In this document: one piece after another, positions 1 through 64,000 of the stretch
How positions within the stretch are numbered: position 1 is the first letter of the stretch
How the letters are laid out: the number at the start of each line of letters is the position of its first letter
DNA from: a virus
Taxonomy: Duplodnaviria > Caudoviricetes
IMG/VR virus record: IMGVR_UViG_3300021425_000032
Span: 1,562-65,561 of that record
Length of the DNA stretch: 64,000 nt
Reading direction: 5' to 3' (one strand)
Notes under the pieces: generated by a model
Seen by the model: only the letters and a program-made list of their open reading frames with translations
Told to the model about the DNA's origin: nothing
Databases searched by the model: none
Made by a program: the position numbers and the translations under genes

Positions 1-1098
1 GTTGAACACTTTGAATATAATAATACTAGAGCAGGTCAAGAACCTCAATATTTTAATAACCCTATTAGTAGAGTAAGTTGTCCTAAGTGGGATGTTGATG
101 ATCCTAGCATACATTTAAAAACAGCCAATATTACTCCTTGGAGAGAAGATTGGGAAGAATACTTAGACGAACTAGGTATAGATGTTTTTAAAATGCACGG
201 CCGTGAAGCAGTAAGTAGATTGTATGAAACAATGAATATTGTAAAACGTTGGGCATCAGGTGAACCATTACTATACGACAACTTTGAAAAATATTTAGAA
301 AGTACAAATCTTAAAGATAGGCCAATTGATGCTTGGCGTAAGAAAATTAAAAATTGTAAATTTGATTGTTGGGAATGCCATTTTTGTGATGACATTTACA
401 AAGTAAAATCTAAAATTGAACACACAGACAAAGTTAAGCATGTAGCAGAAAGCATATTAATAAGCGGTGTGCCAACTGTAAATACACGTATACCTGGACT
501 TACAAGTCCTAGAGTACAAACTGTATTAAATCATATTGCAAGCGGATCTACACATTACATGGAAGTGGGCGTAGCACAAGGTGCAACATTTTGTGGAGCA
601 ATTAAAGATAATAATTTAAATGCTGTAGCAATTGATGATTGGCAAAGTGATATACAACCTGCTGATCCAAATGCTCCAAGATTACCGCATAACGAAAAGG
701 CTAATTTCTTAAAAAACTTAGACAGTTACAAACAAGAAAATAATGTAGAAGTAATTGATAAAGATTTATTTGAAGCAGATGTGTCACAGTATAACGGTAA
801 GATAGACATGTGGTTTTATGACGGACCACACGATGCAACAAGTACTGAACAGGCTGTACTACATTATAAAAATGTGTTTGCTAAAGAGGCTGTGTTAATC
901 TTTGATGATGCAAATTGGCAAGGTGTAGTTGAAGGTGCAAGAACCGGTATTAACAAAGCAGGCTTTGAAGTTGCATATGAAAAGATGCTATTGTGTGACG
1001 TAGAAGATTTAGAAAGTTGGTGGAATGGTTTGTATGTTGTTGTACTTGCTAAACCAGAAGAAGAATTAATATCAATAATAGAGGAAGTAGAATGGTAA
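1..1098 (+). CDS. U32-family (peptidase U32-like Fe-S) domain fused to a class I SAM methyltransferase; 5'-truncated by the window edge
   Basis: Frame 1 is open from base 1. GIDVFKMHGRE matches the U32 GVDSLKIEGR-type motif, followed by Cys cluster CKFDCWECHFC, then MEVGVAQG and FYDGPH...LIFDD (Methyltransf_24-like). Confidence 0.7.
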   Translation, partial: VEHFEYNNTRAGQEPQYFNNPISRVSCPKWDVDDPSIHLKTANITPWREDWEEYLDELGIDVFKMHGREAVSRLYETMNIVKRWASGEPLLYDNFEKYLESTNLKDRPIDAWRKKIKNCKFDCWECHFCDDIYKVKSKIEHTDKVKHVAESILISGVPTVNTRIPGLTSPRVQTVLNHIASGSTHYMEVGVAQGATFCGAIKDNNLNAVAIDDWQSDIQPADPNAPRLPHNEKANFLKNLDSYKQENNVEVIDKDLFEADVSQYNGKIDMWFYDGPHDATSTEQAVLHYKNVFAKEAVLIFDDANWQGVVEGARTGINKAGFEVAYEKMLLCDVEDLESWWNGLYVVVLAKPEEELISIIEEVEW

Positions 1099-2600
1099 GA
1101 AAGATAGTTATATTTGGCGGCGGCACAAGCGGATGGCTTACAGCTGCTTACTTAACTAATAATTTAGTAGACCCTGTTGAAATACAACTAATTGAAGATG
1201 CTTCAAAAGGACCAATTGGTGTGGGAGAAGGAACACAACCACTTACGGCATCGTTCTTATACAAGTGTGGTATTAGTGCTAAAGACTGGATGAAGCCTAG
1301 TAATGCATCATTTAAATATGGTGTAGAATTAACAGGTTGGAATGACGAACCTTATTTTGTTGACAATGATGTAGTTGACAATGTTTTACCAGCACCTCAT
1401 CTTCCTGTAAGTAAATATTTTATTGACAAGCCGTATAGTGAATTTAAAAAGTGGCATCCTGCATATAGACTAGCAAAGAATAATACTGCTACAAAAATTG
1501 ATAGTGAAACTGATATTAATTTTAATGTAGGACTAGATAGTTACGGTGCTGTACATTTTAGTGCATACGATATTATTGATACAATTAAAAAGTTAATATT
1601 AGATAGAATTGATTACGTTGATACTAAGATCACACAAGTTGGTAATGATGCAACTGGTATAACTAAACTTATAGACGAAACTGGCAAAGAGTATACTGGA
1701 GACTTGTATATAGACTGTAGCGGATTTCAATCTTTGCTGTTAGGTAAAACTTTAAAAGAGCCGTATATAAGTTACAACAAATGGCTACTCAACGATAGTG
1801 CTGTTGCTATGCCAAAACAGTATACTGATCCGGAAGAAGAATGTTTTCCTTATACTAAAGCAACTACTATGAATGCTGGATGGAGATGGACTATTCCTAC
1901 ATACCATCGTATTGGTAACGGATATGTTTATAGTTCTAAACATATTACTCCTGAAGAAGCCGAGGCAGAATTACGTGAAGCAATTGGCGAATACGATGCT
2001 CCTGCAAATCATTTAAAAATGCGTATAGGCTCGCACGAAAATGTTGCTGTAAAAAATGTTCTTGCTGTAGGCCTTTCAGCTGGATTTATAGAACCCTTAG
2101 AAGCAACAGGTATTACATTTACTACAGCACTAGTTACATCTTTTGCTGACTTAATGAATCGTACAGGTAACGTGTGGGACGATGGACCAAAGTCGATGAT
2201 TAATAGAGGCTTTTATGAAATGAGTATAGAAATACTAACCTTCATATATGCACACTATTATTTTAGTAATAGAAATGACACACCATATTGGCAAGAAATA
2301 AGATCAAAGACATTAGACGAACTTCCGGCAGATGCTAGAATGATGATGAGTCAGTATTATCCTAAATTACAAGACTTTATATTCTTTACGCCTGGTAGTA
2401 TGTTTAGTAGTATTCAATGGTGGTCAATGTTACATGCAGGCGGTGCATATCCAAATGAAAAATGTGAGCTGTCAGAACAACAAAAGAAATATGTTGAACA
2501 CTTTATGAAAGTACAAGATGTAAGGGTTGATAGTGCCAAAGAGTTATTTGGCAATCACTATAAATTTTTAGATAAATGGTACAAAGAATGGCAAGAGTAA
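1092..2600 (+). CDS. Flavin-dependent halogenase (tryptophan halogenase family)
   Basis: GGGTSG FAD motif, IGVGEGT, FKYG lysine, IDCSG, WRWTIP (WxWxIP), FIEPLEATG. Confidence 0.9.
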   Translation: MVRKIVIFGGGTSGWLTAAYLTNNLVDPVEIQLIEDASKGPIGVGEGTQPLTASFLYKCGISAKDWMKPSNASFKYGVELTGWNDEPYFVDNDVVDNVLPAPHLPVSKYFIDKPYSEFKKWHPAYRLAKNNTATKIDSETDINFNVGLDSYGAVHFSAYDIIDTIKKLILDRIDYVDTKITQVGNDATGITKLIDETGKEYTGDLYIDCSGFQSLLLGKTLKEPYISYNKWLLNDSAVAMPKQYTDPEEECFPYTKATTMNAGWRWTIPTYHRIGNGYVYSSKHITPEEAEAELREAIGEYDAPANHLKMRIGSHENVAVKNVLAVGLSAGFIEPLEATGITFTTALVTSFADLMNRTGNVWDDGPKSMINRGFYEMSIEILTFIYAHYYFSNRNDTPYWQEIRSKTLDELPADARMMMSQYYPKLQDFIFFTPGSMFSSIQWWSMLHAGGAYPNEKCELSEQQKKYVEHFMKVQDVRVDSAKELFGNHYKFLDKWYKEWQE

Positions 2601-3163
2601 ATTTATTTAGATCAGATTTTTTTGTTAGTAAAGTAGGTAATGAGGATCAGGTTACTAAGTTAAAAGAACAAATGCTATTAGCACAACAAAACAATGTTGA
2701 CGAAATTGCAAACAGTAATGATCGTTGCTGGCGTAGTACTGTTAAGTATGAAAATATTGATTGGCTGTTAGACGGCGTCAAAGAGCTTGCAGAAGAAGCA
2801 ATAGACTATTATAGTAGTTTAGATAGCACATTTAAAAGACATATAGTTGAAAGACATATTAGTTTAGATTACTGGTCAAATATTAATAAGCCTGCAAGTA
2901 AAAATGTTTTGCATAATCATGTAGCAGATAGTTTTGCCGCTGTATATTACGTGCAAGGTACAAGAACAGGACCATTAAAATTTATAAATCCAGCAAATGT
3001 TTTAAATGATTGTAATACAATTAGTCCGTTTGTGCGTGAAGTTTTGGTTCACCCTCACGATGGCGAGTTGATATTATGGCCTGCTTGGGTTCCACATGAA
3101 GTAGAAGTAAATCAATCAGATAGAGACAGAATGAATATTGCATTCACACTACAGGTAGGTTAA
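2588..3163 (+). CDS. Putative 2OG-Fe(II) oxygenase (TIGR02466-like)
   Basis: HNH...AVYYV...WPAWVPHEV..N...RMNIAF; start moved to the ATG at 2588. Confidence 0.75.
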   Translation: MARVNLFRSDFFVSKVGNEDQVTKLKEQMLLAQQNNVDEIANSNDRCWRSTVKYENIDWLLDGVKELAEEAIDYYSSLDSTFKRHIVERHISLDYWSNINKPASKNVLHNHVADSFAAVYYVQGTRTGPLKFINPANVLNDCNTISPFVREVLVHPHDGELILWPAWVPHEVEVNQSDRDRMNIAFTLQVG

Positions 3164-3900
3164 TGTTTAAGAAAAAAGATAAAATAGAATTTTTTAGTAA
3201 GATAGCAGGCGTAGCAGAAGCGTTTCCTATTATTCCTGCTAAAGATTTTCGTCCTAAATGGATGTCTCGATGTAAACAAAATTACGTAGATAATAAAGAT
3301 AGAAATTTACCTAGTCACTTATATCAATGTCCTGGTATATTTGATTTGTATAATTACGGATTTATATTACCTTTATGGCATGATGTAATTATAAAAACAC
3401 AAGCAGGACAGCAAGGATTTCAATACATTAATCCTAGCGAAACACTTTCAAAATTATTAGAAGGCGATCCTGTTGCTAGTCAGCCACCGGATATATCAAA
3501 ATGGTTACCAAAAAGACCACACAGTATAGAAGCAATAGTAAAATTTAATACACCGTGGCATGTAGTTGCACCAAAAGGTGTAAAGTTCTTAATTACTCCT
3601 GTAGCATACAGCGATAGTTATGAATTTGAGTCTAGTATAGGTGTATTAGATCCTTCAATTAATACGGAATTAAATATACAAGGTTACTGGAATATACCAA
3701 ACGGAGAACGAAAACTTACAGCAGGAACTCCAATTGCACATATTATTCCATTGACAGAAGAAAAATATGATCATATAATAAGAGATATGACCGAAGAAGA
3801 TTGGAAGTTTTTTAGAAAGAGACTTTTTTGGGGGACTCACTCTTTTAAACATAACAAAGCTCTAATAAAGAGCATGTACAAAAAGCATTTTGGGAGATAA
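3163..3900 (+). CDS. Hypothetical protein, paralogue of 4306-5070
   Basis: Shares CPG, W.D, PW...PKG and AGTP motifs with 4306-5070; overlapping stop/start with the upstream gene. Confidence 0.7.
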   Translation: MFKKKDKIEFFSKIAGVAEAFPIIPAKDFRPKWMSRCKQNYVDNKDRNLPSHLYQCPGIFDLYNYGFILPLWHDVIIKTQAGQQGFQYINPSETLSKLLEGDPVASQPPDISKWLPKRPHSIEAIVKFNTPWHVVAPKGVKFLITPVAYSDSYEFESSIGVLDPSINTELNIQGYWNIPNGERKLTAGTPIAHIIPLTEEKYDHIIRDMTEEDWKFFRKRLFWGTHSFKHNKALIKSMYKKHFGR

Positions 3901-3902
3901 TA

Positions 3903-4313
3903 ATGCCACTTATAGAACATCATACAGACGAGTTTGTTACTTATAAACAAGAACTAAGAGAGGCAAAAGACCAGTACACACATAGAAAAGTGCAAAAAGA
4001 TAGAATTAAACATGTAGGTTGGTTTAATGCATGTCTTAGCCAAAAAGATATTATAATTACTTTTAAAGGCGCAAAACAAACACAAGTAGTTGCAAGTAAA
4101 AACGGTAGTGGTGTAAGTCCGTTGCCAGAACCACCAATTACTATTGAAAATGTTCTTGGCGAAGATGAAGAACAAATTCAACACATTGTATTTTATTCAC
4201 AACCAGATGGTGAAGTTCATGTAGTGCATATAGACGATGTAATCTGTTGGACTGTAACTAACTCTATGATGAATCAAATAGATAAAATTTATAAAGGCAA
4301 AGTTCGTGTTTAA
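3903..4313 (+). CDS. Hypothetical protein
   Basis: ORF fills the operon gap; GGGAG SD upstream. Confidence 0.7.
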   Translation: MPLIEHHTDEFVTYKQELREAKDQYTHRKVQKDRIKHVGWFNACLSQKDIIITFKGAKQTQVVASKNGSGVSPLPEPPITIENVLGEDEEQIQHIVFYSQPDGEVHVVHIDDVICWTVTNSMMNQIDKIYKGKVRV

Positions 4314-5070
4314 TTGGTTTAAGAAAAAACCTAAAATAGAATTTGTATCTTTGTTCCCTGAGGTACAACAAATTATGCCTATTGTACCTGCTAGTAAAGT
4401 TAAGTTTGATTGGGTTAAACCAGCAATTGACGATTGGAAAAAAGTACAAGCAGAAAGTAAAAATACGCCTGTAAAAACAACTCATATTGCACGTTGTCCC
4501 GGCATTCATAAAATTATGCGAGAAGGTTGGATATTGCGTAGCTGGTGTGATTTTACAATCAAAACCGACGGTGACGGCAAACGCTTTCAATGGGGATCAC
4601 CAGTATCGCAAGCCAGTATGGATGCAGATCATATTTGGAAGTGGGACTATCTTTCACATCATACAGAATCTATTTTTGGTCAAACAAATAGATCTAATAC
4701 ACTAGATACGATTATTAAAGTACAATCACCGTGGATGGTTTATATTCCAAAAGGATACAATTTACTTTGTATGCCTATACCATATCCAGACAATCATAGT
4801 TTTACAGCGGCTTCAGGATTTCTTGACGGAGATGAAGGACCAAATTTCCTAAATGTTCAACTATATTGGCACGAATTAAATGACACAGTTAAAATTCCTG
4901 CAGGCACACCGTTGGCAATGTACATGTTAATTAAAAAAGATAAAATAGAAGCAAACGTAAGATCTGTAGAAGATAAAGATATTAAAAATTTACGTTTAAG
5001 AAGTACTATATTAGACAATAAATTTATTGTGGACTATAAACCATTAAAGGAAGTAAAGTGGCATGAGTAG
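4306..5070 (+). CDS. Hypothetical protein, paralogue of 3163-3900
   Basis: RCPGI, WCDF, SPWMVYIPKG, PAGTPLA. Confidence 0.7.
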   Translation: MFNWFKKKPKIEFVSLFPEVQQIMPIVPASKVKFDWVKPAIDDWKKVQAESKNTPVKTTHIARCPGIHKIMREGWILRSWCDFTIKTDGDGKRFQWGSPVSQASMDADHIWKWDYLSHHTESIFGQTNRSNTLDTIIKVQSPWMVYIPKGYNLLCMPIPYPDNHSFTAASGFLDGDEGPNFLNVQLYWHELNDTVKIPAGTPLAMYMLIKKDKIEANVRSVEDKDIKNLRLRSTILDNKFIVDYKPLKEVKWHE

Positions 5071-5287
5071 TTTTCATAAGGTAGAAATTAGTTTATATGC
5101 AAATAAAGATACTAAGTTTATGAATGATGCACATGCACATTGGCTAAACTATTCTGTACAGCATAGACGTATGGCAGGCTTTAGAATAAAAATAAGCCAT
5201 TGTAAACAGTTTGTAACAATGAATGACGAAGAAGCATTTAAGTATTTCTTAGATACTTGGAAACATTACAAGCGAGTCATATACTAA
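5063..5287 (+). CDS. Hypothetical protein
   Basis: Overlaps the upstream stop; same strand as the operon. Confidence 0.55.
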   Translation: MSSFHKVEISLYANKDTKFMNDAHAHWLNYSVQHRRMAGFRIKISHCKQFVTMNDEEAFKYFLDTWKHYKRVIY

Positions 5288-5324
5288 ACTACAGATAAAT
5301 ACTACTGTAGATTAGGATAATAAT

Positions 5325-6824
5325 ATGGCATCAAATTCAGCACCAGTAGTAGATAGAATACGCATTATACCAAGGCCTGACGATTTTTTAGATCGTAATG
5401 TAGGATCAAGTGGCGAAGTTTTCTTTGACAAGCAAGCAAACACACTAAGAGTTTATAGTGGAAAACTAGCCGGCGGCTACACTGTTGTTACTGAAGATAA
5501 TTTAGCAAGAAATATTGCTAACGCTAAGGTTGCAACTGTTAACTATGCTGTTACTATTGCATCAGCACAGGGCGACGATGTTGGAAACAAATATGTACTT
5601 AATGGAGTTTATAAACCAGACTTAAATCTTGTTATAGGTTACACATATGTATTTGATCAAACAGACCTAACTAACGTTTATTATCCAAATGCCAATGGCA
5701 GTACACTTAACGAACACCAACTTGCATTTTCAACTTCACCTAATGGTGAGTTAGATGCAGGGCAAACAGCATACGAAGATAATGTAAGATATTTTATAAA
5801 CGACGATCCTGTAACAAGAGCTGTATACTACGACAGATTTAATGAAGCAATAACTCGTCAAGTTCAAATTACAATTACAACAGATACGCCTACCACACTC
5901 TATTACTGGTGTAAAAATCATACCGGTATGGGCGGATCAATTACTGTTGCTGAACCAGGAACAGGATCTGCAAGTGGAGGAGCAAATGTTGAAGTTTCAG
6001 ATACTGCACCAGCAGAGCCAACACAAGGTACTATTTGGTTTGACAGTACTAATGGTAAAATATTTGTATACGTAACAGATGAAGATAGTAGTCAATGGGT
6101 ACAGCCTACAGTGCCACTACCATCAGTTAATACATTTAAAAATGTTAGTGTTACTGGTGGGTCAACACTTGTAGCAAGTGGTAATAACGATACTATAAAC
6201 TTTGCACCAGGTGCAAATGTAACATTAGATGTTGACGGTGCTACAAATACAATTACAATAAACAGTTCGGGCGGCGGCGGTAGCACTTACGACCAAAGTC
6301 TTAACACTACTGATGACGTAACATTTGATGACTTAACAGCAACAGGTACATTAACAGCAAATAGTGTAAACGCATCATCAATACAAAATACAGGAGTAGG
6401 TGCTCCGTCATTTACTAGTGCCAGCACAATCTCATTTAATGCCGCAGATGGTGTTAATATAGAAAATATTTTACTAACAAATGAAGTTATTACACGATAT
6501 GACGACCCAGGTACTACTGTCGCTATTAGTTACGATCAAGGACCAGTTTACTATCTTACAAATTTAACAGGTTCTACTAGTTTATCTCTTACTAATGTTC
6601 CTGAAACAAATGATAGAGCAAATAACATAGCAGTAGTAATTCAACAAACAGGTACTCCGCAAACATTACAATTTTTAACCATCAATGGTAATTTAGTAGC
6701 AATTGAATGGTTAGACGGAACTATTCCAGCTGGTGTAGCAAGTAAAAAACAAGTGTTTTCTTTAAGTATGTTAAAAGTCGACGGAACATGGATGGCGTTT
6801 GGTAGTGCAGCAACTTATGGATAA
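5325..6824 (+). CDS. Virion structural/fibre protein with a cupredoxin-like motif
   Basis: Thr/Gly/Ser-rich; LYYWCKNHTGMGG; GTIWFDS fibre motif; TAAATA late promoter just upstream. Confidence 0.7.
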   Translation: MASNSAPVVDRIRIIPRPDDFLDRNVGSSGEVFFDKQANTLRVYSGKLAGGYTVVTEDNLARNIANAKVATVNYAVTIASAQGDDVGNKYVLNGVYKPDLNLVIGYTYVFDQTDLTNVYYPNANGSTLNEHQLAFSTSPNGELDAGQTAYEDNVRYFINDDPVTRAVYYDRFNEAITRQVQITITTDTPTTLYYWCKNHTGMGGSITVAEPGTGSASGGANVEVSDTAPAEPTQGTIWFDSTNGKIFVYVTDEDSSQWVQPTVPLPSVNTFKNVSVTGGSTLVASGNNDTINFAPGANVTLDVDGATNTITINSSGGGGSTYDQSLNTTDDVTFDDLTATGTLTANSVNASSIQNTGVGAPSFTSASTISFNAADGVNIENILLTNEVITRYDDPGTTVAISYDQGPVYYLTNLTGSTSLSLTNVPETNDRANNIAVVIQQTGTPQTLQFLTINGNLVAIEWLDGTIPAGVASKKQVFSLSMLKVDGTWMAFGSAATYG

Positions 6825-6829
6825 TTGCT

Positions 6830-8152
6830 ATGCCAAGATATAGTTCATTTAGTTCATCATTATATAATAAACCAACAACCAAAGGATTTGCTCTTATTAG
6901 GACATTAGACAATCCTAATCCAAGAGGTATTGCTAATTCAGATGCGTTTGGCACAAGTGTTGCTGTAGGTCCTAATGATATTGCTGTTGGTGCTCCGGGA
7001 GAAGATGGTACGCAAGGTGTTCCGTCACAAGGTGCAGTTTATGTATATGATAAAGCAGGATTCTTAAAATACACAGTTGAGAACCGCAATCTTTTAGCGC
7101 CAATAAATGCAGGTGACGGCGATAGATTTGGTACAAGTGTTGCACTTAATTCAAGGCATCTTTTAGTAGGAGCACCTGGTGAGAACCAAGTAGTAGGTGG
7201 TTCTACTGTAGACAATAATGGTATGATTTATATTTACTCAGTTGCACCAACCACTCCGGGAACACTACTGATGAATTACGGAAGTCCAAATCCTGCTACA
7301 ACAGGAGTAACAGCCAACGGTGACGCATTTGGACAAACTGTTGCACTTAGTGAAAATTATATGTCTGCATCTGCTTATAGAGAGGACGCTGTGGGACTAG
7401 GCGATGATACAGGATACACATATATCTACGATATAACAGGGGTAAACACATCTAACTTTCCGGGAAGTGAAGCACACAGTATAGAAAATCCTAACTTAGA
7501 TAATGAAGACGAATATCCAGGTGACCAAATTGGTGAAAAGATAAACACGTTGGCAATGACTAATACATACACAATGATAGGCAACTGGAGAGAAAACGAA
7601 CCAGGAGCGTTAGGACAAGGCGATAGTGGTGCATTCTTTCTATTTAATAACTCAACAGGCGCAACAGATCAATCAATCTACAATCCAAAAGAAGACGCAC
7701 TAGACTTAGATGATAGATTTGGCTATGCTGTAGCACTTAATGACTCGTATGCTGTAGTTGGCTGTCCAGGCGAAGACAGCGACGGTAATAACAGTGGTAG
7801 AGTATATGTATACAATCCTTCAACAGGAGCACTTGTAACAACAATAAGTAATCCTAACGAATATGGTACAGTAAATGATGACAGATTTGGTGAGTCTGTA
7901 GCAATTAATGATGACTATGTTGCTATTGGAGCATTAGAAGAAGATGATGCAGATGGAACACAAAGTGGTGTAATATATATTTTTAAGACCGTTGATTGGA
8001 CTTTGGCAACGACCATTACTAATCCAAATAAATACACTACAAGCACTAATGATAGATTTGGTCATACAATTAGAATGGACAATGATGTTTTAGTAGTAGG
8101 TGTTCCTGCAGAAGAAGCAGGTAGTGGCGCTGTTTATATTTACAAGGTGTAA
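6830..8152 (+). CDS. FG-GAP repeat beta-propeller protein
   Basis: About seven repeats of D.FG.SVA...VGAPGE...G.VYVY. Confidence 0.85.
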   Translation: MPRYSSFSSSLYNKPTTKGFALIRTLDNPNPRGIANSDAFGTSVAVGPNDIAVGAPGEDGTQGVPSQGAVYVYDKAGFLKYTVENRNLLAPINAGDGDRFGTSVALNSRHLLVGAPGENQVVGGSTVDNNGMIYIYSVAPTTPGTLLMNYGSPNPATTGVTANGDAFGQTVALSENYMSASAYREDAVGLGDDTGYTYIYDITGVNTSNFPGSEAHSIENPNLDNEDEYPGDQIGEKINTLAMTNTYTMIGNWRENEPGALGQGDSGAFFLFNNSTGATDQSIYNPKEDALDLDDRFGYAVALNDSYAVVGCPGEDSDGNNSGRVYVYNPSTGALVTTISNPNEYGTVNDDRFGESVAINDDYVAIGALEEDDADGTQSGVIYIFKTVDWTLATTITNPNKYTTSTNDRFGHTIRMDNDVLVVGVPAEEAGSGAVYIYKV

Positions 8153-8154
8153 GA

Positions 8155-9744
8155 ATGGAAAGAGAATATATTGTAGTTGTAAAAAGAGGTGTAGACCTAG
8201 ACGCATTTGATGCTGAATTAGCGGCAACTACCGGCATGGGTCCTATACCTAATAGAAACGTTGAAGTAGCAAATCCTAGAATTGGCTCAAAACGTATGAC
8301 ACACTGGATGTTAACTGATGAGGAAGCAGAAGTACTCAAAGGAGATCTTAGAGTGCTAGATGTTGAGATACCACCCGAACAAAGAGATGACGTTGTAATG
8401 GTATCACATGCAACACAAGAAGATACATTTTATAGATCAATTGACGGAACAACACCTACTGTAAACAGTTATGTTAATTGGGGGTTAAGGCGTTGTAATG
8501 AAACAAGTAATGTATATGGTTCAAATAATACCGTAGCAGGCAACTATGATTACGCATTAGACGGAACTGGAGTAGATGTTGTAATACAAGACAGTGGCAT
8601 TGATCCAGATCATCCTGAATGGAATGATGCTAGTGGCACATCAAGACTACAACAAATTGATTGGTATACAGAAAGTGGCTTACCAGGTACGCAAAGTGCA
8701 GATCACTACAGAGACCGTGACGGCCACGGTACCCATTGTGCAGGTATTGTTGCTGGAAAAACATACGGCTGGGCCAAAGGTGCTAACATATATTCACAAA
8801 AAGTAGCAGGACTAGAAACACTTAGTGGTCCAGACGGTACAGGTATTGCTGTATCAGATGCATTTGATGCTATAAGATTATGGCACAACGCAAAGAAACT
8901 GACAAATGGTAGACCTACTGTAGTTAATATGAGTTGGGGGTATTCTAGTACCTCAACATCAGACCCAACTGAAGGAACTTATAGAGGCACAGCATGGACA
9001 TATGGAGTAGATTATACAAGTAGAGGTGAGTTGCTAACAGCAACAGGTGTGCATCCTGCTTACTATCAAGGCGGAACTCAAACAAGACTGCCTGTAAGAA
9101 TAGCATCAATTGATGCTGAAGTCGAAGATATGATCGATGCTGGAATACATGTTTGCATTGCAGCAGGAAATCAACTTACAAAAATTGATATTAACGGTGG
9201 CTCTGATTTTGACAACGAAGTTACTTTTGATGGTAATTCAGTTAACTATCATAGAGGGAGTTCGCCATTTAGTAATGAAGCATTTATAGTAGGCAATATA
9301 GACTCAGAAGTTAATGCAGGAGGAGTAGACCGCACAGCACTGTCAACAAACAGAGGACCTGGAGTTAACATTTTTGCACCTGGTACAAATATTATGAGTA
9401 CAACAAGTACACAAGCAGATGCATCTTATACAGTTTTAGATTATCCAGACGATAATAATTTCCAAATTATGGCAATTGGTGGCACTTCAATGGCTGCTCC
9501 GCAAGTAGCAGGTGTGTGTGCTCTATATTTACAAGTACAACCAAATCTTAGACCAAATGCTTTACAAAATAAAATGCTTAGTGATGCTAGTGTAGACAAC
9601 ATATGGGATACAGGAAATGACGATGACTATACCAACTTTACTACAAGTATGTTAGATGGGCCTAACAAAACATTATACAGTAAATATGGAACACCAACAC
9701 CTTGGGTACTTGGCGGAACGATAAATATTAGTGGAGGCTCTTAA
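8155..9744 (+). CDS. Subtilisin-like S8 serine peptidase
   Basis: Catalytic motifs VIQDSG (D), DGHGTHCAG (H), AAGN (oxyanion N), GGTSMAAP (S). Confidence 0.92.
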   Translation: MEREYIVVVKRGVDLDAFDAELAATTGMGPIPNRNVEVANPRIGSKRMTHWMLTDEEAEVLKGDLRVLDVEIPPEQRDDVVMVSHATQEDTFYRSIDGTTPTVNSYVNWGLRRCNETSNVYGSNNTVAGNYDYALDGTGVDVVIQDSGIDPDHPEWNDASGTSRLQQIDWYTESGLPGTQSADHYRDRDGHGTHCAGIVAGKTYGWAKGANIYSQKVAGLETLSGPDGTGIAVSDAFDAIRLWHNAKKLTNGRPTVVNMSWGYSSTSTSDPTEGTYRGTAWTYGVDYTSRGELLTATGVHPAYYQGGTQTRLPVRIASIDAEVEDMIDAGIHVCIAAGNQLTKIDINGGSDFDNEVTFDGNSVNYHRGSSPFSNEAFIVGNIDSEVNAGGVDRTALSTNRGPGVNIFAPGTNIMSTTSTQADASYTVLDYPDDNNFQIMAIGGTSMAAPQVAGVCALYLQVQPNLRPNALQNKMLSDASVDNIWDTGNDDDYTNFTTSMLDGPNKTLYSKYGTPTPWVLGGTINISGGS

Positions 9745-11324
9745 TGGCATTAAATTTTCCAGCAACACCAGATGTAGATGATACGTTTACTGACGGCACA
9801 ACTACATGGATTTGGGACGGTACTTCTTGGAACGTAGTTTCAGGTGGAGGAATATCTGCTGAACAGCCAGATGCATTTAAAACATTTACAGCAGACACAG
9901 GAACTACTACAGCAGATAACGAAAATGATTCTTTTGCTATAACAGGTGGTACTGACATAGTTACAGCAATAACTGGCGATGAAGTAAGTATTAGTTTTAA
10001 CGGTGCTGTTGGTGATCCTGATCAAAATGTATTTTCTCAAATTGATGCAGATGTAGGATCTATTTCAGCATCTACACCTACTGATACAGTAACATTTGAA
10101 GGCGGAACTAACGTAGCCACACAAATTGTAGGTAATACAATAACTATAAATGGTACTACACCTACACTTAGTATAAATGATTTAACTGATGTTGACACAA
10201 CTAATACAACCCCAGTTGCAGGAAATGTTTTAAAATGGGATGGTTCTAAATGGTCACCAGGACTTGATTCTACAACAGGTGGCGGCGGCACAGACGCCGA
10301 TACACTAGACGGACAAGACAGTGTTTACTTTTTAAATTATAATAACTTCATTAACACACCTACAATACCAGCAGATGTAAGCGACTTAACAGATACTACA
10401 AGTTTATTGTTTAGTGGCGATTTTGCAGACCTAGCAAATAAGCCAACTACAATAGCAGGTTACGGAATAACAGATGCGTTTGACGGATCATTTGCAAACT
10501 TATCAAATAGACCAACTACAATAGCAGGTTACGGAATTACTGATGCTGTTGAAGATTTTGCAGACTTAGGTACAACACCAACTACACTTTCAGGATATGG
10601 TATAACTGATGCATTAAGCACAAGTTCTAATCTTGCAGATTTAGCAGATGTTGGTAATGCTGTTCCTAGCACAGGTCAAGCATTGGTATGGTCAGGAACT
10701 GAATGGGGACCTGACACAGTAAGTGGTGGCGGAGGAGATCCAGACCAAAATTTATGGGAAACATTCAACGGTGATGCAGGATCAGTTACAGCAAGTTCTA
10801 CTACAGGCACGTTTACTTTTGCAGGCGGTACGAATATTAACACCACTGTAACAGGAACTCAAGTTAGAATAGATATGCCAGCAACACTAGGTGTTAGTAA
10901 GTATGACGATTTAGAAGAAGTTGTACGAACTGGTAGAACCATTGATAAAAGTTTTATGCCTGCTATGGCAATGATTAGAATGAATAACGTAGGTAATACA
11001 GCATATTCTGTTGACAGTCATGGGTATTCAGGAAACAATCCAACATTATATGCAATAGGTGGTATGACTATTGCGTTTGACTTAGATCAAATCGGAGGAC
11101 ATCCATTTGAAATACAAGATCCTACTGGAGGGGCATACAATACTGGATTATTCCATGTAGATATTATTGGTAACGTGACATCGGGATCAAACGCACAAGG
11201 CAAAGATGGCGGAACATTATACTGGGAAGTTCCTGAAACAATTTCGGGCAACTACAGATATCAATGTACATTGCACCCTGCAATGGTAGGTGCTATAACA
11301 ATTAAACGTATATCACAAATTTAA
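9744..11324 (+). CDS. Tail fibre protein with PTTIAGYGITDA repeats and a C-terminal cupredoxin-like domain
   Basis: MALNFP start, LKWDGSKW, DADTLDG, three PTT(I/L)(A/S)GYGITDA repeats, YQCTLHPAMVG. Confidence 0.8.
   Translation: MALNFPATPDVDDTFTDGTTTWIWDGTSWNVVSGGGISAEQPDAFKTFTADTGTTTADNENDSFAITGGTDIVTAITGDEVSISFNGAVGDPDQNVFSQIDADVGSISASTPTDTVTFEGGTNVATQIVGNTITINGTTPTLSINDLTDVDTTNTTPVAGNVLKWDGSKWSPGLDSTTGGGGTDADTLDGQDSVYFLNYNNFINTPTIPADVSDLTDTTSLLFSGDFADLANKPTTIAGYGITDAFDGSFANLSNRPTTIAGYGITDAVEDFADLGTTPTTLSGYGITDALSTSSNLADLADVGNAVPSTGQALVWSGTEWGPDTVSGGGGDPDQNLWETFNGDAGSVTASSTTGTFTFAGGTNINTTVTGTQVRIDMPATLGVSKYDDLEEVVRTGRTIDKSFMPAMAMIRMNNVGNTAYSVDSHGYSGNNPTLYAIGGMTIAFDLDQIGGHPFEIQDPTGGAYNTGLFHVDIIGNVTSGSNAQGKDGGTLYWEVPETISGNYRYQCTLHPAMVGAITIKRISQI
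10443..10537 (+). repeat. Exact 26-nt direct repeat inside the fibre gene
   Basis: CCAACTACAATAGCAGGTTACGGAAT at 10443-10468 and 10512-10537 (69-nt period). Confidence 0.9.
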
Positions 11325-11579
11325 TTGCTTAATAATTATTTCTATTTTTTCTTTAGTTTTAAACAGATTATGTTTAATATCGATTAGTTGTCGAGGTTTA
11401 ATATAGCCACCGCTACCACTTTGATGTCCTACATCAATATCATTACTTAAACTTTCAAACGTTTTTATGTAAGAACCTAGTTTGTCCTTAGTAGTGCCTT
11501 CTTGCAAATTATTATAAACAGACTGATATCTATTCATATCTTTAAGCCATTTTTCAGAAGTTGTTAATCTTGGAAACAT
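11313..11579 (-). CDS. Hypothetical protein
   Basis: Last ORF of the minus-strand neck operon. Confidence 0.65.
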   Translation of the reverse strand: MFPRLTTSEKWLKDMNRYQSVYNNLQEGTTKDKLGSYIKTFESLSNDIDVGHQSGSGGYIKPRQLIDIKHNLFKTKEKIEIIIKQLNL

Positions 11580-11582
11580 TGT

Positions 11583-11939
11583 TTATCCTACATTCTTAGA
11601 AGGCAATACAATAAATGTATCTTTATCATAATCGCCATTACTGGATTCAGTAATTGAACTGTCTGCTGACATTGCTTCTAAGCAACACGGCATTAGTGGA
11701 GGTACATGATGTGTTTGACCTTCTTGCAATACTGTTTCAAATAGTTGTCCAGTATCAGTGTCAATCCATCTTAGTTTAAAATGTCCTGTATTAACAAACC
11801 AAGTTTTTTCTTTTTTTACATTAAAAGAAAAGTTAGTTTTACTCCCGGGCCCTGTAAATGCTAATATCTTTGTACTATAATCATTAGTACTAGCAATAGT
11901 AAGTTCATGACCCCAATCATGTTTAGTTACGTCATTCAT
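11583..11939 (-). CDS. Cupin-fold protein
   Basis: WGHE...KEKTWFVNTG...HHVPP, a degenerate cupin. Confidence 0.6.
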   Translation of the reverse strand: MNDVTKHDWGHELTIASTNDYSTKILAFTGPGSKTNFSFNVKKEKTWFVNTGHFKLRWIDTDTGQLFETVLQEGQTHHVPPLMPCCLEAMSADSSITESSNGDYDKDTFIVLPSKNVG

Positions 11940-12372
11940 TAGTATCTATTACCTTTAATACTTCAACTATTGTGGTTAGTTTGTTTTGAATTGTTTTATT
12001 TTGCAAAGTGTTACGCAAACCGTGATGTAATGGCTTAGGCCATTTGCCTGCACTTACCCATGCATACCCGTCATGCTCTTTATTAAGAGTGGGTATAAAC
12101 TCATTGTCTACTACAATAAGATATGTATGAAAGAAAAAATGATTATCGTTACTAACAAAACTTTCTAAAGGAACAACTTTCTTGTAATCTACTTCGCCTA
12201 TTTCTTCGTGTATTTCTCTCTTTAGGCCTTCCCAAGGTGTTTCTTTATGTTCGTTAGTACCGCCAACAAGACCCCAAGAAACATTAGACTTGTTTCCTGT
12301 CCTATGTAAAAATAAAAATCTTTTAGTGTTTAAGGAGTAGAATAATGCTCCGCTACAAACAATCTCTTTCAT
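11932..12372 (-). CDS. NUDIX hydrolase
   Basis: Nudix box GGTNEHKETPWEGLKREIHEEIG; EHDGYAW. Confidence 0.88.
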   Translation of the reverse strand: MKEIVCSGALFYSLNTKRFLFLHRTGNKSNVSWGLVGGTNEHKETPWEGLKREIHEEIGEVDYKKVVPLESFVSNDNHFFFHTYLIVVDNEFIPTLNKEHDGYAWVSAGKWPKPLHHGLRNTLQNKTIQNKLTTIVEVLKVIDTNE

Positions 12373-12380
12373 ACTAATAA

Positions 12381-13907
12381 TTATGCATCAAGTAGTATGT
12401 TCCAGGTCGCTCCTGAGTATTCTCCTTCGTAGCTCTTAATCCAAAATTCACCATTCCATTTGTACTGTACACCAGTATTTAGATTGCTAACATATGTAGC
12501 AGGTGATCCGGTACTACCATCGTTAGCACCACTTGCATCAAACACAATATGCCATTTATTACCATCCCATTCGAGAATGTCGTATTCGCTTGCTACAAAG
12601 TCTGAACCATCTGCATTTTTCCACGCATCTGGACCATCAGTGTTTTCGCTATTACCTATATCACTTAAAATTAATAGACGTACACCTGCCGCTTTAACTT
12701 GATCTGGATTAAATCTAAGCGGATCAATAATATAATCAATTGTTGTTAAACTGTTACTGCTTCTTGCAGGTCCTGAAATAACTGTATCATCTGGTAACGA
12801 ATCACTATCAAAATCAATTACAATTTTAGTTTCATCTAATGGATTTATTGTAAATGTACCTGTTATATAAGTATCACCGACATCAGATTTTAGTAGTATT
12901 CTACTAACACCTGCTTGATATGTGCCCGGGTATGCTTCTACTAGTTCTGTCCAAGTAACGTCACCAACTTTATTTTTATATACTAGTTGTGCAACATCAT
13001 TTTCTACACTTAGTCCATAGTTTTGATACGTGCTACTAATACTTGTTTTATCAAATAAACGTTTAGTATCAAAGTCCATAAGTCCTGTACCTTGATTTGG
13101 AAATTCACCATCATCTACAGTTACTGAACTACCATCATTAATACCATCAATTGGACCTGTGTTTACTCTTGTTACAAATGTAGGTTCAGTGCCGTCTATT
13201 TGTCCTGCAACAGTAGCACCTAAATTAATATCGCCTTGTTGTTCATTAAATATATTAGATATAATACTTGTTGTAACGCCTAAACGTTTTACTTTAGCAG
13301 GAGGTGTTAAGTATATAGGTGTGCTAAACTGTAGATTAGCAACATCAATTTCACTATCTACACCAACAGGTATTGATCTAGAACTAAATGTTATGCCTTC
13401 CATGTTAACAACGGTTAAACTTGTCCAGTCCAAATAATTGTCAGTAGTTTGTATTTCAAAACTAGGATTAAACAATACTAATATTTGTTCTAGTATCTGT
13501 AATTTTTGTTCTGTATTAGAAGCCCAAATATCAGCACTTACTTTTAGAGTATATGGTGCTGGCATATGTCGTTCTACTGTGTAGTTTTTACCTTGTGTAT
13601 TAAGATACTGTCCTGTAGCACTGTCATATGTGCGTTCACGTATATGTCTTTTACTAATTAGACTTGAGTCAGCGGTTCTGTCTCTATCCATTTCTAATCC
13701 TGTAACATAAACAGCCATACGTGGCGCTGTAGGAATTTTGTTTTCTGAATTATCTCTAATTATGCTTGCAACTTGTCTTGTTAAATCACCATACATAACT
13801 GGAACTTGTTTTTCGTTACCGTGTGCATCTTGCACATTAAAGTTACTCAACATTCTAATAAGTTGAGTTATGTATCTTCTTATTTGTGCATCATAGAAAA
13901 ATTGCAT
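12381..13907 (-). CDS. Tail sheath stabiliser/terminator (T4 gp15-like) with C-terminal extension
   Basis: FFYD..IRRY, VPVMYG, PRMA, PAPY, QILEQILVLFNPSF; adjacent to neck genes. Confidence 0.75.
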   Translation of the reverse strand: MQFFYDAQIRRYITQLIRMLSNFNVQDAHGNEKQVPVMYGDLTRQVASIIRDNSENKIPTAPRMAVYVTGLEMDRDRTADSSLISKRHIRERTYDSATGQYLNTQGKNYTVERHMPAPYTLKVSADIWASNTEQKLQILEQILVLFNPSFEIQTTDNYLDWTSLTVVNMEGITFSSRSIPVGVDSEIDVANLQFSTPIYLTPPAKVKRLGVTTSIISNIFNEQQGDINLGATVAGQIDGTEPTFVTRVNTGPIDGINDGSSVTVDDGEFPNQGTGLMDFDTKRLFDKTSISSTYQNYGLSVENDVAQLVYKNKVGDVTWTELVEAYPGTYQAGVSRILLKSDVGDTYITGTFTINPLDETKIVIDFDSDSLPDDTVISGPARSSNSLTTIDYIIDPLRFNPDQVKAAGVRLLILSDIGNSENTDGPDAWKNADGSDFVASEYDILEWDGNKWHIVFDASGANDGSTGSPATYVSNLNTGVQYKWNGEFWIKSYEGEYSGATWNILLDA

Positions 13908-15130
13908 TATACATCATCCGCTTTTGGTCTTAAGGCTTTACTTAGTGCCTGTCTTTCTGTTACAGTTTCGTCACCAATAACATCAGTATTAGTATTATTA
14001 ATAAACGTACCAATTTGATTTAGTCTTTGATCAGTGTTGGTCATTGTCATTCTAATATTATCTTGTACCTTAAGCCATCTTGACCCATCAAACTTAAACA
14101 ACCTATTAGGTAAAAAGTCTGTACGTAAAAAGTAATCACCTGCTTCATTAATAGCAGGAAAACTTGTGCCACTACCAAACGCTGCTCCGTTTGGCGGTTG
14201 TCCATCTTCAATAAGGTAGCCAGCATAACCACTTCTATTTGGTTTACCAGCGTCTTTGTCGTCAACAGTATTAATTCTAGTTTTACCAGATTCATCTGAG
14301 TCTATTGTATAATAGTGTCCTACATCGTAACCTGACTTAGGAGCGTCTGCTTCTGCTTCAGCAAGTACAGCATCATTAATTGATTTTTCTTTTTCATATG
14401 TGCTTAGTAAATCTCTAAGAGTGTTCTCAGTATACTCTGCCCAATTAAAAACGTCTGTAGGTGTGTTTCCTACTGTCTGTGCTGTGGCTTGATATAGTTT
14501 GCCTTTGTACTTTACAACTTGACCAATTTCGTAAGTTGTAGTTGTACTATAATCACCCATAAAGATATCTTCGTCTTCTGGTGTTTCTAATATATCTGCA
14601 AACTCTTGACTGTCAACAATTTGTTTTAATTTAATTCTGTACAAGTGTGGATACCACGTTGGTGAAAAGCCTTCAGCGGCTCTGTTTACATCTTCAACTA
14701 CATAGTATCGTTTTAAACTAGTTGCAAAATCATTCTCTGCATGCTCGTCTTTTAAGTGAGGAAGTTCTATAACATCACCTGGCATTATTTTTCTACCTAG
14801 TGATGACACACTTGATGTAATGTGTATAGTCATAAACAATGTATCATTAGATAAGAATAAACCAAATTGGCTTAGATCAAAATCAATATCTTGTACGTTG
14901 TATATGCCTCTAATAGTATAGATATCGTCATCATATTTTCTGTCTCTATTTTCTAAAAACAGAATATCTTGAATCTGAGTATTGTCTTTAACAACTTCTC
15001 CATCATCAGTACCTATATATTTGTGTATATTAATATCAGTACCGCCAATAGTAAACATTTCATAGATCCTTTGATCCATAAATTTGTAGTCGTTGCCCTT
15101 TTCTGGTTTATATAATGATAGTCTTGGCAT
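13907..15130 (-). CDS. Neck protein (T4 gp14-like)
   Basis: LFLENRDRKY, LSQFGLFL, GDVIELPH; start moved to MPRLS at 15130, after a TAAATA promoter. Confidence 0.7.
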   Translation of the reverse strand: MPRLSLYKPEKGNDYKFMDQRIYEMFTIGGTDINIHKYIGTDDGEVVKDNTQIQDILFLENRDRKYDDDIYTIRGIYNVQDIDFDLSQFGLFLSNDTLFMTIHITSSVSSLGRKIMPGDVIELPHLKDEHAENDFATSLKRYYVVEDVNRAAEGFSPTWYPHLYRIKLKQIVDSQEFADILETPEDEDIFMGDYSTTTTYEIGQVVKYKGKLYQATAQTVGNTPTDVFNWAEYTENTLRDLLSTYEKEKSINDAVLAEAEADAPKSGYDVGHYYTIDSDESGKTRINTVDDKDAGKPNRSGYAGYLIEDGQPPNGAAFGSGTSFPAINEAGDYFLRTDFLPNRLFKFDGSRWLKVQDNIRMTMTNTDQRLNQIGTFINNTNTDVIGDETVTERQALSKALRPKADDV

Positions 15131-15135
15131 ATACA

Positions 15136-15156
15136 TATTTATCGATACGATAAATA
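15136..15156. promoter_or_regulatory. Back-to-back late promoters forming the inverted repeat TATTTATCG-ATA-CGATAAATA
   Basis: TAAATA on both strands between the divergent neck genes. Confidence 0.8.
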
Positions 15157-15175
15157 CTATTGGAGAACAAGACAT

Positions 15176-15940
15176 ATGGCTACAGGTATAACTACACAAA
15201 AACAAGAGATATTTGACTATGTTAACGCATTTTTAGGCGGAGGCATGGTTGATGTTGAGCTTGATCCGATTCATTACGAGTCTGCTTTAACAAAAGCACT
15301 TACAAAATATAGACAAAGAACAGATCATGCTGTAGAAGAGTCATACTTGTTCTTAACACTTACTGAAGATCAAAATGAGTACATATTACCAAATGAGATT
15401 ATTGAAGTAAGAAAGTTATTCCGTAGATCAATTGGTTCACGTAGTGGTAATGCTGGCGGTAGTTCAATGTTTGAACCATTTAACTTAGCATTTACAAATA
15501 CATACCTACTAAGTGGCTCAACACAAATGGGCGGTTTAGCAACATATGATATGTTTGCAGGCTACCAAGAACTTGTAGGACGTATGTTTGGATCTTTTAT
15601 AGAATTTAAATGGAATACAACAACTAAAAAATTAACAATATTACAACGTCCAAGAGGCGAAGAAGAAGTGTTAATTTATGCATACAACTATAGACCAGAC
15701 GATCAATTGTTTCAAGACTATCTTGCAAAGCAATGGATCAAAGATTACACACTAGCATCATGTAAGTATATGTTAGGTGAAGCACGTAGTAAATTTGCAA
15801 CAGTAGCAGGACCACAAGGCGGCACATCATTAAACGGTGACAGCCTCAAAGCAGAAGCACAACAAGAAATGGACAAGTTAGAACAAGACTTAGCATTACA
15901 AGTTGCAGGTGGTGTAGGCTACGGATTCTTGATTGGCTAA
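15176..15940 (+). CDS. Neck protein (T4 gp13-like)
   Basis: LGGGMVDVEL, WIKDYTLA, KF.TVAGPQGGTSLNG, GFLIG end. Confidence 0.8.
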   Translation: MATGITTQKQEIFDYVNAFLGGGMVDVELDPIHYESALTKALTKYRQRTDHAVEESYLFLTLTEDQNEYILPNEIIEVRKLFRRSIGSRSGNAGGSSMFEPFNLAFTNTYLLSGSTQMGGLATYDMFAGYQELVGRMFGSFIEFKWNTTTKKLTILQRPRGEEEVLIYAYNYRPDDQLFQDYLAKQWIKDYTLASCKYMLGEARSKFATVAGPQGGTSLNGDSLKAEAQQEMDKLEQDLALQVAGGVGYGFLIG

Positions 15941-16127
15941 GCCCACACATAGAGAAGCCTGTAGGCTTTTTTATATGGTCAAAGGCCATCTTCCAAATAA
16001 TATGAACACAATTTACGATTCGTACGATGGCTACTTTAGACGTTTGTGGGGTAACCACGAAAATGTATATCACGAAGACGGATTTGAAGAAGAATACCAG
16101 AAATTACTTGACAAACAAAATAAATGA
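15933..16127 (+). CDS. Hypothetical protein
   Basis: TTG start overlapping the neck-gene stop. Confidence 0.5.
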   Translation: MAKPTHREACRLFYMVKGHLPNNMNTIYDSYDGYFRRLWGNHENVYHEDGFEEEYQKLLDKQNK

Positions 16128-16136
16128 CTTTATACT
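16108..16136 (+). promoter_or_regulatory. Sigma70-type promoter
   Basis: TTGACA-17nt-TATACT upstream of the dNMP kinase. Confidence 0.8.
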
Positions 16137-16162
16137 GTATAGATAATTAAGGAGTCATTATT

Positions 16163-16723
16163 TTGTTACCCAAATTACTAATCGTTGGTCACGGCCGTCA
16201 CGGTAAAGATACTGTATGCGAAATGTTAGAGCAATACGGTTATACATTTCAATCATCATCTAAATTTTGTTCAGAACTTTTTATCTTTAATGATCTAAAA
16301 GAGCAATATAACTATGCCAATGAGGAAGAGTGTTATGCTGATAGGCATAATCATCGCACAGAATGGTACAACATGATACATGGTTATTGTAAAGACGATT
16401 TGGCAAAGTTAGGGCGTAACTTATTTGCCCAACATGATATCTATTGTGGGTTACGTAATAAGAGAGAATTTTTTGCAATGCAAAATGAGGAAATATTTGA
16501 TTATGCTATTTGGGTAGATAGAGCAGATCATTTACCACTAGAAGATCCTAGCTCTATGAGCATCGAACAATGGATGTGTGATTATACAATAGATAATAAT
16601 GGCGACTTAGCACGTTTACAAAAAAATGTTGATGTTTTAATTAAAACAATATTTAAAAATCAGGGACTAAGTCACCCTGTTTCCACACAACTCCCTCTTT
16701 TTGGAGAGTTCTCTGGCAGTTAG
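16163..16723 (+). CDS. Deoxynucleoside monophosphate kinase-like P-loop protein
   Basis: GHGRHGKDT P-loop, GLRNKRE, DYTIDNNGDL; AAGGAG SD. Confidence 0.7.
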   Translation: MLPKLLIVGHGRHGKDTVCEMLEQYGYTFQSSSKFCSELFIFNDLKEQYNYANEEECYADRHNHRTEWYNMIHGYCKDDLAKLGRNLFAQHDIYCGLRNKREFFAMQNEEIFDYAIWVDRADHLPLEDPSSMSIEQWMCDYTIDNNGDLARLQKNVDVLIKTIFKNQGLSHPVSTQLPLFGEFSGS

Positions 16724-16994
16724 CACAGATAGTTTTTAAGTTAGTAGGACGGCAATTTTCAAGTCGACCGTCAATATGATATACATCAAACTGTTCACTG
16801 TTTTTTGATTTATATCCACACTTTTCACATTCATTCTTTTTTACATATCCGTATTGTTGCCAGCGAGGTACACCTTTGCCTGGTCCGCTATATCTAGAAC
16901 AACTTTCGCACTTACTTCTATAGTAAGGCTTATTGTCTTTATAATAGTTAATAGCACATGGTTTACTTTTGCAATTTTTACACAACGGTCTCAT
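16653..16994 (-). CDS. HNH-like zinc-binding endonuclease
   Basis: Four CxxC pairs; VYHIDG..NC..TNLKTICANC. Confidence 0.75.
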   Translation of the reverse strand: MRPLCKNCKSKPCAINYYKDNKPYYRSKCESCSRYSGPGKGVPRWQQYGYVKKNECEKCGYKSKNSEQFDVYHIDGRLENCRPTNLKTICANCQRTLQKEGVVWKQGDLVPDF

Positions 16995-17102
16995 ACTATT
17001 ATTTACCTGCCCTTTTCGGTCCCTTTTTATAGGTGTTTATCACAGCCAATTTGCAAATATCTGCTAAATAACTATAACAACTACTCAACAGGAGAAAGAA
17101 AA

Positions 17103-20100
17103 ATGGCATTATCATCACCAGGTGTAGAAGTCAAGGTAATAGACGAAAGTTTTTATACCCCAGCTGAACCAGGCACCGTACCAATGATTTTTGTTGCTTC
17201 CGCAGAAAATAAAACTAACGGAAGTGGCACAGGAACAGCAGAAGGAACGCTAAAAGCAAACGCTGGCAAACCTTACTTGCTTACTTCACAAAGGGAATTA
17301 GCTGAAACATTCGGCGATCCAGTTTTTTATACAGATTCAAATAACAACCCAGTACACGGCGGAGAGCTAAACGAATATGGTTTACAAGCTGCTTACTCGT
17401 TACTAGGTGTTAGCAATAGAGTTTATGTAACTCGTGCAGATATTGACTTAGGTGTTTTAACACCAACAGCTGATGAACCAAAAGATAGTCCAGCAGATGG
17501 AACAAATTGGTTTGATACTAATGACAGTTCATATGGTATTTTTGAGTGGAACAGCTCACCAAAGAACGTAACAGGCGGTCAATCATTTAGCGTAAGAACT
17601 CCAATTATTATTACAGATACAACTAAATTAGACGGCAACGGTGATCCTAAAGAGTCAGTTGGAAACATAGGTGATTATGCAGTAAAAGCAACAACCGATG
17701 TCATAAGAGTATACTACAGAAACTACACAGGTAGTTGGGTTAAAGTTGGCTCAACAGCGTGGATTAATTCACACTATGTAGCACAAGGTACAGCATCAAA
17801 CCCAACACTTGGTGCAGGAACAAACTTAACTATTACTGTAGGGTCTGGTTCGCCAATTACAGTAGCAGAAGGTAGTGACTTAGCAGATACAGTTTCAACA
17901 GCAAACGCAGATGCAAGTTTCCAGTCAGCAGGAATTAGTTTTGCAGCAATAGACGGTAAATTTAGCATATTCAATGATGGGTCAGGCGATGAAAGAATTA
18001 CTATTGCTGACACAGACGGCTTGCTTGGCAAACTAGGTTTAACAGCAGGAACATTTGATGCACCTAAATTACAAATTAGTGCTCACACAAGTGTACCTGA
18101 ATTTAAATCAGGTGACACAACACCGCGCCCAACAGGCAGTGTTTGGTTAAAAACTACTGAGCCTAATCAGGGTGCAAATTGGAAATACAAGCGTTATAAT
18201 GCTAACACAGCATTGTTTGATAATATTTCAGCACCAATTTATCCTTCATCAGCAGCGGCTTTATATTGGTTAGATAGAAGTGGCGGAGGCGTTAACTTAC
18301 CAGCAGGAACTACTTTTGTAAAATCAAATGCAGAAGATGCAACATCAGTTGAAGGTGCATTTACAATCTTTAGTCGTGCTAACACAGGTGCAACTACTAT
18401 TACAGGTAGTGCTATAACAGCAGCCACATTTAGTGCTCAAGCATATGCATTTAATATTGCAGAAACAGACGCAGGTAGTAATGCATTAGGTTCACCTGTA
18501 ACAATTAGTTTTACAGCCACAGGCGCTGTAGGCGATGCAGACTTAATGGCAGGTGCTATTAATAGTTCAGCATTAGAAAATATTCAAGCAGAAGTAACAT
18601 CAGACAACAAGCTAGTTGTTAAACACACACAAGGTGGTGACTTTACTATTGCAGATACAGACGGTGGCTTTGCAGCTGCAGGCTTTGTAGCATTTGTAGT
18701 AGGTAATCCAAGTACAACAACTAACTTGTACAACAGAAATAGTGTACTAACAGCAAGTAACTGGAAGAAAGCAGTATTCACAGCAAGTGATGATGCTCCA
18801 GGTGCATTAGCTGCACAAGGCGCACTTTGGTACAATAGTGTTGTTGACGAGGTTGACATGATGATTCACGATGGTACAACTTGGGTAGGCTATCAGAACT
18901 TTAGTTCAGACTATGCAAACACTAACCCAACTGGTCCAATTGTTTCAGCAACAGAGCCAACACAACAGTCAGATGCAACAGCATTAGTTGATGGCGATCT
19001 TTGGATTAGCACAGCGGATTTAGAAAACTATCCATTAGTTTACAGATATGACGGTGTTAACTTAGCATGGGCATTAGTAGACGTTACAGACCAAACAACT
19101 GAAAACGGTGTACTATTTGCAGATGCACGTTATAACACAGCAGGTGCTAACGCAGACGAAGCTGGTAGTATTGTTGACTTGTTAACAAACAACTACTTAG
19201 ATCCAGATGCTCCAGACCCAGCACTATATCCAAAAGGTATGTTGCTATGGAATTTACGTAGAAGCGGATTTAATGTAAAACGTTTTGAGCGTAACTATAT
19301 AGACATTAATGGCACAAATGGTAGATTTAATAATGACGAATCAATGGACAGTTACTATCCACACAGATGGGTAACTGAGTCAGGCAACCAAGCTGATGGT
19401 TCAGGTAGCTTTGGACGTAAAGCACAGCGTAAAGTTGTTATACAAGCGTTACAGGCTATGGTTAATAGTAATGATGATATTAGAGATGATGAGTCAAGAC
19501 TATTTAATGTTATGGCAACACCAGCATATCCAGAACTAATTGGCGAAATGGTATCACTAAATTATGATAGAGGTCTAAGTGCATTTATCGTAGGTGATAG
19601 CCCAATGAGATTAACACCAGATGCTACTTCACTAAATGAATGGGCAACTAACGTTCGTAAGGCTGTAGAAGATAACGACGATGGCTTAGTAAGTTTCGAC
19701 GAATACTTAGGCATTTACTATCCAGCAGGATTTACAAGTGATAACGCAGGTAACAACATTGTTGTTCCAGCATCACACATGGCGTTAAGAACTATTGCAC
19801 TAAGTGACCAAGTATCGTTTCCATGGTTTGCACCAGCAGGTACAAGACGTGGTGGCGTAACTAACGCAACAGCAGCAGGTTATATTAATAGCGAAGGCGA
19901 ATTTGTAAGTGTAGCACTTAACGAAGGTCAAAGAGATACACTTTACGCACAAGCAATTAACCCAGTTACATTCCTAAGCGGAAGCGGATTGGTTGTATTT
20001 GGACAGAAGACAAGAGCAAGAAATGCAAGTGCATTGGATAGAATCAATGTAGCACGTTTAGTTGTATACTTACGTAGTCAACTTAACAAACTTGCAAAAC

Positions 20101-20354
20101 CATACTTGTTTGAACCAAATGATAAAATTACAAGAGATGAGATCAAAGGTGCAGCAGAAAGTCTAATGTTAGAACTTGTTGGACAAAGAGCACTTTATGA
20201 CTTCCTAGTTGTATGTGATGAATCAAACAACACACCAAGTAGAATAGATCGTAATGAACTATATCTTGACATTGCAATTGAACCAGTTAAGGCTGTAGAA
20301 TTTATTTACATTCCACTTAGACTTAAAAATACAGGAGAAATTGCAGGACTTTAA
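17103..20354 (+). CDS. gp18: Contractile tail sheath protein
   Basis: SPGVEVKVID start, PWFAPAG.RRG, RINVARL, LFEPND, CDESNN; true start 17103 (AGGAGA SD, TAAATA at 17065). Confidence 0.95.
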   Translation: MALSSPGVEVKVIDESFYTPAEPGTVPMIFVASAENKTNGSGTGTAEGTLKANAGKPYLLTSQRELAETFGDPVFYTDSNNNPVHGGELNEYGLQAAYSLLGVSNRVYVTRADIDLGVLTPTADEPKDSPADGTNWFDTNDSSYGIFEWNSSPKNVTGGQSFSVRTPIIITDTTKLDGNGDPKESVGNIGDYAVKATTDVIRVYYRNYTGSWVKVGSTAWINSHYVAQGTASNPTLGAGTNLTITVGSGSPITVAEGSDLADTVSTANADASFQSAGISFAAIDGKFSIFNDGSGDERITIADTDGLLGKLGLTAGTFDAPKLQISAHTSVPEFKSGDTTPRPTGSVWLKTTEPNQGANWKYKRYNANTALFDNISAPIYPSSAAALYWLDRSGGGVNLPAGTTFVKSNAEDATSVEGAFTIFSRANTGATTITGSAITAATFSAQAYAFNIAETDAGSNALGSPVTISFTATGAVGDADLMAGAINSSALENIQAEVTSDNKLVVKHTQGGDFTIADTDGGFAAAGFVAFVVGNPSTTTNLYNRNSVLTASNWKKAVFTASDDAPGALAAQGALWYNSVVDEVDMMIHDGTTWVGYQNFSSDYANTNPTGPIVSATEPTQQSDATALVDGDLWISTADLENYPLVYRYDGVNLAWALVDVTDQTTENGVLFADARYNTAGANADEAGSIVDLLTNNYLDPDAPDPALYPKGMLLWNLRRSGFNVKRFERNYIDINGTNGRFNNDESMDSYYPHRWVTESGNQADGSGSFGRKAQRKVVIQALQAMVNSNDDIRDDESRLFNVMATPAYPELIGEMVSLNYDRGLSAFIVGDSPMRLTPDATSLNEWATNVRKAVEDNDDGLVSFDEYLGIYYPAGFTSDNAGNNIVVPASHMALRTIALSDQVSFPWFAPAGTRRGGVTNATAAGYINSEGEFVSVALNEGQRDTLYAQAINPVTFLSGSGLVVFGQKTRARNASALDRINVARLVVYLRSQLNKLAKPYLFEPNDKITRDEIKGAAESLMLELVGQRALYDFLVVCDESNNTPSRIDRNELYLDIAIEPVKAVEFIYIPLRLKNTGEIAGL

Positions 20355-20423
20355 TTAGGTGATTAGACCCCTGAAATATGGGGTCGACACTTTGATAAAT
20401 ACTAGCAACAGGAGAAAAATAGA

Positions 20424-21050
20424 ATGGCAATCTCAACATTATCAAAAATTACAGTTCCTTTAGCGAGCGACACAAGCGCAAGCAACCAGGGACTTTTAAT
20501 GCCGAAACTACAATATCGCTTTAGAGTGACATTGGAAAACTTTGGTGTAACAAACGCAACAACAGAATTAACAAAACAAGTTATTGATGTTACCCGTCCT
20601 AACATAACATTTGAAGAAATTACACTAGACGTGTATAACTCCAGAAGTTACTTAGCAGGTAAACATACTTGGGAACCAATTACATTGAATGTACGTGATG
20701 ACGTAAGTAACAATGTACAGAAACAAGTAGGCGAGCAACTACAGAAACAGTTTGACTTCTTTGAACAGTCAAGTGCAGCAAGTGGTATTGACTACAAGTT
20801 CCTAACACGTATTGAAGTATTAGACGGTGGTAACGGTGCAAATGAAGTAGGTGTTTTAGAAACATTTGAACTTTATGGCTGTTTCCTAAACAATGCTAAC
20901 TACAACACATTAAACTATGCAACAAGTGATGCAGCTACTATTGCATTATCAATTAGATATGATAACGCAATCCAAACTCCAGTAGGACAAGGAGTTGGTA
21001 CTACAGTTGGCAGAACAGTCAACTCGCTAGTAACAGGCGGCGGCGTATAA
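20424..21050 (+). CDS. gp19: Tail tube protein
   Basis: Directly after the sheath; PKLQYRFRV, AGKHTWEPI, LSIRYD; TAAATA at 20396. Confidence 0.88.
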   Translation: MAISTLSKITVPLASDTSASNQGLLMPKLQYRFRVTLENFGVTNATTELTKQVIDVTRPNITFEEITLDVYNSRSYLAGKHTWEPITLNVRDDVSNNVQKQVGEQLQKQFDFFEQSSAASGIDYKFLTRIEVLDGGNGANEVGVLETFELYGCFLNNANYNTLNYATSDAATIALSIRYDNAIQTPVGQGVGTTVGRTVNSLVTGGGV

Positions 21051-21081
21051 TAAACGCTAACTAGATTGCTATTCGAATAAG

Positions 21082-21113
21082 AAAAGGAAGTCGGAAACGG
21101 CTTCCTTTTTTTT
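21082..21113 (+). terminator. Rho-independent terminator
   Basis: AAAAGGAAGTCG-GAAA-CGGCTTCCTTTT plus T run. Confidence 0.9.
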
Positions 21114-21148
21114 ATGTACGCACTTAATCCTTTAGGATAAATATTAGT

Positions 21149-22309
21149 ATGGCAAATAAGTTAAACGGATTCTTAGACAACTTTTTCGGCGGCGTTTTAA
21201 ATCCTAAGGGAAACCTAGGAGATTTTCAACATGCCGCTAGATTATATGTTGACAATGCATTTAGACTTGCTCCTAAAACTAAGTTTCTTTATTTTGTTAA
21301 TTTTAACTTTTATAAAGATGACAAACATGATGTTTTAGCAGGTTTTCCAAAAATGCAAAATAGGCATAGAGCAGAACTCAACATGCTTGTTAAAAGTGTT
21401 GATCTTCCACAATACAGATCAGCTGTTGATGTAAAAAATGCATACAACAGAAAGAAGAATGTACAAACACGTATAGACTATACTCCTGTTAGTCTTACAA
21501 TGCATGATGATAATCATGGCTTAACTACTATGCTTATGGAAGCATATTACAGATACTATTATAGAGATAGTAACATATCAGATATCACAGCAAGTTATGA
21601 TCCACGTTCAACTTACAAAGAAGCAAACGGCAGAACATATAGATTTGGTCTTGACAATGACAAAATGGTGCCTTTTTTTAAAAACATAAAACTGTATCAA
21701 TTTAGTAGACATGAATATACAGAATATACTCTTGTAAATCCTTTAATTGAAAGTTGGGGTCACGATACTATGGACCAAACAGATGGTGCCGGCGTAGCAG
21801 AAAACAAAATGACAATCAACTACGAGTCAGTATTATATAGTAGAGGTCGTGTAGGCGAAGATAGTCCTGCAACATTTGCAACAGATCATTATGATACTTC
21901 ACCAAGCCCATTAAGTGTAGCTGGCGGCGGAGTAGGCAATTTATTTGGAGGCGGCGGAATACTAGACGGTGCTTCAAGTGTATTAGGAGATATTACTAGC
22001 GGTAACTTTGGTTTAGGTAGTGTACTTACACTTGCTAACACAGTTAAAAACGCACAGAATCTTAGTTCAGACAGTCTTAAAGCAGAAGGTCTAAGTATAC
22101 TTACAGGGGCTATTGTTAACGCAGGCAAAAAAGGACCAGGCGGCTTACCGGGTATATCAGTTCCTAAATCAAATGGCAATGGCGGAAGTGCAAATATTAC
22201 ATCTGCCACATCAAATAGTGCAACAAATAATTCTGCACTTTCAGCGGCTAAAGTTGCTGCAGCACAAGCCGCAAATAACTTACCTATCACAACGGATGGT
22301 GGTACATAA
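21149..22309 (+). CDS. Tail tube-like baseplate/tube initiator protein (gp54/gp48-like)
   Basis: VKSVDLP, YNRK, YTPVSLTMHDD tube-family pattern; position after the tube gene. Confidence 0.6.
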   Translation: MANKLNGFLDNFFGGVLNPKGNLGDFQHAARLYVDNAFRLAPKTKFLYFVNFNFYKDDKHDVLAGFPKMQNRHRAELNMLVKSVDLPQYRSAVDVKNAYNRKKNVQTRIDYTPVSLTMHDDNHGLTTMLMEAYYRYYYRDSNISDITASYDPRSTYKEANGRTYRFGLDNDKMVPFFKNIKLYQFSRHEYTEYTLVNPLIESWGHDTMDQTDGAGVAENKMTINYESVLYSRGRVGEDSPATFATDHYDTSPSPLSVAGGGVGNLFGGGGILDGASSVLGDITSGNFGLGSVLTLANTVKNAQNLSSDSLKAEGLSILTGAIVNAGKKGPGGLPGISVPKSNGNGGSANITSATSNSATNNSALSAAKVAAAQAANNLPITTDGGT

Positions 22310-22689
22310 TGGCACAAGGAAACTTACCACAAAAAGGTTACAACACAAGCGACGAACCTGTTAGAGAATTTTTTGATACTTATTATCAAAACAAATTAGA
22401 ATTTCCTAGCAATGATGTAGATGCTGTATTAGCATACTTTGGCAAAAGAGGTTTTGAAGATAGAGCTAGTGCAAGTGTTGCTAGTATACTTTTACAACAA
22501 GCAAAATTAGATAAAGTTCCAGTATTTAAATTACTTGATACATTAAAAGGGTTGACTGAAAGTCAACTTAGTGCATTGGTTGCAGAAGTATTAAACTATG
22601 CTAGAGGAAAAACAAGCACATTAGGTTTTCAAGTACCAGTAGAAACTAACATCGTCGAGTCCAGAAACATAGAAACGTTTGAGGACTAA
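22309..22689 (+). CDS. Hypothetical virion-module protein
   Basis: Overlapping TAATG junction within the late operon. Confidence 0.7.
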   Translation: MAQGNLPQKGYNTSDEPVREFFDTYYQNKLEFPSNDVDAVLAYFGKRGFEDRASASVASILLQQAKLDKVPVFKLLDTLKGLTESQLSALVAEVLNYARGKTSTLGFQVPVETNIVESRNIETFED

Positions 22690-22691
22690 CA

Positions 22692-23129
22692 ATGGGCAGA
22701 TTCGCTCAGGGTAAATTCAATCTAAAAAATCCTGACAAATACTCGGGCAATAAAACTCCTACATACAGAAGTAGTTGGGAATTTGCGTTTATGCGTTTTT
22801 GCGACGAACATCCCAGTGTAGCACAATGGGCTAGTGAAGCAATAAAAATTCCTTATAGACATCCTTTTACAGGAAAGCATACAATATACGTACCTGACTT
22901 CTTTATAGTATATGTAGACAAAAAAGGCAAACAAAAAGTTGAACTAATAGAAGTTAAACCAGCAAATCAAACAATCAAAGAAAAAGTAGGCAGATCAAAA
23001 GTAAATCAAGCGGCATGGGTAGTAAACCAAGCCAAATGGGGTGCAGCACAAGCATGGTGTAAACAAAAAGGTATCTTTTTTAGAATAGTAAACGAAGATG
23101 ATATTTTCCACCAGGGCAAAAGAAGATAA
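22692..23129 (+). CDS. gp4: Head completion nuclease (T4 gp4-like)
   Basis: YRSSWE, WASE, YVPDF, IEVKP, NQAKW. Confidence 0.88.
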   Translation: MGRFAQGKFNLKNPDKYSGNKTPTYRSSWEFAFMRFCDEHPSVAQWASEAIKIPYRHPFTGKHTIYVPDFFIVYVDKKGKQKVELIEVKPANQTIKEKVGRSKVNQAAWVVNQAKWGAAQAWCKQKGIFFRIVNEDDIFHQGKRR

Positions 23130-23157
23130 ATAATACTAGTAGTTAATAGGAAGCACT

Positions 23158-23652
23158 ATGACGAAAAAATTAGAAGAAATGTTAGATTTGCCAGAATCTA
23201 AAGAAATAATAGAAGAAGCAAAGGCCAAAGAAGAGTCTAAGCCAATCGCACAACATAAAGAAACGTTGCGTGATATTGCCGAGTTTGATAAAATAAGCTC
23301 AGCACTACCTGCGGTAAAAGGTTTAGGCGAAATGGCAGATACTGAACTTAACGATATTGCTGATAGAGCATTATCAGCATATGAGGATCTAATGGATCTT
23401 GGTATGAACGTTGAGTCACGTTATAGTGGTCGTGTATTTGAAGTTGCAGGAGGCATGTTAAAAACAGGGCTTGATGCAAAAATAGCAAAACTAGACAAAA
23501 AACTAAAAATGGTTGACTTACAACTTAAAAAAGAGAAAATGGATAAGGACAATGGCTCCGGCGATGATAGTATGGTCAACGGAGAAGGCTATGTTGTAAC
23601 GGATCGCAACAGTCTATTAGAGAAACTAAAAAGCGTCCAATCAGATAAATAA
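23158..23652 (+). CDS. Probable terminase small subunit
   Basis: Helical 164-aa protein with R.FEVA and DRNSLL, upstream of terL; based on position and weak motifs. Confidence 0.5.
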   Translation: MTKKLEEMLDLPESKEIIEEAKAKEESKPIAQHKETLRDIAEFDKISSALPAVKGLGEMADTELNDIADRALSAYEDLMDLGMNVESRYSGRVFEVAGGMLKTGLDAKIAKLDKKLKMVDLQLKKEKMDKDNGSGDDSMVNGEGYVVTDRNSLLEKLKSVQSDK

Positions 23653-23671
23653 TATATATAGGAAAAATACA

Positions 23672-24223
23672 ATGGCGTTTGAAAAATTTTTAGCAGAAGC
23701 AAAAAAGGTGTATCCTTTTAAAATTGGTATAGCTGGAGAACTTCCAGAAGGCTGTGAAGACATGTTAAAAACATGCTTAGAAAAGTATGGAATTAACAAT
23801 ATATCTTCAGGCAAAAAAACACCTATTCAAGAACGTCCATTAGATTTTCCACAACTACAAAATATGGAAGTTACATATTTTGAAACAGAACTTAATTATC
23901 CAACAACAACTCAAGTACTCCAAGAGTACTTAGGTCAATGCTGTGGTATAGATCAATCTTACATCATTGTTAGAAACCCAATGGAACCACAAGAGCAATA
24001 TCAAGAAGAAACACAAGACGGTGAATATGTTGCAAAACTAACTACCGAAGAACTAGAAAGCGTTGACGGCCAGAACGAAGTTGCAGGCAACAGAGTAATG
24101 GACTTGTTAAAAGAGTTAGAAACAGCTCGTAAAGAGCGTAGTTTTGATACTGTCGACGGACCAGTTGGTGAATCAAGTGATATCGACAACAGCGAAAACA
24201 CTAAAAGCGCAATAGGGAGCTAA
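23672..24223 (+). CDS. Hypothetical late protein
   Basis: TAAATA promoter and AGGA SD upstream. Confidence 0.7.
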   Translation: MAFEKFLAEAKKVYPFKIGIAGELPEGCEDMLKTCLEKYGINNISSGKKTPIQERPLDFPQLQNMEVTYFETELNYPTTTQVLQEYLGQCCGIDQSYIIVRNPMEPQEQYQEETQDGEYVAKLTTEELESVDGQNEVAGNRVMDLLKELETARKERSFDTVDGPVGESSDIDNSENTKSAIGS

Positions 24224-24225
24224 TT

Positions 24226-25089
24226 ATGAATATGAAAGATATGATTCAGCGTATGACAGATATCGAAGCTGAAAAACAACAATTAAATGAAAACGAAGCA
24301 GGTATGCCACCTATGGGTGCGCCAATGAGTGCTCCAGCAATGGACCAAGGTAATCCTGTAACAATTAATGTATCAATGAATGCTAGTGGTAAAGAACATG
24401 TAGCAGACTTACTAGACATGATGAAAAACGCAGGTCTAAATGATGCAGAACCAGTAAGTGCAAAAACACTTTCACCACGTTTAGATATGGAACGTTTAGC
24501 AGGTATTATGGATGATCCAAAAATTCCTGGTAAAGATGACGTTGAAGGCGACAAAGATTTAAAACAAGCACATTGTAATGATATAGAAAACGACGATGAG
24601 CCAGTAGAAGAATTTGCTAACTCACCTGAAGGGTCAGCAGGCGATCCGGAATACAAAGATCATCACCATATGACAAAAGATTTAAGTGGTGGTATTAACC
24701 GTAAGAAGAAACAATACAAGGCTGCACAGCCAGGCGATAATGCAATGGCTATGGAAGACATTAAATCACACTTGTATAACTTGCTTGCTGAAAAGAAAGC
24801 AAAACCAGACTACATTGATATTGACGGCGATGGCGACAAAAAAGAGCCAATGAAGAAAGCAGTCAAAGATAAAAAAGCAAAGAAAACAAACGAAGCCAAA
24901 AAAGAGTTTGAAAAAACTGGTCAAGATGGCGACGGTTCAAAAACATTTGACGAAGCAGGTTGCAAATCTGAAATGAAAAAATTAGATGCAAGCGGCTGTG
25001 CTAAACACGAAATGTATGAAAAAATGAAGAAAAAATATGGTTGCGATAAAGGAACTTTTGAAAAACTATATGCTTCATCATGCAGTTAA
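24226..25089 (+). CDS. Charged low-complexity late protein (possible internal head protein)
   Basis: D/E/K-rich; DIDGDGD loop; repeated hydrophobic-x-E motifs. Confidence 0.6.
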   Translation: MNMKDMIQRMTDIEAEKQQLNENEAGMPPMGAPMSAPAMDQGNPVTINVSMNASGKEHVADLLDMMKNAGLNDAEPVSAKTLSPRLDMERLAGIMDDPKIPGKDDVEGDKDLKQAHCNDIENDDEPVEEFANSPEGSAGDPEYKDHHHMTKDLSGGINRKKKQYKAAQPGDNAMAMEDIKSHLYNLLAEKKAKPDYIDIDGDGDKKEPMKKAVKDKKAKKTNEAKKEFEKTGQDGDGSKTFDEAGCKSEMKKLDASGCAKHEMYEKMKKKYGCDKGTFEKLYASSCS

Positions 25090-25121
25090 AACTAATAAAT
25101 TATAAAGCTCTCTAAAAACTC

Positions 25122-25149
25122 AAATAGCGACTTAGGTCGCTATTTTTTT
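25122..25149 (+). terminator. Rho-independent terminator
   Basis: AAATAGCGAC-TTAG-GTCGCTATTT plus T run. Confidence 0.9.
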
Positions 25150-25163
25150 CACTAAATATTAAT

Positions 25164-26747
25164 ATGGCAACTAAGAGTTTAGATGGTGTTCTCACCAAGA
25201 AAGCAAATCAGAAAGAAACGTTTACCGAGGTTCAAATTGAAGACCTTGCTAAATGTATGGACCCTGACACAGGATACCTTTACTTTGCAAAAAAGTTTGC
25301 GTATATTCAACACCCTGTAAAAGGTAAATTGTTGTTTGATCCATACGAATATCAACTTGGTCTTATGGACAGTTATCATAGGTTTAGATTTAACATCAAC
25401 ATGATGCCTAGACAAACAGGCAAAACTACATGTGCTAGTATCTATCTTGCTTGGTATGCAATGTTTAATCCAGATCAAACTATTCTTGTAGCGGCACACA
25501 AGTACACAGGCGCCCAAGAGATTATGGCACGTATACGTTACGTATATGAAATGTGTCCAGATCATATAAGAGCAGGCGTTACATCATACAATAAAGGCTC
25601 AATTGAATTTGAGAACGGTAGTAGAATTGTAAGCCAAACAACTACTGGAAACACTGGACGTGGTATGTCTATATCATTACTATACTGTGATGAGTTTGCA
25701 TTTGTGCAACCTAATATTGCAGAAGAATTTTGGACTTCAATATCACCTACACTAGCAACAGGTGGTCGTGCTATTATTACTAGTACACCTAACAGTGATG
25801 AAGATACATTTGCTATGATTTGGAAACAAGCAGAAGATAAATTTGACGAGCATGGTAACGAACAAGAATTGGGTATAAACGGATTTCATAGCTTTGTTGC
25901 TCAATGGGACGAACATCCTGATCGTGATGAAGAATGGAGAGAAGCAGAAATTGGTCGTATTGGTGAAGAAAAATTTAGACGCGAATACGGTTGTGAATTC
26001 TTAGTATTTGACGAGACATTAATATCAAGTATACATCTTGCTGCTATGGAAGGTCAAAGTCCTATATTAAATATGGGGCAAACACGTTGGTATAAAAAAC
26101 CTACATCAGAATATACATATGCTGTTGCACTTGACCCTAGTATGGGTACAGGTGGAGACTATGCCGCAATACAAGTGTTCGAGTTACCTAGTTATACACA
26201 GGTAGCAGAATGGCAACACAATACTACAGCAATACCAGGACAAATAAGAGTACTAGCAGATATATGCAAGTACATACAAACTGAAACAAAAAACGAAAAC
26301 GGTGTTTATTGGTCAGTAGAAAACAACGGTATTGGAGAAGCGGCACTAATCGTTATAAACGATTTTGGGGAAGAGAATATTCCAGGACTATTTGTGTCTG
26401 AACCTATTCGAAAAGGACATGTGCGTAAATTCCGTAAAGGATTTAATACAACACATGGTACAAAAATAACAGCATGTAGTAGACTTAAAACAATGATTGA
26501 AAACGACAAAATGATTGTACATAGTAAACCATTGTTATCTGAACTAAAGGCCTTTGTTGCCACAGGTTCTAGTTTCCAAGCAAAAGTAGGACATCATGAT
26601 GATTTAATATCAGCAACGTTACTTGCTATAAGAATGATGGCTGTACTTAAAGACTGGGATCCTAGAATCTATAATACATTTAATCAGGCAGAAGATTTAG
26701 AGGATTATGAACCACCAATGCCAATCTTCGTTAGTAGCAACTATTGA
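25164..26747 (+). CDS. terL: Terminase large subunit (T4 gp17-like)
   Basis: PRQTGKT Walker A, LYCDEFAF Walker B, ITSTPN, ALDPSMG, HDDLI. Confidence 0.96.
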   Translation: MATKSLDGVLTKKANQKETFTEVQIEDLAKCMDPDTGYLYFAKKFAYIQHPVKGKLLFDPYEYQLGLMDSYHRFRFNINMMPRQTGKTTCASIYLAWYAMFNPDQTILVAAHKYTGAQEIMARIRYVYEMCPDHIRAGVTSYNKGSIEFENGSRIVSQTTTGNTGRGMSISLLYCDEFAFVQPNIAEEFWTSISPTLATGGRAIITSTPNSDEDTFAMIWKQAEDKFDEHGNEQELGINGFHSFVAQWDEHPDRDEEWREAEIGRIGEEKFRREYGCEFLVFDETLISSIHLAAMEGQSPILNMGQTRWYKKPTSEYTYAVALDPSMGTGGDYAAIQVFELPSYTQVAEWQHNTTAIPGQIRVLADICKYIQTETKNENGVYWSVENNGIGEAALIVINDFGEENIPGLFVSEPIRKGHVRKFRKGFNTTHGTKITACSRLKTMIENDKMIVHSKPLLSELKAFVATGSSFQAKVGHHDDLISATLLAIRMMAVLKDWDPRIYNTFNQAEDLEDYEPPMPIFVSSNY

Positions 26748-26757
26748 TAAATACAAT

Positions 26758-28815
26758 ATGCAGAATATAGATATCATAGCAGAAGAATTGTTTTCAAAAA
26801 TCAGAGGTAGATTCCCTGGTGTAACAATTGGTGACGAAGCAGGTAATGTAACACAAGAACCTAAACAAGCAAGATTCTTTGAATTTCCGTTTAGAGAAGC
26901 AGACGCTGATGTAGGTAAAGTAAGCATAACACTATCAGAAGAAGATGGTGTTGTTGTTATGCACAATAAAGACGTAGCAGAAAACAACGTAAGCAAAAGT
27001 ACATGGTATGATTTCTTAAAAGAATTAAGACAGTTTAGCAAAAAACGTTTGTTAAATTTTACAACTAGAGACATAACAAAGTCAAACTTAGAGAAAAGAG
27101 ACTATAAATATCTTGCACAGCGATCCGGAGATAGCAACATGACAGAATCAAAATTATATGGCACATCTAAGATAAGTTATCAAGATGTTGGAGAAGCCAG
27201 ACTAATAATTAAACATAACGAAAGTATTGACCAAACTTCACCCACAGGACGTAATAGAAGCATTGGTAAAATATATGTAGAATCACCACAAGGTGAACGC
27301 TTCTTGTATCCATACAAACATTTAAGTGGTGCAAGAGCAATGGCTCGTCACGTTGCAGAAGGCGGTAATGCTTATGATGATTTTGGTAAGCATATTACAA
27401 GCCTAAGCGAAGAATTAGCAAAACTTAGAAAGTTCAAAAATTACATGGGTCGCTCTAGTGTAATGGCAGAAAGTCTAAGTGAATACATGGATGTTGTTAA
27501 AAATCGTGTTGCAACAGTAAAGAAAACAATAGAAGGATTGCAAAAACCTAACTACTACAAAGAAGCATTTGAATCATTTGAAACAACTGTACTAGAAGAA
27601 GTTCCAAGTGACGTAGCAGACAATTGGGTAGAGCAACTTACTATTAAACAGTTCAATGAAGAATTAAAAGATGTGTTTCCTTACATCTATAAACTAGTAA
27701 GTGAAGCAACTAAAGCACAAACTATTTCGCCAGAAGACTTAGTAAAAGAAGCAAAAGCAGATCCTGAAGTTGTAGCAAAGTTTGCTGATATTGCTGACAG
27801 CCAGCGTTCATATTATATTATGAAGTGGGCAGAGAAAAAAGGTATCGACGGTGACGAAGCAATGGAACTTGCTGGTTACGAGCGTGGTGATTACATGGGA
27901 GCAGGATCTTACATGTGGAACTACGTTGGTGAAGAAATGCAAGAAAAGGGCGCAATCAAAGACAAATATCTAAAGACAAAAGAAGAAGCAGATTTAGAAA
28001 ATGGCTTTGAAGAGATGATGGGCCAGTTTGCAGATGAAAGTTTTGATCCAGCAATGGAGCCAAGCAGACAAGCTGAACTAGCAGACGAATTAATGACAGC
28101 ATATGAAAAAGGTGGCGAAGAAGAATTAGCAAAAGCAATGGGTCTAAGCATAGAAGAATTAGACCAAGAAATAAATGAGTACGGCATGGAACACGGCTTA
28201 CACGCTGACGACGATAGAGATGATATTATCCAAGGCGTTATTGAACAAATGATCGATAATATGGACGAAGGTAACACTAACGAAGGCATGGGTATAATGA
28301 GTGCATTAGATGCTATTTTGAAGAAAGATCCAGGCGACGAAGGTATCGGTTATGTGTTTGACAAATTTGCAAGCAGAATGTCTGATGAAGATGCAGATGA
28401 ACTTGCAAAACAATTAGCAGAATTTTATCCAGAATGGTACGAACTCCACTATCAACACGAAGGCAATGCATACGCACACGCTGTAAAGAAAGCCAAAATG
28501 AATGGCAAGAAAAAAGGCGATAAGATAGACGGTCCAGACGGCGACGAAATAACACTTGAAAAGGACGAAAAGACACCATTAGGCGAATTCATACTTTCAT
28601 ACTACGATAGAGAAACAGGCGAATTTCCAAAAGGCGAAACAGCAGTACTAACTATGGTAGAAAAAGATTACGGTGAAGAGTTTATTGAACCAGCAAAAAC
28701 TTTCATCGAAAAAGTCAATCAAACTTTTGAAGAGTTTCAAATGAGAGTAAATCCTCAACAAATGGAAACAGACTCAGAGTATGATCGAATGAGAGAATTA
28801 GCGGGACTTCGTTAA
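26758..28815 (+). CDS. Large acidic late protein of unknown function
   Basis: Start moved to 26758 (TAAATA-CAAT-ATG); GARAMARHV..GG..YDDFG; ends RMRELAGL. Confidence 0.7.
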   Translation: MQNIDIIAEELFSKIRGRFPGVTIGDEAGNVTQEPKQARFFEFPFREADADVGKVSITLSEEDGVVVMHNKDVAENNVSKSTWYDFLKELRQFSKKRLLNFTTRDITKSNLEKRDYKYLAQRSGDSNMTESKLYGTSKISYQDVGEARLIIKHNESIDQTSPTGRNRSIGKIYVESPQGERFLYPYKHLSGARAMARHVAEGGNAYDDFGKHITSLSEELAKLRKFKNYMGRSSVMAESLSEYMDVVKNRVATVKKTIEGLQKPNYYKEAFESFETTVLEEVPSDVADNWVEQLTIKQFNEELKDVFPYIYKLVSEATKAQTISPEDLVKEAKADPEVVAKFADIADSQRSYYIMKWAEKKGIDGDEAMELAGYERGDYMGAGSYMWNYVGEEMQEKGAIKDKYLKTKEEADLENGFEEMMGQFADESFDPAMEPSRQAELADELMTAYEKGGEEELAKAMGLSIEELDQEINEYGMEHGLHADDDRDDIIQGVIEQMIDNMDEGNTNEGMGIMSALDAILKKDPGDEGIGYVFDKFASRMSDEDADELAKQLAEFYPEWYELHYQHEGNAYAHAVKKAKMNGKKKGDKIDGPDGDEITLEKDEKTPLGEFILSYYDRETGEFPKGETAVLTMVEKDYGEEFIEPAKTFIEKVNQTFEEFQMRVNPQQMETDSEYDRMRELAGLR

Positions 28816-28843
28816 TTTTTTCACTTTAAAGTCAAAAAAACAC

Positions 28844-28937
28844 TTGACTTTATAAATATATGAGTGTAACATGTAATACATGTGTTATACTTTTTAGGCA
28901 CATAAATAACCATAAAGGCATATAGGAGGCATAAATT
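28844..28937 (+). promoter_or_regulatory. gp32 control region: TTGACT-17-TAACAT, TATAAATA, hairpin and AGGCA repeats
   Basis: TTGACT 28844, TATAAATA 28851, hairpin 28863-28891, AGGCA at 28896/28916/28927. Confidence 0.65.
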
Positions 28938-29936
28938 ATGGCATCATTAGCAGAAATCCGAGCAAAGCTCAAACAACAAGAAGCCAATACTGGCGGAAAC
29001 AGAGGTCCAAGCGGCCCGAACCCAATTTACCCATTTTGGAATATGAAAGAAGGCGAGAGTTCAACTCTACGTTTCCTTCCTGACGGTAACCCAGATAACA
29101 CATTTTTCTGGGCAGAACGTTTGATGATCAAACTTCCATTTGCTGGTGTAAAAGGCGAAACAGACTCACGTCCTGTACAAGTACAAATTCCATGTATGGA
29201 AATGTATGGCGAAACCTGTAACATTCTTAACGAAGTACGTGGTTGGTTTAAAGATCCAAGTCTAGAAGACATGGGTAGAAAGTATTGGAAAAAGCGTTCA
29301 TACGTATTCCAAGGCTTTGTAACTGACAATCCAATTGCCGATGACGAAGCACCTGAAAATCCAATCAGACGTTTTATTATTGGACCACAAATCTTCCAAA
29401 TCATCAAGCAAGCATTGATGGACCCAGACATGGAAGAATTGCCAACAGATTACACAGCAGGTGTAGACTTCCGTCTTAACAAAACTAGCAAAGGTGGTTA
29501 TGCAGATTATTCCACGTCAACATGGGCTCGTAGAGAGCGTCCATTAGGCGATGCTGAAATGAATGCTGTAAACACACATGGCTTGTTTAATCTAAGTGAC
29601 TTTTTACCTAAGAAGCCAGATGAGACGGCTGTCAAAGTTATGCAAGAGATGTTTGAAGCATCAGTAGACGGCGAAGCGTATGACGCAGAACGTTGGAGTC
29701 AATACTTCCGTCCTGCAGGTATGCAAGCACGTACAGGTGATCCGCAAGTAGCGGCAAGCCCAGCGGCAACAGCAACATCTCGTTCACCAGAGCCAGTAGC
29801 AGAGGCTGCACCAGCAGCACCAGCGCCGGCACCTGAACCAGTAGCAGAAGCAGCACCAGCTGCAGAAGCAACTCCTGCACCTGAAGGTAATGCAAGTGAC
29901 ATACTTGCAATGATTCGTAGCAGACAGAATCAGTAA
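28938..29936 (+). CDS. gp32: Single-stranded DNA-binding protein (gp32-like)
   Basis: LRFLPD, YWKKRSY, GVDFRL.K...GGYADYS, Ala/Pro linker, DILAMIRSR end; precedes uvsX. Confidence 0.88.
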   Translation: MASLAEIRAKLKQQEANTGGNRGPSGPNPIYPFWNMKEGESSTLRFLPDGNPDNTFFWAERLMIKLPFAGVKGETDSRPVQVQIPCMEMYGETCNILNEVRGWFKDPSLEDMGRKYWKKRSYVFQGFVTDNPIADDEAPENPIRRFIIGPQIFQIIKQALMDPDMEELPTDYTAGVDFRLNKTSKGGYADYSTSTWARRERPLGDAEMNAVNTHGLFNLSDFLPKKPDETAVKVMQEMFEASVDGEAYDAERWSQYFRPAGMQARTGDPQVAASPAATATSRSPEPVAEAAPAAPAPAPEPVAEAAPAAEATPAPEGNASDILAMIRSRQNQ

Positions 29937-30037
29937 TAAAATATGCTTCTACTAGTTAACCCGGATACAGAGATTCACGGTTTACCTGTCAACGTACCAA
30001 ACACTAGTAGAAGCAAAACTTTCATATAGGAGATATA

Positions 30038-31108
30038 ATGGCTAAATCATTTGACGTAAGTAAATTTAGAAAAGACTTAACAAAGTCTATTCAAGGCATG
30101 AGTAGTGGCTTTAACGATCCTACAGATTGGGTAAGCACAGGCTCTTATGCACTTAACTATCTTATTAGTGGTGACTTTAACAAAGGTGTTCCGCTAGGTA
30201 AGGTAACAGTGTTTGCAGGCGAATCTGGTGCAGGTAAAAGTTATTTTGCAGCAGGTAATATTGTAAGACACGCACAAGAACAAGGCATCTATGTAGTTTT
30301 AATTGACTCTGAAAATGCACTTGATCAAGCATGGTTAGAAGCACTAGGTGTTGACTGTGACGAATCAAAACTACTTAAATTAAGCATGAGTATGATTGAC
30401 GATGTTGCAAAAACTATTTCAACGTTTATGGCAGACTACAAAGCAATGGATGAAGATGATCGTCCTAAAGTATTGTTTGTAATTGATTCGTTGGGTATGT
30501 TGTTAACACCAACAGATGTTGATCAGTTTAACAAAGGTGATATGAAAGGTGACATGGGTCGTAAGCCCAAGGCACTAACAGCACTTGTTAGAAATACTGT
30601 TAACATGATTGGTGCTCACAACGTAGGACTTGTTTGTACTAACCACACTTATGCATCGCAGGATATGTTTGATCCAGATGACAAAATAAGTGGCGGACAG
30701 GGCTTTATATACGCTTCTAGTATTGTTGTAGCAATGAAGAAGTTAAAGCTCAAAGAAGATGCAGACGGTAATAAAATCAGCGAAGTTATGGGTATCCGTG
30801 CTGGCTGTAAAGTAATGAAAACACGTTACGCAAAACCGTTTGAAGGTGTACAAGTAAAGATTCCTTACGAGACAGGAATGAATCCTTACAGTGGCATCGT
30901 AGAACTTTTTGAAAAGAAAGGTGTCATCGAAAAACAAGGTAACAGACTAAAGTATGTTACTACTGACGGAGAAGAAATCCTAGAATACCGCAAGAACTGG
31001 ACCGGTGAACTATTAGACAAAGTAATGTCTGATTACGCTGTAAAAGAGTCAACTGTGGTAAATACCTCTGAAGCAGACGAACTAGAAGAAGCTGTAACAG
31101 AGGAGTAA
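30038..31108 (+). CDS. uvsX: RecA-like recombinase
   Basis: GESGAGKS, IDSENA, VIDSLG, NHTY, SGGQG. Confidence 0.95.
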   Translation: MAKSFDVSKFRKDLTKSIQGMSSGFNDPTDWVSTGSYALNYLISGDFNKGVPLGKVTVFAGESGAGKSYFAAGNIVRHAQEQGIYVVLIDSENALDQAWLEALGVDCDESKLLKLSMSMIDDVAKTISTFMADYKAMDEDDRPKVLFVIDSLGMLLTPTDVDQFNKGDMKGDMGRKPKALTALVRNTVNMIGAHNVGLVCTNHTYASQDMFDPDDKISGGQGFIYASSIVVAMKKLKLKEDADGNKISEVMGIRAGCKVMKTRYAKPFEGVQVKIPYETGMNPYSGIVELFEKKGVIEKQGNRLKYVTTDGEEILEYRKNWTGELLDKVMSDYAVKESTVVNTSEADELEEAVTEE

Positions 31109-31110
31109 TT

Positions 31111-31344
31111 ATGGATTTGGAACAAGCGATTGACGTTTGGAATTTATTCAAAGAGTATGTTGACAAGAAACAGGTTGAATTAGTTGCTGAAAAGTTTGTA
31201 GATCATCTTGCCGATTATGGTGTTGATGATCAACAAATGAAAGAATTACTCGGCAACGATACACACCTTGATGAAGCAATCGGCTACTATTTAGAAATAG
31301 ATAATGTAGACGATTATAATGATGAAGAGGACGAGTGGGAGTAA
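31111..31344 (+). CDS. Hypothetical acidic protein
   Basis: GAGGAG SD; lies between uvsX and uvsY. Confidence 0.75.
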   Translation: MDLEQAIDVWNLFKEYVDKKQVELVAEKFVDHLADYGVDDQQMKELLGNDTHLDEAIGYYLEIDNVDDYNDEEDEWE

Positions 31345-31346
31345 GA

Positions 31347-31802
31347 ATGGGTTGGTATAGCGAAGTATCCAGAGACATTGGTAAGATTCCTGATGCTGTA
31401 GCATTCTTTGAAGCAGAATTACTTGATGCTAAAAAAGAATGTAAGTTAACAGGTAATGTTGAAAAGGCGGCTGCTGCTATGCCAGGCATTGTTGAACACC
31501 GCTTCAATCAACTACAAGAGATTGAAGCAATACTTCATTACTTGAACATAGAGCTACGCAGATTGCGTAGCTCTTATTTCAAAAAATATCTTGAAAATTA
31601 TCAGCGAGCTCTGTCTAGCCGTGACGTTGAAAAATACGTAGACGGCGAAGCAGACGTTGTTGATTATGAAAAGATTATTAACGAATTTGCATTAATGCGT
31701 AATAAATGGTTAGGTGTTCTTAAAGCACTTGATCAGAAGCAATGGCAAATTACAAACGTAGTTAAACTACGTGTGGCTGGAATGGAAGATGCCAGCCTTT
31801 AA
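31347..31802 (+). CDS. uvsY: Recombination mediator (UvsY-like)
   Basis: Helical; KYVDGE, K.LD.KQWQI.NVVKLRVAG; follows uvsX. Confidence 0.8.
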   Translation: MGWYSEVSRDIGKIPDAVAFFEAELLDAKKECKLTGNVEKAAAAMPGIVEHRFNQLQEIEAILHYLNIELRRLRSSYFKKYLENYQRALSSRDVEKYVDGEADVVDYEKIINEFALMRNKWLGVLKALDQKQWQITNVVKLRVAGMEDASL

Positions 31803-32454
31803 AAAAGACGACGATAAACTAATTTACGAATACATTTGCGACACAGCACCAGATAACATGACAATGTTAGATGTTGGCTCACGTACAGGCAAATGGTGTA
31901 AATCGTTTGTCACAGAATTTCCTAATGCTACCTTTCATTGTTTTGAAGCATTACCAGAGCAATATGAAAGATGTGTAAATAGATTTAGAAAACATAGTAA
32001 TGTTACAGTACACAACTTTGTTATAAGCAATAATTGTAACGAAACAACTTTTTACAAAGATACAGATAGACTAGGTTGGAGTGGCTTAAGAAAACATTCC
32101 TATATGGAAAATTTTGAAACTTTAAAGTTACCTAGTAAGACATTAGATAGTTTTTATTTAGAACCATACTTTATTAAACTTGATGTAGAAGGTGCAGAAT
32201 TATTAGCATTACAAGGTGCATCGTTTACAGTTAAAACAGCAAAAGTAATTTACTTTGAATGTAACGAAATACATACAAAGGATTACTTATACGGTACTGA
32301 TCAAGTGTACAATCAACTACGTAACTACGGTTTTACAGTACATGACAAACATTTAAATGAATTAACAAAAGACGAATTTGTACATCGTACAGCAGATGCT
32401 AGACGTTATGAAGACCCAAAAGGATATGAATCTAATTTTGTAGCATTGCGTTAA
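31789..32454 (+). CDS. FkbM-family methyltransferase
   Basis: LDVGSRTG, CFEA, IKLDVEGAE. Confidence 0.88.
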   Translation: MPAFKKDDDKLIYEYICDTAPDNMTMLDVGSRTGKWCKSFVTEFPNATFHCFEALPEQYERCVNRFRKHSNVTVHNFVISNNCNETTFYKDTDRLGWSGLRKHSYMENFETLKLPSKTLDSFYLEPYFIKLDVEGAELLALQGASFTVKTAKVIYFECNEIHTKDYLYGTDQVYNQLRNYGFTVHDKHLNELTKDEFVHRTADARRYEDPKGYESNFVALR

Positions 32455-32474
32455 GTGCGTACATAAATATCTAT

Positions 32475-33251
32475 ATGGAACGCATTGTATTAGTCACTGG
32501 TGGCTTCGACCCACTACACTCCGGGCATATAGCCTATTTTAAAGAAGCAAAAAAACTTGGCACTAAACTAATTGTTGGTGTTAATTCAGACGACTGGCTT
32601 ACACGTAAAAAAGGTAGACCATTTATGCCTTGGGAAGAACGTGCAACAATAATTCAAGAACTATCTATTGTAGATGAAGTTATAAGTTTTGACGACACTG
32701 ACAATTCTGCTAATAATGCAATATACAAGTGTCTTGCAAAATATAAAGATACAAAAATATGTTTTGCTAACGGCGGAGACAGGACAGATTTCACAACGCC
32801 TGAATACAAAATTTACGGAAAAACTCCGTGGGTAGATTTTGAATTTGGAGTTGGTGGCAAAGACAAAAAAAATTCTAGTAGTTGGATACTTGATGAATGG
32901 AAGAATCCAAAGACTATTAGAGAATGGGGTTGGTATAGAGTCTTAGACGATCAACCTGAAAAAGGATACAAGGTTAAAGAACTTGTAATACTTCCAGGCA
33001 AAAGTTTAAGTGATCAAAGACACAAATATAGATCAGAAATGTGGTATGTGACACAAGGACAAGTTACTATGGCTATTCAAATAGAAGGTGATCCTCTTAC
33101 TGGATTTGAATTGCCTGCATTAGTTAATGGTTATAATATAGGATCAAATATATGGCACAAAGCAATAAACAATCAAGATGTGCCAGCACATGTCATTGAA
33201 GTACAATTTGGTGAAAAGTGTGTTGAAGAAGATATAGAAAGAAGAGATTAA
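32475..33251 (+). CDS. Cytidylyltransferase (TagD/RfaE-like) fused to a ManC-type cupin
   Basis: GGFDPLHSGH, GVNSD, ANGGDR, KNSSS; then WGWY, SLSDQRH..RSEMW, EVQFG...EEDIER. Confidence 0.88.
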   Translation: MERIVLVTGGFDPLHSGHIAYFKEAKKLGTKLIVGVNSDDWLTRKKGRPFMPWEERATIIQELSIVDEVISFDDTDNSANNAIYKCLAKYKDTKICFANGGDRTDFTTPEYKIYGKTPWVDFEFGVGGKDKKNSSSWILDEWKNPKTIREWGWYRVLDDQPEKGYKVKELVILPGKSLSDQRHKYRSEMWYVTQGQVTMAIQIEGDPLTGFELPALVNGYNIGSNIWHKAINNQDVPAHVIEVQFGEKCVEEDIERRD

Positions 33252-33922
33252 TGAAAGTTTTTATAGGTTATGAACCAAGAGAAGATATTGCATATCAAGT
33301 ATGTAAGCACAGTATACTAAAACGTCAACCAAATGCTCAAGTAGCACCCTTAATACAAAAAGAACTTAGACAAACAGGATGGTACAAGCGTCCTGCTGAT
33401 GCACTTGCTAGTACTGAATTTACATTTACACGTTTTCTAGTACCAGAGCTAGCCAACTTTAAAGGCTGGGCTGTGTTTATGGATTGTGACATGATACTTA
33501 CAACAGACATTAAAGAATTATTTGATCAAGCAGACGACCAGTATGCTGTAATGTGTGTAAAACACGACTACACACCTAGAGAAGGTATTAAGATGGACGG
33601 CCAAAAGCAAACTATCTATCCTCGCAAGAACTGGTCAAGTGTTGTATTATGGAACTGTGGACATCCTAGTAATAGGAAAGTTACAACTGACTTAGTAAAC
33701 GAAACAGAATTAAATGGTGCATATTTTCATAGATTTAGTTGGCTCGAAGACAAAGAGATTGGTGAATTAAATCATACATGGAACTATCTAGTTGGTGTAT
33801 ATGACGATATAGAAACACCCAAACTTATTCATTACACAGAAGGTGGACCGTGGTTTGAAAACTATAGAAACTGTGAGTTTAATGAATTATGGAAACAAGA
33901 ACTTTATGATATGTTTAAGTAA
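33251..33922 (+). CDS. GT-A glycosyltransferase (GT8-like)
   Basis: STEFTFTRF, FMDCD (DxD), YPRKNWSS, HYTEGGPW. Confidence 0.85.
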   Translation: MKVFIGYEPREDIAYQVCKHSILKRQPNAQVAPLIQKELRQTGWYKRPADALASTEFTFTRFLVPELANFKGWAVFMDCDMILTTDIKELFDQADDQYAVMCVKHDYTPREGIKMDGQKQTIYPRKNWSSVVLWNCGHPSNRKVTTDLVNETELNGAYFHRFSWLEDKEIGELNHTWNYLVGVYDDIETPKLIHYTEGGPWFENYRNCEFNELWKQELYDMFK

Positions 33923-34697
33923 AAATAAAACAGACGAATATGTAAACATGTACGCTAAAGGTGCAGGTTTGCCTATACATGATTACGATTACGAACATGA
34001 AGATAAAAAGGCACCAATACTAATACGTAGTCTAGCAAAGCGTAAACTTATCTGGAAATGCTTAGAAAACAAAAGAGACTTTTACTATATGGACAGCGGA
34101 TACGTTGGCAATTACAAAAGTCCTATAAATCCTATGGGGTGGAAACTTTTTCACCGTATAGTAAAAAACGATCTACAACATAACGAAATAATTGAACGTC
34201 CTAGTGATAGATGGGAACAACTAGGAATAAAAATTGCAAAAAGAAAAAAGACAGGCAGGAACATTTTACTTGTTATGCCTAGTGAAAAGCCTTGTAAGTA
34301 TTATGGTATAGATGCAGAAACATGGAAACGTGATACAATAGACCAAATTAAAATGCACACAGATCGTCCTATTGTTATTAGAGAAAAACAACCAAGGCAT
34401 GTGCGTTTACAAAAAACTATATACCAAGATTTAGATGATGCTTATGCGTTAGTAACGTATCAGAGCATTGCGGCTGTAGAGAGTGTATTGTATGGCGTTC
34501 CAGCATTTACCCTTGCTCCTACAGCCGCAGACCCTGTTGCAAATAAGTATTTGTACAATTTAGAAAAACCAGAGCGATACGACAAAGAGTATATATACAG
34601 TTGGGCATGCCACCTAGCGTATGGTCAGTTTCATATCAACGAAATGAAAAATGGAACAGCTCATAACATGATAATGGAGGAACTTTATGGCAATTAA
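33906..34697 (+). CDS. KpsS/KpsC-like capsule biosynthesis protein, paralogue 1
   Basis: TDRPIVIREK, ALVTYQSIAAVESVLYGVPAF, HLAYGQF. Confidence 0.6.
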   Translation: MICLSKNKTDEYVNMYAKGAGLPIHDYDYEHEDKKAPILIRSLAKRKLIWKCLENKRDFYYMDSGYVGNYKSPINPMGWKLFHRIVKNDLQHNEIIERPSDRWEQLGIKIAKRKKTGRNILLVMPSEKPCKYYGIDAETWKRDTIDQIKMHTDRPIVIREKQPRHVRLQKTIYQDLDDAYALVTYQSIAAVESVLYGVPAFTLAPTAADPVANKYLYNLEKPERYDKEYIYSWACHLAYGQFHINEMKNGTAHNMIMEELYGN

Positions 34698-35604
34698 GTA
34701 CGTAGTAGTTCATAGAGCTGATAAAAATAATATCGGTGATATGTCGAGTAATCCGCTAAAGTATTACTTACCAGAACACGAATACCAAGTAGTAGATATA
34801 TTAGATCTTGCAACAGCGAGCTATCCAAGTGATGTTCCATTAATTGCAGGAGGCGGTGGCCTTATTGCAAATGAATTCTTAGGAAACGATTTACAGTATG
34901 CTCTTAATAACAGTGATCAAAACGCACTAATGACTCTATGGAAAGAATCTTGGGACGTAGTAAACCACAACAATATACAAGCACGTGATGAATTTTTACG
35001 TAAATTACAGCCACTTATAAAAGAATATTTAGATAAATTAGACAACACTACAGCACCTCGTATTGTATGGGGAGCAGGACACAACCAAGATACTACCAAA
35101 AGAGTTAAACGTCCTGAGTGGCCAGACTGGTTAAGTAATTTTGATTTAGTTGGTGTAAGAGATTATGGCCAACCTTTTGAATGGGTGCCTTGTGCAAGTT
35201 GTTTAGACACGGCATTTGATAAAACATATAGAATAAAAAATGATATTATTTGGTATGAACACAAAAAACAATTAATAAAGTCTACACATTTTGGAAGCAA
35301 ACCGATACCAAGATATGTTAATAGTGGTGCCAATATGGAGCAAACTATTGAACTACTAGGTAGTGCAAATACTATTATAACTAACAGTTACCACGGTGCA
35401 TATTGGGGAACATTGCTAGGCAAAAAAGTAATTGTAGCAGGTCCTTGGAGTAGTAAATTCCATACGCTCAAACATAGAGTTACATTTATTAATCCTCAAG
35501 ATAATTATGAATACTTGTTAGACAGTGTCCAAACATATCCTGAATCATTGCAAGAATGTAGAGACGCAAACAATAACCATTGGCAGAAGATACAGCAATT
35601 ATGA
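34687..35604 (+). CDS. Polysaccharide pyruvyltransferase-like protein
   Basis: NIGD, AGGGG, WGAG, GVRD, TNSYHG. Confidence 0.7.
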   Translation: MAIKYVVVHRADKNNIGDMSSNPLKYYLPEHEYQVVDILDLATASYPSDVPLIAGGGGLIANEFLGNDLQYALNNSDQNALMTLWKESWDVVNHNNIQARDEFLRKLQPLIKEYLDKLDNTTAPRIVWGAGHNQDTTKRVKRPEWPDWLSNFDLVGVRDYGQPFEWVPCASCLDTAFDKTYRIKNDIIWYEHKKQLIKSTHFGSKPIPRYVNSGANMEQTIELLGSANTIITNSYHGAYWGTLLGKKVIVAGPWSSKFHTLKHRVTFINPQDNYEYLLDSVQTYPESLQECRDANNNHWQKIQQL

Positions 35605-36515
35605 AGACAGTAGTAGGATATGCATTGGGTATACCAAACCCACACAAGAACCCACATAAGGTAGATATACTAAAACGATATATCGACGGTGTACAAAAGC
35701 ACGGTGACAAAGGTATATTACACTATGGTAATAATATAATTGACAGTGATGTTAATCTAATACAAGGTTGGGTACATGCAGGTAGTCCTTCTAGCCCACA
35801 TTTAGTTATACGTAAACGTGCTCATGAGCAAAACATAAACAAAGGCAAACACAGTTTTATTGCTGACAGTAATCTTTTTAACTATGCTGTAGGCAAGATG
35901 CACAAAATGCAATACTTAAGATATAGCATGGATGGTGTATTTCCTACAACAGGCAATTACTTTCATGATACTGTTAATCCAAAACGTTGGACACAAATAC
36001 GCAAAGATTTGGGTATTAAAATGAAAGATTGGCGTCAATCAGGAGTACATGTACTAATATGTACACAACGTAATGGCGGTTGGAGTATGGGCGGACTTGA
36101 CGTTGTTAGTTGGTTAAAAGAAACGATCAAGGAAGTTAAAAAGCACACAGACCGTCCTATTGTTGTTAGAGGACATCCTGGTGACAAGCATGCACCTAAG
36201 TACCTTAAAAGCAAAGATTGGCAAGTAAGTACAGCACCTAGTTTAACACAAGACTTACTTAATGCACACTGTACTATAACGTATAACAGTAGTCCTAGTG
36301 TTGCAAGTGCTATTGAAGGTATACCTACATATGTTACAGACCCTAATCCTAAAATTAGTCAAGCATATGCTGTTGCAAACACAGACTTGTCTACAATAGA
36401 AACTCCGCAAACCTTTGAGAGGCAAGAATGGATAGAAAAACTTGCTATGTGTCATTGGAACTTTGATGAGCTAAGTTCAGGAGAAGCATGGGCTCACATG
36501 AGAGATTACGTATGA
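35601..36515 (+). CDS. KpsS/KpsC-like capsule biosynthesis protein, paralogue 2
   Basis: TDRPIVVRGHP, ITYNSSPSVASAIEGIP. Confidence 0.65.
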   Translation: MKTVVGYALGIPNPHKNPHKVDILKRYIDGVQKHGDKGILHYGNNIIDSDVNLIQGWVHAGSPSSPHLVIRKRAHEQNINKGKHSFIADSNLFNYAVGKMHKMQYLRYSMDGVFPTTGNYFHDTVNPKRWTQIRKDLGIKMKDWRQSGVHVLICTQRNGGWSMGGLDVVSWLKETIKEVKKHTDRPIVVRGHPGDKHAPKYLKSKDWQVSTAPSLTQDLLNAHCTITYNSSPSVASAIEGIPTYVTDPNPKISQAYAVANTDLSTIETPQTFERQEWIEKLAMCHWNFDELSSGEAWAHMRDYV

Positions 36516-37462
36516 TAACAATGGTAGGGTTTCCTCCTCCTGCATCAAAGCCTTATTTTCATTGGGCAAAAGGTATGGAAAGAGTTGGTGACAAATATAT
36601 CGTAAGTGATGATTTAGAAAGCAATATTGTACGTGATGCTGATGCTTTTTATCAAACAAATGAGCTAAAACCAAAATTCTTACACGGCGGCAGAGCTGAT
36701 TGGCATGGCAAGTATCTGCTACATATACAGCAAGCAAACAAGCCTTACATAGTTAGTGAAAGCGAACCGTTTCGCGAATGTCCTGGCTGGTTACGGTTTG
36801 GTTGGAATAGTTATCGTTGGTGCGATGCTAACTGGAATAACGAGAATGTAGGACCAGAAAGATGGAATAGGTTTGAAAGTCTAACAGGATTAAAATTTAC
36901 CGATTGGCACAGTCCGGGCAACAACATATTAATAATGGGACAAAAAGAAGGCGACAGTAGTTTAGTAAATATATACAAAGCAGGGTATACAAGTGTATAT
37001 GACTACATTGCAGATCAGTGCAGAGTTATTAGACGCTTTACAGATCGTCCTATAGTTATTAGACCACATCCTCGTAACTTAGACAGAGGTGCAAAACTTG
37101 TCACCAAGTTACTTAAAGAATTGGATCTTAAAGATGTATCAATGAGTCCTAACTTAACAAGAGGTGGATCACAGGGCGGCGAAGGATTAGATAAAGATTT
37201 AAAAAACGCTTATTGTGTTGTTACATATAACAGTCTAAGTGGTGTAGAAGCTGTAGTAAGAGGCATTCCAGTATTTGCATTAGATGGCGGAAGTATGGCA
37301 TGGCCTGTAGCACACAAAGAATTATCTGAAATAGAAAATTTAAATTACGACATAGATTTGCAAGATTGGAAAAATAAAATTGCATATTCAATGTGGAATA
37401 AACAAGACGTACAAACAGGTGAGTGTTGGTCTCATTTGAAGCAAGTATACTTTAAGGATTAA
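36512..37462 (+). CDS. KpsS/KpsC-like capsule biosynthesis protein, paralogue 3
   Basis: GQKEGDSS (QxxxD), TDRPIVIRPHP, VVTYNSLSGVEAVVRGIP. Confidence 0.7.
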   Translation: MITMVGFPPPASKPYFHWAKGMERVGDKYIVSDDLESNIVRDADAFYQTNELKPKFLHGGRADWHGKYLLHIQQANKPYIVSESEPFRECPGWLRFGWNSYRWCDANWNNENVGPERWNRFESLTGLKFTDWHSPGNNILIMGQKEGDSSLVNIYKAGYTSVYDYIADQCRVIRRFTDRPIVIRPHPRNLDRGAKLVTKLLKELDLKDVSMSPNLTRGGSQGGEGLDKDLKNAYCVVTYNSLSGVEAVVRGIPVFALDGGSMAWPVAHKELSEIENLNYDIDLQDWKNKIAYSMWNKQDVQTGECWSHLKQVYFKD

Positions 37463-37464
37463 GA

Positions 37465-38148
37465 ATGTTAAGAGAAATTTTTACTAGACTAACTAAAAGA
37501 TGTGATAAGTTTGAACACTACTTTCCGTTATATGAAAAACATTTTAACAAGTACATAGGTAAAAGTCCACGCATACTAGAGATAGGTGTACGCGGCGGCG
37601 GAAGTTTACAGATGTGGCAAAAATACTTTGGTGAAGGTACATATGTACACGGTATTGACATAGATGCAAAATGCAAAGCACACGAAGACATAGACAATAA
37701 TATACATGTTACAATAGGTGATGCTACTGATCCTGTGTTTGTTGAAAGAGAAATTAGAGCGCAGGACATTAGAAACTTTGATATTATTATTGACGACGGA
37801 AGTCACGAAAACCCAGATCAAATAACAACATTAAAATTATTTTACGGATTATTAAAGTCTGAAGGTGTATATTGGTGCGAAGATACTCACACTAGTTATT
37901 ATCCAAACAGAGAAGATGGCGGCTATGGCAATCCAAAAAGTTTTACAAGTTATGTTAAAAATGTAGTAGACGTACTAAGTCATCATCATACAAGTCATGC
38001 TATAGGACATGGACCTATAGATGGACCACATGTACCAAAAAAGTTTGTAAAACCATTTAACGATATACAAGGCGTAAGTTTTTATGACAGTGTAATTGTA
38101 ATTGACAAAGGACCAAGATTGAATTTTAAACGGATTGTTAAAAAATGA
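37465..38148 (+). CDS. Class I SAM methyltransferase (sugar O-methyltransferase-like)
   Basis: LEIGVRGGGS, GIDID, IIIDDGSH, EDTHTSY. Confidence 0.85.
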   Translation: MLREIFTRLTKRCDKFEHYFPLYEKHFNKYIGKSPRILEIGVRGGGSLQMWQKYFGEGTYVHGIDIDAKCKAHEDIDNNIHVTIGDATDPVFVEREIRAQDIRNFDIIIDDGSHENPDQITTLKLFYGLLKSEGVYWCEDTHTSYYPNREDGGYGNPKSFTSYVKNVVDVLSHHHTSHAIGHGPIDGPHVPKKFVKPFNDIQGVSFYDSVIVIDKGPRLNFKRIVKK

Positions 38149-39371
38149 ATTCATGGGATGTCTTTGATACATTGATTGGAAGATTACATTTCCATCCACA
38201 CTCTATTTTTGACGAAGTAGGTAGTCGAATAGGTGATGCAAGTTTTAAAGACAAACGTATATCTGCATGGAAACAAGTTAAGAAAACATGCATCGATAAA
38301 ACGTATAATGAAATATATGATATACTATCTGAGTACGATCCGCAAGTAGAACTAGACGTAGAATTTGAACATAATTTTCCTATATATGAAAATATTATGA
38401 AGGTTAAAGACGGAGATCTATTGATAAGTGATATGTACTTGCCAGCAGACTTCATAATGAAAATGTTACGTAATGCTGGATTAACAGCAGATGTAAAGAT
38501 AGTTGTTACAGCAGACGGCAAGAAAAAAGGTTGGATTTGGGATAGTATAAATGAAAACTATAATATAGATAATCACTACGGAGACAATGAAAAAAGTGAT
38601 GTTAAGTCTGCACAAGAACACGGCATAAATGGTGTACTGTATACAGGTTACAAACTTAACGATATAGAAAACTTTGTTTACAAGTACGATAGACAACTTG
38701 CATGTTGGATGCGTAGTACAAGATTAATGTGTCCTTATAACGAAGAAAAACATATTAAATTTTGGAATGATCAAGCAAATATTAACTTACCTGTACTAGC
38801 ATTAGCAACATTAAAATTACCTGATACGCCTATTGCTTTTACATATAGAGATTGTTACAACTGGCAAAAGATATATGAAGCAATGACTGGTAAGCAAGGT
38901 TACAGACTAGATGTATCACGTAAAATGTATCTTACACCAAACGAACACTTTGCAAAGTATATGGAGTTTGTTAAAGACATAGGTGCAACTATTGTAGACA
39001 TGCAAGGCAAAGGTCGTAGCATACAAAGTTTTTATAATGGTAATCCTCCAAACACAATGTACATAGGAGGAAGACCTCCGCCATATGTAACACGTTTAGT
39101 AGACTATCAAACAAAAAGTATGGAAAAGCATAACTGTTTTGAAGAAGGTCCTATAATTGATTGGGATGAAAACGGTCCTATAAGAGGCAATAACGATCAT
39201 CCTGCTGACGTAGCAGATATACATAAAAAAGCAGGACAAGCTGCAATCCGTTATATAAAACATTTTAATTTTAAAAATAGTACACACTTATTAACTGAAT
39301 TAGTTAAGTTATATGATACACATAATTTTACTAATAAGAATGTTAAATGGGAAAAATATAACGGTGCATAA
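38145..39371 (+). CDS. HAD-superfamily hydrolase
   Basis: DVFDT, ISDMY, K, HYGDN..SD. Confidence 0.8.
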   Translation: MNSWDVFDTLIGRLHFHPHSIFDEVGSRIGDASFKDKRISAWKQVKKTCIDKTYNEIYDILSEYDPQVELDVEFEHNFPIYENIMKVKDGDLLISDMYLPADFIMKMLRNAGLTADVKIVVTADGKKKGWIWDSINENYNIDNHYGDNEKSDVKSAQEHGINGVLYTGYKLNDIENFVYKYDRQLACWMRSTRLMCPYNEEKHIKFWNDQANINLPVLALATLKLPDTPIAFTYRDCYNWQKIYEAMTGKQGYRLDVSRKMYLTPNEHFAKYMEFVKDIGATIVDMQGKGRSIQSFYNGNPPNTMYIGGRPPPYVTRLVDYQTKSMEKHNCFEEGPIIDWDENGPIRGNNDHPADVADIHKKAGQAAIRYIKHFNFKNSTHLLTELVKLYDTHNFTNKNVKWEKYNGA

Positions 39372-39882
39372 TGTTACAAAGTATAGATTGAATAAAGACT
39401 TCTGGGCAGATGAAGTAGAATGTTATCGTAGATTAAAGTCATGCGATAATGTTCCTAACCTTGTAAGTGCTGACGAAAAAAATTTATCTATAACAACAAC
39501 ATATGCAGGCACAAGTTTGTTTATACTTACAGCGGTGCAAAAAAGACAAGGTCGTAAACTAAGGATACAAAACCCATTAGAACAAATAATAAACTTTATC
39601 GACGAATGTAAGGAACAAAATATTGTACATTTAGATTGCCATCCGGGTAATATATTACTAGACAAAGGTAAATTATCAATAATAGATTTTGAAAAAGTTG
39701 CATTAGACGGCAAAGTAAAAACAAAAAAGATGCAAAAGAAATATGATAAATTTATGTCCAAAGGCGGATGGGACTGGATAATAAATAGATATACAAAGTA
39801 TTTTGAAACCTTTGACAACTACATTTGGTTTAACGAAGAAATACTTCAAAAAGGAATTAGGAAATATGGCCAAACATTATAG
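39364..39882 (+). CDS. Protein-kinase-like (Kdo/RIO-type) kinase
   Basis: HLDCHPGNIL catalytic loop, IIDFE; GTG start at 39364 is probable but not certain. Confidence 0.75.
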   Translation: MHNVTKYRLNKDFWADEVECYRRLKSCDNVPNLVSADEKNLSITTTYAGTSLFILTAVQKRQGRKLRIQNPLEQIINFIDECKEQNIVHLDCHPGNILLDKGKLSIIDFEKVALDGKVKTKKMQKKYDKFMSKGGWDWIINRYTKYFETFDNYIWFNEEILQKGIRKYGQTL

Positions 39883-40408
39883 TAAGTTTACAAACAATTA
39901 CACTAAGATTTATTACAAAGGCAATTTAATATCAGACGGCTCGCGTGATCCTTTAGAACGTATTCAAGCAATGCCGATTGACTTTGAAGGTAAGACTGTA
40001 TTAGATTTAGGTTGTAATTGCGGTGGCACATTATTTGCTGTAGCAGACAAAATTGCAAGAGGGTGGGGTAATGATATTAATCCTCATGCTACAGAATTTG
40101 CAAACAAATTAGCAAAAGAAAATAATATTGACAATGTTAGTTTTAGTGTTGCTGATTTAAATAATTGGCAAGAATATAATTTACCTAAAACAGATATATT
40201 ATTTGCACTAGCAATAGCAAAATGGGTTCCTACATGGAAAGATATTATAGAGTTTCTTGATCCAAAAACTTGTGTGTTTGAAGCACACGGCAAAGGTAGT
40301 ATGGTACCAGATCAAATTGCATGGCTTAACAATCATTTTAAAAATGTAGAATTAATTCTTGATGGTTACGAAGCAGGCAAACGTAAACTTTATCTTTGTA
40401 CCCAATAA
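39866..40408 (+). CDS. Class I SAM methyltransferase
   Basis: GKTVLDLGCNCG, GNDIN. Confidence 0.8.
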   Translation: MAKHYSKFTNNYTKIYYKGNLISDGSRDPLERIQAMPIDFEGKTVLDLGCNCGGTLFAVADKIARGWGNDINPHATEFANKLAKENNIDNVSFSVADLNNWQEYNLPKTDILFALAIAKWVPTWKDIIEFLDPKTCVFEAHGKGSMVPDQIAWLNNHFKNVELILDGYEAGKRKLYLCTQ

Positions 40409-41235
40409 TCTTCTTTACGATTAACCATTATATCTGAACGTAAACTTTTACCAGCATTCTTACGATTGCCCTTCATATGGTCCATCCATTTACCTAACTC
40501 TGTATTAATTAATGGATGTCCGCCACCGCCACTTTTTGCTTCACGTAAATACATTTCTGCACTGTAGTCGTGACTAGGAAAGTCTCTGTATTTCTTAAGC
40601 ACTTCGCCAAATATATAACTGTCGTGCCACTCTGCTAGTGTAAACATACCATTATCTGCATCTTCATACATACGTTCAAATTCTTTTAAGAATTCATGAC
40701 ACACAGGATGGTTAAGATTTAATCCATAAAAGCCGCACTCTGGCCAAGTTTGTGATCCTTTACCTCTACCAACATATGTTATGTAATTGTTTTCTGGCAA
40801 CAAGCGTTTAAAGTCTTTGTGTTTCCACGGACTATGTATAAAGGTGTCTGCGTCCATCCATACAACCCATTTACCTAATCTACGCTCGCATGCATCAAAT
40901 ACAGCATATACTTTATTAGCAAAACGTACGGCGTCCCACTTAAATGCTTTCTGCCAATCCTTGCGGCCATTACGTGCTAAGTGATTTGAAATGTCTCCGT
41001 TAGCATGTGGTACGTCTTTATATTTTTCTTTAAATGCATTTAGTTTAGGTAACATTTCTTTTGCATCTAGTATTGTAATTTGTTCTGGATTTGGATTAGT
41101 AGGACTACAATTTTCTGCATACACAACTAACTTAACTTTGTGTTCAACATTTTCAGCAAAACTATCTATAAATCTTTGTCCATACAAACTTAGCCCAGGT
41201 TGATGAAAAGTTGTAACCACAGTTATATCATTCAT
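40390..41235 (-). CDS. GT-A nucleotide-diphospho-sugar transferase
   Basis: DAVRFANKVYA, WMDAD, ECGF, EWHDS, DHMKG. Confidence 0.75.
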   Translation of the reverse strand: MNDITVVTTFHQPGLSLYGQRFIDSFAENVEHKVKLVVYAENCSPTNPNPEQITILDAKEMLPKLNAFKEKYKDVPHANGDISNHLARNGRKDWQKAFKWDAVRFANKVYAVFDACERRLGKWVVWMDADTFIHSPWKHKDFKRLLPENNYITYVGRGKGSQTWPECGFYGLNLNHPVCHEFLKEFERMYEDADNGMFTLAEWHDSYIFGEVLKKYRDFPSHDYSAEMYLREAKSGGGGHPLINTELGKWMDHMKGNRKNAGKSLRSDIMVNRKEDYWVQR

Positions 41236-41275
41236 GTACGATTCCTTTTAAATACTTATATAGGATATTTAACCA

Positions 41276-42148
41276 ATGATTTTCTGTTTATACACTGATT
41301 ATGGCGCACTAAACAGCCAACCTGTATTCCACGCATTTGCTAAGAGTGTTGTTGATGCAGGACACACTGTCATTTACAACGAGCCTTATAAGGTAATGTC
41401 TCACTATGATAACTATGATGTTGCTGTTATATGGAGTGTGTTGTGGAATGGTCGCATGGCTAAGAACAAAATAGTTTGGGAACAAAATCGAAAGTTAGGC
41501 AAGCCAGTAATTGTTTTAGAAGTAGGAGCATTGAACAGAGGCACTATGTGGAAAGTAGGGCTTAACGGCATTAACAGAGATGCGTATTTTGCTCCTAGTA
41601 ATAACACAGACGAACGTGCAAAAATGTTAGGTTTAAAATTACAACCATGGACACATAACGAAGACGGTCCTATTGTAATTTGCTTACAGCATAACAAAAG
41701 TCAACAGTGGGCAAACATGCCGCCACAAGATAGATGGCTTGATAAAACATTATCTAGTATACGCAAACGTACTGACAAACAAATTATTATAAGGCCACAT
41801 CCAAGATGTTTAATACCGCCTTTTTCAGATGCATATAAAAATATAAAAGTACAAAATCCAATACGCAACAATGCAACATATGACGACTATGACTTTGATA
41901 TGTCCGAAGCATATGCTGTTGTTAGTTGGAGTAGTAATCCTGCTGTACACGCAATACTACAAGGTGTACCGGCGTTTGTAGGGCCTAGTAGTTTAGCATA
42001 CGATGTTGCACAACATAATGTAAAACAAATAAACAATCCTATAAGACCAGATAGAACACAATGGTTAAACGACCTTGCTCATACAGAGTATAGCACACAC
42101 GAAATAGCAGCCGGCATACCATTAAAACACTTGACATCAAAACTATAA
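41276..42148 (+). CDS. KpsS/KpsC-like capsule biosynthesis protein, paralogue 4
   Basis: TDKQIIIRPHPR, VVSWSSNPAVHAILQGVPAF. Confidence 0.65.
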   Translation: MIFCLYTDYGALNSQPVFHAFAKSVVDAGHTVIYNEPYKVMSHYDNYDVAVIWSVLWNGRMAKNKIVWEQNRKLGKPVIVLEVGALNRGTMWKVGLNGINRDAYFAPSNNTDERAKMLGLKLQPWTHNEDGPIVICLQHNKSQQWANMPPQDRWLDKTLSSIRKRTDKQIIIRPHPRCLIPPFSDAYKNIKVQNPIRNNATYDDYDFDMSEAYAVVSWSSNPAVHAILQGVPAFVGPSSLAYDVAQHNVKQINNPIRPDRTQWLNDLAHTEYSTHEIAAGIPLKHLTSKL

Positions 42149-42159
42149 TACGCTATAAT
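42131..42159 (+). promoter_or_regulatory. Consensus sigma70 promoter
   Basis: TTGACA-17nt-TATAAT. Confidence 0.85.
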
Positions 42160-42186
42160 GTAGTATATACATAGGAGAACAACCCC

Positions 42187-43422
42187 TTGAAGCATACTAT
42201 CGAAGATTGCCTTGAGTTAGTGGCAGGCCTGCGAGAAGGCGCTGGACCTGACCCTATTATTATTAGGAAAGAAGATGCAACTATTATGTTTAGCATCGCA
42301 AAACAAGTTCTTAGAGGCTTAGGTCTTAGTGACAAACAACATGCACTTATGAAAACTAAGTTGTTGAATTATAGTGATCAATTGTTAGCACATGAGATTG
42401 TTGTTGAGGAAACATTTAATAACTTAAGATATCCTTTACGTAAGATTGACAGATCAAAATATATAAAAATTGTTTCTAAAGAAGATATCTTTACAGAACC
42501 AAAAGGCGAGCGTTGGAAAAATCAACTGTTAAATTTACCTTGGATCAAAGTACGTTTTCCTTTTAGTAAAAAATTGATTGTAAGATTACAACAAATACCT
42601 ATGTCAGCAAGTACATATGTTCATCCAAAAGGTTCACATACACATTTTTTTGCACTTACTGAAGACGTAGTTTATAATCTTATAGAAGCATTTAAAGATA
42701 ATCATTTTGAAATTGATCAAGAAATTCTTGACATGTACAACGAAATAATTACTTGGAATAGAGAAGATTATGTACCGGGTGTTTTCAATGGGCAACTAAA
42801 AAACTTGCCTAAAAATATTATACAAGAGGTTACTAATAAATTAGGACAACCTTCAGCTGATAATATTCATTTATACTATGATAAAAGATTTGAATACGGC
42901 ATTGTTGATATAGACGAACCTATGAATGATCGAGGAGCACTTGTTAACGATATTGCTACTAGAAAAACCATATACAAATACATTAACAATAAAAAATTCC
43001 CTTTGCAAGAATTATTTAAAGCATTTCATGAGCTAGACAGTTACCCAATTAATATACTTGTAAGTGACGAAACAGCGTTTGATATAGTAACTCAAACACA
43101 TCAATTAGTGCGTAACTATATTCCTAACGACCAAATTACTGTATTGTATAGAATGGATACACATGATGATGTTAATGGTTATAACAAGTATATCAAAGAA
43201 AACAATCTAAATACTCCGGTTGACAAAGACACAAAAATAGTGTATACTCTAATGAGTAAGGTAAACAAGCCACTTGCTAAAAGTGACTGTTCGCCTAACA
43301 CAGCATTATCTTTTACTACAGATCGTCAATCGGTTTCAGGTGATATATCACAAGGTGTTACCCTGTATGTTGAGTATAGTGAAAAAGAACCAATATGGAG
43401 AGATTGGAGAATGAGTAGTTAA
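42187..43422 (+). CDS. Hypothetical protein coupled to uvsW
   Basis: 411-aa ORF; AGGAGA SD; TAATG junction with uvsW. Confidence 0.75.
   Translation: MKHTIEDCLELVAGLREGAGPDPIIIRKEDATIMFSIAKQVLRGLGLSDKQHALMKTKLLNYSDQLLAHEIVVEETFNNLRYPLRKIDRSKYIKIVSKEDIFTEPKGERWKNQLLNLPWIKVRFPFSKKLIVRLQQIPMSASTYVHPKGSHTHFFALTEDVVYNLIEAFKDNHFEIDQEILDMYNEIITWNREDYVPGVFNGQLKNLPKNIIQEVTNKLGQPSADNIHLYYDKRFEYGIVDIDEPMNDRGALVNDIATRKTIYKYINNKKFPLQELFKAFHELDSYPINILVSDETAFDIVTQTHQLVRNYIPNDQITVLYRMDTHDDVNGYNKYIKENNLNTPVDKDTKIVYTLMSKVNKPLAKSDCSPNTALSFTTDRQSVSGDISQGVTLYVEYSEKEPIWRDWRMSS
43220..43248 (+). promoter_or_regulatory. Intragenic sigma70 promoter upstream of uvsW
   Basis: TTGACA-17nt-TATACT, about 170 nt before the uvsW start. 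Confidence 0.65.
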
Positions 43423-44885
43423 TGGCAACATGTAGATTAATAATTGAAGATGAAGTAAACATCAAACTGGAAGGACTTGAAGTAGATGTACGTAGGAAGT
43501 TGGCGAACGCTCTCAAGTTTGAAGTGCCATATGCAAGATACATGCCACAATATAAACTTGGACGTTGGGACGGTAAAGTTGCTTTCTTTGGTATTGGCGG
43601 TACTGGTTATGTTAATCATCTCGATACAGTTGTCAGTGTACTTGAAAACAACAATGTCCAAATAGTAGACATTGAAGATAGACGTATACCTATACAATTA
43701 GATTTCCCACAAATTACAGAACGCTACTGGGCCGACCAAGGTGTACATTGGCCAAAGGGACATCCAGCAGAAGGCGAAGAAATTATTCTGCGTGATTACC
43801 AAGTAGAAGCAATTAACAATTTTCTTAAACATCCGCAGAGCTTGCAAGAAATTGCAACAGGTGCAGGTAAAACTATTACAACAGCAACACTGTCACACAT
43901 AAGCGAACCATATGGGCGTAGTCTTATTATTGTGCCTAACAAAAGTCTTGTTACGCAAACAGAAGAAGATTACATTAACTGTGGTTTGGATGTAGGGGTG
44001 TACTTTGGCGACAGGAAAGAACTAGGTAAGACTCACACCATATGCACTTGGCAAAGTTTGAATATACTTGATAAGAAGCATAAGGATGGATCGGCAGTGT
44101 TATCACTAGCAGAATTCTTAGATGGTGTAAGCACTGTTATTGTTGACGAAGTACACCAAGCAAAGGCAGAAGTTTTAAAAACATTACTAACACGTAATTT
44201 AAAAAATGCTCCAATACGTTGGGGACTAACAGGCACAGTACCTAAAGAAAAGTTTGAGTTTGAATCAATTCATGCAAGTTTAGGTCCTGTTATTGGTAAT
44301 ATAACTGCAAAAGAGTTGCAAGACAAAGGCGTATTATCGTCGTGCCATGTTAACGTTTGTCAATTAATTGACACTGTTGCACATAGAGATTATCAATCAG
44401 AATTAAAGTATTTGACAACAGATACATTACGTTTAGCGTACATAGGCAAATTATTAAACACAATAAAAGACTCAGGCAACACACTTATATTAGTAGATAG
44501 AATTAGTGCAGGTGAAGCACTAGCAGAATTGATTCCAGGATCAGTTTTTGTAAAGGGCGATGTTAAATTAAAAGATCGCAAGGAGGCATATGATGAAATC
44601 AATGAAGGTACTAACCACGTGGTTATCGCAACATACGGGGTCGCGGCTGTGGGTATTAATATACCGCGCATTTTTAATCTTGTTCTCATTGAGCCTGGCA
44701 AAAGTTTTGTCAGGGTAATACAAAGTATAGGCAGAGGCGTAAGAAAGGCAAAAGACAAAGACTTCGTACAAATATGGGACATTACGTCAACATGTAAGTT
44801 TGCGAAGAGACACTTAACACAACGAAAAAAATTCTATAAGGAAGCCCAATACCCTTTCACAATAGAAAAAATTGATTGGAACTAA
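43422..44885 (+). CDS. uvsW: SF2 helicase (UvsW-like)
   Basis: LRDYQ, ATGAGKT, DEVH, GLTGT, QSIGRGVR. Confidence 0.92.
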   Translation: MATCRLIIEDEVNIKLEGLEVDVRRKLANALKFEVPYARYMPQYKLGRWDGKVAFFGIGGTGYVNHLDTVVSVLENNNVQIVDIEDRRIPIQLDFPQITERYWADQGVHWPKGHPAEGEEIILRDYQVEAINNFLKHPQSLQEIATGAGKTITTATLSHISEPYGRSLIIVPNKSLVTQTEEDYINCGLDVGVYFGDRKELGKTHTICTWQSLNILDKKHKDGSAVLSLAEFLDGVSTVIVDEVHQAKAEVLKTLLTRNLKNAPIRWGLTGTVPKEKFEFESIHASLGPVIGNITAKELQDKGVLSSCHVNVCQLIDTVAHRDYQSELKYLTTDTLRLAYIGKLLNTIKDSGNTLILVDRISAGEALAELIPGSVFVKGDVKLKDRKEAYDEINEGTNHVVIATYGVAAVGINIPRIFNLVLIEPGKSFVRVIQSIGRGVRKAKDKDFVQIWDITSTCKFAKRHLTQRKKFYKEAQYPFTIEKIDWN

Positions 44886-44887
44886 AA

Positions 44888-45394
44888 ATGAGAATACTAA
44901 CACTTGAAAATCAATGCTTTCATCTAGACAAACTGCCTGATGAAATCGATGAAGATATACGTTTTAGTGTGCTTGATAATTCAGATCCAAAGGAACCAGA
45001 TTTCTTTTTTATTCCTTTGATATTCTTAGAATCATTTAGCGCACCAGCTATGGTCCTTAACATTGGAGGACACGAAGTTACATTGCCTGTAGATTGGCAC
45101 ATTGCTGTAGGAGATCATGAGTCCGGAATGGACTTAGAAGTACTACCGCTAACTAGTTTAAATGATAGAGGTTTTGAAGCATGGCTGTTTAATCCACTAT
45201 CAGGATTTAAATCAGACTATGGCCATATAGAAATAGTAAACTTTTACAACGATGTAAAATGGTACTTTCCAAAAATGAAGAATGGACAACTATTAAGTAT
45301 GCCGCTTACTGACAAATCAGAGCCAGAATGCATCTTTATTGCTAAAGATATTACACGTCAAAGCGAAGTAATAGAATACGCTTCATTAATATAA
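44888..45394 (+). CDS. Hypothetical protein
   Basis: Long ORF directly after uvsW. Confidence 0.75.
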   Translation: MRILTLENQCFHLDKLPDEIDEDIRFSVLDNSDPKEPDFFFIPLIFLESFSAPAMVLNIGGHEVTLPVDWHIAVGDHESGMDLEVLPLTSLNDRGFEAWLFNPLSGFKSDYGHIEIVNFYNDVKWYFPKMKNGQLLSMPLTDKSEPECIFIAKDITRQSEVIEYASLI

Positions 45395-45405
45395 AGGAGA
45401 ATATT

Positions 45406-45756
45406 ATGGGAATAAAAGCAGGAAAAATATGGGGCAACACAGAGTTGATACATGCAAACGGTGTACTAGAGTTTCACCGTATTGAATTCAACAAAGGTTA
45501 CAAATGTTCGGAGCACGAACATAGATTTAAATGGAATGGCTTTTATGTAGAGTCAGGACAGATGTTGGTACGTGTGTGGCAAGAAGACCAAGGACTAGTT
45601 GATGAAACTATTCTAAACGCAGGCGACTTTACACAAGTTAAACCAGGTAAAGTACACCAGTTTGAAGGACTAGAAGATGGTGTAGCATTTGAATTATACT
45701 GGGCAGAATTTAACCACGATGATATCGTAAGGCGTACAGTAGGTTCAGAAGTATAG
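45406..45756 (+). CDS. Cupin (sugar isomerase-like)
   Basis: KIWG, CSEHEH..K.NGF, PGKVHQF, FELY. Confidence 0.75.
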   Translation: MGIKAGKIWGNTELIHANGVLEFHRIEFNKGYKCSEHEHRFKWNGFYVESGQMLVRVWQEDQGLVDETILNAGDFTQVKPGKVHQFEGLEDGVAFELYWAEFNHDDIVRRTVGSEV

Positions 45757-45757
45757 A

Positions 45758-46318
45758 ATGTATTCACAGAAGTATATAGAAGAACTTCGTGTAGTGCATG
45801 CTGATAAAAGTCGAACAAAAGGCTTTGGCGGCAAGACTAAAAACCTTGGCAAGTTTCACAAGTATGTTGAAATGTGGCAGCCTAGATCATTATTAGATTA
45901 TGGGTGCGGCAAAGGCGGCATATTGTCTGACTTACAATCTAGATATAGACATATAAATTGTGTAGGGTATGATCCTGCTGTTGATATGTTTAATAACACA
46001 CCTACTCCAGTAGAGTGTGTTTTCTCTAATGACGTACTAGAACACATAGAGCCCGAATATCTAAATCAAGTGTTGTGTCATATAAATGAATTAAGTACAT
46101 TGTGTGTTTGGTTACGTATTGATACAGTTCCTGCACGTAAACGTTTACGTGATGGAAGAAATGCACATCTAATATTAGAAAATCAAACATGGTGGACAAA
46201 ACAAATTAGTAGATATATAGACGGCATAATAATTTATAATAATCTAAACAATAAAGGAAAACTAGATATTGCAATCCAAAAGCGACAAAATGATACCGGG
46301 AGAAGCACTGATATATGA
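45758..46318 (+). CDS. Class I SAM methyltransferase
   Basis: LDYGCGKG, YDPA, DVLEHIEP, GRNAHL. Confidence 0.85.
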   Translation: MYSQKYIEELRVVHADKSRTKGFGGKTKNLGKFHKYVEMWQPRSLLDYGCGKGGILSDLQSRYRHINCVGYDPAVDMFNNTPTPVECVFSNDVLEHIEPEYLNQVLCHINELSTLCVWLRIDTVPARKRLRDGRNAHLILENQTWWTKQISRYIDGIIIYNNLNNKGKLDIAIQKRQNDTGRSTDI

Positions 46319-46544
46319 ACGTGCTGATGGCGTAATATATGCACGTTATAGAGATCCGCCACACAATAAAAAGCCTCGTTGGATAATAGGTGGTGATCCT
46401 GGTGCTGTAGCAAGAGCCCAAGGACGATTGCTAGACTACGGTGAATGGCAAAAATTGTGTGACATGTGTGAAACAAACTCTACTCTTAATAAATTAATGG
46501 ATAGGCTTGTTAACACATATTATGTAATGAAGGAAAGAGAATGA
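46290..46544 (+). CDS. Hypothetical protein
   Basis: IYERADG..YAR; fills the operon gap. Confidence 0.6.
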   Translation: MIPGEALIYERADGVIYARYRDPPHNKKPRWIIGGDPGAVARAQGRLLDYGEWQKLCDMCETNSTLNKLMDRLVNTYYVMKERE

Positions 46545-47134
46545 TACACCATGAACCTTGTGTGTCTAAAATGACACTAATACAATTAGAACGTAGTAGT
46601 AAAATACTAGCAGAAGAAGTGTCACAAAGATTTGATGAGTTTTATAAAACATTCCCTAAAGGATATATGAAGTTTGCAGAGGGAAGTCGTAGTACAGAAT
46701 TGTATGAAGCCTATAATGTTTTCTTATGTCATTACCCGGGCTTTACTGAACTATATAGACAAATTGTAACTACAATTAAATCCAAAATACCAAACTACCA
46801 AGAGTATGCACTTGCTGGCTGGGTAAACGTATACAACAAAGGTGGCTACCTAAACTGGCACAAACATGGTCCAGAGAATGTAGTACACGACGGCAGATGG
46901 CACGGATATGTTGCTGTTAATGCTGAGCCTAGTCAAACAATGTATCGAGATAAAGACGAAATTGTTAAAACAATTGATAACAAAAACGGATACATTACTC
47001 TAAGTCCTGCAGGACTTTATCATCGTGTTAGCGAATGGGAAAAGGATCAACCTCGCATAACAATAGCGTTTGACGTTATCAAACGTGACCAAATTGATCC
47101 TTTATTAATGAACAGATGGATACCAATAATATGA
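46541..47134 (+). CDS. Putative 2OG-Fe(II) oxygenase
   Basis: WVN...WHKH, HRV, RITIAFD. Confidence 0.65.
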   Translation: MIHHEPCVSKMTLIQLERSSKILAEEVSQRFDEFYKTFPKGYMKFAEGSRSTELYEAYNVFLCHYPGFTELYRQIVTTIKSKIPNYQEYALAGWVNVYNKGGYLNWHKHGPENVVHDGRWHGYVAVNAEPSQTMYRDKDEIVKTIDNKNGYITLSPAGLYHRVSEWEKDQPRITIAFDVIKRDQIDPLLMNRWIPII

Positions 47135-47313
47135 GACATAAAATAGCAGGAGTAATTTTTTTACTGTTAGGTATATACTTTTTGTACCAAGACACAATGC
47201 CAATGCACGGCAATACACTTTTAGGCATAGGAGAAATGACTTGGATGTGGTTTACAATGGCCGTAGTACATTTCTTTATACGTGATTGTAATTGCAAGGA
47301 GTGTTGCAAATGA
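47131..47313 (+). CDS. Small membrane protein
   Basis: Two hydrophobic segments; ATGA overlaps at both ends. Confidence 0.6.
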   Translation: MRHKIAGVIFLLLGIYFLYQDTMPMHGNTLLGIGEMTWMWFTMAVVHFFIRDCNCKECCK

Positions 47314-48086
47314 GAATAATTGCAGGGCCATGCCAACACGAATCACTAGATAAAAGTTATGAAATTGCTAAAGAATGTAAACGTGTGTGCGATAAACTTG
47401 GCATTGAGTATTATTTCAAAGCAAGTTATGATAAAGCAAATCGCACAAGTGCATCTGGTATCCGCGGACAAGGATTGCCTGCAACGATGGCAGACTTTCG
47501 CACATTAAAAGAAAAGTTAAATATTAAAACACTAACAGATGTACACAATCAAAATGAAATATTAAAGATTGGTGCATATTATGATGACGCTGTTGATGTT
47601 ATACAGATACCTGCATTTCTTTGTAGACAAACAGACTTAATAAAAGCTGCATGTAAAACAGGTAAAATAGTAAATATAAAAAAGGGTCAGTTCTTAGCAC
47701 CTTGGGATATGAAAGGTGTACTAAGTAAAACTGAAGGTGCAAAAGAAGTTTGGATAACTGAACGAGGAACTAGTTTTGGATATAACACTCTTGTCGTGGA
47801 TTTCACTGGTCTACAGTATATGCTTGATAATTATGATGTGCCTATCGTGTTGGATGGCACTCACGCAGTACAGAAGCCGGGAGGACAGGGTGACTCTAGT
47901 GGCGGTAATCGTAATTATGTCCCTGGGCTCGTTCGTGCTGGGTCTGCTCTTGGGATCGACTCCTTCTTTATGGAAGTCCATGCTGACCCTGATGTAGCAC
48001 CTAGTGATGGTCCTAACATGCTATACTTAAAAGACTTTGAGGAGGTGGTACGTGACATCGTCAGCTATTCATATGAGAAACTGTAG
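47310..48086 (+). CDS. kdsA: 3-deoxy-D-manno-octulosonate 8-phosphate (KDO8P) synthase
   Basis: IAGPC, FKASYDKANRTS, QIPAFLCRQTD, NIKKGQF, ERGTSFGY, APSDG. Confidence 0.96.
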   Translation: MRIIAGPCQHESLDKSYEIAKECKRVCDKLGIEYYFKASYDKANRTSASGIRGQGLPATMADFRTLKEKLNIKTLTDVHNQNEILKIGAYYDDAVDVIQIPAFLCRQTDLIKAACKTGKIVNIKKGQFLAPWDMKGVLSKTEGAKEVWITERGTSFGYNTLVVDFTGLQYMLDNYDVPIVLDGTHAVQKPGGQGDSSGGNRNYVPGLVRAGSALGIDSFFMEVHADPDVAPSDGPNMLYLKDFEEVVRDIVSYSYEKL

Positions 48087-48210
48087 CACATGTAAAAAGC
48101 CTGTCAACTTATATGACATCAAATATCATACGGCTGACAAAAAGCATATATTTTGTAATGCTTATTGTTCCTTTGAGTTCTACAAACAAAAGGATAAGCC
48201 AATAATATGA
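48073..48210 (+). CDS. 45-aa zinc-finger protein (not in the ORF track)
   Basis: MRNCSTCKK...IFCNAYCS; an in-frame GTG at 48052 with a GGAGGT SD is an alternative start. Confidence 0.6.
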   Translation: MRNCSTCKKPVNLYDIKYHTADKKHIFCNAYCSFEFYKQKDKPII

Positions 48211-48247
48211 GGTTGCTTTTTAAACTTAACGAGTGTATATTAATAGT

Positions 48248-48697
48248 ATGAACAAACTTCCAATTAAAGATATATTAGCCGCAATAGACATGGGTGCAAA
48301 GTCTGTGTGGGATGAATTAAATGAAGAAGAGCGTAAGTCAGTTGGCTTCTGGTTACTAAACAGATATGCAAGTAGTGTTACGGGTAATAGAGAAAAACAA
48401 GAACTTGCTATTTTTAAAACAAATGAATTCTACAACAAGAACTGGAACGAACTAGGAATGAGACATCCTAAGTTGCAATGGCAACTTATATGTCAATCAG
48501 GCAACACAGGAAAAATAGAATTTCATCCTTGGATTGGTTTTAAAAAGAAAAACGGCGACAACAGTAAAGGTATTAAATTACTAAAACAAATTCACCCTAA
48601 CATGAAGGAAGACGAGATTGAGCTCCTTGCAAACATATCTACCAAAAAAGAACTCAAGCAATTGGCTGAAGAATATGACATCGAAATCAAACTCTAA
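48248..48697 (+). CDS. Possible clamp-loader small subunit (gp62-like)
   Basis: FWLLNRYAS...NE...HPKLQW...PWI pattern; TTGCTT-17-TATATT promoter 6 nt before the ATG. Confidence 0.45.
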   Translation: MNKLPIKDILAAIDMGAKSVWDELNEEERKSVGFWLLNRYASSVTGNREKQELAIFKTNEFYNKNWNELGMRHPKLQWQLICQSGNTGKIEFHPWIGFKKKNGDNSKGIKLLKQIHPNMKEDEIELLANISTKKELKQLAEEYDIEIKL

Positions 48698-49373
48698 TAA
48701 ACCTTACGTATGTGAATACTGTGGCACAGGTTATTCAAGAGAAAAGACTCTTGCTGTACATATGTGTGAACAGAAACGTAGGCATTTACAAAAAAATGAA
48801 AAGAGAGTTACATTAGGTTTCTATGCCTTTAATCAGTTTTACAAATTAAGTGCAGGCGCAAGAAAAGATAAAACATATCAAGAGTTTTGTAAAAGTCCTT
48901 ACTACAATGCGTTTGTAAAGTTTGGTAGTTTTGTCAACAATGTAAAACCGTTATATCCTGAGAAGTATGTCGACCATGTAGTAACATCAGGTGTTAAACT
49001 TGACCATTGGTGTCGAGAAGAAATGTATGAAAAATATGCTATTGAACTTATTCGTAAAGAAGGTGTTGAAACAGCACTAGAACGTAGTGTTATGACTATG
49101 ATGGAATGGGCAGAAGAAAATAATAGTGTATGGAATCATTATTTCTTTTATTGTAGTTTAAATCGTGCAGCATGGCATATTAAAGATGGTAAGATAAGTC
49201 CTTGGCTTGTATTAAATTGTAAGAGCGGAAAAGAGATGCTAAGTAAGTTTAGTGATGAACAACTAAACATAATCTTTCATATTATGGATCCTCAGCACTG
49301 GGCTATGCGTTTTAAACGTAACCCTGCTGATGTATTACTAGTAAAAGAAGTTGCAAAAGAATCGAATCTATGA
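48675..49373 (+). CDS. Hypothetical protein with an N-terminal zinc finger
   Basis: YVCEYC...VHMC; GKISPW. Confidence 0.7.
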   Translation: MTSKSNSNKPYVCEYCGTGYSREKTLAVHMCEQKRRHLQKNEKRVTLGFYAFNQFYKLSAGARKDKTYQEFCKSPYYNAFVKFGSFVNNVKPLYPEKYVDHVVTSGVKLDHWCREEMYEKYAIELIRKEGVETALERSVMTMMEWAEENNSVWNHYFFYCSLNRAAWHIKDGKISPWLVLNCKSGKEMLSKFSDEQLNIIFHIMDPQHWAMRFKRNPADVLLVKEVAKESNL

Positions 49374-50074
49374 AGCTAGACAAGCATCAATATACGCGAG
49401 AAGAATGGCGTAGAGTACGTCACTTCCGCCGTCTAGAAAAAGAACAAAATAAAATAAAAGAAGAAAAGCAAAAAAAATTAGAACGTAATTGTGCATTTAT
49501 AATAAGTCAACCTAAAGCAGGAACATACTTACTTGCAAATTTACTCGCAAACTTTGGCATGTATTCAACAGGGTGGCATGTAAAAAATGGCAAGTATAGA
49601 GTATACGATATAAGAAAACCCCTTCCAAAATTCGAAAAGAAACGTGATCTAAAAAAATATATACAAAGTGTAACATTTCAAATAGGTGGCTTTAGTGAAA
49701 TAATAGACTCTATACCACACAACGGATTTGCACAAGGACATTTAGAATATCAAGGCAAGTATATTAAACCTCTGAGGGGAGTAAAAAAGATTTTATTAAC
49801 ACGACCGCATGATCAGCATAAGCAATCTATAAAAAGATTTCAAGATGAAATGCACGGTGACACAGCGGTAACAGAAGAAGCATATCATAATATAGCAGGT
49901 TGGGCAGAACATGAAGATGTTTTTCATTTAACATTTAATGATCTTATCAAACCTAGATATGCAAAACTAAGAAAACTTCAAACGTTTTTGTTTGGAGAAG
50001 TAATTTGTGATGAAGTACAAGCAATACAAAAAGCACTTGCAAGTCCATCACCAACCAAAAGCAGTATAAGATGA
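49370..50074 (+). CDS. Sulfotransferase-like protein
   Basis: SQPKAGTYLL PAPS-binding loop, ILLTR, LTFNDL. Confidence 0.6.
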   Translation: MKLDKHQYTREEWRRVRHFRRLEKEQNKIKEEKQKKLERNCAFIISQPKAGTYLLANLLANFGMYSTGWHVKNGKYRVYDIRKPLPKFEKKRDLKKYIQSVTFQIGGFSEIIDSIPHNGFAQGHLEYQGKYIKPLRGVKKILLTRPHDQHKQSIKRFQDEMHGDTAVTEEAYHNIAGWAEHEDVFHLTFNDLIKPRYAKLRKLQTFLFGEVICDEVQAIQKALASPSPTKSSIR

Positions 50075-50496
50075 AAATATTAATTTTTGGTCTGCCAGGT
50101 AGCGGTAAGAGTACACTAGCAAAACCATTTGCAGACTTAATAGGCGGCGTACATATAAACGCAGACGAAGTGCGTACTAAGTATAATGATTGGGACTTTA
50201 CACCCGAAGGACGTATTAGACAAGCACAACGTATGAGATATCTAGCAGACGGTGTAGTAATGGCAGGTAAAGTTGCTGTAGCAGACTTTGTATGTCCTAC
50301 TGAAAAAGCACGTTTAGAGTTTGGCCCAGATTATACAGTTTGGATGGATACTATTAAAGAAGGTAGATTTGAAGATACAAACGCTATGTTTGAAAAACCT
50401 AACAAGGTTGATTATCATGTAGCAAATTGGTTTGCTGATACACATACACAACTTATGCCTGTTGTAAAAAGATGGATGGAGAAAAATAATGTTTGA
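50071..50496 (+). CDS. Adenylyl-sulfate (APS) kinase-like protein
   Basis: GLPGSGKST, NADEVR, DFTPEGRIRQ, FVCP, FEKP. Confidence 0.75.
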   Translation: MKILIFGLPGSGKSTLAKPFADLIGGVHINADEVRTKYNDWDFTPEGRIRQAQRMRYLADGVVMAGKVAVADFVCPTEKARLEFGPDYTVWMDTIKEGRFEDTNAMFEKPNKVDYHVANWFADTHTQLMPVVKRWMEKNNV

Positions 50497-50899
50497 TCCA
50501 AGTAAACCAACAACACAGATGTTAGGTAGATGGCAACCTTGGCATGATGGTCATACAGAACTATTTAAACGTGCATATGCAGAAACAGGACAAGTTGTAA
50601 TAATGGTACGTACAGTATTTGGTTACATAGGACAAGACGCAGGCGCAGGACGTACAGTAGTTCAAGATGATAATCCATTTAACTTCCAAGATGTTGTAGA
50701 CGGTATTAAATCTGGATTGTCAAAAGCAGGATTTGTTATTAACAAAGACTACATGATTATGCAAGTGCCTAACATTGTAGATATAAGTTATGGTAGAGGT
50801 GTAGGATATACATTCACAGAACATGACTTAGGAAAAGAAGTACACGACATTAGTGCTACAAAGATAAGGGCACAAATGCGTAAGGAAGGAAAACTATAA
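50489..50899 (+). CDS. HIGH-superfamily nucleotidyltransferase
   Basis: GRWQPWHDGH, DNP, ISATKIR. Confidence 0.8.
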   Translation: MFDPSKPTTQMLGRWQPWHDGHTELFKRAYAETGQVVIMVRTVFGYIGQDAGAGRTVVQDDNPFNFQDVVDGIKSGLSKAGFVINKDYMIMQVPNIVDISYGRGVGYTFTEHDLGKEVHDISATKIRAQMRKEGKL

Positions 50900-51408
50900 T
50901 GCAGATTATTGATAACTTCTTACCACATGCTGAATGGCAACAATTACACGATACGTTAACAAGTGACACCTTTCCATGGATGATGGGTGACGCTGTTAGA
51001 CAGGGAACAGAAACAGTTCCTGATAAGTACAATTGGCAGATGTATCATTTGTTTTATTACAATCCAAATATTATATCAGAGGCAATGCCAATATTAAATG
51101 ATCTCTACACTAAACTTAGAGTAGGAACATTTATGAAAGCAAAAGCAAATGTAAATTTTGTTACTAGTGAAATAATAGAACACGGATTACATATAGACAT
51201 TGAACCGCACAGCCTAGGTGAAGCAATGACTACAGCAATTTATTATGTAAACTCTAATGATGGTTATACACTTTTTGAGGACGGTACAAAAGTAGAAAGT
51301 GTAGCAAACAGGTTAGTAAAATTTCCGTGTAATACAAAACACACAGGTACATCATGTACCGACCAAAGATATAGAATGGTTATAAATTTAAATTATATAG
51401 AGGTATAA
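50899..51408 (+). CDS. 2OG-Fe(II) oxygenase
   Basis: HID, TAIYYVN, KHTG, RMVINLNY. Confidence 0.8.
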   Translation: MQIIDNFLPHAEWQQLHDTLTSDTFPWMMGDAVRQGTETVPDKYNWQMYHLFYYNPNIISEAMPILNDLYTKLRVGTFMKAKANVNFVTSEIIEHGLHIDIEPHSLGEAMTTAIYYVNSNDGYTLFEDGTKVESVANRLVKFPCNTKHTGTSCTDQRYRMVINLNYIEV

Positions 51409-51409
51409 A

Positions 51410-52549
51410 ATGGATACTCGTATACACGAGATTTTAGATAAAGAAGTAGATAGACAGGCTACTACAGTCGAATTAATAGCAAGTGAAAACTTTGCTAGTG
51501 CCAGCGTTATGAAACTAAGTGGCAGTGTGTTTACAAACAAATACGCTGAGGGTTATCCAGGCAAGCGTTACTATAATGGTTGCGAGCATATGGACGAGAT
51601 AGAAGCACTTGCTGTAGACGAACTATGTAAGTTGTTTAAGTGTAACTATGCCAATGTACAACCACACTGTGGTGCAAATGCTAACACAGCAGTGTACCAA
51701 GCATTCCTAAATCCAGGTGATAGTATACTAGGAATGGATCTAGCAAGTGGAGGACACCTAAGCCACGGAAGCCCACCAAACATTTCAGGCAAGGTGTATA
51801 GTGCATGTAGTTACGGCGTAAAAGAAGACGGTTATTTAGACTACGATAAAATAGAATGGATGACCAAAGAATATCGTCCTAAAATGATTATTGCAGGTGC
51901 AAGTGCATATCCTAGACAGATCAATTGGGAAGTATTTAGAAAGATAGCAGACAAGTATGGTGCATTACTGTTAGTTGACATGGCGCACTACAGCGGTCTT
52001 ATAGCAGGCGGAGCATACCAGTCGCCACTAGCATATGCGGACGTAGTTACAAGTACAACACACAAGACCTTACGCGGTCCTAGAGGTGGTATTATACTAT
52101 GGAACAACCCAGAGTACACACGTAAAATCAATAGTGCAATTTTTCCTGGCACACAAGGCGGACCATTGATGAATCAAATTGCAGCCAAAGCACAATGTTT
52201 CATAGAAGCAAATACACCCGAGTTTAAAGACTATGCAAAGCAAGTTGTTAAAAATGCAAAAGCCATGTGTGTTGTGTTTAAGGACAAAGGATTTAAATGC
52301 TTGACAAATGGAACAGATTCGCATATAATATTATTAGATTTAAGTAATAGCAAATATAGCGGAAGAGAGGCTGCTGACTTGTTGGAAGAAAACGGTATTA
52401 CTGTAAACAAGAACGGTGTACCAAATGACCCAAGAAGTTTTGTAGAAACAAGTGGTATTAGAATTGGAACAGCAGCAGAAACAACTCGCGGTCATGATGA
52501 AAAATGGTTTAAGGAATTAGCGGAAAAAATATGCCAGATATTGACATAG
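51410..52549 (+). CDS. glyA: Serine hydroxymethyltransferase
   Basis: LIASEN, NKYAEGYPGKRYY, GGHLSHG, TTHKTLRGPRGG, FPGTQGGP. Confidence 0.97.
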   Translation: MDTRIHEILDKEVDRQATTVELIASENFASASVMKLSGSVFTNKYAEGYPGKRYYNGCEHMDEIEALAVDELCKLFKCNYANVQPHCGANANTAVYQAFLNPGDSILGMDLASGGHLSHGSPPNISGKVYSACSYGVKEDGYLDYDKIEWMTKEYRPKMIIAGASAYPRQINWEVFRKIADKYGALLLVDMAHYSGLIAGGAYQSPLAYADVVTSTTHKTLRGPRGGIILWNNPEYTRKINSAIFPGTQGGPLMNQIAAKAQCFIEANTPEFKDYAKQVVKNAKAMCVVFKDKGFKCLTNGTDSHIILLDLSNSKYSGREAADLLEENGITVNKNGVPNDPRSFVETSGIRIGTAAETTRGHDEKWFKELAEKICQILT

Positions 52550-53100
52550 ACTTTGCAGACAGAGATGTTATATTAAACAAGATACAACATCGTATTGCAA
52601 AGTTAGATACAGGTAAAAAACACAATACAGGAGTCTACGTAACAGAGGCTCCTCACAATCCTGTTGATAATATATGTACAATAGATCATAAAACCGCAGA
52701 AGATCGTGGTTACTTTAAACTAGATTTTTTAAATGTGTCTATATACAAAGACGTTAGAGACGAGGCACATTTACAAGAACTTATGGAAAGGAAACCAATA
52801 TGGCAACTACTGGAGCACAAAGACTTCGTCGACAAAGTATTTCATCTAGGCGGGCACGACACTCTCTTAAAGCAATTGAAGCCTACCTCGGTCGAGCAAT
52901 TGGCCGCAACACTAGCAATAATACGTCCAGCAAAGAGACACTTAGCAGAAAAGAGCTGGAACGAAATATTCAACGAAGTTTGGGTAAAGCCGACAAACGG
53001 TGAATACTATTTTAAAAAAGCACATGCTGTAAGTTATGCAATGGCCGTTGTTGTGCATATGAATTTACTATGTGAGCAACTCGATGCTTCACAAGATTAA
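52531..53100 (+). CDS. Miniature or split C-family DNA polymerase (DnaE catalytic-core fragment)
   Basis: PDIDID, HNTGVY, FKLDFL, LAIIRP and FKKAHAVSY in DnaE order within 189 aa. Confidence 0.8.
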   Translation: MPDIDIDFADRDVILNKIQHRIAKLDTGKKHNTGVYVTEAPHNPVDNICTIDHKTAEDRGYFKLDFLNVSIYKDVRDEAHLQELMERKPIWQLLEHKDFVDKVFHLGGHDTLLKQLKPTSVEQLAATLAIIRPAKRHLAEKSWNEIFNEVWVKPTNGEYYFKKAHAVSYAMAVVVHMNLLCEQLDASQD

Positions 53101-53572
53101 TGTTCCACGCACCATAGAGTGGAATAAAAAACCTAATAGAAAATATTTCCTTGAACATTTAATAAATGATAATGGATATATGTCAATGGCTGAAATAGGA
53201 GTGCGTGACGGCCGCACAACTTTTTACTTACTAGATAAAATACCTTACTTAAAAATATATGCTGTAGATACAGACATACGTTTATTTTATAATGACGAAG
53301 TTAAAGTAAAGTACGGTGATAGATTAATACCTATTAACGGTGACAGTGCTGTTGTAGCAGAACGTGTACCAAAAGTTGATATAGTTTTTATTGATGCTGA
53401 CCATTCTTATGATGCATGTAGAAAAGATATATTATTATACAGCAAAAGAATAAACGGCGGCGGATGTCTTAGCGGACATGATATCGACTTTCCTGGAGTA
53501 AACAAAGCGGTAAATGAACTTGTTCGAACATATGAAGTTGGTCCAAACAATGTATGGTTTCAGTTTATTTGA
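53084..53572 (+). CDS. Class I SAM methyltransferase (Methyltransf_24-like)
   Basis: AEIGVRDG, FIDADHSY, SGHD. Confidence 0.85.
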   Translation: MLHKINVPRTIEWNKKPNRKYFLEHLINDNGYMSMAEIGVRDGRTTFYLLDKIPYLKIYAVDTDIRLFYNDEVKVKYGDRLIPINGDSAVVAERVPKVDIVFIDADHSYDACRKDILLYSKRINGGGCLSGHDIDFPGVNKAVNELVRTYEVGPNNVWFQFI

Positions 53573-53933
53573 CTTTTCTTACTAGTTGAACGTTCTTACG
53601 TTTAACTCTCTTAACACTTAGATTACCTAAGTTTACACAAGGCCCTGATACTATACGAACATCTTTTGAGTTCATTGTAATAATTGCGTGTTTAAAAACT
53701 TCCATTTCTTGTTTTAAGAAAATATTGATAGGTATGAGTCTGTTTGATTCCCACCACCATGCTTCGCCTAATTCTAAAAAGTGTTTCTTAGCTTCTTCTG
53801 TTCGTAAGTTATTAAAGACGTACATACTGGTAACAGCCTGGTCTTGGTTAATAACAATTCCCACGTACTCGAGGCCGCCGTAGCTCACAATGCTTATGAA
53901 CGGAAATTTTTCTTGTATGTCTTTTGTTAGCAT
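53565..53933 (-). CDS. Hypothetical protein
   Basis: FPF...EYVGI, WWWESNR.IPI. Confidence 0.7.
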   Translation of the reverse strand: MLTKDIQEKFPFISIVSYGGLEYVGIVINQDQAVTSMYVFNNLRTEEAKKHFLELGEAWWWESNRLIPINIFLKQEMEVFKHAIITMNSKDVRIVSGPCVNLGNLSVKRVKRKNVQLVRKVK

Positions 53934-53964
53934 GCGTTAGTTGTAATTCCTATATAAATACAGT

Positions 53965-54741
53965 ATGTCACTTATACCTAGATATTTAGTCAATAACAGA
54001 ACCAGTCTCGTTACCAATGTGACAGGATTCGCAACGGAGTATAGACCAGTGTACCAAAGAAACATACCAATATATAGTGGAATCGATAATAAATTAGAAT
54101 TCCAATTATTCAATCCAGACCAAAAGCCAATTAATCCAACTGGCTCAACAATACATTTTGTAGCGTTTGATGAGATGAATAATCAAGTAATTAAACATAC
54201 AGGAACAGTAACGATTGCTAACAAAGGTTTGTTTACAGTTACAATTACAGATCAAGACACTCTTAATTTAAAGCAACAGTATTTGTCTTATGCAATTTAC
54301 TTAACAGACGACACAACTAATGCTGACACTATTACATATGCAGACGAGCAACTAAATGCATCAGGTACAATCTATGTTAGTAAAGAAGCATTCCCTGGTC
54401 CACGTGCAACTTCTGAAGTAACAAACTTTACACAAGACAGTGGTGATGTTGATGTATACAACAGCGATGCTATATCAGCAGAGCCGGGTATAAATGGTAA
54501 CGAAGCACTACACACTATTGCAATATACAGTGACAACTATGTAGGCGATGTAAAAATACAAGTAACACTTGATAATCAAATTACAAATCAATCTAATTGG
54601 GCAACAATTACTACACTTACATTAGACGGTACTGAAACAGAACCTACAGTAAGTAGTTTTAATGGTGTTTACAACTACATTAGATTCACAACTACAGCAA
54701 ATCCATCAGAGAAAATTTCTAAAATTTTAGTAAGAAACTGA
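53965..54741 (+). CDS. Probable virion structural protein
   Basis: Thr-rich, beta-strand-like composition; TATAAATA 4 nt before the ATG. Confidence 0.6.
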   Translation: MSLIPRYLVNNRTSLVTNVTGFATEYRPVYQRNIPIYSGIDNKLEFQLFNPDQKPINPTGSTIHFVAFDEMNNQVIKHTGTVTIANKGLFTVTITDQDTLNLKQQYLSYAIYLTDDTTNADTITYADEQLNASGTIYVSKEAFPGPRATSEVTNFTQDSGDVDVYNSDAISAEPGINGNEALHTIAIYSDNYVGDVKIQVTLDNQITNQSNWATITTLTLDGTETEPTVSSFNGVYNYIRFTTTANPSEKISKILVRN

Positions 54742-54770
54742 TTGACTTTACACTAAACTGATACTATAAT
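54742..54770 (+). promoter_or_regulatory. Sigma70 promoter 7 nt before the primase ATG
   Basis: TTGACT-17nt-TATAAT-ATTAACT-ATG. Confidence 0.8.
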
Positions 54771-54777
54771 ATTAACT

Positions 54778-55782
54778 ATGAGTGTAGTCATCGAAACAGT
54801 TCTGACATATCTGCCCGCTAAGAGAAAAACAACTCCTAGCGGTTGGACTTCATTCAATGCACCTTGCTGTATTCATAACGGTGAAACCCGTGATCAGAAA
54901 CAGCGTGGAGGTGTAATTCAAGAAGGTAATGGCATAAGTTATCATTGTTTTAACTGTGGCTTTAAGGCTTCTTGGCAACCAGGTAGACCCTTCTCCCATA
55001 AGATGCGTAAACTCCTACAATGGTTAGGAAGTCCTGATGACGTAGTCAATAAGGTCGCACTTGACGTTATGCGTGAGAATGAAGGTGTCGAAGTAAAGCA
55101 AAGGCTTGCTGAACTTCCTACATTTAACACAGTGCCTTTACCCGAGACAACACGTAAGTTGCAGGAGTGGGCAGACTACTGTGCAATGGAGCCCGGTGGT
55201 GTAGACAAGCATCTTATGAAAGTGTTTGAATACATGAAACAACGTAACCTGTTTTTAGATGATACAGATTACTATTGGACACCCGAACTAGGATACCGCG
55301 ACAGGTTGATCATACCGTTCTTCTATGAAGGTAGAATTGTAGGATGGACTGGTCGTAGTGTACTTCCGGACAAGAAGCCTAAATACTTGACGGAAGTACA
55401 ACCTGGGTTTGTTTATGGATTAGATGAACAACGATACAACAAAGTATTTTGTATTGTTGTAGAAGGTCAGATAGATGCTATACACATAGAAGGTTGTGCG
55501 TTGGGTGGCAGTGAGATAAGCGATCAACAAGCAATGCTGTTGGGCAAACTACAAAAAGATATTATTGTAGTGCCAGACAGAGACAAAGCAGGTAGCAAGT
55601 TAGTAGAACGTTCTATAGAATTAGGGTATAGTGTTAGCATGCCCGATTGGAAACAAAGCATCACCGATGTAAGCGATGCTGTAAATGAATATGGTAGACT
55701 GTATGCACTACATAGTATAGCGGCTAGTGCAGAAGAGTCACCTTTAAAAATAAGATTGAGAGCAAAGAAATGGTTCAATTAA
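54778..55782 (+). CDS. DNA primase
   Basis: Zinc finger CCIH...HCFNC, RLIIPF, TOPRIM VEGQIDA and PDRD. Confidence 0.88.
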   Translation: MSVVIETVLTYLPAKRKTTPSGWTSFNAPCCIHNGETRDQKQRGGVIQEGNGISYHCFNCGFKASWQPGRPFSHKMRKLLQWLGSPDDVVNKVALDVMRENEGVEVKQRLAELPTFNTVPLPETTRKLQEWADYCAMEPGGVDKHLMKVFEYMKQRNLFLDDTDYYWTPELGYRDRLIIPFFYEGRIVGWTGRSVLPDKKPKYLTEVQPGFVYGLDEQRYNKVFCIVVEGQIDAIHIEGCALGGSEISDQQAMLLGKLQKDIIVVPDRDKAGSKLVERSIELGYSVSMPDWKQSITDVSDAVNEYGRLYALHSIAASAEESPLKIRLRAKKWFN

Positions 55783-55937
55783 GAATAGGTGCATTACTGT
55801 TGTTTTGCGGATTATTTGCATACTCCTTAATGGTACTATACCAACATGAGTCACAGCCAAAAGACGTATACATTATACATGAGCCGAGCATAATTACAGT
55901 AGAAGAACTATCACCAATGAGGGCAGAGAACGAATGA
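55770..55937 (+). CDS. 55-aa membrane-anchored protein (not in the ORF track)
   Basis: MVQLRIGALLLFCGLFAYSLMVLY...; its TGA overlaps the helicase ATG. Confidence 0.55.
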   Translation: MVQLRIGALLLFCGLFAYSLMVLYQHESQPKDVYIIHEPSIITVEELSPMRAENE

Positions 55938-57364
55938 GTACACGACAGAATACAGACTATGGATTTGATATACAAAAAGTATATCTAGAAATGATGATGA
56001 CAGACGCTGAAACGTTTGTAAGGTGTCAGGCTGTGTTCAACCCAGAAGCATTTGACAGACGTTTACAAGAGCCTGCAAAGTTTCTTAACAACTATGTTAC
56101 AGAACACAATGCTATGCCTACGTTTGATATGATAAATGCCGCATGCCCAGATGTAAAATTAAAGCACCCTGGCGAACTAATGGAGAATCATTATGATTGG
56201 CTACTATTAGAATTCGAAACGTTCTCTAGACACAAAGCACTTGAAGCGGCAATTCTTAAGGGGGCTGACTTATTAGAACAAGGTGAGTATGGACCCGTTG
56301 AAGATTTAGTAAAGAAGGCAGTACAAATTGGATTGCAAAAAGACTTGGGTACAGATTATTTTGCTGACCCTAGAACAAGACTAGAAGGTATTAAAGATAA
56401 AAACGGACAGATAAGCACAGGGTGGGCTAACTTAGATAAGAAATTATTTGGTGGGTTCAACAGAGGAGAGCTGAATATCTTTGCAGGTGGCTCAGGGTCT
56501 GGTAAGAGTTTGTTCTTGGCCAACTTGGGTGTTAACTTTGCACTAACAGGGTTGAACGTTGTATACTTAACGTTCGAACTTTCAGAAGCACTTGTTAGTA
56601 TGCGTGTTGATAGTATGACTACAGACATTCCAAGCAGAGACATTTTTAAAAGCATTGATGATGTTGAAATGAAAGTCAAGATGATTGGTAAGAAGTCAGG
56701 TGCATTCCAAGTCAAGTATATGCCCACAGGTAAGAACGCAAATGACATACGTTCGTATTTGAAAGAGTATGAGATTAAAACAGGCAAGAAGGTAGACGTA
56801 TTGCTAGTAGACTATTTGGACTTGATGCATCCTATAGCGGCTAAGATTAGTGCAGAAAACTTGTTTGTAAAAGACAAGTATGTATCGGAAGAGCTACGTA
56901 ACTTGGCTATGGAACTTAATACTATCTTTGTTACAGCATCACAGTTAAACAGAAGTTCAGTAGAAGAAATTGAATTTGATCACTCGCACATATCGGGTGG
57001 TATATCTAAGATCAATACAGCAGATAACTTGATTGGTATCTTTACAAGTAGAGCTATGCGTGAGCGTGGACGTTATCAGATACAGTTGATGAAGACACGT
57101 TCAAGTTCAGGTGTAGGACAAAAGATTGATCTAGAGTTTGATGTAGACAGTTTGCGTATTAGAGATCTAGACGAAGACGATGATAACACAAACAACTTTG
57201 GTACAAACAAGTCAACTATCTATGATAATTTGAAGCGTAGCTCTACTAGTCCTGATGTAAACGAAAATGCAGATCCTGGAGAAGGTGATACTGTAGGTAA
57301 AATACGTGCAGAAGCAGATTCAACAAAACTAAAACAATTTCTCAATAATCTAAGTGATGACTAA
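55934..57364 (+). CDS. Replicative DnaB-like helicase (gp41-like)
   Basis: GGSGSGKS, FELS, VDYLDL, TASQLNR, MKTR. Confidence 0.93.
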   Translation: MSTRQNTDYGFDIQKVYLEMMMTDAETFVRCQAVFNPEAFDRRLQEPAKFLNNYVTEHNAMPTFDMINAACPDVKLKHPGELMENHYDWLLLEFETFSRHKALEAAILKGADLLEQGEYGPVEDLVKKAVQIGLQKDLGTDYFADPRTRLEGIKDKNGQISTGWANLDKKLFGGFNRGELNIFAGGSGSGKSLFLANLGVNFALTGLNVVYLTFELSEALVSMRVDSMTTDIPSRDIFKSIDDVEMKVKMIGKKSGAFQVKYMPTGKNANDIRSYLKEYEIKTGKKVDVLLVDYLDLMHPIAAKISAENLFVKDKYVSEELRNLAMELNTIFVTASQLNRSSVEEIEFDHSHISGGISKINTADNLIGIFTSRAMRERGRYQIQLMKTRSSSGVGQKIDLEFDVDSLRIRDLDEDDDNTNNFGTNKSTIYDNLKRSSTSPDVNENADPGEGDTVGKIRAEADSTKLKQFLNNLSDD

Positions 57365-57446
57365 GTGTTTATTCTTTTTCGTCTTGGAACGAAAGAGCCA
57401 CGGTTAAATATTAAAAAAGTAAACAACGGAAGGACTATGCCACGTA

Positions 57447-57893
57447 ATGTTAACACTACTGAACCAAGAACACTACAGTTTTCTAGATGACGATCCAGTG
57501 CGTCCGCACATAGATCATGCGTGGAGATTAGAATACCCACGTGAAGTATATGCACTATACGAAGACAAGTATGCACAGTATGATGAAGTACTCACTGACA
57601 CACCATTGGCTATCATATGTGTGGCCTACTGTGATCGTATACCAACCTGTGAAGAAGATCTAAAACACACAGGCACAGAGGTAGCGGTATTCTACACAGT
57701 ATGGAGTTATTCAAAGGGTGCAGGCAGGACCATAGTAAATCAAACAGCAGATAGGATCAAACAAACACACAATCCTCAACAGTTTGTAACACTAAGTCCC
57801 AACACTGAAATGGCTGAACGCTTTCATTTGAGCAATGGAGCAGAGTTTTTAGCACGATACGACAACTGTCAAAACTTTGAATATCATCTATGA
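57447..57893 (+). CDS. GNAT-like protein
   Basis: AVFYTVWSYSKGAGR, FVTLSP, FHLSNGA; TAAATA at 57405. Confidence 0.5.
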   Translation: MLTLLNQEHYSFLDDDPVRPHIDHAWRLEYPREVYALYEDKYAQYDEVLTDTPLAIICVAYCDRIPTCEEDLKHTGTEVAVFYTVWSYSKGAGRTIVNQTADRIKQTHNPQQFVTLSPNTEMAERFHLSNGAEFLARYDNCQNFEYHL

Positions 57894-58159
57894 AGATCTA
57901 TTTGGGTCATATAGAATGCAAGTGGACACACAACGACCGACTAGAGTTGATATACTATCGTCAGAAGTACGGAGATGAACTCTATCGTGCTATTAATGTT
58001 GCAGGTGACATCACTCAAAGACGCTACAACTCACTAACACTGCCTGCGGACATGTACAAGCGTGTGGACTTTTATCTAACACCTGACTCAAGCAAAGCCG
58101 CAACACTGTTTATGCTGCGTTGGGCAGAACAATTGGATAAAGAACATGGGCCCATTTGA
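57890..58159 (+). CDS. Hypothetical protein
   Basis: ATGA overlap; ends in an FMLRW motif. Confidence 0.6.
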   Translation: MKIYLGHIECKWTHNDRLELIYYRQKYGDELYRAINVAGDITQRRYNSLTLPADMYKRVDFYLTPDSSKAATLFMLRWAEQLDKEHGPI

Positions 58160-58340
58160 ACTAGAACGACAGCGAGTTCGCAAACAACGACTAGAACGTA
58201 TAGCACGTGATCCTAGTCTTGATCCTCAAGTTGCTAGAATATGGCAACGTCTAGCTGACGAAGTGACCTTTGATGAAGCAGAATACAATCGAAGATGTGT
58301 GCAAATATTTCAGGGAAAGACTAGGGACAGGTTTTTCTAG
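58146..58340 (+). CDS. Hypothetical protein
   Basis: Overlaps the upstream ORF. Confidence 0.5.
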   Translation: MGPFELERQRVRKQRLERIARDPSLDPQVARIWQRLADEVTFDEAEYNRRCVQIFQGKTRDRFF

Positions 58341-58908
58341 CACTGCGTATAACTTCATAGTTGTTGGCCACAACAATTCCCATTACACCCGTTGCCTGTG
58401 CTAGTTCTTGATCACTAACAGTATTGATGTCTGAGTGTAGAGCATACAAAGGCAACAGTTTCAACAACAGCATTTGTTCTATACTGGGTTTTGCGGGCAA
58501 CAGAGGATTTTGTTCTTCTACACACTCGAAACGAGTGGTGGCATAGATAGTGCTGTAAACATCAAGAGCCTGTAGTAGATAGTATATGGTGATGTGACCC
58601 TTTGATGCAGGTTCTTTAAATTCAAATTCCGGCAGTATGGGCTTGCCAGTGTTGTACCAATCAACACCTATGTAGAGTTCATCACTCAATGGCGTACGAT
58701 CCTGCTGTATTGTGTAGAGGGGATCAAGCGTGTTGAATGTGTGTCTTACATCTGGTGGAGGTATATATATGTCATCTTCCGGTTGAGGTGCTGGTTCAAA
58801 CATCTGTTGAGGTTGTAGTTTGATGCCTGCTATGTAGAGTTCATTAGTTGATGAGTGTGCCACTGAGCTTAACAGTGTTAAGAATAGAATGATAGTCCCT
58901 CGTGCCAC
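58321..58908 (-). CDS. Secreted or membrane protein
   Basis: Signal-peptide-like N-terminus from the GTG at 58908 (TAAATA-TTAGT-GTG); LDVYST...EQNPLL. Confidence 0.6.
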   Translation of the reverse strand: MARGTIILFLTLLSSVAHSSTNELYIAGIKLQPQQMFEPAPQPEDDIYIPPPDVRHTFNTLDPLYTIQQDRTPLSDELYIGVDWYNTGKPILPEFEFKEPASKGHITIYYLLQALDVYSTIYATTRFECVEEQNPLLPAKPSIEQMLLLKLLPLYALHSDINTVSDQELAQATGVMGIVVANNYEVIRSARKTCP

Positions 58909-58927
58909 ACTAATATTTAGCAACGAA

Positions 58928-59005
58928 GCCCGCAAGGCCGCCGGCCAAAGCCGCGAAGCGGTTAACGCAAAAAGCGCGAAGCGCAAGCGATAGCGCAGCG
59001 GTTAA
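58928..59005. repeat. Cluster of GNA/GNNA mini-hairpins with an AGCGGTTAA direct repeat
   Basis: CCGC-GAA-GCGG, GCGC-GAA-GCGC, GC-GCAA-GC, GC-GATA-GC, GC-GCA-GC. Confidence 0.8.
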
Positions 59006-59218
59006 GCAGATTTTAGTATCAACATACACATGAACCTATAACGAACGTGTTTTGAACTAACCATAGCGACAGACGTCTATCAACGTGTTGCTTTCAGTCT
59101 AAAACAAAGGTTTGTAAAAAGATGACGTTTTAAAACTATATGTAGAGCGTGTATAACGTGTTTGTCACGCATACTAGCTCAAACGTAGCTATTAGTTCGT
59201 ATTCACGCTGTATGACGC

Positions 59219-59422
59219 TTATATGCACTCTAAGACGCCACTTCCTGTGTATGCTAGTGTAGCGTATGTACGTTCCTGTGCTGAGTCAAACACTAGTGTA
59301 CACGAGTCTGACTGTTCTGTGTATATACCACGTAGTAATAAGTCTGTAGCAAATGAAAATGTATTGATGTCTGCTATGTAATCTGTAACTGAGTCATCAT
59401 ATAGTATGTTGAGTAAATACAT
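59219..59422 (-). CDS. Hypothetical protein
   Basis: ATG at 59422 preceded by TAAGTA-N5. Confidence 0.5.
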   Translation of the reverse strand: MYLLNILYDDSVTDYIADINTFSFATDLLLRGIYTEQSDSCTLVFDSAQERTYATLAYTGSGVLECI

Positions 59423-59451
59423 ATAATTACTTAGCACAAAGGAACACTACT

Positions 59452-59619
59452 ATGTACACACTAGAACAACTGCATGCTTATCAACAGTGGATACAACATC
59501 AACAGGGTCATCCTACTGAGCCACAACACTTCCTTACCATTCTTATGAGAGACTTTGCTCTTACACACGGACAAGCACAAGCAGTGTACGATAGTCTAAG
59601 AGACTGGGAACTAAAGTAA
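59452..59619 (+). CDS. 55-aa hypothetical protein (not in the ORF track)
   Basis: TAAATA at 59414, AAGGA SD, MYTLEQLH...WELK*. Confidence 0.55.
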   Translation: MYTLEQLHAYQQWIQHQQGHPTEPQHFLTILMRDFALTHGQAQAVYDSLRDWELK

Positions 59620-59868
59620 TACTACTACCCAAGAGCTAAAGCTCTACACACTCGCTAGTCGCTTGTGTGTGCTTGCTTACGCTAGTAGTTGCCCGAAATG
59701 GGTTCTACAACCAAAAAAATTGGTCGCGCAAAAAATTGTGGTGAAGTACTTACAGAAGTGAGGTGGTGATTGCTACTGCACCGTTTTTTAAAAGTGTCCA
59801 TTAACGCTAAGTGCTTGTTTTTGTTAGATATTTTTTATAAGCCCCGACCCCCCTCGAGAAATAAAATT

Positions 59869-59898
59869 CAAAAAAAATCTCCCCGGAGGAAGATTTTT
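59869..59898 (-). terminator. Terminator of the leftward early region
   Basis: Minus strand reads AAAAATCTTCCTCCGGGGAGATTTTTTTT, a hairpin running into a T tract. Confidence 0.75.
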
Positions 59899-59958
59899 CT
59901 TTCTGTGTGTCCCCACAGTAGGTGCGGTCTTGCATACAGTGCCGCGTACTGTTGCAGA

Positions 59959-60309
59959 CTAGTCTAGTCGACTGCCTGCATAAGCTGTAAAGCCGTAGCC
60001 TTCTAGCACTCTAGCATAGGCTCTAGCACCAGCTTCTTTAATGCTAATGCTCTGCCCACCGTACCAGTTGCACCATTGGCTAAACACTCTGTTCCAGTTC
60101 TGGTCTATGCCAGCCTGCTTAAGAGCCTTGCCCATTTTGGTATTGCCCTTGAGCTTCTTACCATCATGTGCGTAGATGTCTACCCACGCAAAGCCACACG
60201 CATCCCAGTCCGAGTTACCGTTCTGTTGATATGCTTGCTCGCTTGCATTTACAGCCGCTTGCTGTGCTTTGTTTAGGATTACAGTTAGATCGTTTACAGT
60301 GTAGTTCAT
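59959..60309 (-). CDS. Early hypothetical protein
   Basis: DACGFAWV, QSISIKE; own promoter and GAGGGC RBS. Confidence 0.8.
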   Translation of the reverse strand: MNYTVNDLTVILNKAQQAAVNASEQAYQQNGNSDWDACGFAWVDIYAHDGKKLKGNTKMGKALKQAGIDQNWNRVFSQWCNWYGGQSISIKEAGARAYARVLEGYGFTAYAGSRLD

Positions 60310-60334
60310 ATTGTTTGCCCTCGCTATGTTTAAC

Positions 60335-60658
60335 TTACTCTACTAGTATAGCACCTTCGTGTGCATTGTCAACCCCTAATTCGCTGATTGACTCTATCTT
60401 TTTGTCTACAGTGTATGCACTATCAGTGTCTAGATATGCATCGTGTGCCAGTGCTTCTGCTTGTGCTTCTGAAGTTGCTGTGACTGTGACCACATGATGT
60501 TCTGTGATTGTTACCTGAACTTCATACTCTTGTCCTGGAATAGTGCCGTCTCCACCACATGCCCAACAGTCTTCTTCTAAGCCGTCTTGTTCATAGTACG
60601 TGTCGAGGTCGTAGCCTTCACCACAACACTCAACACACTCAACCTTTGGTGTAGCCAT
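60335..60658 (-). CDS. Early protein with DnaJ-type CxxCxGxG zinc motifs
   Basis: CVECCGEG and CWACGGDG. Confidence 0.75.
   Translation of the reverse strand: MATPKVECVECCGEGYDLDTYYEQDGLEEDCWACGGDGTIPGQEYEVQVTITEHHVVTVTATSEAQAEALAHDAYLDTDSAYTVDKKIESISELGVDNAHEGAILVE
60345..60381 (-). promoter_or_regulatory. Early promoter 1
   Basis: AATTAGGGG-TTGACA-16nt-TATACT with TGn extension. Confidence 0.85.
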
Positions 60659-61050
60659 TAAGCCATCACCGATGTTGTTGAAAAAGTCTGTGCATCAACT
60701 ATGTCATAGCTGATTGGCTCACAAGGTTCAAAGCCAAAGCCTGCTACCTCGAACCAGTCTTGGAAGCCTTCACCGTCGTCTACGATCATCACATCGCCAA
60801 CGCTTGTGCTTCTTAGGCCATAAGCCTTGCCGTTGTGTTGGATAAGGGGAGCAATGACTTCTACATCATCGTTCGCATCAGCACCGATCTTCATGCTCCA
60901 GCTACCATCAACATTGTTGGTGTATCTGTAGGCATACTCAGTGGCTTCAAAAAGATCCATGCCTGAGGTTGTTACCTTTGCAACAGCCTTAGGAGTTTCG
61001 CCCTCTTCTAAGAAACTTGCATGGATTACGGTTATAGTAAAGTTTTTCAT
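60658..61050 (-). CDS. Early hypothetical protein
   Basis: RSTSVGDV, VAGFGF; GAGGGC RBS. Confidence 0.8.
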   Translation of the reverse strand: MKNFTITVIHASFLEEGETPKAVAKVTTSGMDLFEATEYAYRYTNNVDGSWSMKIGADANDDVEVIAPLIQHNGKAYGLRSTSVGDVMIVDDGEGFQDWFEVAGFGFEPCEPISYDIVDAQTFSTTSVMA

Positions 61051-61084
61051 ATTGTGCCCTCACACTTTAATTTAATATACTGCT

Positions 61085-61122
61085 AGTATAGCCTCAAACT
61101 CTCTCGTTGTCAACCCCTAATT
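61085..61122 (-). promoter_or_regulatory. Early promoter 2
   Basis: AATTAGGGG-TTGACA-17nt-TATACT. Confidence 0.85.
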
Positions 61123-61124
61123 TT

Positions 61125-61159
61125 AAAAAAGAAAAACCCCGCACGAGGCGAGGTTCTTC
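61125..61159 (-). terminator. Rho-independent terminator
   Basis: Minus strand GAAGAACCTCGC-CTCGT-GCGGGGTTTTTC-TTTTTT. Confidence 0.8.
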
Positions 61160-61290
61160 CCGGTGACATGCAGAGCGTGAGGGCTACGCTTGATCTGCTC
61201 CACCTAGGCTCGTGGATGAGGGCGGTCCACTTGCCTTAACGACCACTTGGGGAGGGCACCCGTTAGTGGTCATGTGCTGTGAGAGGAGCA
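61125..61290 (-). ncRNA. Candidate multi-hairpin regulatory RNA with three GCCCUC (GAGGGC on +) loops; strand not certain
   Basis: GAGGGC at 61179, 61218 and 61252, each enclosed by a different stem; ends in a minus-strand terminator. Confidence 0.6.
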
Positions 61291-62301
61291 TTAGGATGCT
61301 CTACTCATCACAGTATTCTCTGCCATTGCTTCCCACTTGGTAGGAAATGCTTTGGCCAAGTCGGCTATCTTAAGTACTGAACGCAAGCTCAGCTCCCTCA
61401 GCTTAGACTTGTTGATATCGATGTAGTCGATGATGTCTTGTACAGTTTCTTCTGGCAAGCCATACTCGTCTAGCATTCCGTCAGTAACGATCTGCTTGAT
61501 ACGCAGCATCTTCTCACGGTCTGTGTCAATAGTCAAGTCAATGTAGTGACATCTACTTTCTAGTGCTTCTAGGTGATCACGCATCTTCTTGCTCTTAACG
61601 TTTTCAAACTTGATGTTGGTGATAAAGATTGCACCACCTTTGAACTCGAATGAATCCGGCACACCTTCGTTTCTCAACTTGAATGAATCAGTGTTCCAAT
61701 GGATACGTCTAGTCTTCTTAGAGTCTAGCGCAGCTTTTAGGATGTTCAGTGATAGTTCATCTGAGAACACTGAGTCACAGTCATCGAACACCAGTACATT
61801 GTCTTTGTCTGCGTAGTTGAACAGTTTACAGTAGAGTCCAATAGCACTCATAGCACCTTTGACCACCTGATACTTCGCAGGACGATCTCCTAAGGTTGCA
61901 ATTAATTCATGTGCGCCTAGTACTTTTTCGACACCATGTGACTTACCTACACCCGGAGGACCTGAAACAATCATTGCACGTACATCACCTCGCTTGCAGG
62001 CTTTGGTCATGTCTTCGAGCATGTCGAATCGTTCGCGCAATCTTTCGATTGTCTCTTCGTCGGTCTCCTCACGGGTGGTGGTGGCCACGGAGCTATCAAC
62101 CAGCTCGTAGCTTGACGGGCTATCACACTTGATCTTAATATTTCGATCAGGGAAGCCTGCTACCGCAGTACCATCGACTGTGACGTAGCCACCACCGGCG
62201 CCAACCTTAAATTCAGATACCATAGGAAATACCATTCCTGTCATATCAACGTCTTTGCCTCTAATTTTGTAGAAGCCCTCTTTCATCTTTACTTTTTGCA
62301 T
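61291..62301 (-). CDS. AAA+ P-loop ATPase
   Basis: GPPGVGKS, LVFDDCD, IFITN, LESRC; start moved to MQKV at 62301 (GAGGGC RBS). Confidence 0.88.
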   Translation of the reverse strand: MQKVKMKEGFYKIRGKDVDMTGMVFPMVSEFKVGAGGGYVTVDGTAVAGFPDRNIKIKCDSPSSYELVDSSVATTTREETDEETIERLRERFDMLEDMTKACKRGDVRAMIVSGPPGVGKSHGVEKVLGAHELIATLGDRPAKYQVVKGAMSAIGLYCKLFNYADKDNVLVFDDCDSVFSDELSLNILKAALDSKKTRRIHWNTDSFKLRNEGVPDSFEFKGGAIFITNIKFENVKSKKMRDHLEALESRCHYIDLTIDTDREKMLRIKQIVTDGMLDEYGLPEETVQDIIDYIDINKSKLRELSLRSVLKIADLAKAFPTKWEAMAENTVMSRAS

Positions 62302-62337
62302 AGTTTTGCCCTCTCGCAATGTTTAATTTATATACAC

Positions 62338-62366
62338 AGTATATGATATATCTGTGCGCCTGTCAA
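62338..62366 (-). promoter_or_regulatory. Early promoter 3
   Basis: TTGACA-17nt-TATACT. Confidence 0.85.
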
Positions 62367-62539
62367 CCAAAAATCTTACCAAATAACCAAAAAAATCCTA
62401 TGAAGCCTCCAAGTGCTATTGCGCCATACATGAAACTGTAGAAGCATTGCACCAGGAACGGTATCCGGGTGTTACAAGCGTGACACTTGCTCGCAAAGAA
62501 CTCTTTGTCAGTCTTGAAACACGCCGGACACAAAGCCAT
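62363..62539 (-). CDS. 58-aa zinc-ribbon plus transmembrane protein (not in the ORF track)
   Basis: MALCPAC...KCHAC...GAIALGGFIGFFWLFG; TAATG overlap with the upstream gene. Confidence 0.65.
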   Translation of the reverse strand: MALCPACFKTDKEFFASKCHACNTRIPFLVQCFYSFMYGAIALGGFIGFFWLFGKIFG

Positions 62540-62913
62540 TATGCAAATTCCTTATCGAGCGTCTCTTGGTCGACATCTTCGAACACAGGTGCTTGTGGAA
62601 AGCCTGCTTCGAACGCCGTATCAATTGCCGCTTGTGGAACCACTACTGGCTCTGGTGCTTGATACCTTTTGAAGTACCTCACTGGACATGTATCCCAGTT
62701 CTTGCCTTCCTTGATCTGCACAGTGTTGCCCAGTGCTTCTTGCGCCTTGACATAAGTCACAGCGTCTTGGTCTTCTTCTAGATAAGTGGTCTTACCTTTG
62801 TAGAATGAATAAGATGTAATCTTATCCGCGATACCGAGCTCGACGAGCTCTTTTGTTTTTACAGCCAGCCAGCCATGTCCGCCATCTGAATGCATCATTT
62901 TAGTGATTATCAT
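62539..62913 (-). CDS. Early hypothetical protein
   Basis: HSDGGHGWLAV, YLEED.D. Confidence 0.8.
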   Translation of the reverse strand: MIITKMMHSDGGHGWLAVKTKELVELGIADKITSYSFYKGKTTYLEEDQDAVTYVKAQEALGNTVQIKEGKNWDTCPVRYFKRYQAPEPVVVPQAAIDTAFEAGFPQAPVFEDVDQETLDKEFA

Positions 62914-63245
62914 ACTGATACTCCCTTCGTTATGTTGCGACCAGTTTCAGGAGACACCACCATAGCTGTCTTCTTGACGAAGTCAGCATAGTCTTGGTCC
63001 TCTGGGAGGTCGTTAACCCATTCCTCGAATGTCTTCACATCCGTTGGAAACTCTTTAAAGCCTAGGCCATTATCTGCGAAAGCAGCCATAACGAATGCCA
63101 TTGCATCCGCAGGACGATCGACGCCGTCCACGATGTAGTCGGAACCACCCTTGAACTTCCAGTATGAATGCCCCTCGGCATACTTACCTGACTCACAATG
63201 TGCGCCATAGTTCTCAAGAATTTGTGTTGTTACTACGAATTTCAT
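62910..63245 (-). CDS. Early hypothetical protein
   Basis: TQ..ENYGAH, YWKFKGG; GAGGGT RBS. Confidence 0.8.
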   Translation of the reverse strand: MKFVVTTQILENYGAHCESGKYAEGHSYWKFKGGSDYIVDGVDRPADAMAFVMAAFADNGLGFKEFPTDVKTFEEWVNDLPEDQDYADFVKKTAMVVSPETGRNITKGVSV

Positions 63246-63283
63246 TTGCTACCCTCTTTATCGTTTGCCCTAACTATACATAC

Positions 63284-63320
63284 AGTATAGCATCAATTAT
63301 CTCTTTGTCAACCCCTATTT
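63284..63320 (-). promoter_or_regulatory. Early promoter 4
   Basis: AAATAGGGG-TTGACA-16nt-TATACT with TGn extension. Confidence 0.85.
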
Positions 63321-63506
63321 CACCCAAACGTGGTGAAATTTCTTAGGCATATTCTCACATGAGAAGTTCGTGTCGCCGTAGTTGACCACCTCTACACATG
63401 CACCTGTCTCATAAGACATATGTACATCTGGAAGTGAAAATGTGTAGTCCACTGCGTATAGTAGACCAGCCGTTGCTATTAGTGTTACTGCTATGATTGT
63501 TTTCAT
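63315..63506 (-). CDS. Small membrane-anchored early protein
   Basis: Hydrophobic N-terminus; GAGGGC RBS. Confidence 0.7.
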   Translation of the reverse strand: MKTIIAVTLIATAGLLYAVDYTFSLPDVHMSYETGACVEVVNYGDTNFSCENMPKKFHHVWVK

Positions 63507-63537
63507 TGCGTTGCCCTCGCTTTCATATTATGTGTAT

Positions 63538-63575
63538 ACTATAGCACAGCCCAAATGATTTGTCAACCCCTAATT
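63538..63575 (-). promoter_or_regulatory. Early promoter 5
   Basis: AATTAGGGG-TTGACA-17nt-TATAGT with TGn extension. Confidence 0.8.
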
Positions 63576-63877
63576 TAGGCATTCTGTGACACAAAATACC
63601 TAGGGTATTCTGTGTTCTTTTTTAAGAACCAACGCTCTAGCACAGGACCACCCTCGTCCTCGTCTACTATAATATAGCACACGGTCTTCTTGACATTCGC
63701 ATAGCGATATCCTTGCTGTCCACCTATTTGGCGGTCACCTACCCAAACGATGTGCGGGTAGTATTCGCGATTGCCTTCGAACGCAGGACAGTCATTGACT
63801 GAATACTCAAATGAGTTGCCCACTTCTTTTTCAACAAAGCATCCAATTGGATCTCTGGTGTAGGTGTAGTAACCCAT
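63575..63877 (-). CDS. Early hypothetical protein
   Basis: GAGGAGG SD; VKKTV.YI.VDED. Confidence 0.75.
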   Translation of the reverse strand: MGYYTYTRDPIGCFVEKEVGNSFEYSVNDCPAFEGNREYYPHIVWVGDRQIGGQQGYRYANVKKTVCYIIVDEDEGGPVLERWFLKKNTEYPRYFVSQNA

Positions 63878-64000
63878 TACACTTCCTCCTCATCATGAAA
63901 GTTTGCATCATCATCGCTGAAGTCTTCTACAAGCTCTTCTACTTCGCGGCCTTCTGCGAACAACATCAACTCTACGGCTAACATACGAGCCTGATGACGA
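63877..64000 (-). CDS. C-terminal end of a gene that starts beyond the window
   Basis: Open frame RHQARMLAVELM...DEEEV*, with the stop overlapping the next ATG. Confidence 0.6.
   Translation of the reverse strand, partial: RHQARMLAVELMLFAEGREVEELVEDFSDDDANFHDEEEV

Follow-up and report, generated by a model that had tools for sequence, protein, structure and literature searches.

GAGGGCA ribosome-binding sites and their complement in an ATPase 3'UTR as a probable RNA brake on early-gene translation in jumbo phages

In a fragment of an uncultured jumbo myophage, the promoter-proximal genes of an early cluster are preceded by the ribosome-binding site (RBS) GAGGGCA, the exact reverse complement of which is presented in three predicted hairpin loops of the 3'UTR of an AAA ATPase gene in the same cluster; this tail is probably an RNA brake on early-gene translation, because related phages change both partners together. 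The leaders and the 3'UTR may thus constitute an anti-RBS regulatory RNA system, icaR-like or c4-like, that masks the early RBSs, a reading suggested by sequence comparison which we hold to be somewhat better than evenly likely. The stretch analysed (the window) comprises 64,000 nucleotides of a 65.5-kb record (CheckV 18%), and its minus strand bears five sigma70-type promoters (P1-P5, TTGACA-N16/17-TATACT/TATAGT; 11 of 12 consensus matches, and the top 5 of 18 hits in the region), each followed by a GAGGGCA leader or, in one case, by GAGGGT. The genes are taken to be early from these promoters and from the T4-like late-promoter motifs before the structural genes. The features of the window are the following.

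63538..63566, minus strand: promoter P1 (TTGACA-N17-TATAGT, ATTAGGGG just ahead; 11/12 consensus)
63512..63518, minus strand: GAGGGCA RBS, ATG 63506 5 nt downstream (63-aa ORF, phrog_8293)
63284..63311, minus strand: promoter P2 (11/12 consensus)
63266..63272, minus strand: TAGGGCA close to the 5' end of the P2 leader
63251..63256, minus strand: GAGGGT RBS, ATG 63245 5 nt downstream
62338..62366, minus strand: promoter P3 (11/12 consensus)
62307..62313, minus strand: GAGGGCA RBS, ATG 62301 (ATPase gene) 5 nt downstream
61291..62301, minus strand: AAA ATPase gene, 336 aa (phrog_1250 match)
61239..61273, minus strand: 3'UTR hairpin 1 (predicted), loop ACGGGUGCCCUCCCCAA, GCCCUC at 61257-52
61206..61236, minus strand: 3'UTR hairpin 2 (predicted), loop CCGCCCUCA of 9 nt, GCCCUC at 61223-18
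61162..61204, minus strand: 3'UTR hairpin 3 (predicted), apical loop AGCCCUC, GCCCUC at 61184-79
61125..61161, minus strand: intrinsic terminator, end of the P1-P3 transcripts
61085..61113, minus strand: promoter P4 (11/12 consensus)
61055..61061, minus strand: GAGGGCA RBS, ATG 61050 4 nt downstream
60345..60372, minus strand: promoter P5 (11/12 consensus)
60316..60322, minus strand: GAGGGCA RBS, ATG 60309 6 nt downstream
59870..59901, minus strand: terminator of the P4/P5 transcripts, without GCCCUC
55919..55925, plus strand: GAGGGCA, ATG 55934 of a DnaB-like helicase gene 8 nt downstream

The minus-strand copies that an earlier note on this DNA had reported were all found (plus-strand GCCCTC at 60317, 61056, 62308 and 63513), as were the GAGGGT (63256-51) and the TAGGGCA (63272-66) of its fifth cassette; the spacing to the ATG, given there as 5-7 nt, measures 6, 4, 5 and 5 nt for the genes at 60309, 61050, 62301 and 63506. 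The helicase-gene copy is a sixth one, overlooked in that note, and its membership in the group is uncertain because it is not conserved in a complete relative of 357.6 kb (G001). Six copies of GAGGGCA in the window against 2.85 expected, with at least six in 5 of 100 shuffles, are not significant as a count alone, and the signal is carried by the position of the motif. Each of the four sense copies of the 7-mer in the cluster serves a promoter-proximal gene as its RBS, the shorter GAGGGC having two extra sense copies within coding sequence (62280 and 61005), and (G)AGGG(C/T) is present in 5 of the 5 promoter-proximal genes and in none of the 4 remaining cluster genes (AAGGGAG before ATG 62913, AAGGAA before 62539, GGTGAT before 60658 and GAGGAGG before 63877). 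Ordinary AGGA/GGAG sites are used in the rest of the record, and also by the genes internal to these operons. Every one of the 10 GAGGGC/GCCCTC sites in the record falls in 55919-63518; its first 56,561 bases contain none, with 1.9-7.4 expected depending on the Markov order.

The canonical anti-Shine-Dalgarno (anti-SD) sequence at the 16S 3' end is CCUCC, and the SD core is normally located 5-10 nt before the start codon. The GAGG core in the window ends 6-8 nt upstream of the ATG, as expected of an SD, while the GCA that follows is unable, judging by the generally known anti-SD sequence, to pair with it. Anti-SD pairing does not account for the conservation of these further bases: among 352 leaders examined, the base after (A/G)AGGG is C in 266 of 300 cases (T 19, A 10, G 5), in leaders composed of 45% A and 12% T. 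In the GAGGGT leader of ATG 63245, pairing with GCCCUC can still occur via a U-G wobble, and TAGGGCAAAC, 5'-proximal as in the P2 leader, is found in most leaders of the complete relative. The weak hairpins in which the earlier note had placed three of the copies can be drawn; however, the folding energies of the leaders are no better than -1.4 to -4.2 kcal/mol, which differs from shuffles by at most about 1.4 sd, the minimum-energy fold keeps the P1 hairpin only, and the hairpins are negligible.

In all clades considered here, the 3'UTR element has the ATPase gene as its syntenic anchor; this gene is related to the one annotated as nrdC.10 in Escherichia phage JS98. The element (61290-61125, minus strand) has a predicted fold of three hairpins, with GCCCUC in each loop, followed by the terminator (-66.9 kcal/mol, z = -3.85; 0 of 200 shuffles as stable), and hairpin 3 belongs to a widely conserved GCCCUCACGCUCUGC module. 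In two close relatives both sides of the hairpin-1 stem are altered (GACCAC/GUGGUC here, GGCCGC/GCGGUC in L007 and GGACUG/CAGUCC in L074), with identical loops. On the sense strand of the early cluster, these three GCCCTC are the only ones, all in loops, and the minus strand has just one more copy, which lies opposite the helicase RBS (55924). The ATPase leader GAGAGGGCAAAAC is complementary to the three loops in its own 3'UTR, and the ATG 61050 leader GUGAGGGCAC matches loop 1 and loop 3 over up to 8 bp. Among 88 leaders of the record, those of the genes at 63506, 61050, 63245, 62301 and 55934 rank 1, 2, 4, 8 and 9 by predicted duplex energy with the element (median -12.9 kcal/mol, best two -23.9 and -22.9), and the ATG 60309 leader lies outside the 14 best predicted duplexes. 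No Rfam family was matched at the gathering score in the window, including the C4 covariance model, and at E<=5 the region 59700-64000 gave nothing beyond chance-level hits to unrelated families; full-text literature searches gave no earlier description of the element.

Similar relations were observed in 55 dereplicated related loci (clade A; ATPase identity 65-93%). By an unbiased k-mer analysis, GAGGGC is the top RBS 6-mer of 352 leaders (228 copies against 3.2 expected), and in the 150 nt preceding promoters the first rank goes to GCCCTC (113 against 25.2). Positions -18 to -3 hold GAGGGC in 205 of 313 promoter-proximal ORFs versus 52 of 480 other ORFs, the distance from the end of the motif to the ATG being 2-9 nt, most often 3. 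Sense GCCCTC lies within -50 to +300 of the ATPase stop in 150 of 181 instances, with 1-5 copies in the 3'UTRs of 55 out of 55 loci, and 39 of the 181 sites are in a loop closed by a stem of at least 8 bp, against 1.2% with shuffled flanks. In the complete relative, 4 of the 19 plus-strand GCCCTC fall within 120 nt 3' of the ATPase gene, and (A/G)AGGGCA serves as the RBS of at least 13 genes at 11.9-23.4 kb. The motif marks a single cluster of about 13 genes there, surrounding the ATPase gene, which does not support the idea of a label on all early genes of the phage. Two observations count against the proposed pairing: many leaders of this relative have AAGGGCA while the loops are still GCCCUC, and at locus L069 the RBS is mostly swapped for AGGAGAUC with the GCCCUC-like 3'UTR motifs kept.

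Two further clades were compared, and leader/3'UTR complementarity is conserved and co-varies in all three. The sister clade B (9 loci) has GGAGCGAA in the leaders, with AAGGAGCGA as the RBS, and its 3'UTRs carry UUCGCUCC; the number of GAUUCGCUCC(C) motifs is exactly two in 8 of its 9 3'UTRs, with two copies of the core CGCUCC in all 9 (one copy in L086 being GGACUCGCUCC), and GCCCTC is absent from the 3'UTRs of these 9 loci. When 3'UTRs were swapped between clades A and B, perfect complements of at least 7 nt occurred in a fraction of 0.651 of the AxA and 0.487 of the BxB pairs of 3'UTR and leader, against 0.109 for AxB and 0.094 for BxA, with controls of 0.065 to 0.24. In the third clade C (71 loci), CAUCCACGCAAA is paired with UUUGCGUGGAUG, and 52 of the 71 loci have a hairpin loop downstream that complements the ATPase leader over 10-14 nt (upstream control 1/71, reversed control 3/71). 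The changes are compensatory (CAUCC/GGAUG, CAUUCC/GGAAUG, and CGCAAA/UUUGCG replaced by CGCGAA/UUCGCG), and the stems co-vary as well. From this covariation we infer that the RNAs pair in the cell. The supposition of the earlier note that something besides the ribosome reads the bases beyond GAGG, and that the motifs are targets of the 61125-61290 element, is supported by the exact loop complementarity, the k-mers, the GCCCTC concentration in the ATPase 3'UTR and the two-partner clade switches, which make the element a plausible reader.

It could be argued that there is no second reader, GAGGGCA being the favoured strong SD context of the clade and the loop match a coincidence, as the insignificant window count by itself would allow; that is scarcely credible when the reverse complement is the top k-mer, both partners switch by clade and a single 3'UTR gathers most of the anti-motif. 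Two reverse-complementary sequences always amount to one and the same double-stranded site, so that all three clades formally fit a DNA-level signal, in which an asymmetric site bound by a protein is present in the two orientations and the co-variation is that of two copies changing together. Such a signal is highly improbable given the strict orientation, with the sense copies 2-9 nt before starts and 150 of the 181 antisense ones gathered in the ATPase 3'UTR, for the most part within hairpin loops, given the co-variation of the surrounding stems, and given T as the preferred replacement of C where the partner would be G.

A narrower reading deserves more weight, although we regard it as unlikely: the 3'UTR would pair just with the ATPase gene's own leader as a cis-only brake of the icaR type, the other GAGGGCA copies stemming from copied, recombination-homogenised cassettes similar to PeSLs. 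The element always accompanies the ATPase gene, and in clade C the target is only in the ATPase leader, with exactly one leader motif and one anti-motif in 51 of the 71 loci, a one-to-one pattern which favours a cis origin. Across 43 loci, element complementarity averages 7.05 nt to the own leader and 7.02 nt to other leaders; the own leader is matched no worse than the others, and therefore cis autoregulation and trans control are not separated by these data. However, 27 of these 43 loci have a longer element match in some other leader than in the ATPase gene's own, the loops of the complete relative suit the GAGGGCA of other genes better than the AAGGGCA of its own ATPase gene, and the loop number rises with the putative target number, from 1 in clade C through 2 in clade B to 1-5 in clade A. 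PeSL cassettes are documented in T4-like phages as repeated units of plastic regions, in which a stem-loop directly adjoins the upstream side of a sigma70-like early promoter and an SD with a start codon comes after it (PMC4122927). The window resembles them in repeating 5 times a unit of near-consensus sigma70 promoter, SD and ATG before small ORFs in a plastic early region, but of the 5 promoters P4 alone has a stem-loop ahead of it, stem-loop terminators being confined to the ATPase 3'UTR and the cluster end; PeSLs were presented as recombination substrates and not as antisense-RNA targets (PMC4122927). Leader conservation in clade A is limited to the motif, with flanks of at most 0.6 bit and leaders of 9-97 nt, which argues against cassette copying, as this would conserve the flanks as well, and the motif is kept in the 205 of 313 promoter-proximal ORFs despite ATPase identities down to about 65%. 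In the preferred reading, the element would act on every leader in trans, not just in cis on its own.

The reader might also be a phage protein, either a RegB-like endoribonuclease or a RegA-like repressor, with the loops unrelated or decoys. In T4, an SD likewise marks a temporal class of messages and is used by a second reader to inactivate them: RegB cleaves early SDs at GGAG, its extended consensus GGAGRAYARAA being A-rich (PMC3014915), and the leaders here are A-rich 3' of the motif too. However, the motif here is GAGGGC and not GGAG, and a protein reader, which we consider quite improbable, leaves the loops and their co-variation unexplained, because no protein reads both a sequence and its complement. 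The protein repressor that the earlier note had offered as an alternative found no counterpart, as a search of 5 large relatives, including one that is 100% complete, gave no match to REGB_T4 (PF10715), a weak negative with a control set that contained no positive. T4 employs a GGAG-cutting protein nuclease (PMC3014915), whereas the candidate reader here is an RNA.

According to the preferred antisense-RNA model, GAGGGCA would combine a correctly spaced 4-nt SD core, GAGG, with bases that address an antisense RNA. The P1, P2 and P3 transcripts would all extend through the NrdC.10-like ATPase gene and terminate in its 3'UTR, whose three hairpins would present (N)GCCCUC(N) in their loops and pair over 6-8 GC-rich bp with open, unstructured early leaders, that of the ATPase gene included. 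Loop pairing would cover the SD and so, it is proposed, compete with the 30S subunit; with early transcription under way, the structured 3' end would build up and cap or stop the translation of the address-bearing gene cluster. Pairing is presumed to repress and not to activate. The stoichiometry poses a problem for the model, one RNA facing the transcripts of many strong promoters.

Several known systems may be compared. The icaR mRNA of Staphylococcus aureus carries in its 3'UTR a C-rich anti-SD motif complementary to its own SD region, a pairing that reduces translation or leads to cleavage by RNase III; the arrangement here is alike, and by analogy a translational block would be the expected outcome, but this is a phage, the sequences are unrelated, the motif is displayed in 1-5 hairpin loops and not in one stretch, and the target RBS is common to other promoter-proximal genes of the cluster. 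The c4 antisense RNA of phages P1 and P7 is a structured RNA, cut from the transcript of its target, with loops that pair over RBS-covering sequences, and the element appears similar as a phage-encoded structured RNA with loops of this kind; c4 differs in preceding its target, within an immunity operon that belongs to temperate phages, the element being a 3'UTR in a jumbo phage of lytic type and having many candidate targets. S. aureus RNAIII and RsaE/RoxS are sRNAs with C-rich hairpin loops which pair with the G-rich SDs of many messages, as several loops would face many SDs here; however, they are host-encoded, are not 3'UTRs of target messages and bear UCCC/CCCC motifs.

The RBS extension may, in a more tentative reading to which we give slightly less than even credence, be a temporal address code, with one multi-loop tail RNA of an early message silencing the whole early leader set together; it would then be an RNA-based counterpart of T4 RegB, with lock-and-key pairs that co-evolve and differ by clade (GAGGGCA/UGCCCUC, GGAGCGAA/UUCGCUCC and CAUCCACGCAAA/UUUGCGUGGAUG). 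If the pairing is functional, the three clade-specific pairs are ready-made orthogonal translational switches, and the model is open to simple reporter constructs despite there being no cultured member. For annotation, GAGGGCA-type RBSs together with the ATPase 3'UTR element flag the early cluster in metagenomic phage contigs. Functional pairing would also mean that an RBS sequence holds regulatory information besides ribosome recruitment, and that widespread uncultured jumbo phages of marine, salt-marsh and freshwater habitats time their early expression by RNA, not by protein.

The five near-consensus sigma70-type promoters of the minus-strand early cluster (P1-P5) follow the pattern ATTAGGGG-TTGACA-N16/17-TATACT or TATAGT and take the first five places among the 18 promoter-like matches in 57000-64000. 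After four of them, GAGGGCA is located 4-6 nt 5' of the first ATG (genes 63506, 62301, 61050 and 60309, named by the ATG position), while the fifth gene (63245) has GAGGGT as the ribosome-binding site (RBS), plus TAGGGCA at a 5'-proximal position (63272-63266). Thus, the motif described in the earlier note before the promoter-proximal early genes is real, being exact in four genes of five. In the remaining cluster genes, the RBSs read GAGGAGG, AAGGGAG, AAGGAA and GGTGAT. The features concerned are as follows.

63566, minus strand: -35 element of P1, with ATTAGGGG or ATAGGGG upstream (63574-63567)
63311, minus strand: -35 element of P2, with the same block upstream (63319-63312)
62366, minus strand: -35 element of P3
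61113, minus strand: -35 element of P4, with the block upstream (61121-61114)
60372, minus strand: -35 element of P5, with the block upstream (60380-60373)
61290-61125, minus strand: 3'UTR element of the NrdC.10-like ATPase gene (ATG 62301), with the loops ACGGGUGCCCUCCCCAA, CCGCCCUCA and AGCCCUC, each containing GCCCUC
55919-55925, plus strand: sixth GAGGGCA, the RBS of the DnaB-like helicase gene, 8 nt before its ATG, in a separate transcription unit on the strand opposite to the cluster

The block ATTAGGGG or ATAGGGG, found immediately 5' of the -35 hexamer in four of the five promoters and in many relatives as well (AAATTAGGGG), may serve as a factor site or be UP-like; exact matches to the 14-mer TTAGGGGTTGACAA are present in at least 120 stretches of IMG/VR.

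The number of GAGGGCA copies is in itself unremarkable (6 vs 2.85 expected, with 6 reached in 5 of 100 shuffles); it is the placement that carries the signal. The copy before the helicase gene may be due to chance, as the helicase homologue in the complete relative G001 lacks GAGGGCA. All ten GAGGGC/GCCCTC sites of the source record lie within 55919-63518. An avoidance of the motif outside the cluster (0 observed vs 1.9-7.4 expected analytically) was considered and set aside as too model-dependent to be evidence.

The complement of the motif is found in the element. The ATPase gene (336 aa; phrog_1250, E 8.5e-83; with a gene annotated as nrdC.10 in phage JS98 among its relatives) is separated from P4 by an untranslated stretch of 166 nt, which is predicted to fold into three hairpins plus an intrinsic terminator (-66.9 kcal/mol, z = -3.85, equalled by none of 200 shuffles). 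The sense copies of GCCCUC in the early cluster are the three of this element only, every one in a loop. As there is no terminator between P1, P2 or P3 and that of the element, all three transcripts should end in it. When the gene leaders of the record (88 in total) were ranked by the predicted duplex energy with the element, those with GAGGGC or GAGGGT took ranks 1, 2, 4, 8 and 9, and the leader of 60309 was outside the top 14. The hairpin-1 stem GACCAC/GUGGUC is replaced by GGCCGC/GCGGUC and GGACUG/CAGUCC in the two closest relatives, with identical loops; a search with the hairpin-1 loop pattern for further close relatives matched only the three contigs already known, and a gapped pattern of two motifs had no match among the collected loci. 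In Rfam, nothing reached the gathering score, and E<=5 gave chance-level matches only. PA5oct was rejected for comparison, since its next gene begins 43 nt after the ATPase homologue and leaves no comparable 3'UTR. The weak hairpins that the earlier note had drawn around three of the leader motifs proved to be of negligible stability: folding energies of the leaders are -1.4 to -4.2 kcal/mol and differ from those of shuffles by no more than about 1.4 sd, and a stem of at least 4 bp surrounds GAGGGC at 85 of 345 sites in relatives, so that flanking stems are rare.

The source record is a single sequence of 65,561 bp (the window being its bases 1562-65561), classed as linear and estimated to be 18% complete. 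It encodes a 1166-aa tail-sheath protein and a DnaB-like helicase with 52% identity to those of PA5oct-like jumbo phages, and therefore represents part of the genome of an uncultured jumbo myophage and not a whole genome. Megablast and blastn of 59800-64000 against the phage collection gave no nucleotide match, and the best identities in protein searches were only 40-52%, to PA5oct-like, Atu_ph07-like and T4-like phages. The genes of the record are mostly on the plus strand, many of them having T4-late-like ATAAATACTA motifs in front, together with RBSs of the AGGA/GGAG type; the motifs lie 10-25 nt 5' of the starts (e.g., plus-strand ATG 5325, 15176, 20424, 21149 and 23672) and resemble T4-type late promoters (TATAAATA). 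The G+C content of the last 4 kb, occupied by the early cluster (60001-64000), is 45.6% vs 34-41% (about 36%) elsewhere in the record, a difference that could stem from another origin of the cluster or another constraint on it. The approximately 2 kb separating the plus-strand replication genes from the cluster (57900-59950) contain short or doubtful ORFs only, and tRNA and Rfam searches of this region gave no match; no tRNA was found in the window either.

The IMG/VR search with the ATPase protein yielded 136 related stretches; the analysis used the best 80, reduced to 70 by dereplication, and 55 of these loci belong to the clade of the window (clade A). In an unbiased 6-mer enrichment over the RBS window of their 352 promoter-proximal leaders, GAGGGC was the top word (228 vs 3.2 expected), and in the 150 nt upstream of the promoters the top word was its exact reverse complement, GCCCTC (113 vs 25.2 expected). 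GAGGGC precedes 205 of 313 promoter-proximal ORFs vs 52 of 480 others, and ends 2-9 nt before the ATG. Since the flanks hold at most 0.6 bit per position and the leader length varies from 9 to 97 nt, the motif itself has been conserved and not a copied cassette. Sense-strand GCCCTC, counted without the Walker-A coding site, lies within -50 to +300 of the ATPase stop codon in 150 of 181 cases, and each of the 55 ATPase 3'UTRs has one to five copies. The stems closing these loops are of many different sequences, with at least 5 bp at 90 of the 181 sites (18% with shuffled flanks) and at least 8 bp at 39 (1.2%). A second recurrent GCCCTC context (GGGGAGCAANCCGCCCTCANNGTAAGACT) is located outside the ATPase 3'UTR, 1-2 kb 5' of the gene, in L024, L035, L039, L045 and other loci, and may be another element or conserved coding sequence. 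The early leaders of the outlier locus L069 have a long, different consensus (GCTCTTCCTTCCAAAACTCCAACTAGGAGATCCA-ATG), with GCCCTC still at the start of the ATPase 3'UTR, which suggests a lineage with a replaced leader motif.

In the sister clade B (9 loci), AAGGAGCGA is the RBS of nearly all leaders, and the ATPase 3'UTRs, in which GCCCTC is absent, have two GAUUCGCUCC(C) motifs, at the stop codon and in the terminator loop. Pairs of a 3'UTR and a leader that are perfectly complementary over at least 7 nt (by the longest complement) made up a share of 0.651 within clade A and 0.487 within clade B, vs 0.109 and 0.094 when the clades were crossed and 0.065-0.24 in the reverse-complement, reversed, shuffled and random-window controls. 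In the distant clade C (71 loci, from the best 80 of 352 matched stretches), the ATPase leader CAUCCACGCAAAGG is complementary to UUUGCGUGGAUG, which lies in the loop of a module consisting of a hairpin and a terminator, 20 to 1,670 nt 3' of the gene. By the longest complement (anchoring on the first downstream GCGTG gave unrelated sites and was discarded), 10-14 nt were found in 52 of 71 loci vs 1 in the upstream and 3 in the reversed control. The variants are changed on both sides (CAUUCC with GGAAUG; CGCGAA with UUCGCG), and the stems co-vary (ACCGAC/GUCGGU, ACCAAC/GUUGGU, ACCAGU/ACUGGU). Three different sequence pairs at one syntenic position are hard to explain otherwise than by selected pairing. 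The observation itself is real, and comparative sequence supports the main proposal of the earlier note, namely, that the leader motifs are the targets of the element and have a second reader.

The most economical reading would be that 6-8 GC-rich bp, the Shine-Dalgarno sequence (SD) included, form between the element loops and the open leaders and thereby block initiation; accumulation of the structured 3' end would then provide a negative feedback or shut-off. A reverse-complement pair might also be one double-stranded site in two orientations, read in DNA. However, the orientation is strict, the sense copies being at RBS distance and the antisense copies mostly in the ATPase 3'UTR hairpin loops; the stems co-vary; and where the C of GAGGGC is replaced, this is most often by T, which can still pair with G in RNA (C 266, T 19, A 10, G 5), although the leaders contain almost four times as much A as T. 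A protein such as RegB reading the motif is not needed; PF10715 (RegB) had no match in five relatives, which is not evidence of absence, as the controls gave no positive either.

The pairing may act in cis, on the ATPase message only, or in trans, on all leaders with the motif. The single target and single loop of clade C speak for the former, as does the equal match of the element to its own and foreign leaders (7.05 vs 7.02 nt); the latter is favoured by the conservation of the motif in hundreds of unrelated leaders, by the rise of loop number with target number, and by the G001 loops, which fit other leaders better than the ATPase gene's own. Parts of the cluster are covered by contigs of four metatranscriptome runs, including several X15 pieces with 0 differences, one 270-nt X18 contig across 60977-61246, and related-strain contigs ending in the ATPase 3' end with high word depth (107 in X16); such contigs attest the phage in RNA libraries, but do not rank message parts or give levels and ends, and may include DNA, so that depth and uncovered parts were not used.

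The relative G001 (100% complete, 357,559 bp) has four GCCCTC within 120 nt 3' of the ATPase gene, and its region from 6.4 to 25.4 kb holds 13 of the 22 plus-strand GAGGGC copies. (A/G)AGGGCA precedes the ATG of at least 13 genes in the stretch from 11.9 to 23.4 kb, and promoter-proximal genes elsewhere use other RBS sites; therefore, the motif marks one early cluster and not every early gene. Most leaders of this cluster (12.6-23.4 kb; L289-L290) carry, besides the RBS copy, an extra 5'-proximal TAGGGCAAAC a few bases past the -10 box, so that a multi-loop RNA could potentially pair at two places in each leader.

Full-text literature searches gave no description of a GAGGGC/GCCCUC system; GAGGGC in the JG004 paper is merely a terminator stem. 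The c4 antisense RNA of P1/P7 and the C-rich-loop sRNAs of Gram-positive bacteria are among the closest parallels. To these belong also the icaR 5'-3'UTR interaction (PMC3868564), the SD-directed inactivation of early T4 messages by RegB (PMC3014915) and the PeSL cassettes (PMC4122927). The feature represents a variation on a known regulatory principle and can be tested directly.

What the first reader, a model, noticed from the sequence alone, without database searches (positions are those of the whole stretch)
61125..61290. Candidate phage multi-loop sRNA matched to the GAGGGC ribosome-binding motif of the early genes
Seen: the gap after the AAA ATPase holds three hairpins with unrelated stems but the same loop. 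On the + strand they read AGCGT-GAGGGCT-ACGCT (61174-61190), GTGGAT-GAGGGCG-GTCCAC (61212-61230, extended by AGGC/GCCT) and GACCACT.GGG-GAGGGCA-CCC...AGTGGTC (61241-61271). A fourth small hairpin, TGCT-GTGAGAGG-AGCA, is at 61275-61290, and a minus-strand terminator at 61125-61159. The same hexamer is the RBS of four neighbouring early genes. Inference, model A: the minus-strand 3'-UTR RNA shows GCCCUC loops complementary to those RBSs, and the fourth loop (CCUCUC) complements the AAA gene's own GAGAGG, giving a multivalent antisense shut-off of early translation. Terminator polarity supports A. Model B: a + strand RNA shows uniform 7-nt GAGGGCN loops and sponges an RBS-binding repressor, as CsrB/RsmZ do with GGA loops for CsrA/RsmA. 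Two G-U pairs that form only on + support B. I know no described family with this loop, but could not search.
Basis: partly seen in the sequence, partly recalled or inferred. Interest (0 to 1): 0.9.

Follow-up and report, generated by a model that had tools for sequence, protein, structure and literature searches.

The report
Phage hairpin RNA mirroring early ribosome sites
Behind an early ATPase gene, this uncultured marine phage carries three RNA hairpins whose exposed loops are the exact complement of a private ribosome-site tag on its early genes, and a sister group has changed loop and tag together, so the two probably base-pair to control early protein synthesis, though no experiment has tested this.

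Summary
Window 61125-61300 (minus strand) holds three hairpins with (U)GCCCUC loops and an intrinsic terminator, in the 3' UTR of an AAA+ ATPase gene. Five near-consensus sigma-70 early promoters each precede a gene with a GAGGG(C/T)A ribosome-site tag.

Seventy of 80 related viral loci have the same kind of array behind the same gene. Stems differ and covary, and loops are kept (54-unit alignment: covariation 0.676 against 0.223 in shuffles).

In the main clade the loops read UGCCCUC, and 278 of 367 early leaders hold AGGGC. In a sister clade of 10 loci the loops read AUUCGCUCC, and 61 of 78 leaders hold GGAGC (37 GGAGCG). More distant homologues have neither loops nor tags. This joint switch is one event on the tree.

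Strand polarity comes from context. A T-run follows 14 of 71 hairpins; an A-run precedes 0. No Rfam family matches, and four full-text searches found no description.

Best reading (about 0.6): a 3'-UTR-borne anti-tag RNA that pairs with tagged early leaders, most likely repressing them. The closest analogues are cuckoo/CcsR RNAs and P1 c4 RNA. Transcript ends, strand and effect are untested.

This scan already reported the same element in at least 8 other genomes.

The parts
62338..62366 (-). Early promoter of the AAA transcription unit (TTGACA-17-TATACT)
   Evidence: 11 of 12 consensus matches. It is one of five such minus-strand promoters between 60345 and 63566.
62308..62314 (-). Ribosome-site tag GAGGGCA of the AAA gene (ATG at 62301)
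   Evidence: the leader reads GCGAGAGGGCAAAACUAUG.
61291..62301 (-). AAA+ ATPase gene (phrog_1250, T4 NrdC.10-like), 336 aa from the ATG at 62301
   Evidence: phrog_1250, E 8.9e-83. AAA_16, below the curated cut-off; homologues annotated nrdC.10 in T4-like phages; model pLDDT 86.7 with a generic AAA+ fold (ORC/Cdc6, RFC, NorQ, RuvB).
61275..61300 (-). Stop-codon-proximal small hairpin, structure uncertain (AGCAU/AUGCU or UGCU/AGCA), followed by CCUCUCAC
   Evidence: Searches give different pairings. In many relatives the equivalent hairpin overlaps the stop codon and carries GCCCUC in its loop. In this window it does not.
61241..61271 (-). Hairpin 1: outer stem GACCACU/AGUGGUC, inner stem GGG/CCC, loop UGCCCU(C)
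   Evidence: P unpaired 0.85. Homologous units in L001, L015, L054, L058 and L069 have fully different outer stems.
61206..61236 (-). Hairpin 2: stems GGCA..UGCC-like and GUGGA/UCCAC, loop CCGCCCUCA
   Evidence: P unpaired 0.98. Ten unique units of this type, with other stems, occur in relatives.
61170..61198 (-). Hairpin 3: GCAGA..UCUGC outer stem, AGCGU/ACGCU inner stem, loop AGCCCUC
   Evidence: P unpaired 0.93. It is the top hit of unit model R1 in the window, although not significant (E 2.5).
61125..61159 (-). Intrinsic terminator of the AAA unit (GC-rich stem, then UUUUUCUUUUUU)
61085..61113 (-). Next early promoter (TTGACA-17-TATACT)
61056..61062 (-). Tag GAGGGCA of the gene starting at 61050
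   Evidence: Loop-leader duplex -13.7 kcal/mol.
60317..60323 (-). Tag GAGGGCA of the gene starting at 60309 (promoter 60345-60372)
   Evidence: Duplex -13.4.
63513..63519 (-). Tag GAGGGCA of the gene starting at 63506 (promoter 63538-63566)
   Evidence: Duplex -13.4.
63251..63256 (-). Variant tag GAGGGU of the gene starting at 63245 (promoter 63284-63311)
   Evidence: Duplex -11.3.
55919..55925 (+). GAGGGCA 9 nt before the start of the DnaB-like helicase gene (55934); no early-type promoter upstream
   Evidence: Duplex -13.8, the lowest of 74 leaders. Whether it is a target is open.

Best explanation
The three hairpins form the 3' untranslated end of the early AAA+ ATPase transcript, read on the minus strand from the promoter at 62366 to the terminator at 61125-61159. 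Each hairpin holds (U)GCCCUC unpaired in its loop. This word is the exact complement of the tag (G)AGGGCA, which sits where a Shine-Dalgarno sequence would sit in the leader of the first gene behind each early promoter. I propose that the array, either as part of the AAA message or as a stable 3' fragment, pairs through its loops with these tagged leaders. In that way one RNA would control translation of the whole promoter-proximal early class. The most likely effect is to occlude the ribosome site, giving negative feedback or early shut-off.

Shown here: the structure and its conservation, the loop-tag complementarity, their joint switch in a sister clade, and the polarity of the terminators.

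Inferred: that the pairing happens in the cell, the direction of its effect, and any processing into a small RNA.
For: 1. Conservation with covariation.
- Within -15 to +450 nt of the AAA gene's end, the 80 loci plus the window hold 182 GCCCTC words on the AAA-sense strand, 152 of them unique.
- 44% of 150 unique array words have a flanking stem of 5 or more pairs. The figure is 14% of 370 for the same word on the other strand and 16% of 57 for sense-strand words elsewhere.
- In an ungapped alignment of 54 units, 74.3% of cells pair (shuffles 48.6%). The covariation score is 0.676 (shuffles 0.223, 0 of 500 as high; slid partners 0.09-0.22). Nine of 10 pairs change on both sides, while GCCCTC is invariant.

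2. One locus per genome, always behind the AAA gene.
- Of 163 sense-strand words with a stem of 4 or more pairs in the 80 loci, 130 lie within 300 nt after the gene.
- In five large relatives (101-357 kb, one rated 100% complete), all 5 hits of the unit model at E <= 1 lie 34-159 nt after the AAA gene. Two of the five records had no hit.

3. Loop and tag go together.
- 62 loci have GCCCTC loops and mostly GAGGG(C/T) leaders. 10 loci have TCGCTCC loops and GGAGC leaders. 3 distant loci have neither loop type, and the two that have a detected leader carry no tag.
- Main clade: 278 of 367 unique leaders hold AGGGC, and 1 holds GGAGCG. Sister clade: 0 of 78 hold AGGGC, 61 hold GGAGC and 37 hold GGAGCG.
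- The sister loop AUUCGCUCC is complementary to GGAGCGAA over 8 nt.
- Two further distant homologues (48-51% identity) have no array and ordinary leaders.

4. Accessibility and specificity in this window.
- The loops are unpaired with P 0.85-0.98.
- Among 74 gene leaders, six give loop duplexes of -11.3 to -13.8 kcal/mol: the five early cassettes and the DnaB-like gene. The next best is -9.6 and the median is -3.8.

5. Strand. A T-run follows 14 of 71 unique loop-bearing hairpins, and an A-run precedes 0 of 71. In the sister clade the anti-tag loop sits in the terminator hairpin itself.

6. RNA libraries. Contigs from three studies join the 3' end of the AAA gene to relatives' GCCCUC-loop hairpins (tables 7 and 8).

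7. A subclade (L036, L063) has lost most tags, keeps one GCCCUC loop, and has leaders with a local ACUCC..GGAGAU complement instead. That fits a replaceable function of masking the ribosome site.
Against: - No experiment exists, and no strand-resolved transcript was seen. The laid runs are contigs, which show neither strand, ends nor level, and RNA libraries can contain DNA.
- The loop-tag switch is a single event on the AAA tree: 3 label changes in all, one of them an artefact of my 300-nt search window. 'Covariation' between clades therefore rests on two complementary pairs plus joint absence, not on many independent events.
- Within the main clade there is no finer covariation. Loci rich in AAGGGCA tags mostly keep GCCCUC loops.
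- The uniform tag may also reflect copying of a promoter-leader cassette of the PeSL kind, rather than selection for pairing.
- Folding energy does not clearly favour the sense strand: 32 against 20 of 52 arrays, p 0.053. Wobble pairs in unselected stem positions are balanced, 33 against 31.
- The first three pairs of the 54-unit alignment were a selection criterion.
- The unit model is too short to give significant hits in this window (E 2.5 and 3.9).
- The array is transcribed from an early promoter, together with its proposed targets. Timing therefore does not by itself explain a shut-off.
Confidence: 0.6

Rival explanations
1. The pairing is real but its effect is positive or protective. 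Loops bound to the tags would shield early leaders from nucleases, hold them until ribosomes are free, or bring early messages together, rather than repressing them.
For: This rival shares the structural and covariation evidence of the best explanation. The array is made at the same time as its targets, from an early promoter, which fits a helper as well as a brake.
Against: Pairing covers the only Shine-Dalgarno-like element of the leaders, 5-9 nt from the start codon. In the analogues I read about, this blocks initiation: the cuckoo-family paper states that C-rich loops are signatures of repression by pairing with the ribosome site, and c4 RNA blocks translation. The L036/L063 leaders appear to mask their own site in cis.
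Confidence: 0.15
2. The hairpins are binding sites for an RNA-binding protein, such as the AAA+ ATPase encoded upstream, an Hfq/ProQ-like chaperone or a processing nuclease. On this view the complementarity to the tags is incidental.
For: An invariant loop on variable stems is also the signature of protein-recognised hairpins. The array is strictly linked to one gene. In the CcsR system the protein encoded upstream binds the hairpin RNAs (abstract of PMC8034643). The sister-clade loop is conserved over 9-11 nt, more than minimal pairing needs.
Against: Two different loops, each the exact complement of its own clade's tag over 7 and 8 nt, are hard to put down to chance. The AAA+ model shows only a generic AAA+ fold with no recognised RNA-binding domain. 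A protein partner may still exist alongside the pairing.
Confidence: 0.1
3. The hairpins are only terminator and 3'-end stability elements of repeated promoter-terminator cassettes (PeSL-like). The shared word spread by recombination between cassettes and has no function of its own.
For: The window has five near-identical early promoter-leader cassettes. PeSLs are defined as a stem-loop plus a sigma-70-like promoter, a Shine-Dalgarno sequence and a start codon, and they mediate shuffling in T4-like phages (PMC4122927 passages). Some loop-bearing hairpins are themselves terminators.
Against: Recombination would copy stems together with loops, yet the stems differ while the loops are kept. The word in the loops is the reverse complement of the cassette word, not a copy of it. 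Arrays of 2-5 hairpins occur only behind the AAA gene, although there are dozens of cassettes.
Confidence: 0.07
4. A plus-strand RNA shows GAGGGCN loops and titrates a factor that binds the early ribosome sites, as CsrB/RsmZ do for CsrA.
For: In this window two G-U pairs form only on the plus strand. The 10 units of the CCGCCCUCA type have a C-A mismatch on the AAA-sense strand that would be a G-U pair on the other strand.
Against: No consensus plus-strand promoter reads into the region. The plus-strand fold is no better than shuffles (z -1.22). 0 of 71 hairpins has terminator polarity on that strand, against 14 on the other. 40 of 54 units of the main type close with U-G on the AAA-sense strand, which is C-A on the other. 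The loops have no GGA word.
Confidence: 0.04
5. This is a DNA-level element: single-stranded DNA hairpins, or a duplex-binding protein that recognises the word GAGGGCA in either orientation at leaders and in the array.
For: A duplex-binding protein would see the same word at tags and loops, and a change in its specificity would change both together.
Against: A duplex binder does not explain selection for base-pairing of flanks that vary in sequence. The position between a stop codon and a terminator, and the loops inside terminator hairpins, point to RNA.
Confidence: 0.04

Closest known systems
Cuckoo RNAs / CcsR1-4 (RSs0680, SmelA075/A099, SmelC397) of Alphaproteobacteria
   Same: They have two to four adjacent hairpins, each loop carrying the same C-rich, anti-Shine-Dalgarno-like word. 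Their stems are highly variable with many compensatory changes (PMC4615179, passages read). [quoted passage not shown]
   Different: Their loop word is CCUCCUCCC, not GCCCUC or AUUCGCUCC. They are chromosomal or plasmid genes of bacteria with host targets. Here a phage carries the array, and the loops match a private tag on the phage's own early genes, with a matching change in a sister clade. No Rfam model matches.
c4 antisense RNA of phages P1 and P7
   Same: It is a phage-encoded RNA whose loop sequences pair around the ribosome binding site of a phage message and block translation (review PMC12197685, passages read). From recall, P1 and P7 differ by matched changes in loops and targets, which gives heteroimmunity.
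   Different: c4 is a single small RNA acting on one operon of a temperate phage. Here an array of repeated loops faces dozens of tagged leaders in a lytic-type myovirus, and there is no sequence relation.
Staphylococcus aureus RNAIII and Rsa RNAs with UCCC loops
   Same: Several hairpin loops of one RNA carry the same C-rich word and start pairing with the ribosome sites of several messages (as summarised in PMC4615179).
   Different: Those are host regulators with a 4-nt motif and extended, target-specific pairing. Here the complement is an exact 7-8 nt match to a uniform tag.
PeSL promoter-terminator cassettes of T4-like phages
   Same: The flanking architecture matches: a stem-loop, then a near-consensus sigma-70 early promoter, a Shine-Dalgarno sequence and a start codon, repeated in a variable early region (PMC4122927, passages read; PMC2839356, search listing only).
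   Different: The PeSL passages I read describe stems, promoters and a role in recombination. They do not describe a loop word complementary to the ribosome site, nor multi-hairpin arrays behind one gene.
T4 RegA (translational repressor) and RegB (nuclease cutting GGAG in early Shine-Dalgarno sites)
   Same: They are a functional analogy only, and recalled rather than taken from a call: phage-encoded switches that act on the ribosome sites of early messages as a class.
   Different: They are proteins. Their Pfam families were not found in this record or four relatives, though the search had no positive control.

Membership tests
Cuckoo / CcsR RNA family | Two to four adjacent hairpins of similar size | tested here: met
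   There are three hairpins plus a terminator in the window, and 1-5 GCCCTC words behind the AAA gene in relatives.
Cuckoo / CcsR RNA family | Each loop carries CCUCCUCCC (PMC4615179) | tested here: not met
   The loops read UGCCCUC, CCGCCCUCA and AGCCCUC. The sister clade reads AUUCGCUCC.
Cuckoo / CcsR RNA family | Match to a curated RNA family model | tested here: not met
   Rfam 15 gives 0 matches at gathering score in the whole window. The best sub-threshold match in 61050-61350 is rnk_pseudo, 22.8 bits against a gathering score of 55. I did not check which Rfam accessions hold the cuckoo RNAs.
Cuckoo / CcsR RNA family | Encoded by Alphaproteobacteria | tested here: not met
   The record is a viral contig with tail sheath, terminase and UvsX-like genes.
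   The plus-strand loops read GAGGGCU, GAGGGCG and GAGGGCA and contain no GGA. No consensus plus-strand promoter or terminator was found.
PeSL cassette (for the flanks, not the array) | A stem-loop just upstream of a sigma-70-like early promoter, followed by a Shine-Dalgarno sequence and a start codon, repeated in the genome | tested here: met
   Five minus-strand promoters score 11 of 12, each followed by a tagged leader. The upstream stem-loop was checked only for the cassette at 61085-61159.
Intrinsic (Rho-independent) terminator | A GC-rich hairpin followed by a U-run on the transcribed strand | tested here: met
   Position 61125-61159 on the minus strand.
3'-UTR-derived small RNA | A stable RNA species with a processed 5' end that shares the parent message's terminator | not testable with these tools
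   Only contigs of RNA libraries could be laid. They show neither ends nor strand.

The most novel reading that the evidence does not exclude
These phages run a private, orthogonal 'tag and anti-tag' layer of translational control. One 3'-UTR RNA with repeated loops addresses the whole promoter-proximal early regulon through a leader word that the host does not use in this way. Different phage clades have re-coded the pair (UGCCCUC with GAGGGCA; AUUCGCUCC with GGAGCGAA). This would be an RNA counterpart of the T4 RegA/RegB early switch, and a natural set of orthogonal riboregulators.
Probability: 0.45. Interest if true: 0.85.

Novelty: new variant of a known kind. Interest (0 to 1): 0.72.

Why it matters
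If the pairing is real, a whole temporal class of phage genes is controlled after transcription by one small RNA element, through a sequence tag that the phage itself defines. Class-wide control of early messages is known in T4, where proteins carry it out. Multi-loop anti-ribosome-site RNAs are known in bacteria. A phage combining the two, with clade-specific re-coding of the pair, has not been described in the literature I could search.

The element is widespread. 136 related stretches were found in IMG/VR, 80 were examined, and relatives appear in metatranscriptome libraries from salt marsh and marine samples. So it may shape infection dynamics of abundant uncultured large phages.

It is also directly testable with synthetic leaders and arrays in a laboratory host, and it offers naturally orthogonal regulator-target pairs.

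Tried and rejected
- Known RNA families. Rfam at gathering score over the whole window gave nothing. The permissive search of 61050-61350 gave only sub-threshold matches driven by the terminator. ARAGORN found no tRNA or tmRNA.
- Cultured relatives. blastn of 60600-62400 against 50,697 phage records gave no match. tblastn of the AAA protein found 1307 records, all below 60% identity. In PA5oct the next gene starts 44 nt after the homologue, so there is no room for an array.
- Unit covariance model R1. In this window its two best hits are array units on the minus strand, but they are not significant (E 2.5 and 3.9), and chance hits score nearly as well.
- Strand from thermodynamics. This was inconclusive: 32 against 20 of 52 arrays, p 0.053.
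- Strand from wobble pairs. There was no signal in unselected positions (33 against 31). A count over all registers (127 against 55) is biased by my choice of register and I do not use it.
- First hairpin counters. One search was too lax: 155 of 415 antisense words also passed. One search was too strict and undercounted. They were replaced.
- Whole-array duplexfold against leaders. It ignores internal structure and was uninformative (second part). It was replaced by loop-only duplexes.
- Finer loop-tag covariation inside the main clade. None was found. GCCCUU loops occur in L012 and in L050/L051/L060 (which share identical AAA proteins), and they do not track AAGGGCA-rich leaders.
- Self-regulation of the AAA message. 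Its own leader carries the tag no more often than others do: 40 of 48, against 45 of 55 for the next gene and 276 of 345 for the rest.
- RegA and RegB Pfam families. There were no hits in this record or four relatives, but nothing rang in the controls either, so absence is not shown.
- Function of the AAA protein. It has only a generic AAA+ fold, which gives no clue to a link with RNA.
- Host. Relatives of the AAA gene lie on short contigs binned into MAGs labelled Flavobacteriaceae, Crocinitomicaceae, Lishizhenia and Roseicyclus. The labels conflict and are probably binning artefacts, and the TTGACA/TATACT promoters would be unusual for Bacteroidota (my recollection). No host is claimed.
- RNA libraries. 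In the four runs laid, nothing covered 60600-61148, and cover of 61149-61270 was slight. These are contigs, so this says nothing about expression, and depth was not used to rank parts.
- Complex prediction, the search of protein representatives, the search for homologous proteins and the protein atlas were not used, because the question is about RNA.
- Supplementary files of papers were closed. None bears on a claim made here.
Full report
**What is there**

The window is bases 1562-65561 of a single 65,561-base viral record. CheckV rates the record 18% complete. It carries tail sheath, terminase, UvsX-like and DnaB-like genes, so it is a fragment of a large myovirus.

From about 58 kb to the end of the window the G+C content rises from about 36% to 43-46%, and the genes run on the minus strand. 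There, five near-consensus sigma-70 promoters (TTGACA, 16-17 nt, TATACT or TATAGT; 11 of 12 matches each) lie at 63566, 63311, 62366, 61113 and 60372. Each is followed by a short A-rich leader and a gene whose ribosome site reads GAGGGCA, or GAGGGU in one case.

The third unit encodes a 336-aa AAA+ ATPase (phrog_1250, E 8.9e-83; T4 NrdC.10-like). Its predicted structure (pLDDT 86.7) shows only a generic AAA+ fold.

Three hairpins lie between this gene's stop codon (61291-61293) and an intrinsic terminator (61125-61159). Read on the transcribed (minus) strand, their loops are UGCCCUC, CCGCCCUCA and AGCCCUC.

**Is it more than chance?**

The count of GAGGGC in the window is unremarkable (10 against 7.9 expected). 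Its placement is not: all ten copies lie in the last 8 kb of the record. Three are in the loops within 80 nt, four are at early ribosome sites, and one is in front of the DnaB-like gene.

The minus-strand RNA folds better than all of 200 shuffles (z -3.83). The plus strand does not stand out (z -1.22). The three loop words are unpaired with probability 0.85-0.98, against 0.40 for the RNA as a whole.

**Relatives**

A scan of IMG/VR with the AAA protein found 136 related stretches, and 80 were kept (56-92% identity).

- In 69 of them by my first count, GCCCTC words lie just behind the gene on its sense strand. The true number is 70. The one apparent exception, L049, has the array displaced by a roughly 650-nt insertion that encodes a SegE-like GIY-YIG endonuclease on the other strand.
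- Counting the window as well, there are 182 words and 152 unique units.
- The words sit at the 3' side of hairpin loops, on stems that differ from phage to phage.
- A flanking stem of 5 or more pairs is present in 44% of 150 unique array words. It is present in 14-16% of the same word elsewhere or on the other strand.
- For the commonest unit type (54 unique units), the alignment is ungapped and GCCCTC is invariant. 74.3% of cells pair (shuffles 48.6%). The covariation score is 0.676, against 0.223 in shuffles (0 of 500 reach it) and 0.09-0.22 with slid partners.
- The innermost three pairs were my selection criterion. The outer seven were not.

The array is a single locus. Of 163 sense-strand words with a stem of at least 4 pairs in the 80 loci, 130 lie within 300 nt after the AAA gene. 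In five large relatives (101-357 kb), all five hits of the unit model at E <= 1 lie 34-159 nt after that gene, and two records gave no hit.

**Loops and tags**

I collected 530 leaders behind TTGAC-type promoters in the 80 loci and the window.

- Main clade: 278 of 367 unique leaders hold AGGGC, 227 hold GAGGGC, and 1 holds GGAGCG.
- Sister clade: in ten loci whose AAA proteins form one clade (SH-aLRT 98), the hairpins behind the gene carry AUUCGCUCC instead. There are 18 unique units, 17 of them in the array. Here 0 of 78 leaders hold AGGGC, 61 hold GGAGC and 37 hold GGAGCG.

So UGCCCUC faces GAGGGCA over 7 nt, and AUUCGCUCC faces GGAGCGAA over 8 nt.

Three more distant loci (L068, L070, L078) have neither loop type, and the two with a detected leader carry no tag. 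The same holds for two homologues of 48-51% identity found in genome bins.

Locus by locus, the table reads as follows (81 in all):
- 62 matched pairs of the first kind;
- 10 matched pairs of the second kind;
- 3 with loops but no detected leader;
- 3 with neither loop type, 2 of them with a detected, untagged leader (none/tie) and 1 with no detected leader;
- 3 apparent mismatches.

Two of the mismatches (L015, L017) have AAGGGCA or AGGGGCA leaders that my first tag definition missed. The third is L049.

I stress that on the tree this is one switch plus joint absence, not many independent events. Inside the main clade I found no finer co-change.

A subclade (L036, L063) has one GCCCUC loop left and only one tagged leader. 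Its other leaders carry a local ACUCC..GGAGAU complement.

**In this window**

Loop-only duplexes single out six of 74 leaders, at -11.3 to -13.8 kcal/mol. These are the five early cassettes and the DnaB-like gene at 55934, which has no early promoter. The next best leader is -9.6 and the median is -3.8.

The AAA gene's own leader is tagged no more often than others across the family (40 of 48, against 276 of 345). I therefore see no special case for self-regulation.

**Strand**

Folding energies (32 against 20 of 52 arrays; p 0.053) and wobble pairs in unselected positions (33 against 31) do not decide the strand. Context does:
- The array lies between a stop codon and a terminator of the same strand.
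- A T-run follows 14 of 71 unique loop-bearing hairpins, and an A-run precedes none.
- In the sister clade the loop sits in the terminator hairpin itself.
- No consensus plus-strand promoter faces the region.

**RNA data**

Twenty-four runs hold parts of the stretch, 21 of them on record as RNA. I laid four metatranscriptomes, all held as contigs.

- Contigs identical to this phage cover parts of the AAA gene. One example spans 61859-62326 with no differences.
- Contigs of relatives from three studies run from the 3' end of the AAA gene into their own GCCCUC-loop hairpins. Their loose ends are 69-255 letters long and contain GAGGGC on the plus strand (tables 7 and 8).

This is compatible with co-transcription. 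It shows neither strand, ends nor level, and RNA libraries can contain DNA.

**Mechanism**

I conclude that the hairpins are a conserved RNA structure at the 3' end of the early AAA message. Their loops most probably pair with the tagged leaders of the promoter-proximal early genes. Because the tag is the only Shine-Dalgarno-like element of these leaders, the likeliest effect is to block initiation, as a brake or shut-off of the early class. A protective or activating role is not excluded. A protein partner may also exist.

**Known relatives in kind**

- Cuckoo/CcsR RNAs have the same build: 2-4 hairpins, an identical C-rich loop word and free stems (PMC4615179 passages). [quoted passage not shown] Their word is CCUCCUCCC, and they are bacterial.
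- P1/P7 c4 RNA is a phage RNA whose loops pair at a ribosome site (PMC12197685 passages).
- The flanking promoter-leader cassettes resemble PeSLs (PMC4122927 passages).

No Rfam family matches. Four full-text searches found no description of this element: the tag word with 'phage' and 'Shine-Dalgarno'; the loop word with 'phage' and 'loop'; phage-encoded small RNAs with early genes and ribosome sites; and cuckoo or anti-Shine-Dalgarno terms.

**Earlier notes of this scan**

The same element was reported in at least eight other genomes, with the same reading and the same closest analogue. I took the two cuckoo/CcsR paper identifiers from those notes and read them myself. All counts here are from my own calls.

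Noticed in passing
L049:2189-2794 (minus strand of the locus): A 201-aa SegE-like GIY-YIG homing endonuclease gene (PF19835, E 4.6e-07; NUMOD3) is inserted between the AAA stop codon and the hairpin array. The last bases of the AAA gene are duplicated on both sides of the insertion. The array continues intact after it.
   Followed up: partly
L036 and L063, leaders listed: In this subclade most early leaders read AACUCC-N5-6-(A/G)GGAGAUCC, which is a local complement of their own Shine-Dalgarno sequence. The array behind the AAA gene is reduced to one GCCCUC loop and one GCCCCUC loop.
   Followed up: partly
window 58000-64000: G+C content is 43-46% here, against about 33-40% over most of the rest of the record. 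This coincides with the minus-strand early-cassette region at the end of the contig.
   Followed up: no
window 55919-55925 (+): The DnaB-like helicase gene lies on the other strand and has no early-type promoter. Even so, it carries GAGGGCA 9 nt before its start codon and gives the lowest loop-leader duplex energy of 74 leaders.
   Followed up: partly
window 61000-61005 and 62275-62280 (-): Two further GAGGGC words lie inside coding sequence. One is about 25 nt into the AAA gene and the other about 45 nt into the gene starting at 61050.
   Followed up: no
L082-L085: Relatives of the AAA gene lie on short contigs binned into MAGs labelled Flavobacteriaceae, Crocinitomicaceae, Lishizhenia and Roseicyclus. 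L082 has a three-loop GCCCUC array. The host labels conflict and are probably binning artefacts.
   Followed up: partly
window 1092-2600 (+): A 502-aa protein matches a PHROG annotated as tryptophan halogenase (phrog_2928, E 8.1e-100). This is an unusual auxiliary gene for a phage.
   Followed up: no
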